Assembly (NCBI GenBank): GCA_964188305.1
Contig: OZ076888.1
Source of the DNA: Podarcis bocagei
Taxonomy: Eukaryota
Reading direction: 5' to 3' (one strand)
DNA length: 64,000 nucleotides
In this document: positions 1-64,000 of the stretch, one piece after another
Position numbering within the stretch: the stretch's first letter is position 1
Layout: every line of letters starts with the position of its first letter
Notes under the pieces: model-generated
What the model was told of the DNA's origin: nothing
Database searches by the model: none
The model's input: the letters and a program-made list of their open reading frames with translations, nothing else
Made by a program: the position numbers and the translations under genes

Positions 1-577
1 TTCCATAGGTTCTTTTTTCTCTACTCATTGTGGCAGACTTGGGAAGGGAATATTTGCATGTTGGTAACATGAATGAGAGAGTATTCTAAAGATACAATAA
101 CTAAATAACAGCTTGGGAAATTAAATTCTTCTCTGGGACAAGGGTCTTTTAATCTGTTTTCTTGCCTGACTCATCACATAGCCCTGTAAATGTAATACCA
201 GATCAAGAGACAATAACTGACCTGCTGAATCTTGCAGATTCGTGGTAGAGATGAGCTATGAGCCAGGGACCCTTTACTTTTCATATCCTAAGTTATGATG
301 ACTATGTACCCAAAATGAGGCTTCTGAGACACATGAAGGGAATATCATCACCAGAAATAAGAAGGGGATAAAAGAAACTTCAGGAAGGAGAACCTTAACA
401 GGGATGAGGACCCAAAACAGCTAAGTCTGAACTGAGAATGCTCAGTGGTCACAGAATGTCATGGGAGAGGGAGAGAGGAAAAGAGGGAGAAATGGAATGA
501 AATCTCCTGAAAAGCATATGCTAGGCTGGCTGGGACCCTGAACTGGTGTGCCTGCGCATGCAACATTTTGTTACAGG

Positions 578-713
578 CAGGAATGGGGAGTCTGTGGTCC
601 TCCAGTTGTTGTTGGAGAACAACCCCCATCATTGACCTATTGACCATGCTGAATAGGGCTGATGGGAGTTGGATTTCAATAGCATCTTGAAGGCCACAAG
701 GTTCCCATCCCAC
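578..713. mobile_element. Degenerate short palindromic MITE (hAT-like)
   Basis: Imperfect fold-back with a gatgggagttg core; similar copy at 19497-19634. Confidence 0.55.
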
Positions 714-726
714 TTGTTAGCGAGTA

Positions 727-968
727 CAGTGGTACCTCGGGTTAAGTACTTAATTCGTTCCGGAGGTCTGTTCTTAACCTGAAACTGTTCTTAACCTGAA
801 GCACCACTTTAGCTAATCGGGCCTCCTGCTGCCGTCGCACTGCCGGAGCACGATTTCTGTTCTTATCCTGAAGCAAAGTTCTTAACCTGAAGCACTATTT
901 CTGGGTTAGCGGAGTCTGTAACCTGAAGTGTCTGTAACCTGAAGCGCATGTAAACTGAGGTACCACTG
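727..968. mobile_element. Tc1/mariner (Tigger-like) MITE
   Basis: TIRs CAGTGGTACCTC...GAGGTACCACTG flanked by TA target duplications. Confidence 0.88.
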
Positions 969-1082
969 TATATCAGAAGAAAATGATGTGATTCTAATCC
1001 GGAAGCACACTGTCCCACTGCCCTCTTCCCAAAGCCCATTAGTTCGCCTGCCCTTAACATGTAATTTCTTTCTTGATTGCAG

Positions 1083-1503
1083 GTTGCCAGTCAACGATGA
1101 CTATCATGTGACGGGCAAGTCAGCCACCTGAGGCAACTTTTCAGTTTGTGGAATGCTTTCCCTACCCCTGATGCCTGACATTTGCATCTGAAGCCAAGGA
1201 ATTCAGAACTGCACATGACCCACCTCCTTCCTAGGACTCTTCTGAGCAAGTGGAGAAGTGAAGGAGGAGGGCAGCAGCAGCACTCAGAGGAGCAATGGGA
1301 CTTGAAGGCCATGGTCACTTGAGATAAATGGCAGATCACTGGGCATCTAGTCTTGTAGCTGCTTGCTTAAGCTTTATCCCTCTCTGCAGCCCACATTTCT
1401 TCTCTGTGAGCTGCCACTGGCTCTTCTGGTGGTGGCGTTGGAGACACCGAAGGCAGCTTGGTTGGTGCCAAGCTTGAGGAAGGGATAAGCCACGCACCTC
1501 ACC
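1083..1503 (+). promoter_or_regulatory. NDST2: Probable 5' UTR part of the first NDST2 coding exon, with 5 uORFs
   Basis: Pyrimidine-rich acceptor tttctttcttgattgcag ends at 1082; 8 upstream ATGs. Confidence 0.65.
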
Positions 1504-25276
<23,773 letters not shown>

Positions 25277-26613
25277 AGTCCAGGGTGCTGGCGTCAGTGC
25301 TGCCCAACATCTGGATGTGGGAGCCACTGGGGGGAAACACACACTGCTGCCATCTCTTCTCTATGAAAGGAAACTGGAGGCAGGAGCAGGAAGTGTGCTA
25401 GCCTGATTATAGACCATGCACTTTCACCTATTGATGGTTTGTTACATTGGAGAGATACCCAGAGAACAAAATGGCACAAGCCACACTGTGCGGTCATGGC
25501 CCTCTATCTAAAAAATTTAGGGTGGCTGACACAGGAATGCTTCTGTGCTATAATTCCCCTGTGCCAGAAAGCCCAGAGTAGACTCCACAGAAAAACAAAA
25601 GCATGCAAACTGTGTAGGCTACTGGGACATTCCCTATTTATGTCCAAAACACTCAGGATGCTAGCAAGTGAATGTCTTAATATTGTACCTTATGTGGTTG
25701 TTAGGGTGATGTTGCTAATAATGGACAGCAAGTTTCATTTATCTGACTGCAGCCTTAGTTATTTCATTAACCCTATTCTAGTGGAAAGGGAAGGAGGGCA
25801 GGGAAATGGTCAACAAGGCAGCAGAAACTTGCATTAAGTTCTCATGGGAGAGAGATTACTATTTCCCCCCTCGTGTCAGGTAAAAAGGGGGGGGGAATAC
25901 GATGGTGCCACATTCATTCATAAACTATAAAGAAACAGTGTTCACTTGTAACTAATCAGAACAGTCTTAACTTTCAGCTGGGGTGGAAAGGGGATTCAGC
26001 AATCTCAAATAGGCTATCCGTTTTCATCTTAACAAGGCTGAATGAGATGGAATACAAATCTGTGTTGTCAGTTCAAATCACTCATTTTGCCTCAAATTCT
26101 GCAGGTCGTGGGTCTCCAGCCAACTCTTTAATCTCAGCATTTCCTCATTACAACCACTATGTGAGTGGAGAGCTACAGCAGTCCTGCCCATCCCTCCTAA
26201 CATGCCTTATGTAGAGCGGTCCAGCAGCTGCTCGCAACAAGTGCCAGGTTCACTGAGGGATATATATAGCAGCTGATTGGGGCAGGAAGAGCCCTCGGGT
26301 AACTCAGCGTGCCCACTCCAAGAGGGGGAACGTGATTTCAGCCAAGCTTATACATGGAGCCTTAGTTATTGTGTATTTTTACTTGTCAGTTTACCATTGT
26401 TTGTAAATATATAATATGGATTATATAATATTTCATCCAATGTGTCACCATGCAGAGGGAAATGTTGTGCTATCAAAAATGGAACCAACAAACCTAAACC
26501 CTGTGGCTGAAGAGAGAAGCAAGTGCTGTGCTTCCTGCACTGGATTCATGTATGTCATTCACATTGAATGATAAGGATAAATTCTTGGCTCTTGCAGCTG
26601 AGCACAATGTCTA

Positions 26614-26648
26614 AATAAAGGTTAGACGTAGCATTTGGAGTCAATAAA
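26614..26648 (+). terminator. NDST2 polyadenylation signals (AATAAA at 26614 and 26643)
   Basis: Two AATAAA after an AU-rich 3' UTR segment, followed by U/GU-rich sequence. Confidence 0.7.
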
Positions 26649-26657
26649 TGTACTTAC

Positions 26658-26663
26658 TTTATT
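26658..26663 (-). terminator. Candidate ZSWIM8 distal poly(A) signal
   Basis: First minus-strand AATAAA found by eye downstream of the ZSWIM8 stop; an ATTAAA variant lies at 28973-28978. Confidence 0.45.
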
Positions 26664-29600
26664 TCTCTGTGACTAGTGTCCGGTTGTACCACACACCTCC
26701 CCAACAGCCAGCTATGAACGTACAAGGAAACAAAGCAGCTGCTTCAACACTGCATGGCAGCGATCGCCCTGGACCCCCACAATGGCTAAAAGGGGCCCAT
26801 GGCTATTTCACCTCTACTGTGCATGTGCTAAAAAAACATACTAGGCTTTTCACACAAAAGGTGGCCACATAACCTGCTCTGCACCCCCTGCTACTTCAAC
26901 TAGCTCAATTTTCTCTCTCCCTAAATGGAAGGGGCTATTCTGACACTTCAAACTGAGCTTCGGCAAATGAATAAAAGCGGAACTCACCAACAACATTTCC
27001 CTCCTCCTCTTAGAATGGCAATGGCGCCCATGTGAGAGGTTCTGGCTGAAAAAAAGCCTTGATTAAAGCCACCTTCTGTGGCGGTTAGATATCACTTCTC
27101 TCAAGACAGCTAATTAGGATTGTGAGGATTTGAACACACCAAGTTCAGATAACGAGTTTCCTCAGGAAACAGTCGTTACAATGGCAAGATGTTGATACCG
27201 ACATCAAGTTATATCTCCAAAGTTTATATCTATTAATTGAGAGCATATGCTAGCCGCCGATAACACACACATATGCTCATTTGTAACTGGAAAAAAGTTA
27301 AACTGCACAAACCGAGAAGTGTCGCTGCACTTGTACTTAGAGCAATACTACTGAGAAAGGCTGCACAATTCCAAAAAGGGTCCAGTCTATAATCACAAAG
27401 AAACAGGGCATTTCATAGAAGGAAGCAAAATAAGGGACTTAATCTAATAGACAGTAGGGGCCACCAAAAAACAGTTGAGACTATGACATATTAATAACCC
27501 ATTATGAATAATGTGCTCAAACAAAAGAGGAAAAGCTGAAATCTTTTATGCATGCCCTTGCCTTACCTGCCCCATATTTAGCTTTTATAATAATCACAGG
27601 CACAAAAACACTTAAGACAGGTGGGTGCATATTAAAACCGGGCTGGGCACTTGCTATGGAAAGTGATAGATGCAACTACTGTCAAACCACTCACAGTAAC
27701 CAACTTAAATTGAAACATGCCAAGAAAGTCTGACATTTCATTTCGAGAGAGAAAACTTTGAAAAATTAAGAGGATTAATGGAAAAGGCTGAAAGGGAGAC
27801 AAAAGAGCCACACTGGCAGGAATCTGCCTAAAACCACATAACAGGACTGCAAACAGAATGCATAGCACAGATGTCGAAAAATACAAACCCATTCAATGGG
27901 CCGGTTAACAAACAAAGGCCAAGGAAACTATAAAAAGGCAAGGCAGCTTTCAAGGGTAGACGTCTTGCTTATTGGAAGCACCAACTCTGCCAAAACAAAT
28001 ATTTGAAAAAATCTTTAGCAGATACCAACACCAGGACCTTAGAGGGCAGAAACCCAGAGCAGAACCACCATTTTGGGGGTGGGGGGTGGAAAGCGCCATG
28101 TCAAACACAAGTGACAAAAACCTAGGGCTTCTGGATAAACCATAAGTCAGTGGATCCAGCTAGCATACACAGTATCTCCTAGAAGTGTTGCTGTTACAAA
28201 AATACAACTATTTCTCATAACCTATCAGTAAAAACAGCCTCCTTTATAGTGTAAGACTAGGAAGTATGCAACGCCACACCAGGGGGGTTTTTTGGGCAGG
28301 TGATAATACTTACTATCTTCTCCTTGCCTTACACGGCCAGTAGCCGAACTTCTTTACTTGACAAATTAGTAGATGACAGTATCAAAGCTACTAATAGTGA
28401 AAGGAAGAATCAGAACTACCAGAGAGGGAAGCTGTCAGTAAACCACCTAGAATTTTGTGAGCACGCCTGTGTTAGAAATAGGATGCTTAAGGGAGAGAAT
28501 CCTTGGTCTGATCCAATAGGGCTCTCTTGGGATTTTGATTTTACTATTTTTGTTAGTAATATTATTTACTGTATTCATCACTTTATACAAAAAATGCCCC
28601 CAAACAACTTAACAAGGTAAATTGCAAAAAGGTAAAGAACAATCAAAACAGGAAAGGAAAGGACAATGTCAGGAATAATCCATCTGTGTTAGGAGCAAGA
28701 AAGCCGAAGCTCCTTTCTTCACATTCCAACCTGCCTCGGATGACCTGCCTTTCTCTAACCAGGTTAGCTCATTGCCTTATGTCTTACAGTCTTAAGTACT
28801 GTGTGTTAGCATGGTAAGCAGAATCGCAATGAAACTGGTGTATGTCAAAGACCATTCGTGTTACAAGGTAACAACCTCCTGTTGCAGGCAGTCTTAAGTT
28901 CCGTGTTTTATCGCATCCTCAGCATGATTAACAGAAGGATGGAGAAGAGAATCAGTCTAAGAAAATGAGTGTTTTAATCAGGAAACTGAAACAAGGAATA
29001 AGAAATTGATTACAGGAGAGCTAACATCCCAGCCAAAGTAACATGACTGTACAACTCAGAACCACCATGGTTGGAACACCCTACAAAGCTTGATGACAGA
29101 AACTCTTTGGGGCCACAGTCTAAGCAGCAAAGAAACTGCAGTAGCCAGCTCAATACTGTTCTGGGGCCTTTTGCCCATCCAAACATGTAGGCAGTGCTGG
29201 CTGACGGAGCTCTTTCCGCTTCAGCCTGAGCTCCTCTGGGTAGTTGCTGCAGGCGGAATGGTGACGGAGGAGCCCAGGATGCGCAAAAAGAAAACTCTTG
29301 CCTCTCCTGGCCCTATGATGAATGAAATTTTTAGAACCTTATAGAAAGTAGTATACATATTTATAAATGCTAAAATAAATATTATAAAGGACAGGCTCCA
29401 CCCTACGCCCTTAACATGCAAGCACGCAGGCGCACGCACGCACACACACACACAAACCCTCATTTAGAAAACTGCACAGGAAGGGGGCTGAAAGCATTGG
29501 CCAAGTATCAGCCAGCCAGACAACTCTCCTTCTTCCCCCCCCCCAACCCCCGCAACTCTCACACAGAAAACACTCTCATACACACCCACGTACTTCCTTG

Positions 29601-29805
29601 CCCTTGCAAAACTACTTTCTCGACTCCACCTGCTGGGGAGAAGAAAACAAGGGAAGTGGAGCACAGTCACAGTTGCACGAAGAGGAATGCCTTGGTATAA
29701 ATACATCAAATCAGTGGTTTCCAACAGCTAAAAAAAAAAAAAAAAGATCCGGTATGGAAGGGTGCCATGAACAGAACTCTAGCTAAAAGAAGCCACCCCA
29801 AGCCG

Positions 29806-30009
29806 TCATGGTGAAAAGGTGGTCATTTCCAAAGAGACCCTTTGCCACAAATCCTTAGTCTGCTTGCTGCGCTTCAGGTTCTGAAGGATGTCATTGAATT
29901 GCATCATGCCCATAGGGGTCAGGCAGAAGGCGCTTCTGGCGCTGCGAATGGCATTCACAAAGTCATCGTAGTCTGCCGGAGTGAGGTGGATCAGCCGGTG
30001 GTGGATGTA
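29806..30009 (-). CDS. ZSWIM8: ZSWIM8 terminal coding exon
   Basis: taaag|YIHHRL...MTTFSP-TGA, 204 nt. Confidence 0.95.
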   Translation of the reverse strand, partial: YIHHRLIHLTPADYDDFVNAIRSARSAFCLTPMGMMQFNDILQNLKRSKQTKDLWQRVSLEMTTFSP

Positions 30010-33000
30010 CTTTAGGGGACACAAGGGGGAAATAATGTTCAGATACAGCCTCCAAGGTAATAATGCATTTTCCATGTTCTACCTGATCACACTCGTCCCC
30101 TTTTGCTGCTGTGGTGGCAGAAACGCCTTACATAATAGGTAGGTTGTGGAGGAAGGGAGAGGCTGGCCCAAGATCCCTCAACAACGCTGACTCAAGAGTC
30201 AAGGTTCAGCTTTTAAGCTCTGCCCTACACTGGCTCTTATTTATTCTCCCAAAGGAGGGATGACAAGCAGACTTTGAGGCCCAGGATCAACACAACAAAA
30301 CAAAAGGCCGTCTAGGCAGTCAAGCAATACTGTAATGAAGACTTAATTCTCAGTTTTCTCAACACATACACTAAATGAGAAATGAACAATCTCATCCTGC
30401 CAGCCTTTAAGGGGCATCGGGAGGTTCTTCACCTGCAAGTGCTTTGACTTAACAGCCTTCACGTTATCCAGGCAGGTATTTAGATGATGGTGTGGCTATG
30501 CTTTCTGGAGCAGCAAGGAGCACCTAGGTGAAGCAAGCTTGACCCAATGGAAAGGAAGGGGCATATGTACCTGTATGTATGCCTGCTGGCACCTCTGTAC
30601 CAACTGGTGGAAGGCTGGTGTGCGCAGGTGATTGTGGACATGGGCAGGATTGAGCCTCTGCAGGGATTCCATGATGATCTCTTGCAACACAAAAGGGCTC
30701 AGGACGCCCTTGGCTGCACCAAGACAGAACTGATGCACATAGTTGACACCTGCAGAGAAATAAAGGTGGATGCAGTGGAGTAGGAAGAACAGGCAAAGCA
30801 TACTGAAAACCCAAGAGGACAACTACTTCTCCTTAGCAAGGGGCAGAGCACAGCATCTACAAATTAGCTGCAATGAGCCAGAGCACACACCAGACAAGGG
30901 AGAATCTGCCAGCCTTACTTTTCACTTACCAGCAATTAAAACAAAGTATTGAGGAATCTAGCTAATATAAGAGTAATCCACAAACACTGCTTTTCTTTTT
31001 ATAGAACTTAGCAAATTTCTTAATTACACTTAATTACACATGGGCCTTATCCACACCCCCAAAGGTGTTTTTTTGCTTCCCCACCCCTATGTATTTTTAT
31101 GTTCTACTGCTCCTCCACGTCTCTCACTCTGATATCATGATGCCAAGAGTTGTTTTGTTTTCTTAAAAAAACACCCCAGTCTGGCAATTTTTCTATTTTT
31201 AAAATAGAATTATTCATAGTTCCTGAAGTTGCCAGCTGTGATGCCATAATGTTTTTATTGCCCATCTAAAATCCCCCCCATTTTTTTTAAAAAAGGGGGG
31301 TAACTTGTAGCCACTTTTATGGGGGTCCCATACCACAGGCCACACCTACTATGGTATGGGACCCCCATACAGCTGACCATGGGTCAATGCAGTCCTTGGC
31401 CCAAAAAAGGTTAGCCATCCCTGCAGTGCCTAAAAACACCCTTTAAGCTGTTCAGTTTTGGTGTCTTTTACATCTCCATGCGAAAGTCTTCTGTTATGGA
31501 TCAGAAGCTACAATATTTACTGTGGTCTCTCTTTGCGAATTAATTTTATTTTCCACATTTTATTCAGTTCTAGAATCAATGCCACTGCTACAGTATGGGC
31601 AATCAGATGAAGATACACGAAAAGCAGAAGAGCTTGGCGGAAAATGTTGCCTTGGGACTAAGTGAACCTTTACTCACAGAAAAACAAGTGTTTTTCTGCC
31701 TTGGGCCTTACCTAATTTGGCAGCTAATCCCAGGAGCCATTTCACATCTTCTGTGTAGGGTGGGCTGCGTGAGAAGTTGTTGGGGTGGTCATTGTGAGCT
31801 CTGCGGCCAAGCATCTCCAGTGCTAACATTCCTGCAGGGAAGCGCAAATTCAAAATTTCAGACAACCAAGTTAAGCCCCACAAGACTTAAGAGGGGCGGT
31901 GCCCACCCATTCGCAACCATTTCATAGAAATGAGCTAGGAGATGGCAATTATGCCAAATGGTGTCTCTGCTTATCTTTGCAAGGTGGTAAAAAGGTTGAC
32001 AACATTTGTAATCCCTGTGGATTTGGGAGAAGACGAAGCGACAGCTTGCAGCTGAGAAGCAGCGGGTGGGAAGCACAAATGTACATCTTCCTCTGCTCTT
32101 TCAAAAGCAGCTTAAAAAAAAACCAAATAGAAAGCCAGCAGGACTTTTTATTTTCATTTTTCATTTTGTTTAAACACAGACATCAACATTCACCATTCAG
32201 TTATGCCCTCAGTTCCTATGCAAAACAACACTCTCTGAACAGGTCTGTGTTAGGCTTCCCCCTCTGCTCCTGTACTCTTTCATATCTGTGACAACAGCCA
32301 AAACAGGGAGACAATATTTCCAAGGGGACTCCAGTGACACAAACCCCTCCTCTACATCATTCTGTCATAGAATGGATAAGGACACCAACCACAATATGGA
32401 GAGCAACTCAGGACAGTCTGGATTCTCCTTATATAAGTTTTGAAAATGCCCAGGTTTCCACTGGCAATCGGGAATCCAACTGCAAGTAAATACAAACCTA
32501 GGCCAGAGTAATATAGGGATACACTGTGACCAGGGCAAGCCAGACCATTTCAGGCCGACCCCAAATTCTGGACATCTTACAAGCCCACCTCCCTGGGGGA
32601 TACTTCCTAGACTAGTACATTTTATCACAGTGTTAAATGGTAAAGGATAACAACTTGCTCCATCCCAGATATATCTTATGCCCCAAGGATTTGGATGTCA
32701 GCCCAAAGCCAGGACTGGAAGACATGCCTTCACCTTCCCTTCAAAGCAAAAGGCAGAGAGCAACACGCTCTACCCCAGCTGGACTCCCTTTCAAATTCCC
32801 AATTTAGGAGATTATGTGCTAGAGATAGAAAGCAAACTGTGCACTGCTTGTGAGCCTTGACAAGCGGAGGCTTTGAATGGCATTGAGGGAACACATGATG
32901 GATCTTCACCCCTGCTCCCTTTCCATTTCATTGTGTGTCTCCTCCTTCACACCCCAAGAACCCTACAGGTGTCTGTATAGTCTACTTAGGAGGGAAACTT

Positions 33001-33099
33001 GGTTAAGGTTGAAGAATAATCAAGATAGCCCAGAAGGCTGTGTTAACATAGTAAAATTAAGAAATAAGTGACCGAGTCCCCCAATTAACATTCTTTGTT

Positions 33100-33150
<51 letters not shown>

Positions 33151-36100
33151 TATATACACACATATATATATATATATGCAGTGATCAATTCCTTTTCCGG
33201 TAATTACTATGATTTTATTAGACTGCAGTAGGCGGAGATGAAAAAGGAAGTATCGCTGGTTGGTTCATTTGTGTTTAAACTTTTATTTTTGCAAAAAGAG
33301 ACAGCTTTACAAAAATCACTGAAACATGCAAACTCTTCGCATGCATTCACCTTCTAGTAGCCACTAGGAACTTTATTCCTCCTCCAATCCCCATTTTATA
33401 TGACAGTGTACATTTTATTTTGTTCAGTGTCCCAAAATAACACCACATAGGCTGTTTTGGATCTCCACCCTCAGAACACAGTTGGAATTATGTTACATCC
33501 ATTCTACAGGCATTCCAAAAGGGGCTAACTTTGATTTCTAGGAATCTGCAAGATAATCCATTTTGTAATTAATCCAGGACATTACAGTTAAACACCACTA
33601 TCAGCCCTGAAAACCAAAGTTCTCAATAGCCCTGCAACACCAGCAGGGTGTGAACCATTCAATATGACCAAGTCACTCATAACCAATGCAGCCAAGGAGG
33701 GGCATCTGGTATCAAGACCTTAGAGATTGGAGGGCTCACCACAAAGCAGAGGTTAAGGGGAGTTCCATCTCCCTCCTTAGAACAGTAATCAAGGCTTATC
33801 TTACACATGTCTTCTGCTCAAAACAGGTCATATTGAACAAGGTGGCTCACATGGTTGAGTCTTACAAGCCTGTCATTTCTAGCCCAGTTACCTCACACCA
33901 TGACCATGGGCTTTGCTCCATTGACATCTGCAATAGTTTCTCCTCCCATTTCATGGGAGACCCAGTGCCAGTCCTGCTATGCAGCAGAGTGGGGCATTTG
34001 GTCTCCACTTCGGGCAGCAAAGTATCTTCAGCCAACAGTGGTGAGTCAGCCTGATCAAAGTTTGGTTTCTCGAGAATCAAGAACCTCTTCAAGACAGTAG
34101 CTCAGCTGTGCTTGTCTGGCACAGCAAGGTACCAGAATGCTTATGAATGAGGTGCCGAAATTCAGATAAAGGCTGTACATGTGGTGCCCACAGAGCATAG
34201 GTCCATGAAAGACTCCCAACTGCACAAAACATGCCTGTTGAAAGCAGTCAGAAGGGCTTGTTCTGCTTTACCCCCAGAAACACTGGATAGCCCTTGGCTT
34301 TTTGTCACAGTCAGTGTCTCAGCATTGGCCATACTAATCATGAGGGACACAAAGGAGGCAGATAATTATCACTATAATGAAGCAGAGAAGCTGCTGGCAT
34401 CCTTGAGACCGATGTACCTGAGGAAGATCCTGAATGCACCCAACAGCTATACTTTGCTTGGGCCCATCAATACTTGAGACTCAGTTTTTTCTACCCAGGT
34501 GTAATGCCAAGCTGTCCAATTATATGACCAGATTCCTGAGCTTGATTGCCAAGAGCATGGGGTGGGGTTGCAGGGATCTTTAAGCCACTGGTTTCTACCA
34601 TCCTCTCCTTGGCTCCTGGTATTGAGGTAGCTTGATATTCCTAATGTGATCCTCAGAGGCCCTGGCACTTAGACCTGATGATGCTGAAGCTGGCTTCGTC
34701 CATGCCCAGTTTTCTACTGAACTCAAGCTCCCTGCCCTGCAATTATTTTACTTGGAAGGCAAGAGGAAGCAACTCGGGGCTCAAGTACTCTGAGCTCCAG
34801 AGGACACTAACCTCAAGGAGAACCTGAGTAGTTATAAAAGTGTGACATGTTTTCTACAACATGGACTAGTTGTGTATTACGTGCCAGAGACTCAACTATA
34901 CATAGGCAAAAGGGACTATCTCAGCTACCAAGCATCCATCCTCATACTCCATATCTCTCTGAATCAATTTGAAGTCTCACTCCACACTAGATTCATAACA
35001 TGCATCTTCCCCCGCCCCCGGCCTGGCAAAAAAAAACACCCCTCCTTATGTATGTATCTACTCACCAAGACCATTTTAACATTCACCCCAATCCTATGAA
35101 CCTCTCAGTATTGTAGAAGTCTTTCCTCAACAGACTATTTCTGCCTCAGGACTGCTGACAGCTGGTGCACTGATTGGCACACTTCTTCTCACTGTGATTC
35201 CATCCCCCAAACCCACTTACATTCGCCTCAAAAGATTCATGCACTGCAAGCTTCTGTGATCGGCTTGTAAGTCTTGTGGCTATGCATTCCAGCCTAAACC
35301 AAACAACAGTCTAAAACCACTTCATCACGTGAGAATTGGCACACCTTCCCAATTGACCTTGGTACAAGAGTCAATTTTCACATACAGTAGCCCTGTCCTG
35401 AATTGCAGGTGAGAGGGTTGCAAGAGCCACAATTAACTGTCCTTACCAACTCGGTAGGCAGAGTGGAGGTGATGCACGCCTTGATTGCCTGCAGGCTGGC
35501 TGTGTTGCTCATCCTCAGAAGGAAAGCCGCCTGTGACAAGGGAGCTGGGCTGAGAAGATAGACTCGTCAAGGAAGTCCCTTGAATCGCTGGGAATGTAGA
35601 CCCTGCATGAACACTTCCTACTGGAGAAAACAAACAACAGTATAAAGGGGAGGGGGGGAATATTGGCATCAAACAGCTATAGCACTTCAGCCAACTACGT
35701 CCTGCCCCAAACTGTATCATATACCTGTGGGGGTAATATTAACTCTGGTAGTAACACGGTAGACAGAGGAAACATAAGCAAGTAGACCCAGAAGTACATG
35801 TCCTAGAAAATCTAAAGAAGGCTCACTTGTTTGCCTTCTCTGTGAGCAGGCTTTATAATGTAGTTCCCAAGAGCCAAATCTTATTACAGCATCGTTTCCC
35901 TTTGCAGACAATGGGAAGCCAGCAAGTAATGTATCAGGACAGTCTTTACATCAACAGTAGAATAATTGGGGAAGATGAAATAAGCGACACCAACTGTTTG
36001 GGGCCCTGGGACACAATTAGATTTTTATGGGAGTACTCTGCAGGCACTGATCCCTCTATTTCTCCCCACCCCACCAGACAGAAAACATGTGCACACTTGG

Positions 36101-36521
36101 ACACACACGTAATGTCACTTTTCCAACGAGTCCTTCTAAGCAAAAGTTAGATCTGGCAGAACTGAAATAGATCGCCTTTAACTTGCATGATTTTACACAG
36201 GGCCCCTGAACAATCACTATCGAATTAAAGCTTATACTGGTAGACTACACAGTCAAAAATCTCAGAGCCAGTGCTTGCTAGTAACACAAAAACATTGATC
36301 CTCACGGATCTAGCATAGGTTAACGACAAATCACACAGGTGACCTATAATTTCAAGGTGGCTATGGAAAATTATGAGGGTCCATAAAGATCCATCCCTTA
36401 GATTCATATTTTTATGCCATGGCAGCTTTAGAAAGTACCACAAGTGATTTTTATAGTTCAGTCGAGGTGATTTGATGAAGGGAGGCCCCCCCCCCCTTAA
36501 AAAATTCTGTGATTTCAATAG

Positions 36522-36566
<45 letters not shown>

Positions 36567-39500
36567 TACTGCATTCACCTTGGCTACACATTTGCCTTCC
36601 CTCCCTGGCACTCCATTCTCTTGCTCCTGACTCCTGTGATGCCTCACTTCTTCCCTGCAGGCTACTCACATTTTCTTCTGCCCAGTCTCTCAGACTAATG
36701 CCCTTTCCCTCCTACCCTCTCAGTCACTCTGCTTGCCAATCAGCTGCTGATCCAAGCCTTGGAAAATATAGAACTGAAAGAGAACCACTCTTCCAACTTC
36801 TTCCTACAACTCCATGCACTTTGAGGGGGGGGGAGCTAGCAGTCAGGGGACAGTAAGTGGGTGAAGGGGACACAGAGTCTACACCAAGAGACTTTCTTAC
36901 AGGGGTCATTGCACCCACAGGCCAACCACCCCTTTCCTTAGATGTGCAATTTCATGACACAATCTTTGGAAACCTAGTAATAGCTATACCATGTTTGGTA
37001 GACCAACATCCCACCTGCTACAGACCACTGCAGGTCAATTTTAAGAAAGTCCTGCTTAAAGCTGTTTACTCCCAAGCCTGAGAAGTTTTAAGGATTATTC
37101 ATGGAGGGCTCTTTCTCATTTGTAGCCTAAGGATTCTACCTAATAGTCACTGAAGTTTTCATAATTTCCTAAGAGGATAAAGCGATTGTGCTGGCAGTAT
37201 GTTTTCATTTTAAAAATGGTATATATGGTTGTTGTTTTTTAAAGCATAAATGAAACCCTTAACAAATTTTAAAAATGTTGTATGCACCCAGAGATTGCAT
37301 TGTAGAGGTGCAGAGACCAGTTGTCCTGCCCCCCCCCTTAAGAGTGCAAGGAAACCTAACAGAAAATGTCACTTGTGTTCATCTTGCCATCTTCCTTCCT
37401 CTCATGTTTCAGAACAATATGAAGGTTTATGACATCATGACTAGGGATTCTGTTGAGGCAGATTTCCTCTTGCACATAAATCAGACACCTACATGTCTCA
37501 GGGTTCACAGTAGCACAAAAAGCACCCCTATTCCTGTGTCACAGTAGGTGAGCTCCATAAGCCTCAGCAAAACTAGAACCACCATTCAGCTAGGATGCTA
37601 AAGGAGCCTATTTCCCGCAAGACACAGCAAGACTGAAATACTCACTTGCTACATTGGAAGACAGAGACAGCCCGGTCTCAGCATGGTATGGATGCACAGC
37701 AATCTGTGTCATGGATGGGACAGGCACTCCCGGGAAGGACACTGCTGTAGCTGCCAAAGACGGGGTAGTGACCGAGTATGGGTACTGTGCTCCAATGAAC
37801 GCTGGGTGGACACCCTGCAAAGGAAGAGGACAGGGTAACCCTGCCTTGCGCCCAAAACACAAGGCAGGGTTTTTCAGGAGGGGCCTCCAAGCAACCCAAC
37901 TATCTAGTACTGAGAACTCCATTTCCAACCCAACTCCTGAAAGCCTAGAACCCACACCATGCTCATTGGGCCCTTCTAAGCAAAGGAGGAGAACTGTGAC
38001 GGGAGACAAAATAGCCACTATGCCTATCTTAGGCATTCTCCCCACCCCCATAAACTAGCATGAGAAAATGTGAGATTTATCAGTAAATACTAACAATTTG
38101 TAAATTAGTACAAATTTAATAATTCTGACACAAACAGGGAGAGCAACAATGAGATATATATCCACAAAAAATGCATCTTTATACAAAGATTCAGACTTTT
38201 GGTCCCTCTAACCCATTACTGCCCCTAACTAGAAGTGACTCTAAGGGCTTGGACAGGGGCTTTTTCCAGCTTCCATTTGCATGCACAGGGTCCCAAGTTT
38301 CGTCCTTGGCACATCCTAGTGCTGTGCTTTCACCCTTTTCGTTATGGTCCCACACTGAAACCAGCAAAACTAAATAATCCGGCTTGCCATCCTTCTATTC
38401 ACCTAAGCCACAACGCTAGGGAGGACAGAAAAAGATGTTCCCCCCGAGATGCTTACCCTACAAAAGATAACTTACTTGGGGATAAGCTGAGCCAGGAACA
38501 GGAAAGACCGCCGGGCGTGGCATGTGCTGGATAGGGTGCCCGATATACTGAGGATTGCAAGGGATGTGGGTCTGGAGTGTTGTATAAGGGTGCAGACCCT
38601 GGGTGTGCGCATGTGCCATTGCTGGCCCTGCCATGGTGTGCTGCTGGTAGATTGTCGACCCCACCGAAATTACGGGCACCACCGTTGCTGCTGCTGTCAC
38701 CGCAGCCGCGACAGTCACTGTGGTGGGTTCTGACGTCACTCTGGTATCTGCCAGTCCACGCACCGCTTCGCAGGATGCCCGGGCTCCACTTGCACTGCAG
38801 CCTGTGGCTCCCTCTCTCTGAGCAAGAGTTCCACCAACAGTTTGTTCATACAACCAGTACCACTGGTGAGCAACTTCAAACAGGACTTCAGGGTAAACAC
38901 CACCTCCTTTGGCTGCCTCCTCTACTGCCAAGCATGCCTTCTCCAGCATTAGATTATCCTGTAATATTAGGAAAGGTACTGCTGATTTAAGGTGTTTACA
39001 ATTAAAGTGTAATTGCAATCAAGCTAATAGCTCTGAACCAAACAGTCAACCTTATAGAATTCTACCTAAAGAGCTTGGTAAAATAAAATAAAGACTCTGC
39101 CTGGGACAAAAACGGCATTAAGACAGGCGTCAGCCAACCCTGTCTGGAAAGAGCATTCCACAAGTGTGATGCCACATCACAGGGCTTTTTCGGCTGTGGC
39201 TCCGATCTGGTGGAACACTCTGTCACAAGAGACTAGGGCCCTGCGGGACTTGACATCTTTTCGCAGGGCCTGCAAGACAGAGCTGTTCCACCAGGCCTTT
39301 GGCCAGGGCACAGCCTGACTCCCTCCTGCGGCAATCTTCGCGGAGCTCTGGCCCAATGGTTGCCATTGGCCTGAGTTCAATTAATTTTATAATGAATGAT
39401 TTTAGAGTGTTGTGCTGTACTGTTTTATTGTTGTTAACCGCCCTGAGCCCGGCTTCGGCTGGGGAGGGCGGGATATAAATAAAAAATTATTTTATTAATA

Positions 39501-42500
39501 TTAATTATTATTATTATTATTATCAAGAAGGGTCCCTCTTTGATAGCCACCCACATCTCTCCAGATGGCATCTGCAGGAGCATGGGTGTCTGCAGGGAGG
39601 AGTCATATTTCTTGGATCTCCAGCTTTTATTTAAAAACAAAACCCTCCAGCACTTGCAGATCCCAAGTTATAAGGCAGAATGTGCATGAACTCTCCTGTG
39701 GGAAACTAACTTGCTCCTGCCTTTCAGTGTTTTTAGCCAATGAAAGCAATGAGTGTCACAGCTGTCTGATATTTAAGAAAGCAGACCTAACCAAGCAGAC
39801 AAATAGAAGGGTAGAATGACATGTCCCATATATGTCTATATAGAAAGATCTGGTTCCTTTTTAAGTCTTTCCTGCTGGCCTTCAGGTATCTGGGATTTCA
39901 CTGTAACTGTGAGTTGGTAAAAGGTAAACAGGAGCAAAAAATAACAGCAAAGATGGAGGTTCATTTTTTTTATCTCTAATCTTATTTCAAAGAAACAAAA
40001 AACCCCAAAAAACAGTGATTTCACCCCTGAGTTTGTAAACATTTTTTTTTAAAAAAAATCCCTGCCGGTGTCTATGCAGATAAAATCTATCATTATTATA
40101 CCCACGTGGCTAAGAGTGTGTTATTTATTTATTTGATTTAGTACAAAACATCACTAGATGGCTGACATACCAGCCCTGCAAGGTAACCCAATTATACCCA
40201 TCTTGTTGGCATGTGAGTGTGTGAATGACAACCTTAAAGTGTAACCTAGTGTTTTATCCTAGAATGGGGATTTTTTTTTGGGGGGGGGAATGTGGTGTGT
40301 GAAGTTGATTGTGGAAGCAGTGCAATTAATGGCTGAAGTGGGTGCAGAGAGCCAATTGAAAGGACTGAGGTTTTTAGGTGTGAGTGGCAGTGGCAGTGTA
40401 TGTCATCTGGGTGCCAAGTCAATAAGTCAATGAACAGCATGAAAAGCAACAGAGGGGTAAGACCTGTTCTGCTAATTTCTAAGAGGCCAGGTCTCTCCAG
40501 GTCTCATCACCATTCAGTCAGCAGACATACCAGAAATGGAAAACTAGCTCCCTGGTGCTAGTTATTTATATATGTATATCAATGTATTAGGAATATGCAC
40601 TTTTCACCCTCCCCGAGAAAAATCCCTGCAGATGCCTATGCACAGGAGGCTGTTACAATAGCTAGGTGCATATGGCTGCATTATAAAGCAGAAAGACCTA
40701 TATTGAAGTGTAAGGTCCATATTTCATTAACGGACAAATTCTAATACAGAAAATATTGGATGAGTGTATGGAGAAAATATAAGGGCACCCATATAAAAAA
40801 TGTAGTGGATCAAAATAAATTTATTTTACTTTGGAATACCACAAAATAACTTATAGTAGTGGAAGTTATTTAAGTTGTTCCTTTGGAGCTTTTGGAGATA
40901 AATTCCTGACTTTAAAAATCTAAAACATTTATCTCTCTAGCATTTTGGGGGTCCAGTTTTTTTATATAATTTTTTTAAAGACCTCAGACAAAGCTAAATG
41001 CAAACACTAAAAGACTGCAACACTAAATGCAAAAAAGAAGGAACAGACAAACCCAATTGCACCTGACAGCATCAACAGAGACCTCTGAACTGCTCACCTG
41101 CTCCTTGCACTGGACCAAGGCTCTCTGGATCTCGTTTGGGTTCAAGGCGTGGGCGTGTGGCAAGCAGCTCAATGCCAGCTCAGCGGCTGCTCGCACCATG
41201 TTGGAATCCCTAGCTCTGGAAGCCCTGTCAGCCAGGGACGCTACCTCCGGAGGGGTCAGGTGCCCATCCCAGCACTCCACCAGGATGTTCAAGGCTGCAC
41301 TGCCAATCTCCATGGCTTGCCCTAGAAACCAGAGAAAAGAGGATGCACAACAAAGTATTCAGGTGCCTACAAGACTCAATACACGCATTTTGGCATAGGC
41401 TTTCATGGATGAGAGTGCAATATCCTGAATTGGCAGGTACACACATGGAGGTGGGGGTTGTAAGCACTACGGCTAGAGAGAAATGCAATGCCATAAACGC
41501 AGGCTGCAACAAATAAATTAAAGCTTAGATGTATATTAAGGTCACTACAGCAAGCACTCAAAAAGCAGTGCTGGTAATATAAATATCCTGGCACTGGTAA
41601 GCTAACCAAAAGAGACCCTTTCAGCAATAAACTCCTTATATAAAGGAGCCTCAATAGTCTGTAGGTGACTTCTGTTCTCCAGTTGTCAGAAGTCTGCCTC
41701 TGCAAAAAGAAAAACCCATTTGCAGTAGTGCAAGTGGTTCTACCTGAGCTCCCTTCTATGTTAGTTTTTCCCATCTATGATGCTTACCTTTATGCTACTA
41801 GTGGAAAAGCAAGCACTCTGCTAGATTTGAGTTTTGTAAGCTCTGTAAACAGAGTGAAACACAGATCTTAACACTATTAATAGGGGCAAATATTTATTTA
41901 TGATGTGCAAAGTAAGTTACAATCTTTACCTTGTTTGCCTTTGCAGCTTCCCAGGTTCCCAACTTCATCAAATTTCCAAGTTTGCAACTGGGAAACTGAA
42001 AATGCGACTTGCCCAGACCATTGCTGGGATCTGAACTCAAAGGTCTCCCAAGTACTCAGCCAAACATCTGTCTACTGAACCGTGGACTCTGAATGTGGTG
42101 CCCCATAGGTGCAATGGCACCAGTGATCACCTCTCCAAACACCCATGAAAGCTTTTCCCCCACTGCTCCCCTTCACCAGGAGTTGTCTTTTTCCTCCTGT
42201 TTGCAGTGATCTGAAGAGATCTGAGAGAGGAAGTGGGTGAAGCATTGCTCCTTTCTACTTCCTCTTACAAATTCTCTTGCTCGCGAGGCTGATCTTGCCA
42301 CCCAAGCAAAAAGCAGAGCAACACTGGAGGGAAGACAGGAAAGCATTTTGAAAGGAAAAAGGAAACGACAAGATACTGGGCTGCTTCCCAGAGGCCACAG
42401 CAGACATTTTGTGACTGGCAAAGCTCTCCATGTCAGCAATTTTGTGGTGGCACCTACCACCATTTGTGGAAACTCCATATGTATCTCTGGGCACAGAAAG

Positions 42501-45500
42501 GTTGGAAGCTCCTGTGCTGTACCATCAAGGCTTCTAAACTCATATTTCATTCTTACCTAGTTAAAGCCACATATGGACTTCTCTTGAGTGCTTATAACAA
42601 GTACAAAGATTGTAAGCTATTTTACACTTGGACACACTAGGGATCATGCTCCTATGTACAAAGACCCCCTTTCGAAATGCCGACAAGGGGAACAAAAGCA
42701 GGGAAGAGGAAGGGTGAAGGCAACACAATATAGTGATGTAACAGAAACCCGTATCCTTGTGAGATTAAGCACTTTCTATATATATAAAAAAGTCAAGACA
42801 AAGTTAAACCTAAAAGAAAGTTGATGCATCCAAATTCAGAAAAGCCAGAATTAAATTGCCTTTTACTCCTGAGTTTCTTGGGATGGCTCTGGGCAAGCTG
42901 CATGTCTCTCCCTGGCTAATTAACCCCACAGCAGATAAAATAATACATTTATATATAAAATCTACGAGTTTTGTAGTAGCGCTTGGAAACTTCCTTTCAT
43001 GTTAGTGTCAAAAAGCAAAGGACACCGAAGACATTTGCTAAAGGGCTACAGATGCAACTCTTTTGAACAGAAGGTGGAGAACCTCCAGCTCACTGGCCAA
43101 ATTAGGTCTCGCATATAGATCCCAATTTGCCCCACAAGGCCATTTCCCCCAAAAACCCATGTTCACCTGCACCACACCTGACAGCATCAGTGATGTCAGT
43201 TGTGGGGAAGTTAGAGACACAACTGCAAACTGACTGGCTTAAAGTGCAGTCCTCATTGTTCCTTGGCAAGCAAGGCTTGGTGTCCATCAACACCAATCAA
43301 CTGTGGCAACCTGATCCCTTCTGGCGCCATGATTCTATGGTCAAGCATTACCCAGAGGCTTCCCAATCTGTAAACTCGGCTATACAGACTGTGCTAGCAA
43401 ATTTAGCCATGAGTTCTTAAAAGGTAGTAGCTAAGTAAGGTCACCCTCTGGGGAAGGATTCCTAAAAACCAAACCTGGTTGGAGCACCCTGGTTCCTACC
43501 TGTAATCCAAGAGACGTGGGAGGAATAGGTTCGAGACAGCCAGTTGGGAGAGACAAAGTTGTGCAACCCCAGTGCATAGAGACCAATCTCGAAGGCGCAG
43601 AGGTGGAGGTTGCGATGAGGACCCTGGTGGCCGCCACTAGAGGATGGGTGGGTGAAAATGGAAGTACTGCTGTTTCCACCCGCCTTGATGAGAACTGTCT
43701 TGGCCAGCTCAAAATAGAAATGTGCAGCTGCTTCCGAGGGCTGATTTGGGACATGAGGAGCATGGCTCTCTGGACGCCTGCCCTTATACCTGAAAGGAAC
43801 AAAGTGAAATATGTATGAAGTGAACTTAAGACTAAACCTGCACACCCACCATAGAAAGGAAGCTCAGATAAGGCATCATATTGTGGGTTTTCCAAAAGAT
43901 AAAATGTTCAGGCTTTGCAGACTCTCCAGAGAAGAAACTCTGCAAGAACTGGGCCGCTACTGAGAATACTTCACTATTTGCTCTTGTCATATGACCCCAG
44001 TCATCAAAGGAGCACTCGTTTAATTTATAATTTCAAAATGAGTGTGGCCAAAAAAGTAATAGTAAGTTCACTTGCTGAATTTCCAGGTCTAATTCTGCCT
44101 GGCTCTCCCATTGAAACTCCCAACTTATTATTATATTACCCTTCATCCAAAGATCACAGGGCAGTTCAGAACATAAAAATACAAAATGAGAGCACAAAAT
44201 ATATAATAAAACAAAAAATGAAATGAAAACAGTAACCCCCCATCCCTCAAACACATTTAAAAGGCCATAGAATGTTAATCAGCCAAACGCCAGGTTGAAG
44301 AGGAATGTTTTCACCAGGAACCTAAGGACAGATAACAAAGGCCCCAGGTGAGCCTCCCTGGAGATCCCATCTCCCTTCATCCACCCCAAGAAAATATTGG
44401 AGGGGACCAAACCTCCCAAAGTTGGTGGGCATTGCTGCCCCCCAAAAAACTTTTTTATTCACCTTGGTCCCCCTGCACACAAAGATTATGATTGCAGGGT
44501 CTGGGTGAAAAGCCTCCTTGTGATATATTTCTAATGAAGATAGCCTTTTATTTTATTTTATTAAATATACTGCCCTTCATCCAACAATCTCATCCTTGGG
44601 AGGTCCAAATACTGAAAAGATGCACAACTTTGGAAAACAGACAGCAGCTCTTACCTGCCGACCTCTACCGTCTTTGCACGTGCTCCTCCACTAGCTCTCC
44701 TGCTTCCACTGGAGGAGGACGAGCCCAGGGAGTCGCTGGAAGAGCTACTGATGCTATCGCTGTCCTGCCCTCTGCCCCAGGAAGTGGCTGCCCATCCTCC
44801 CCGCAGAGGCCGCCTGCTGAGGGTTGGAGAACTGTCCGAGGTGGTTTCTGGAGCACTGCTGTCAATGCTGGCCATTCCTGCAACGCCACAGTCAAAGGGC
44901 ACAGCAGCAGGTGAGAAGGTCGGCAGCATACGAAACCAGAGTTTTACAACAGGGAACGTTCTTCTCCCCCCCACCCCACCCCAAAAAACAAGCTGAAACA
45001 TTTCAAGTAAGTCAGAACCTAGAGATGTAAGCTGACCAGAAAAGCTAGAGAGCTGATATACCAAAATCTCAGACTAATTCAAACTCATATGAGCCATGAA
45101 CCTACTAGGTGAGGGATACTATCTTACTTTGCAGGTGTGTTGGGGATTACTGAAAATGTGGTGGAAGTGAGTATCTTTTCAGTGAGCCAGAACAAATCTT
45201 TAAAGCTTAAACAGCCTGGGTCATGTTAAGAACTGTTCTCTCCCTTTTGTCAGCTGAGATAATCTTCAGAGGCCCTTCGCCATCCCACCTTCAGAAATTA
45301 GGCAGGTGCCTATGTTGAGAGAGGACTCTTTTTTTAAGTTGTACTTGGGCTCTGCAACTCTCCCTAAACACTCATTCACCTTTAGGCAAGAGGTGAAGAC
45401 TGACTTATTCTCATAGGCCTTGAACAGTATTTAGGTTCTTTTTACTGGTTTTAGTTTGTTCTTGGTTTGCTGCCCGCTTGCTATTATATCTTTTGTAATT

Positions 45501-48500
45501 TCTACTGTTATTTGTTTTTGATATCCACCGTTTTTATATGGGTTTGCTTTCAAGCTGCCGTGGGGACACGTTACTTAAATCCACTTAATATTTAAATCTC
45601 CTAATATTTAAAAATCTGTAAGAAGAATACACAAAAGCAACACTAAAACTATGAAGCAGTATAATTAAAAAAACAGTAAAGCAGCATGTTGGGTCAGGAA
45701 AAGCATGGATAAAAAGAAATGTCTTCACAAGGTGTCTGAAACAACTAACGGATGATGCTTCATGTATGGCTGAGGGAAGGGAATTCCACAGTGAGGAGGC
45801 AATAGCAGAAAATGCCCATTTTCAGGCCACAAGTAAAATTTCCTCAGATTATCTAAGTGAACTTATAGCAGCATGCTGAATTGGTCCTGCTTCACTCTGC
45901 CCTTCCTTGAATTTGGAGCAACAGATCATTGCCTTGGCTTATTGCAATATACCAGGGATGTCCGATCTACTGGTCGATCCCTTGCCCTCCATTGTTGGAG
46001 AACAGAAGATGGAGTTTACAAACCGAGGCTATTTTTCCCTCTGCAATCCTTCTTTGACCCCAAAATAATGTAAAAACATTTCGCACCCCCTCCCAAGGCT
46101 AAGCAAATTATGCCTCCCGAACCCCCTAAAATGGGGCTTTTCCCCTCCCCAATAAAAAGCTTTGACCTGAACCCCAATAAAACGGGGGTAGATCACTGCC
46201 AGTTTTTAATTCTGTGAGTAGACCGCAGTCTTTTGGAAGCTGGCCACCCCTGCAATATATGAAGCGACACTCATAGTTTATTCCTCCCAAACAAACCATG
46301 ATCAGTAAGAGAAGAACAAACTTTGGCTTGTCATCATGGTTTGTTTAGAGAGAAACAAACCAAAAGTGCTGGTTTACAGTCAAAGTAAGCCATTGTTTAT
46401 GCGTTGGCTGAATGATGCAAACATCTGTCAAATCCAGCATTACGTTTCAAGCAGCGGTCAGCCAGATGCCTCTGGTCACAAGGAGGAAATAAAAAGCAAC
46501 AGGCATCTGCTGCTTTATTCTCACCAAAAAGTGAGGTGTTCAGGTGGGGGAGTAGGGCTTAACAAAGCCTATGTAGTTAAATGGAATCTTCTCTTTCAAA
46601 AGCGAGTCTATGCCTGAATACCATTTGTACTGTGTGCAGTTCTGGGTGCCACATTTTAAGAAGAGTCTAGGCAAACTGCAACTGGTGCAGGGGAAGGCAG
46701 CAAGAATGGTGAGCAGCATGGAAAACAGGTTCTATGAGGAAAGGTTGAAAAACTGGGTGCGCTTAGCCTGGCGAAGAGACGCCTGAGTGGGGACCATGAT
46801 AGCACTCTCCAAATACACAGGAGAGGGCTATGACTAGATCTACTGGACTTAAGCGAGAGGAAGGTAGATGATGAAAAACTTCTTGATAGTTCAAGCAGTT
46901 CAAGAACAGAACCAGTTGCTGGGAAGGGGGTGGGAGAGAGCTATAATTCCCTGAGAGTCTTTAAGCAAAGGCGAGGATGCTCTAGCTCAGGATTTACGGT
47001 ATCGAGGAGAGAGTTGGCCTAAAGGGCCACTTTCAACTCTTATGTTCAGGTATATCCTGCCTCTGAATCTGCAGTTTCCATTTAAACATCGTGTCTAATA
47101 TTCTTAGGGAAAGTCTCTCACAAAGGCTTTGTTTAACCCCCTCTTAAAAGCTATCTAAACCAGAGGGCATCTTTTAGCTCTATTCTGCATTATATAATGT
47201 ATACTTGATTTTGGCAGTCCTAAACTTACTTAAAATCATCTTCAAGGAATATGCCCAAGTTCTAGTGTTGAAAGAAGTCTACCTTCCACTTCCAGCCACT
47301 CATCATTTTATAAAACACTGTCACATCCCAACTACTTCCCCATCCCACCTAAAAGACCGCCAACTTGTATCCTTTCTACATAGTAAAGAGTAGTAATGTG
47401 GTTGCCTCTAACTTTCAGTTACCTATTTTTGTTTTGATGGGGTGACCAGAACTGTACACAGTATTCTGTATGTAGCCATGCCACATATTTATACTGGCAT
47501 TATGCTTGCTGTCCTTCACTGTTGGGAGGGGAGAAAAAAAAAGAGAGAGAGAAGCTAAATGTTTTCTGTTTCTACAGCGTAAGTCAAGATAAAAAGAAAT
47601 GTCGTCCTCTCGGTAGGAAAAATATGATTTGACAGATCTGGAAGATGTGGTTAGTGCATGCCAATAGCATCTTGAAAAAAATTAACTTCTTAGGTTAAAT
47701 ATTTTAAAAAAATTGTTTTAAAAGAATTTAACAATGGGAGAATCCACTATTTTCCACCCAATTAAAAAGAAAGAAAATAGCTTAATTATGAGTCCTGTCC
47801 ACCACTGTATACACACACCACTAATTACTTTGCAAATGTAACAGTCTTAATCCAAGCCTGCACAACTTGCAACCCAGCAAGCCAAATGCGGCCTTACATA
47901 GTGACCCACTGGGGGCTCATTAAAACTCACTTGGGAGTACAATAAGCACTTGATATACTATGATACAAGTATGGAAGCCAGGTCACAAATTATACAGGCA
48001 CATCTTCTTCTATATTAATTCAAAGTGGAGGAACTGAACCAGAGAGCTAAAAGAATAACGATAAACCTGAAACAGAATCTAAGCATTTATTTGTTTGATT
48101 ACCTCCTTTAAACAATCTGAACTGCTTTAGGTAAGCCTAGTAACCATTAAAAGCTGGTTAGAAACCCCAGCCCATGAAGCTATGGGGTAACTAATGAGAG
48201 GGCTAGGCCAACTTCACTTTGGCAGCAGTGAATTCCTCACTGAGTGTGCTGATCCACCAGGGAAGATTTGTGCTTCGGTAAGAAATACTGGAGGTGACAG
48301 TAGATTAAGATATTAACAGACAAGCAGACAGGCAAGTCATATTAATTCAATTCAAAATGAATGTGCAACAAAGAGCAAACAATTTAACATGCATGAAAGT
48401 GATTCCAGAAATGTAAAACATGCAGAATGAGACAGCAGAAAGTTATGTGCCCCCTGCTCAAAGTTACCTGTGTGCTTCTTTTTTTGTCTGACTGGGGAAC

Positions 48501-51500
48501 CCCAGCACCTCCCATTGTAGCCACCTCTATTTCCAAGGGCTAGTCGGCTAGGAACTTTCCCTTCTTGCTTTAAGACACTGGGTTCCATTGGTGGGTCACA
48601 AGGAGATCTCTGAGGGTTATCTGGGAAAACACAAGAAGTGGCAAGTTAAAACAGCAGCAACAGGAAGAGGAGGATTTCAAAGGCAGGTGTAACTTTGGCA
48701 GACAGGAGACAGTAGTGGATAATCACAGGCTTTAGTACTGTTGCCCTCTCTTTCCCACATGGAAAAGAAAAACAGAAATTGTGAGCGCACACTGCAATTA
48801 GAATCGGATTCCGTGAAGGCAAGGAAGATGTCATTCATTTTTTATTCTGCATCACACTTGCATAATAGCAGAAGAACTTGACAACCTATGAGACTAGAAC
48901 AAATATACAGGCAAATGAAAAAAAAAATCTGACAGCAACCCATTTCTTTCGTTTCTCCTTCCACTGGTAATTAGAAGACAGCTGTGATCCTGTGGAACAG
49001 TAAGTCATACCTTGGGAGCTCTTTTCCAAAAAGGGTTCCGAAGTGTTGCTCTGGACAGCAGTGGTTACCCCTGCTTGTTGCGTAACGGGTGTTCCTGGGA
49101 GGTGCTGAATGGGCGCAGCTGATTGGGTAGCATGTTTGGAAGGAGATTTCTGATTGGCTACTGTGGGCTTGCTGGACGAGTAGAATGAACTTAGAGTCTG
49201 AGGCTTGTGTGTTTGGCTCTCCCTGTCCAACAGCTTATCCAAGATCTTTAAACAGAGAGTGGAACAACATGAAAGTTAGCATCTAAACAAAGGAAATGTC
49301 AGGAGAGTGGGAATGGGGAATTAGATATGAACAGGGGAGTTCTCCGAAGACTGCAGAGGGGGGAATTAAGTTTATTACAATCAAGAGAAGCAGAAAGAAG
49401 CAAGAAGAAAGATCCTTTCGGCAGGAAGAAGACGGAAGCGGTTTGCCATACTGCTGAATAGCTCAACCTCTTTTGTTTATGAATTTTGCAAACATATTCA
49501 TACCCACTACCAGGAATAAACATCTAAAAATCAGGAATAAACATCTAAAATCCTTTTAGGAAATCAGTTTGATCCACTATCTTCAGGTGCCATTGAGAAA
49601 CAACTACGATTGACACAGGACCCAGCATAGATATGGCCTCTTGGGAGAAATTGTGGAAAATAACAATAAACTTCTCAGCATGCTATACTCTTAAAAGAGA
49701 ACCTACAAAAGATGATATATAGGTGGTACCTCACCCCTAGTAAACTTGTAAAAATGTATTAAAAGGGAACCAATTTATGTTGGAAATGTGAGGCGATTGA
49801 AAGGACATTTATACACATGTGGTGGGGTTGCACGAAAGCCAAAAAGTATTGGGAGATGATATACTCAGAATTAAAAAAGATGTTAAGGGTCTCATTTCCC
49901 AAGAAACCAGAGATGTTCTTATTGAGTATAGTAAAGGGGGAAATACCCAAGAAAGTACATATCTTTTCCTCTACGCAATAACAGTGGCCAAAATAATTTA
50001 TGCCCAAAGGTGGAAGAACAAAAATAGTCCCCCCAAAATAGACTGGCAGAATAAGCTAATAGAATACGTGGAGACAGCAATGCTGACTGCCAAGGTAAGA
50101 AATCAAGGTGAGTCGAACAGTGGGAATACTTTGGCAAGTATTTAAAGAAATATAACAATCAGATAAGCTTCCAAGTGGGGTTAGATATATGAGCAGCAGT
50201 TAAAATAAGTAGAAGAAGGGTGGTAATAAAGAAGATGAAGCTTAAAAAGGACCAAATAAGACCCCACGGAAGTCAAAGAGTAAGATAAACAATGGCAATT
50301 GTATAACTGATGTATTAAGATATGTAAAATGCATAAATAAAATTTATGCAGAGAGAGAGAAACTACTACATTGTATGATGAAAAAAATGCACTATGCTCA
50401 GATACCATTAAACAGCCTAAGGTCTGAGTATCTCCAAATGGGACATACTTTTTTTAGCTTAGATTGGTCATCCTTGTAAGTGATCATCAGGGCTAGAGCG
50501 AGATCTCCCTTCTCCCTTCGGGTGCCTTCACACAACAGAGGGTGCTCTGCTTCACTCACTGTCGTCTTCATGCCTGGAAGGCAGAGTACAGAATTCAAAC
50601 ATTTATCCTGCTTGTTTTATATAATCTCTCCATTTATTTAAGTTAAGTAATAAACCATCAATTATGCTTCCCCATAGCAACATCTGTTCCCTGTGAGGCA
50701 TCAGGCTTCTCCTTATTACCATTACATATTAAGCTAAGAAGAAAAATTAAGTTCTAGGTGACTTGGCAGGATGACCAAAGCTACATCTCTTCATCAGTGA
50801 GAGATGAGACCTGGCATAAGAAAGAGAAGCTAAGCACTCACCAAGAGCAGCGACAGCTGCCTCAAAACCTAGCTCCTCATCTCCAGGCATTTCATTATTC
50901 CAATTACGGCTTGGAGGTCTGGATCCTGTAGGAGAAACCACTGGGGAAAAGAAAGATGGCAAATCAATAGCCAGCTCTATCATGCAAGGATTGCCTAGAC
51001 TGGTAAAAATTTCACAGACTTATGAAGATAATAGTCTAAAGCATTGCTTTCTAATGTAAACTAACCTCTATCAAGACCTAGATCTTGGGATTTTGCTCAA
51101 TTCTATTCTATAAAATAAATCTGTTTATTAAATTAACACAACCAAGCATTCTTAAAAGGCCACAAAAGCATCAGACACCTAATCTGCTGGCATCCATTTG
51201 TCTTGGGAGACAATGAAGGAGTTCACCTACACCTAATCACAGGTTTGATATTTGTGAAGACTAGAAAGGAAAAGGTGGGTGGGGGGAGTTACAAAGTAGA
51301 ATGAATTAATTTGGCAAGGCTGCTAGTATAGTAAAGCTGGAAACAGGACTGCAGTCACCACAAGGAAGTGTTTATGTCCTTAAAATTCCATCCTGAAAAC
51401 TACGGAATTTGTTCTTGGATCCGGTGGTTTACCTGGGCAAAACCTGCAGCAGAAGTTCAGTACTGACTGAAACTGGCCATGTTTTGAGAATATGGACATA

Positions 51501-54500
51501 GTCCCTGAACTTGCTATGTAACTGCAGGGTTCAAGGAAGCTTCCGGACATTGGATGGGGCAGGACAGCTATGTAGTCCATGAGATTAATCAAGAGCTCAG
51601 CTCAGGTAAGCTCTACAGCCCAACTGAAGGTTCCATTTATATGTGTCTGTTGTAAAAGGTCCAGCCCTTGCAACTGAGTTAAGTGCTTCCAGAGCTCTCA
51701 TGCATGAGAGTTTGGGCAGTACTGGAGATCCACATTCATTATGTGCAGGATGATCTCACACATACAAGGGCTAAGTGGCTTCTATAAAGGCATGGGACTA
51801 TGGAGTTTGTTCTGTAGAAGTCTGTCCCCAAGATTTAGGAAGAGAAGCAATTCATCATACACCCTTTCCCAAAGATTTGGCATGTACAGATTCCTCTTCT
51901 TTAGACAAATCTGAAGGGCTTTACCTGGCGTGCATAAGACATCAAATATGAAGCTGGCCAGCATAAGAGGCAAGACAGGGCGGTAATCACACAGGGTTCC
52001 TTCCCTCAGCTCTTCAGCTCTTCCCCGAATAGTGTTCATCTCATTAGAGCCAAGTGGAATTTTCTTCAACAAGGCCACAATTTCAGACTCCTGATATGCC
52101 AGCTTCACCTGTGTGTGACACAAAAGCCAGAAATAAAACAAATCCACAGGGCCTCTCTACAGCAGCAGCAGAAGAAGAAGAGTTTGGATTTGATATCCCG
52201 CCTTTCACTCCCTTTAAGGAGTCTCAAAGCGGCTAACATTCTCCTTTCCCTTCCTCCCCCACAACAAACACTCTGTGAGGTGAGTGGGGCTGAGAGACTT
52301 CAAAGAAGTGTGACTGGCCCAAGGTCACCCAGCAGCTGCATGTGGAGGAGTGGAGACGCGAACCTGGTTCCCCAGATTACGTGTCTATTGCTCTTAACCA
52401 CTACACCACACTGGCTCTTAACCACTACACCACACAGAGACACTGGATAAAAAAAGTAACACAAAAGTGCTTTAAATGATGCACAAAAAACATCACTGAG
52501 CCTCCATTTTCTCAGATCAAGCAACAGTGGCTAAGAGTTAAAGGCTGCCTCTTACCCACGGGCTACCAGGAAACTCCCTGACCTTGGTTTTCTGTAACGT
52601 CACATCAAAGTCCATCTAAGCACACACTTACCTCCAAAGCCTTGGTAGAAGCTGGCGGCCTCTGCAGCTCCAGAGCAAACATGCCAATCTGGAAGGCTAG
52701 ATTGTGGTATTCCTGCCGTTCACTCAGCACAGTCAGCAGGAAAGCAGCTTTGGATAAGGTGTTTGTTGCCATCCATGTCTGTTTGCTGGTGGATACCTTG
52801 TTTTTCTTTCCCTGTGGGATAAACAGTTTAAACATAGGGAAACTGACAGACTAAGTTAGTTTCACTTTAAGTCCCACCTGAGTTTATGTGGAAAGTTAAG
52901 CATCATGACTTAAATGCTAACCCAGAAGCTTCATGGAAGAATCTGGTGGTGAGATAGCCCAAGAAAGTTCTGCATTCCAATGCAGTGAAGGGTGCTATCC
53001 GTTACATTTCCTAGTGCTACCATTTTAATTTTGTTGTAGCTCACATTGTACCATACCTTATACAGCATAAATTGTCATCTAGTACTATCTAGTTGCTTTG
53101 CAGAAGCCCTACTAATTCCGCCTCAGCTAGATTGTTTGCTTATACAGTGGTACCTTGGTTTACAAACTTAATCCGTTCCAGAAATCTGTTCTTAAACCAA
53201 AGCGTTCTTCAACCAAGGCATGCTTTCCCATAGCAGCAGGGGACTCAATTTACAAATGGAACACACTCAACAGGAAGCAAAACATGTTCTTATTCCAAGG
53301 CAAAGTTTACAAACCAAAACACATACTTCTAGATTTGCAGCATTCTTAAACAAAGTTGTTCATAAACTAAGCTTTTCTTAAACCAAGGTACCACTGTACA
53401 GCTCTTTAATAGCCTTTTCCTGAATAAACTGGGGGGCGGGGGTTAACAGACCTGTAATTTTGTGACTCAATTAATAAAAAGATCTGCACTACACTGTGCT
53501 GTTGAACTTTTCACACCGAATTAAGAAGGCTGATTTTAATGAAAAGTTGCATATTTTTAATTAGGAGATTAGTAATTTCACGGTTAAGAACCCAACCTAG
53601 TGACTTGCTAATTGGTAATTTGTCAGATGGCCCTAGAAATGTATCTGGTCTCCTCGATTTCACAGGACATCTCCATTAAAAAAGCAGCTGAGGCATGAGT
53701 ATGCATCCAATAGTTCCCACAATCAAAACGGATGCGGCTGATGAATTCATTCAGCTTTTCTGCAAGAGTTCATCTGCATAGAACAACAATTCCACTGTGT
53801 GAAGCATTAAAATTATGACTACTTGGTATATCTTGTGATTAGATACAAATGGGACTGGTTACAGAATTCGGGATCCTGAGAATTCAACACACTCTTTAAT
53901 TAAAGGTAAAGGTAAAGGGACCCCTGACCATTAGGTCCAGTCATGACCGACTCTGGGGTTGGGACGCTCATCTCGCTTTACTGGCCGAGGAAGCCGGCGT
54001 GCAGCTTCCGGGTCATGTGGCCAGCATGACTAAGTCGCTTCTGGTGAACCAGAGCAGCGCACGGAAACGCCGTTTACCTTCCCGCCAGAACGGTACCTAT
54101 TTATCTACTTGCACTTTGACGTACTTTAGAACTGCTAGTTGGCAGGAGCAGGGACCGAGCAACGGGAGCTCACCCCGTTGCGGGGATTCGAACCACCAAC
54201 CTTCTGATCGGCAAGTCCTAGGCTCTGTGGTTTAACCCACAGCGCCACCCATGTCCCCTACACTCTTTAATTAACATGGTTCTAGTCATTATGCAGATAA
54301 TGAAATCTCTATCATCAAAGAAAAATTCAGCAAGAGTGTACCTTAGGCAAACTATGTCAGTTTATATGAACTGAGTTACTTTTACAGATTTTTTTTTTTT
54401 AAGAGCTGAGCAAAGAGGTCAAAGAAAATTGCCTTTGACTCTGGGCAATATTACATACAGTATTTGTCCACAGCAAAGCATAGCTCTGAAAGAGAAACCA

Positions 54501-57500
54501 CTTCTGACCTGCTGTTATACTACACTTCCCCCTTCCATTCAAACAGTCCCCATAGCAGCTCTGTACCTTGGTTGGGGGCTGTTCCACTTTGAGATCAGGA
54601 GGGTTGGCCAACAAGTCCTTGGCAAGCTCAACTGTGAGGCGACAGGCTTCATTGCTGTAACCATGTGCATAGAGAGCCTCCGCACAAGCAAACAGGATCT
54701 GTAAATGAAGGGTTGCAAACAGAACAGACCCAGTCCTTGCTTTTTCAGATCATCAATACAGAGTTTATTGTAAAAACAAACTGCCTCGGGGATGACTTTA
54801 CAGAATACAATTTAGGGCCCACGACTCAGCCTAGGAGTTATTTCTTTATTTTTTATTTCCATCACTGAGTTGCATTCTTATTGAGGGGGCGATAAGGGAG
54901 GGAAATCTCTTGCAAATAACCAAGTACCAAAGACCTCAGGTATAGGTACTGTCACGGGCATAGAGGGTTATTGTAGCATACTGGCCAAGACAATGAGCCA
55001 GAAAGTTTCTGTGTTAAATACCACCTCAGCAACTACCTCATTAGGTGGCTGCATGTCACTACTCTAGCCTCACATTTGCAACTATGACAATGTATGCTGC
55101 TGATTTAGAAGATCACTGGCCTTCATAGCGCAGCACTGTCCACCGAATCTGCCTTGCAGCAGTTCTACGGTGTCAGCAGAAGTATTTCCTAGCCCTGCTA
55201 CCTATGATCCACCTTTAAGGAAGATGCTAGGGACTGGAACAAGGACCTTCTTTCTGCATACAAAGTGTGTGCTCTACAGCTGGACAGGAGGCGGGGGGGG
55301 TCTTCCCTATAACATTAACCTACCTTACAGAGCGGTTTGCAAGAAGCAACATATGCAAAGTTGCTCAAAAAATGCTACATAAATGCTACACGTCGTTAAA
55401 ATGTGAAACACGACTGAAACATATCCTGTTCTTTTCCAAGGCATACCGTTACAATCAATTATTTGGAGGGACAGAAGAAACAATCCATAATCAACACACA
55501 AATCATAAATTGTACAACATTTCCTCTTGGCTTTATAGATCTTATCCCTTGGCTGTAAGCAGGAGGTGAGCTTTGGCACTTCCCTGAACTTGTATACATT
55601 TGCAGGAGCCTAGACAGACAGATTTTTGTAGGTGATTTTACACACATGCTCCCCTTACCTCCATGCGGTTTTCCTGCTCCAAGGGCTTTATCCCAGCAAA
55701 TATGTCTTGTTCTTCTTCTACCCCTCCCTCAGCCTTGTCATCCTCTTCCTTAGCAACCTCCTGGGGATTCAGATAGTACACCTGGTAGTCGTCTTCCTCC
55801 TCTTCTCCTCCTCCTCCAGCAGCACCATTCTCCCCCACTTCCTTGGGCTTCAAACTCACCCCACCAGTACTTTCATCAGGGCAAGGAATGTCATCGTCTC
55901 CACTACCCACTTCCCCCACTGGGTCCTTTGGGTTCTTCTTGCTGGATGGACTACTCCTGAGGGTGGGCTCAGTTGCCTCTGAGAAATACACCCCACCATC
56001 ATCCTCAAAGGTATCCCTGTAACTTCTGCTCAACGGACTGTCTGTGAAGCTGAATGTGTTGCTAGCCTCGGCGCCAAGGGCCAAACTGCTGTCATCTAAA
56101 GCCAACTCGGCCAAGTCCGGTTCCAGAGAGCTGTCCTCGCTACTCATGCGACGCTTCCCGCTATGTTTGCTGGCCAAGGTCTTTCCCACTGGAAGCTTGC
56201 CGCCCTTGTTCACAGCCGTCTTGTATGCAGCTTTATCGCCTTCGGCTGAAAGTCTTCTAAGAACCCGCTGGGGACCTTCAGACACAACTTTCCGCTTCCC
56301 AATGAGTTCTTTGGGGCGCACAGCGGGCTCCTGAGAGGCAGGGCGTGACCGATCCCCTAGTTGCAAGCACGTCCCCGAAACATCCAGACCATGAGCTCTC
56401 CCCGTTTCACAGATGGTTTCTCCACACTGCGGTCGGCAGTTTCGCTGCTGGATGGCCTTTACCCAACAAAAGGAGTTCTTCTTGTCAGCATTGCTGTACG
56501 TGATGCCTGGAATTGGATAGGCCTCCTCCCAGTTGAAGTAGCAAGCTTCCACAGCTGGCTTGAACCCCTGGAACAGTTTCTCGAGGGATTTTTTGTGCTG
56601 TCCCCTTTTGACGTTGTCTATTACCTTCAATTGCCACTGCCTCAGCTGTGTGCATAAATCTCTCCGCCTAGCATCACAGGGGAGAAGGAACATGTAAGTG
56701 GCACAGAGGAGCTACAAAGCAAGATTTCCAGATTTATTATTTGCTCTCCATTGGAGATACAGTGGAACCTCGGTTTACGTACCGTCCTCCTTATGAATGC
56801 TTCGGGTAACGAGCTCTGCTAACCAGGAAGTGGATGCCCCTAGTTGCGAACTTTGCCCCAGGATGCGAGCGGAAGTCGCGCGCCAGCAGCGGGAGGCCCC
56901 ATTAGCAAAATTAAGAACAGTTTTGGCTTAAGAACAGACCTCCAGAACGAATTAAGTTCGTAACCGGAGGTACCACTGTACTAAATTCAGATCCTCCTTA
57001 CAAACTTTCCTTTGTTACTTTTATCACTGAGCTGTGATGAGGAGTTACACAGCCAATTCAGATTTCTTAATACTCTTGACTGCATTTATATCAGACAGCA
57101 TTAAGCCTCAGATGATCAAGAACATATAAAGCTGTCTTACGCATAGAAGAAGAAGAAGAGGAGTTTGGATTTGATATCCCGCCTTTCACTCCCTTTAAGG
57201 AGTCTCAAAGCGGCTAACATTCTCCTTTCCCTTAGACAGACCATTTGACAACCTTGCTTAATAGTGTTTACTCTGCCTCAAAATAACTCTCCAAAGATTC
57301 AGACAGGGGCTTTTCCTACCCCTGCTACGTCAGATATTTTAATAAAAAAATGCTGGCAACGCATGTGCTCTCATTCCCACTGAAGTAACTCTGAGGGTTG
57401 TAAACAGTGTCTGCATCCATCCTCTGCTAATATGGTAGTCAGAGGTCTCCAAGCAAGCTTTTAACAAGTACCACAAATTGATCCCTCTTTCATGCTTTAA

Positions 57501-58483
57501 TATAATCTTCTTTTCTTGGTAGCAAAACCCAACAGTATGATAAGCAAACACCATCCACCATTACTATGTATCAGAAGTATAGAGGGCTACGAAGCAATGC
57601 AAGGCCAAAGAAGCACAGGATACAATGGGAACGCAGTATGGGAGTTTTGATGGCAATCTTCCCTCCACCCTCTGCATGTTTTGGATCTGTAACTACTTCA
57701 AACCTAAATATTTCAAACACAGAAGATATAGATCCATTAATGGGCTGGTTGTCAAGATGGCACATTTTACAGCTTCATTAAGGTCTGATCCCACTACCTA
57801 CCGATGAGGGCTGATGGTCGGATCCAAGACAGCAAGCCTCCAGAGAACCACCATCTCATCGCACATGCTTGCACAAGCATGAGCAGCCACTTCTGACTGG
57901 CCATTGCTACGGCCAGTGTGCCCACTTGCACTGCTATGGGATGCAGATGTCCTTACACTGTACCACCAGCCAGTTATCTGTAGAGAGAGGATGCAGACAT
58001 GTCAAGACGCATAATTCCACGCTTAACAGACATCAAGGGAAGTACACCTTTGCCTTACTAAAAAGTATCTGCCCTAAAAATAATACTGCACTGCTTTTCT
58101 GCAGGATGTTCACAGCTGGGTCAAGAAGTCTTGATACCTCAATATCCCCCAAGGCTTACTACATTGTCATCATGCCCTTCCCCTCCCCAACGCACTGTGA
58201 ATCAAATCACTTTTGTGGACTGTCCTCAGAATTCTTCACAAGTCATGGTATAAATGCCTTAAATAATATATATAATAGTACCTGTTCGTAGGTCAGGCAC
58301 TGGTCTGTTAGAATTTCTAGCAGAGGGGCTGCATTGGTGTCCCGTCTCTTGAACATCTCCCGAACAATAGAAAGTAAGTTCCAGATGCCCTCCGGCTCCC
58401 TCCCCCTCAGAGGACGCAAGAGACAGGCCCATTCGGCGGCAGCTGGGGGCTCCGTGGACGAAAGGTACATAGAGTTCACATCA
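29806..58483 (-). CDS. ZSWIM8: ZSWIM8, 3' portion (last 19 coding exons, ~1519 aa); 5' exons outside the window
   Basis: Exons join in phase. Characteristic C-terminus YIHHRLIHLTPADYDDFVNAIRSARSAFCLTPMGMMQFNDILQNLKRSKQTKDLWQRVSLEMTTFSP*. Tail-to-tail with NDST2. Confidence 0.96.
30571..30749 (-). CDS. ZSWIM8: ZSWIM8 penultimate exon (VNYVHQFC...CQQAYIQ)
   Basis: tgcag / gtaca boundaries, 179 nt. Confidence 0.95.
31712..31831 (-). CDS. ZSWIM8: ZSWIM8 exon (MLALEMLGRRAHNDHPNNF...GLAAKL)
   Basis: tgcag / gtaag boundaries, 120 nt. Confidence 0.95.
33102..33177. repeat. (TA)n/(CA)n microsatellite
   Basis: Read directly from sequence. Confidence 0.95.
33600..35300 (-). mobile_element. Possible heavily decayed retroelement relic (DIRS gag-like)
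   Basis: Coding-like composition with broken frames; only a weak resemblance. Confidence 0.25.
35447..35620 (-). CDS. ZSWIM8: ZSWIM8 exon (GSVHAGSTFPAIQG...HSAYRV)
   Basis: CAGTAG tandem acceptor / gtaag donor, 174 or 171 nt. Confidence 0.92.
36523..36565. repeat. (ATT)n microsatellite
   Basis: Read directly from sequence. Confidence 0.95.
37646..37814 (-). CDS. ZSWIM8: ZSWIM8 exon (GVHPAFIGAQYPYSV...LSSNVA)
   Basis: tgcag / gtgagt boundaries, 169 nt. Confidence 0.93.
38476..38958 (-). CDS. ZSWIM8: ZSWIM8 exon (DNLMLEKACLAVEEAAKGGGVYPE...SAYPQ)
   Basis: tacag / gtaagt boundaries, 483 nt. Confidence 0.95.
39181..39523 (+). mobile_element. Young L2-like LINE 3' end
   Basis: Encodes RAFSAVAPIWWNTLSQETRALRDLTSFRRACKTELFHQAF, then a 3' UTR and (ATT)n tail. 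Confidence 0.75.
41098..41321 (-). CDS. ZSWIM8: ZSWIM8 exon (QAMEIGSAAL...ALVQCKEQ)
   Basis: tctag / gtgag boundaries, 224 nt. Confidence 0.95.
43500..43789 (-). CDS. ZSWIM8: ZSWIM8 exon (YKGRRPESHAPHVPNQPSEAAAHF...HVSWIT)
   Basis: ttcag / gtagg boundaries, 290 nt. Confidence 0.95.
44125..44360 (-). mobile_element. L2-like LINE 3' fragment
   Basis: Shares sequence with 62360-62560 (gcagttca..aacataaaaatac; atgttaatcagccaaa). Confidence 0.6.
44655..44877 (-). CDS. ZSWIM8: ZSWIM8 exon (MASIDSSAPETTSDSSP...KTVEVGR)
   Basis: tgcag / gtaag boundaries, 223 nt. Confidence 0.93.
46615..47045 (+). mobile_element. CR1 LINE 3' fragment
   Basis: Translates to YCVQFWVPHFKK...LVQGKAARMV...YEERLK. Confidence 0.85.
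47425..47505 (-). mobile_element. Short CR1 RT fragment (EYCVQFWSPH)
   Basis: gaatactgtgtacagttctggtcaccccat on the minus strand. Confidence 0.75.
48468..48620 (-). CDS. ZSWIM8: ZSWIM8 exon (NPQRSPCD...KVPSRLALG...KKKHT)
   Basis: cccag / gtaact boundaries, 153 nt. Confidence 0.92.
49011..49245 (-). CDS. ZSWIM8: ZSWIM8 exon (ILDKLLDRESQTHKPQ...EKSSQ)
   Basis: taaag / gtatga boundaries, 235 nt. Confidence 0.92.
49580..50390 (+). mobile_element. L1 LINE 3' end (ORF2 cysteine-rich tail plus 3' UTR), decayed
   Basis: KENLQKMIYRWYLTPSKL...CWKCEAIERTFIHMWWGC...AKIIYAQRWK, with stops and frameshifts. Confidence 0.88.
50449..50573 (-). CDS. ZSWIM8: ZSWIM8 exon (MKTTVSEAEHPLLCEG...QSKLKK)
   Basis: tccag / gtatgt boundaries, 125 nt. 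Confidence 0.94.
50842..50940 (-). CDS. ZSWIM8: ZSWIM8 exon (VVSPTGSRPPSRNW...AAVAALG)
   Basis: cccag / gtgagt boundaries, 99 nt; internal alternative acceptor giving an exon start at 50925. Confidence 0.92.
51925..52108 (-). CDS. ZSWIM8: ZSWIM8 exon (VKLAYQESEI...IFDVLCTP)
   Basis: cacag / gtaaa boundaries, 184 nt. Confidence 0.94.
52171..52435 (-). mobile_element. tRNA-derived squamate SINE with (TTC)n tail
   Basis: tRNA-like head (gtgtggtgtagtggttaagag, locally duplicated); truncated second copy at 57146-57233. Confidence 0.8.
52632..52811 (-). CDS. ZSWIM8: ZSWIM8 exon (GKKNKVSTSKQTW...PASTKALE)
   Basis: cacag / gtaagt boundaries, 180 nt. Confidence 0.94.
53145..53396. mobile_element. 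Tc1/mariner MITE
   Basis: TA|CAGTGGTACCTTGGTTT...AAACCAAGGTACCACTG|TA. Confidence 0.88.
53904..54259 (-). mobile_element. Apparently full-length Sauria-type SINE
   Basis: tRNA-like head, ACCTTT tail, perfect 15-bp TSD acactctttaattaa. Confidence 0.9.
54567..54698 (-). CDS. ZSWIM8: ZSWIM8 exon (ILFACAEALYAHGY...VEQPPTK)
   Basis: tacag / gtaca boundaries, 132 nt. Confidence 0.93.
55659..56667 (-). CDS. ZSWIM8: ZSWIM8 large exon (RRDLCTQLRQWQLKVI...EQENRME)
   Basis: Lies within ORF 55638-56693; gctag / gtaag boundaries, 1009 nt. Confidence 0.94.
56760..56978. mobile_element. Tc1/mariner MITE
   Basis: TA|CAGTGGAACCTCGG...GGAGGTACCACTG|TA. Confidence 0.85.
57146..57233 (-). mobile_element. Truncated SINE 3' end (same family as 52171)
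   Basis: About 75 bp essentially identical to 52180-52252. Confidence 0.8.
57802..57977 (-). CDS. ZSWIM8: ZSWIM8 exon (ITGWWYSVRTSASH...VLDPTISPHR)
   Basis: tacag / gtagg boundaries, 176 nt. Confidence 0.94.
58282..58483 (-). CDS. ZSWIM8: ZSWIM8 exon (DVNSMYLSSTEPPAAAEW...LTYEQ)
   Basis: cacag / gtact boundaries, 202 nt. Confidence 0.94.
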
Positions 58484-59409
58484 CTGTGAAATTTGAGAAG
58501 ATAGAGGTTAGGAGGAAAAGTCAAGGTAACACACAGAAGCAGAATAGCTGTTGCTGTAACTCTAAAGGTGGAAAAGTTATTTTATAGCCTTCATCATCTC
58601 CAGCCTTCAGCCCAATAATGAGAGACCTAGCACTATTACTCCCATTTTTGCAAATGAACAACAGAGATGTACACTAGAGGCCAGTCATCACATCTACAGC
58701 TTATACAAGAACTCATATCTACCAGGTCCAACACTCTCAATTTTGCAGCACCCATATTAAAAGTTACATCATTTCACAGTAAAAAAAAATCCAACTAAAA
58801 ATAAAATATTGTTTGACACAGCTGTGTTGATGCTGATGAGTAAAAGGCAAACCTGAACAAGCTGGAGAAGGTTGTGTATTAGGCCAGTTACTTGAACTAT
58901 GGCTGTAAATGGCTTTCTTGGGTGAAAAATTTGCCTACGTTACACAAAGAATCTTATCCATCAAAGATAACTGAAACATATTAATCTGTCAATCCTGCGC
59001 TTTAGTCATCTGACCACAAATGCTATTAGGTCTCATATGTCTCCAGTAAATCCATCAGTATGTCCTATAACAACAAAATACTCCAACATGGCTACACATT
59101 GCTGGAAAGGATCGTTAAGAGATGGGTAAGCTGCAGTGCTGGTAAGACACTATATATATATATATATATATAATTATCTCTTCATTTAAGGACTCCTGAT
59201 ACATTTCCAGAGGGTTTGCTAGAACTCCTTTTGGAAACCATTGGAGTAAACTGAGTCCAATCTTTTATTTGTCAAAAGATTGTGGTTTCAGTCCGCTGCA
59301 TCAAAACACACAGTGGAATGGGAGACACCTGTTGACTAACGATATGAGGGAGCTTAAAGCAGCCATCCAAGTACACAAAGAATGTTAGATTTAACCCCTA
59401 AATTAAGCC

Positions 59410-61250
59410 AACCTTGGAGAAAAACTAGAACAGCGGGGAATGGAGCTGCCAAGAGACCAAGCCTCTTGTCCTGGCAAAATAATGTCCAAGAACCCAAAGA
59501 GTGAAATCCCTCCTCGCTGTAAGTAGGGTGTCCAACTCTATATAGCTGAGTAATCCAAGTCTACTTACCCTTTCTCTCTGCCTAGAAATGAAGAGGAGTG
59601 GTTTTGAATAACCAAGGCCACCACTGACTGAGCAGGACACACAGGCTACTAGCCTGATAGGAGAGGGCATCTCAGTCACCGGGGGGGGGGGGGGCAAAGA
59701 GATTCTCAGCCCATTCCATCCAGATACTGGCAAGAACTCTCACAAGCAGGGGAAAGACAAAAACCCATCAAGAACCTTTGCTTCATGAAAAGAAGTTTGA
59801 TTTCTGTGTTGTGATGGGAATGCAAGAAGATCCCATAGGAGGGCAGTAAAATGTGAGGTCAAAGACATGAGCATGAAGGCTCTATTCCTCTGGATCCAAG
59901 TTCTGCCTGCATATTATCCTTTCCTCTGAGGTGAAGGGCCCAGAATGAGACACAGTCCTCTGCACAAGACAGGAGATGTGATTCACTTCTGTTTGTTCAC
60001 GTACAACACGGTTGGCATGTTGTGTCTGTATGATGACATAGGCCCCTTGATGCTTGTGCTGAAAGTGGAGACAAGCCAGGAAGATTGCCGTTTGCTCATT
60101 AATGATGAAGCTGGCTTTATGAGCTACATCATTATCACGTGTACCCAGACCATCAAGCTGGCATTAGCATCACTTTTCTAGATGTGGATCTGACAGCAAA
60201 AGAAGCAGTAGTTCTGTAACAACCAGGGATGGCTTAAAGACTGGAGACACTGGAATTGTATAACCACCTACAGTCATAACGAATCCTTGATGTGACTGCA
60301 TGATAAAGCTGCAGTGGTCAGAAAAGGGCCAACCTCAAGACACCAGATCCATTCAAGCTACTAGTGTAGCTTGAAAGATGAGCCAGTATGCCCATCACTT
60401 GAAGGGCTAACAAATGTTCTGGAAAACTGCAGCTTGCATAGTCTCTATAATTACACCCAGGCTCTCCATAATGAAAGAAGGGAAGAGATAACTCCGTAGG
60501 GAGGCTATTACTAATGCCACATACCTCTGGTTCTTTCTACATCCAGATACTGATAAGAATGTTGCTAAGATAAGGATGAGCTTCAGCTCCCCAAAGTCCA
60601 CGGTCTGCAGTGCTTTCCACTAGTAACTTGGTGAAGGTTCTTGTACAGAAAGCTATAGCAAGGTCAGTGTGAAGCACTGAAAAGGAGGTTTCCTATGAAG
60701 CAAAGCAAATAATCTGCTATGCAAAATTCACTGGGATGTGATCTTTTGAGGTTTATGCATGTCAGGAACTCACCTGGGGCCACTGTCATTAAAATGGAGG
60801 CCAGAGTATCCAGCGAAACCTGACTTTTCGGTTTCAGGGTGGCCTTTCCCTCTCCATTTTTTCTTGAGCACATGAACAAGGAGAGAGCAGACACTTTTGA
60901 CTCTTTGTAGGTAGGGGACAAGTTTAATAAACCAAGCCTTCAGCAGCTTCTGGATGATCTCTCACACAAACTTTCACTTTGCCATGGCTGTGGCACAGGA
61001 AAGACAAAAAAGATAGTTGTGATATCCCTGCCAGCACCAGCCAGGACTCGAGGTGAACCATCTCCTATACCAAACTGTCTGATGTAGCCAGATCCTACAT
61101 GGGAACAAAATTTTGCACACAGCCCACTACCTGGGTATGGAAGGCCATCTGGACACTGAACTCATTGGAAATTTTAGTGAGTGTTGCAGGAGCATTTTCT
61201 GGATCCTTTTCAATTTTTCACTTGTACCCCCTGCTCAGTCACCTTCAAAC
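59410..61250 (-). mobile_element. Decayed DIRS-type retrotransposon (RT/RNase H relic)
   Basis: Broken motifs in the expected order: TLASILMTVAPGEFLTCINLK, RTFTKLL, PYLSNILI (YLDD-like), ASLMVW (DAS..W-like), NMPTVLYVNKQ. Confidence 0.65.
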
Positions 61251-61345
61251 TGATGTAAAAACAGACTTGGTAGTCAGTTATTCTCCCCACAGTAGGAACC
61301 AGAGCCACTGGTTGAAACTGTGGCTGCTGTGATCCTAGCTGCATA

Positions 61346-62340
61346 TTGCAGCACATAAACAATGCCATCAAGCAGGGTAGGAGGTGCTGCTGTACAATTA
61401 ACTACAAATTTGAGCTGCTCTCGGGTTTTTGTAAAGAAGAGAAACCGGAGAGCTTGGAGAATGTGGAGAAAGAGATACACACTGTCTCCGAGGATAAGGA
61501 AGGAGTTGTAATGCTACAGAAGACAGAGGAGGGCCAGAGGCCTGACAAGATGGCTATAAAGGGAAATAAGAACTTGATGGTGAAAACTTGGTTTAATCTG
61601 GAGACTGAAAGATGGAGGGATCTCCTTATGAGGAGATGTGAAGACCCAAGGATTATAAATTTGATTAAAGTGGAAGTCGGAGCTTTGGGGACATTTGGAC
61701 TTGAAAGAAGTAAGAAACAAGATTTTGGCTCCACTCCTAAGTATGGAGCTCTGGCTGGAAGAAACATGGACCCCATTGGGCTTGATCTTCTCCGAGAGCT
61801 GGTGTTTAACATCAAAGACTACCAAAAAAAAAGGCAGAGAGGAATTGAGAGAGACTTAAGGGCCTCGGACATGAGATCTCCAGGCTGATAGTAAACTGTT
61901 ATGTGTTGGGGATTGAAACCGGGAAAAGGGGGGATGGAGTTTGGGAATCCAAAGGCTATACAATTATAACTTGTTTCTGTTTTTACTTTGTCTTGCTTTT
62001 TGTATGAAAAGTGGGGAAATCGTGGAAAGGAAATTAGGTCGACTTTAGAATAAGGTGTTAAGAATAAGAAAGAAAGATATAATTAATAATTAAGACATAT
62101 GTATTGATGTATAAATATTGTTGTTTATAAGGTAAGATTGGTAAGAACTTGTTGAGCCGACATTGAACTAGAATACAAGAGGGGGAGGTGTGGGGAAGTC
62201 AGGGAAATAAGTTATAGAAAATAAGGATTGTGATGAAAATTGGTGTGTGTTTTGTAGTGTCTGTTTTTCTAATTTTTTTTTCTTGCATGTCTGTCTTTTT
62301 GTCTTTATGTGTATTTTAAAATTTTCAATAAATATTTTTG
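61346..62340 (+). mobile_element. Probable non-autonomous retroelement: open 180-codon frame followed by an L1-like 3' tail
   Basis: Purine-rich ORF 61346-61888, then a G-rich ggaagtca motif (also in the L1 tail near 50266), a T-rich tract and AATAAA. Confidence 0.55.
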
Positions 62341-63140
62341 AATGGCATATCACAAACTATTATTATTTATTAAATTTATATGCTCCATAGATCTCGGGGC
62401 AGTTCACAACATAAAAATACTAGATAAAAAACACAAAATACATAATGATAACAAGAACAAATCAATATCCCCCCTCCCCACCCACATTTAAGAGAGTTTG
62501 GATGTTAATCAGCCAAAGGCCTGGTTGTAGAGGAACATTTTTGCTTGGCACCAAAGGAAGTATAGGGCAATCTATCCATCCATTTAGCGGAAGACATGTA
62601 CAGAATGCAGTGGCTAAGGTACTGATGGGAACTACTATCCAGGCAAATATTATGGTTGCACTGGTTGCGCGTGTCCCGTGCAGATGACCACTGCACCTGA
62701 AGACCATCAGTCAGGTCATGCATCTGCAGAAGTGACCAGAGGAGGAGCGCAGTAAGAAGAAACGCCATGGTACACTTGCATCAGCACAACTGGCCGCTTT
62801 CATCTTCCCCAGCTGCAACAAAACTTGTCTCTCTTGTCTTGATCTCTAAAGCCACAGCAGGCACTGTAAATCTCCAACAGTTTGACTTCACCTCTGAAGG
62901 CAAATGCTTCCACTGTCTCCTGAGACAGATGCCAACAACACTGACATATAAAGCCCTAAGCAGCATGGGCCCAAATAGCAAAAGGAGCACCTCCTCACAT
63001 ATAGACCTGCCCATGTGTTAGGATCTGGTGGCAATTCTGCAGCCCTGTGAAGTTCAAGGGTAAGAGGTTCATGAGAAGACCTTCTCTGTGGTGGTCCACA
63101 GGTTGTGCCCCTTCTTATGAGGTGTGCCTGCCCCACAGGC

Positions 63141-63407
63141 TTTGGTGGCGGAGGATGAGTTCAGAGTATCACTTGTTCCACGGTGCTGCTGCTGGTTTTG
63201 CTTGCCAATATTGTCTATTTGATGGCTTAGTATTGTTATACAATATGTGACCTGTTTGTTTTTTGTGGCCTGTTTGTTGTTTGTTTGGTGGCGGAGGATG
63301 AGTTCAGAGTATCACTTGTTCCACGGTGCTGATGCTGGTTTTGCTTGCCAATATTGTCTATTTGATGGCTTAGTATTGTTATACAATATGTGACCTGTTT
63401 GTTTTTT
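63141..63407. repeat. Direct duplication of ~124 bp (period 143)
   Basis: 63141-63264 versus 63284-63407, one mismatch seen. Confidence 0.9.
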
Positions 63408-64000
63408 TAAGCTGCACATAACTCACCCTGAAACTGCATTGTGAAGGCTGGGCTGTACATGTGTATATATAAATAAATATATAGAGATATAGGGAGAAGA
63501 TACTTGATATACAGCTTGCTATAAGGAGAAGAGTTCTGTCCTTTTTCTATGCACTAAACTTTATTGTATGGAAGAGCGTTCAGACAAATATGCAGCCAGA
63601 AATGATGCATCAAATCTTGATGGAAAACAAAGCCCTAACCCACTTTGACATCAACTCATTTGAAGGTGCACAATCGCTGCCAGTCAGGTGACAAATCACT
63701 TTTGAAGGAGTTCCTCTCAGCGCTGATCAAATGATGGGAACGTGAGCAGCCCCTTTGAAAGTGCACTTTCCGTGGGGAACTCCCATAACACAGCTGATTC
63801 CAGATCCACCTTTACCCTAGAATCACATATGATGTTGGGTATTGGGCAAATGGGTGTGGTTTGGGAGAAATGACCTTGCAGGGCTAATTTGGCTCAGAGG
63901 CCGGACGTTCTCCACCACTGCACTAGAAACTGGTCTCTGAAAAAAGTAGTCATTGTGTTCCATCAATAGCCGATGGTTTGCTGTCCTGACTAGACAAATT

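Follow-up and report, generated by a model that had tools for sequence, protein, structure and literature searches.

A minor in-frame cassette exon of lizard ZSWIM8 whose sequence comes largely from a CR1-type retrotransposon

ZSWIM8, about 1850 aa at full length, is the CUL3 substrate receptor of target-directed microRNA degradation (TDMD), and one of its introns in Podarcis bocagei raises the question of whether a decayed retrotransposon has entered the coding sequence of this gene. The intron lies in a stretch of 64,000 nucleotides (assembly GCA_964188305.1, contig OZ076888.1), hereafter called the window, for which a preliminary description, made from the letters alone, had proposed an in-frame cassette exon of 96 nt. 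Is this exon in use, where does its sequence come from, and what would its inclusion mean for the protein?

The intron in question is 3590 nt long and of phase 1, and it splits codon 1140 of ZSWIM8 (human numbering) at a position common to lizard and human. We set the bounds of the two flanking exons by loose RNA ends (48622, on the acceptor side of the upstream exon, and 44652) together with the local sequence (Table 1). Both exons match the human protein in PDB entry 9rwz, the downstream one being identical at 57 of the 58 residues aligned to 1141-1198 of 9rwz_N (E 1.4e-24), and an exact look-up with the 78-aa open reading frame (ORF) over the upstream exon matched no record. Further upstream, the large exon with a stop-free stretch of 357 aa is 81 to 90% identical to ORF calls made for other reptiles on short genomic contigs. 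The longest of these contigs, L001 (SRR18112698, 8.7 kb; match at 4438-5235), ends 3.5 kb after the large exon, and in P. bocagei the cassette is 8.1 kb away from that exon.

Table 1. Features of the ZSWIM8 locus in the window (positions are those of the whole stretch)
Feature	Position	Strand	Basis or match
Big ZSWIM8 exon with the gene's longest stop-free run, 357 aa	55641-56711	-	Human residues ~437-774; also matches ZSWIM8 relatives
Upstream constitutive ZSWIM8 exon, ends ...AAGCACACAG, donor GTAACT	48468..48620	-	Human residues ~1086-1139; PDB 9rwz_N match, E 7e-13
Pyrimidine tract, 31 nt, uninterrupted, rich in CU repeats (CTTCTCTCTCTCT...), acceptor signal	47524..47554	-	Sequence
Cassette exon, 96 nt, alternative, phase-1 frame	47423..47518	-	Read directly
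CR1-type non-LTR retrotransposon ORF2 remnant, C-terminal of the reverse transcriptase (RT) domain (YKYVAWLHTEYCVQFWSPHQNKN...)	47362..47499	-	tblastn and profile
Cassette donor GTAACT, inside the CR1 remnant	47417..47422	-	Sequence and RNA joint
Second CR1-type ORF2 fragment, same intron, opposite strand, tail to tail with the first	46577..46783	+	Motif; 69-aa search query
Downstream constitutive ZSWIM8 exon, acceptor ...GTTGCAG, donor GTAAGA	44655..44877	-	Human residues 1140/1141 to ~1214; PDB 9rwz_N

Every splice element described for the candidate exon, from the polypyrimidine tract and acceptor through exactly 96 nt to a donor AG/GTAACT, is present in the sequence. On the minus strand, the tract reads CTTCTCTCTCTCTTTTTTTTTCTCCCCTCCC from 47554 to 47524 and is followed by AACAG. 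It is the best pyrimidine tract of the intron (18/20), CU-rich and stronger than the acceptor tracts of the neighbouring constitutive exons, and the region around it (47523-47556) was handled as a repeat during read mapping. The GT of the cassette donor occupies 47422-47421, and the hexamer GTAACT is common to this donor and that of the upstream constitutive exon (CACACAG/GTAACT at 48468).

Reading all three frames confirmed that the 96 nt are free of stops in the phase of this intron. Preceded by the single G that the upstream exon contributes, the cassette is translated as VKDSKHNASINMWHGYIQNTVYSSGHPIKTKI, which is placed between ...KKKHT and GMASIDSS, the frame running on into the latter. 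This frame is the sole open one, stops being present in both others, and the peptide EYCVQFWSPH is a reading of the 96 nt in another, stop-carrying frame.

How much this arrangement says by itself was gauged by a crude scan of the 3590-nt intron for pseudo-exons, which had to combine a length of 40 to 300 nt, a donor agreeing with the consensus at 7 or more of 9 positions, and an acceptor that has 14 or more pyrimidines among 20 and lacks a nearby AG. The scan returned 11 AG..GT pseudo-exons, two of which are in frame and open, both with the donor at 47423. At least one in-frame open pseudo-exon also occurred in about 14% of shuffled introns, and arithmetic from the base composition shows that a given frame stays open across 32 codons ∼13% of the time. 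The sequence pattern is therefore not beyond chance, and the claim of an exon depends on RNA.

We queried a public run index with positions 47373-47568, which comprise the exon and 50 nt of adjoining intron at either end; words lying within the exon account for 0.40 of all those possible in this interval. Fourteen runs, spread over eight organism labels (A to H) and six studies, contained exactly 0.32 of the sampled words, while four runs of organism B (P. bocagei), taken as DNA, contained 1.00. An equal share of 0.32 in 14 runs is what one expects where the exon has been spliced and its intron flanks are missing. The RNA status of 13 of these 14 runs is a guess, and they would contain the same words as X12, the transcript assembly discussed next, to judge by the equal share. 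The preliminary description had called the insertion lineage-specific, and this stands only as far as the exon sits in transcripts of eight closely related organism labels.

X12 (organism F, a sister organism) and three raw RNA-seq runs of organism B (X21, X22, and X23) were mapped on positions 44600-48700. In X12, the flanking exons are covered by contigs of 1223 nt (downstream) and 1275 nt (upstream) that continue into other exons and leave the intron uncovered; their ends, at precisely 44879 and 48468, mark a point where the assembly graph branches. A contig of 154 nt covers 47422-47518 and is joined to 44876/7, with no intron cover on either side. The skip 47423>44877 in this contig amounts to 2545 nt and has the ends CT..AC on the plus strand, that is, GT..AG on the minus strand. 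The length of 154 nt can be decomposed as 30 + 96/97 + 27/28, which would be the size of a 96-nt branch in a k=31 graph with 30-nt overlaps minus two common letters (AG). The start of the downstream contig at 44879, not 44880, would likewise fit a branch between ...TAG, at the end of the cassette, and ...CAG, at the end of the upstream exon. A 186-nt variant of the exon, starting from an acceptor at 47608, was rejected because the X12 piece ends at 47518.

The joint was also observed in P. bocagei itself, where two stranded raw reads of X23 cross 47423>44877 with 67 nt on the shorter side and at least 95% likeness; the two have one common start and could come from a single molecule. The orientation of the RNA reads is throughout that of a minus-strand gene sequenced from a stranded library. 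The downstream junction that had been predicted from the letters was thus found in the X12 contig and in both X23 reads, and together with the 14 exon-only runs it shows that an in-frame cassette exon is in use. On the upstream side, the joint 48468>47518 is absent from the joint listing, in which one joint was dropped beside the repeat at 47523-47556, and there is no loose end at 47518. The 30 unmapped letters of the 154-nt contig would be the end of the upstream exon, and hence this upstream joint.

Could the RNA signal nevertheless be an artefact, whether an assembly chimera, another CR1 copy, a retrocopy or paralogue, or pre-mRNA or genomic DNA? Such an origin could appeal to a joint seen directly only in one contig and two reads with one start, to an exon sequence that is transposon-derived, and to the label RNA being a guess for the contig runs, but it would also have to produce a 154-nt piece that ends exactly at both splice sites with no intron cover on either side, and a skipped part with GT..AG ends. 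It would further require stranded raw reads to give the same joint, again at 95% likeness or better with 67 nt on the shorter side, a window that holds no similar CR1 copy to supply it, and one and the same exon-only share in 14 runs from six studies. We consider an artefact highly improbable and treat the exon as genuinely spliced.

The depth of the cassette contig in X12 is 15.4, compared to 69.9 and 77.3 for the flanking exons, which gives an inclusion of about one fifth in this one run. The lower depth and the breaks of the flanking contigs at the exon ends imply a second path through the transcripts, and the remaining ones would skip the cassette by joining 48468 directly to 44877. This skipping joint is absent from the joint listing, in which the raw runs are shallow. 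With 13 to 20 reads mapped at the locus, the three raw runs are uninformative on the inclusion level, and reads on the cassette are present in one of the three.

Three further observations concern the mapped RNA. X12 differs from the assembly at 1 of 97 nt in the cassette and at 8 of 383 nt in the flanking exons, numbers that allow no test of selection; among the coding differences, T>C at 44666 is found in all X21 and X22 reads and also in X12, and G>A at 48490 is found in X21, both probably alleles. Within the intron, positions 46185-46236 have a very high summed depth in X12 contigs (bin of ∼5700, with single contigs of 34 to 47 nt reaching up to 2437), which looks like a short high-copy repeat abundant in RNA; Rfam and tRNA scans of the intron gave no meaningful match, and none at this place. 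One or two raw reads of X22 or X23 also fall on each of 45559-45832, 46107-46243, and 47751-47887 with no listed joint, and these could derive from pre-mRNA or from repeats.

We then turn to the origin of the exon body. Its intron holds two CR1-type fragments, and the second of these, used as a 69-aa protein query, retrieved 577 proteins at E ≤1e-3. The long proteins among them have Pfam RVT_1, and the matched stretch lies 60 to 70 residues after that domain (in P0037, RVT_1 spans 209-429 and the motif 489-511). A conserved region with KKD after the RT domain is present in the representatives, of which the copy in the window retains the post-RT part only. The hosts looked up for the matching proteins are sea turtles, a crane, and a shark. 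We take the motif to be typical of CR1, and the choice of CR1 over a sister clade (L2, Rex1, RTE) also leans on these hosts, there being no RT domain left for a tree.

A tblastn search of 150 representatives against the window yielded 148 high-scoring pairs at 47493-47425 on the minus strand, some of them extending to 47362, with E values down to 2e-7, and a profile of 44 segments matched the same 23 consecutive residues with an E value of 2e-9. These matches bear out the earlier reading of most of the exon as a CR1 RT remnant in another frame, that of EYCVQFWSPH. The remnant runs in sense to ZSWIM8, in a frame other than that of the exon, and has stops and frameshifts; its homology to RT-ORF2 proteins crosses the donor and goes 60 nt further into the intron, to 47362. 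By these protein-level comparisons, at least 69 of the 96 nt (47493-47425), and the donor with them, go back to the decayed ORF2 of a non-LTR retrotransposon, which lies in sense and in a frame other than that of the exon. Judged from the reach of the same homology, the pyrimidine run and its AG coincide with the detectable 5' end of the CR1 copy or directly precede it. Comparison by eye of RTASIMPV with SRTREVIVPLY had suggested CR1 homology up to the first exon base, but the profile search gave it no support.

An old vertebrate alternative exon, with a CR1 likeness that is coincidental, would accord with an intron position conserved to human. It is hardly credible given 23 consecutive residues that match an ORF2 profile at E 2e-9 in a frame other than the exon's, with homology running 60 nt past the donor into the intron. 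A word search with the 46-aa read-through of the cassette returned no relatives of 25 to 80 aa, which speaks weakly in the same direction, being limited by length. The exon body is better explained as a piece of CR1.

Other searches on the CR1 sequences gave little more. A blastn search with the CR1 region found no further similar copy at the DNA level in the window, a word search with the 69-aa second fragment gave no candidates, Pfam had no match to three pieces, and the ESM Atlas matches were to unnamed eukaryotic clusters only, a lead rather than evidence. The CR1 motif strings returned no paper from the full-text literature. In the frame of the cassette, the pyrimidine-tract region at 47529-47567 (minus strand) reads RKHLASLSLFFSP, with a weak likeness to the CR1 motif RLHLESCVQFWSP (E 0.26); this is probably chance in low-complexity sequence and could also be the trace of a duplicated CR1 motif. 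The antisense of the second fragment (46617-46804, minus strand) reads SPLRRLFARLSAPSF... and matches parts of predicted public proteins such as P0127, so some public "proteins" seem to be antisense CR1 ORFs. Among the public gene models, P0074 is a SCAN/C2H2 zinc-finger protein with the CR1 post-RT motif at its C terminus, and P0001, from a crane and annotated as "mitochondrial enolase superfamily member 1", carries RVT_1 and two copies of that motif. Both would be additional coding ends of CR1 origin or else chimeras made in annotation.

In the protein, the cassette adds 32 residues between T1139 and G1140 (human numbering), as anticipated, a placement fixed by the matches of both flanking exons to 9rwz_N. 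The insert is basic, with a calculated pI of 9.7, and carries one W, two Y, and three H amid an S/G/R/P-rich context. In the cryo-EM structure of ZSWIM8-CUL3 with AGO2-miR-7-CYRANO, interpretable density is lacking for three large unstructured regions (residues 500-757, 1016-1226, and 1427-1655), and the HEAT repeats that contact AGO2 lie around residues 1261-1375 (PMC13083262). The insertion point falls inside the unmodelled region 1016-1226. The preliminary description had placed it in a low-complexity part of the protein; unstructured and unmodelled it is (PMC13083262), but the label undersells the flanks, which are almost invariant from lizard to human. Such near-invariance indicates that the loop has some constrained function.

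Taken as a whole, we propose that a CR1-type copy has been exonised into a minor in-frame cassette exon of ZSWIM8, and we put the probability of this explanation at roughly 0.82. A 5'-truncated CR1-type LINE copy would have come to lie, in sense, within the phase-1 intron by which codon 1140 is split. The 31-nt pyrimidine run with its AG at the edge of the copy, and a GTAACT that would have arisen inside the decayed ORF2, would together define the 96-nt exon. The spliceosome includes it in the smaller part of the transcripts (about one fifth in X12), and in the others would join 48468 to 44877. Because 96 is divisible by three and no stop interrupts the frame in use, nonsense-mediated decay is expected to spare the long isoform, which would be a ZSWIM8 with 32 extra residues in the unstructured insert (1016-1226) between HEAT repeats. 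A CU-repeat tract is a classical kind of PTBP site, and the CU-rich tract at the acceptor is a possible candidate for PTBP binding, through which PTBP-type repressors might keep inclusion low. LINE-derived exons are reported to be held down by PTBP1/MATR3 (PMC6108849). The long isoform is probably tolerated, near neutral rather than adaptive.

A different reading would make the exon a selected and regulated module, in which the insert alters the choice of partners or substrates by ZSWIM8 and inclusion is switched by tissue, for example through release from PTBP in neurons or muscle. The frame is kept and the exon is used in eight organism labels, but these organisms are close relatives, and common use among them needs no selection; a frame open over 32 codons is moreover expected by chance in ∼13% of cases. 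The CU-rich acceptor tract surpasses those of the adjacent constitutive exons in strength, and near-invariant segments on both sides of the insertion point show that the loop is under some constraint. That exon reads occur in just one of the three raw runs could be due to regulation or to other causes, and inclusion is low where it can be estimated. Young transposon-derived exons are generally minor and neutral. We regard a regulated module as unlikely, and slightly more so its specific form, in which the CR1 insert is held back by PTBP via the CU tract, is released in tissues with low PTBP, and gives the ligase an altered partner or substrate range. A near-neutral minor exon is the reading that we retain.

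As such, the exon belongs to a familiar class. Transposon-derived exons are mostly alternative (PMC2911107, PMC2394776), and in chicken most of 70 such exons come from CR1 (PMC2911107). As in the exonisation of CR1 in chicken (PMC2911107) and of LINEs in mammals (PMC2394776, PMC6108849), the exon body and at minimum the donor stem from an intronic retroelement fragment, and the new exon is alternative, of low inclusion, and in a frame unrelated to the ORF of the element. What differs here is the host gene, ZSWIM8, the lineage, a lizard and its close relatives, the sense orientation of the element, and the acceptor, a long CU-rich run at the edge of detectable CR1 homology that comes from either the element or its flank. 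Primate Alu exonisation is similar in that an intronic repeat gains splice sites by mutation and gives rise to a minor, alternatively spliced exon (PMC2330237). Alu exons, however, come mostly from antisense copies in which the poly-T becomes the pyrimidine tract, whereas the LINE copy described here runs in sense and its tail is not the source of the tract.

With respect to human ZSWIM8 in 9rwz (PMC13083262), the gene and the exon junction (T1139/G1140) are the same and the flanks nearly identical. The human construct has no insert and its residues 1016-1226 are not modelled, so it is silent on the effect of 32 more residues. Our search of the literature for a ZSWIM8 cassette exon found no relevant paper.

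The cassette of P. bocagei is real, minor, in-frame, and CR1-derived, and it is a new example of a well-known process, an ordinary event of its kind. It documents CR1 exonisation for a reptile, in a gene that currently attracts interest, and it shows that a real, transcribed, transposon-born exon was picked out from raw sequence alone. Should the exon prove to be a regulated module after all, lizards would have a second form of the TDMD ligase, made through the disordered insert in the HEAT repeats. For the ZSWIM8 protein, the exon marks position 1139/1140 of the 1016-1226 insert as one that tolerates an addition of 32 residues in nature, and this natural variant offers a way into the role of a conserved but unmodelled loop.
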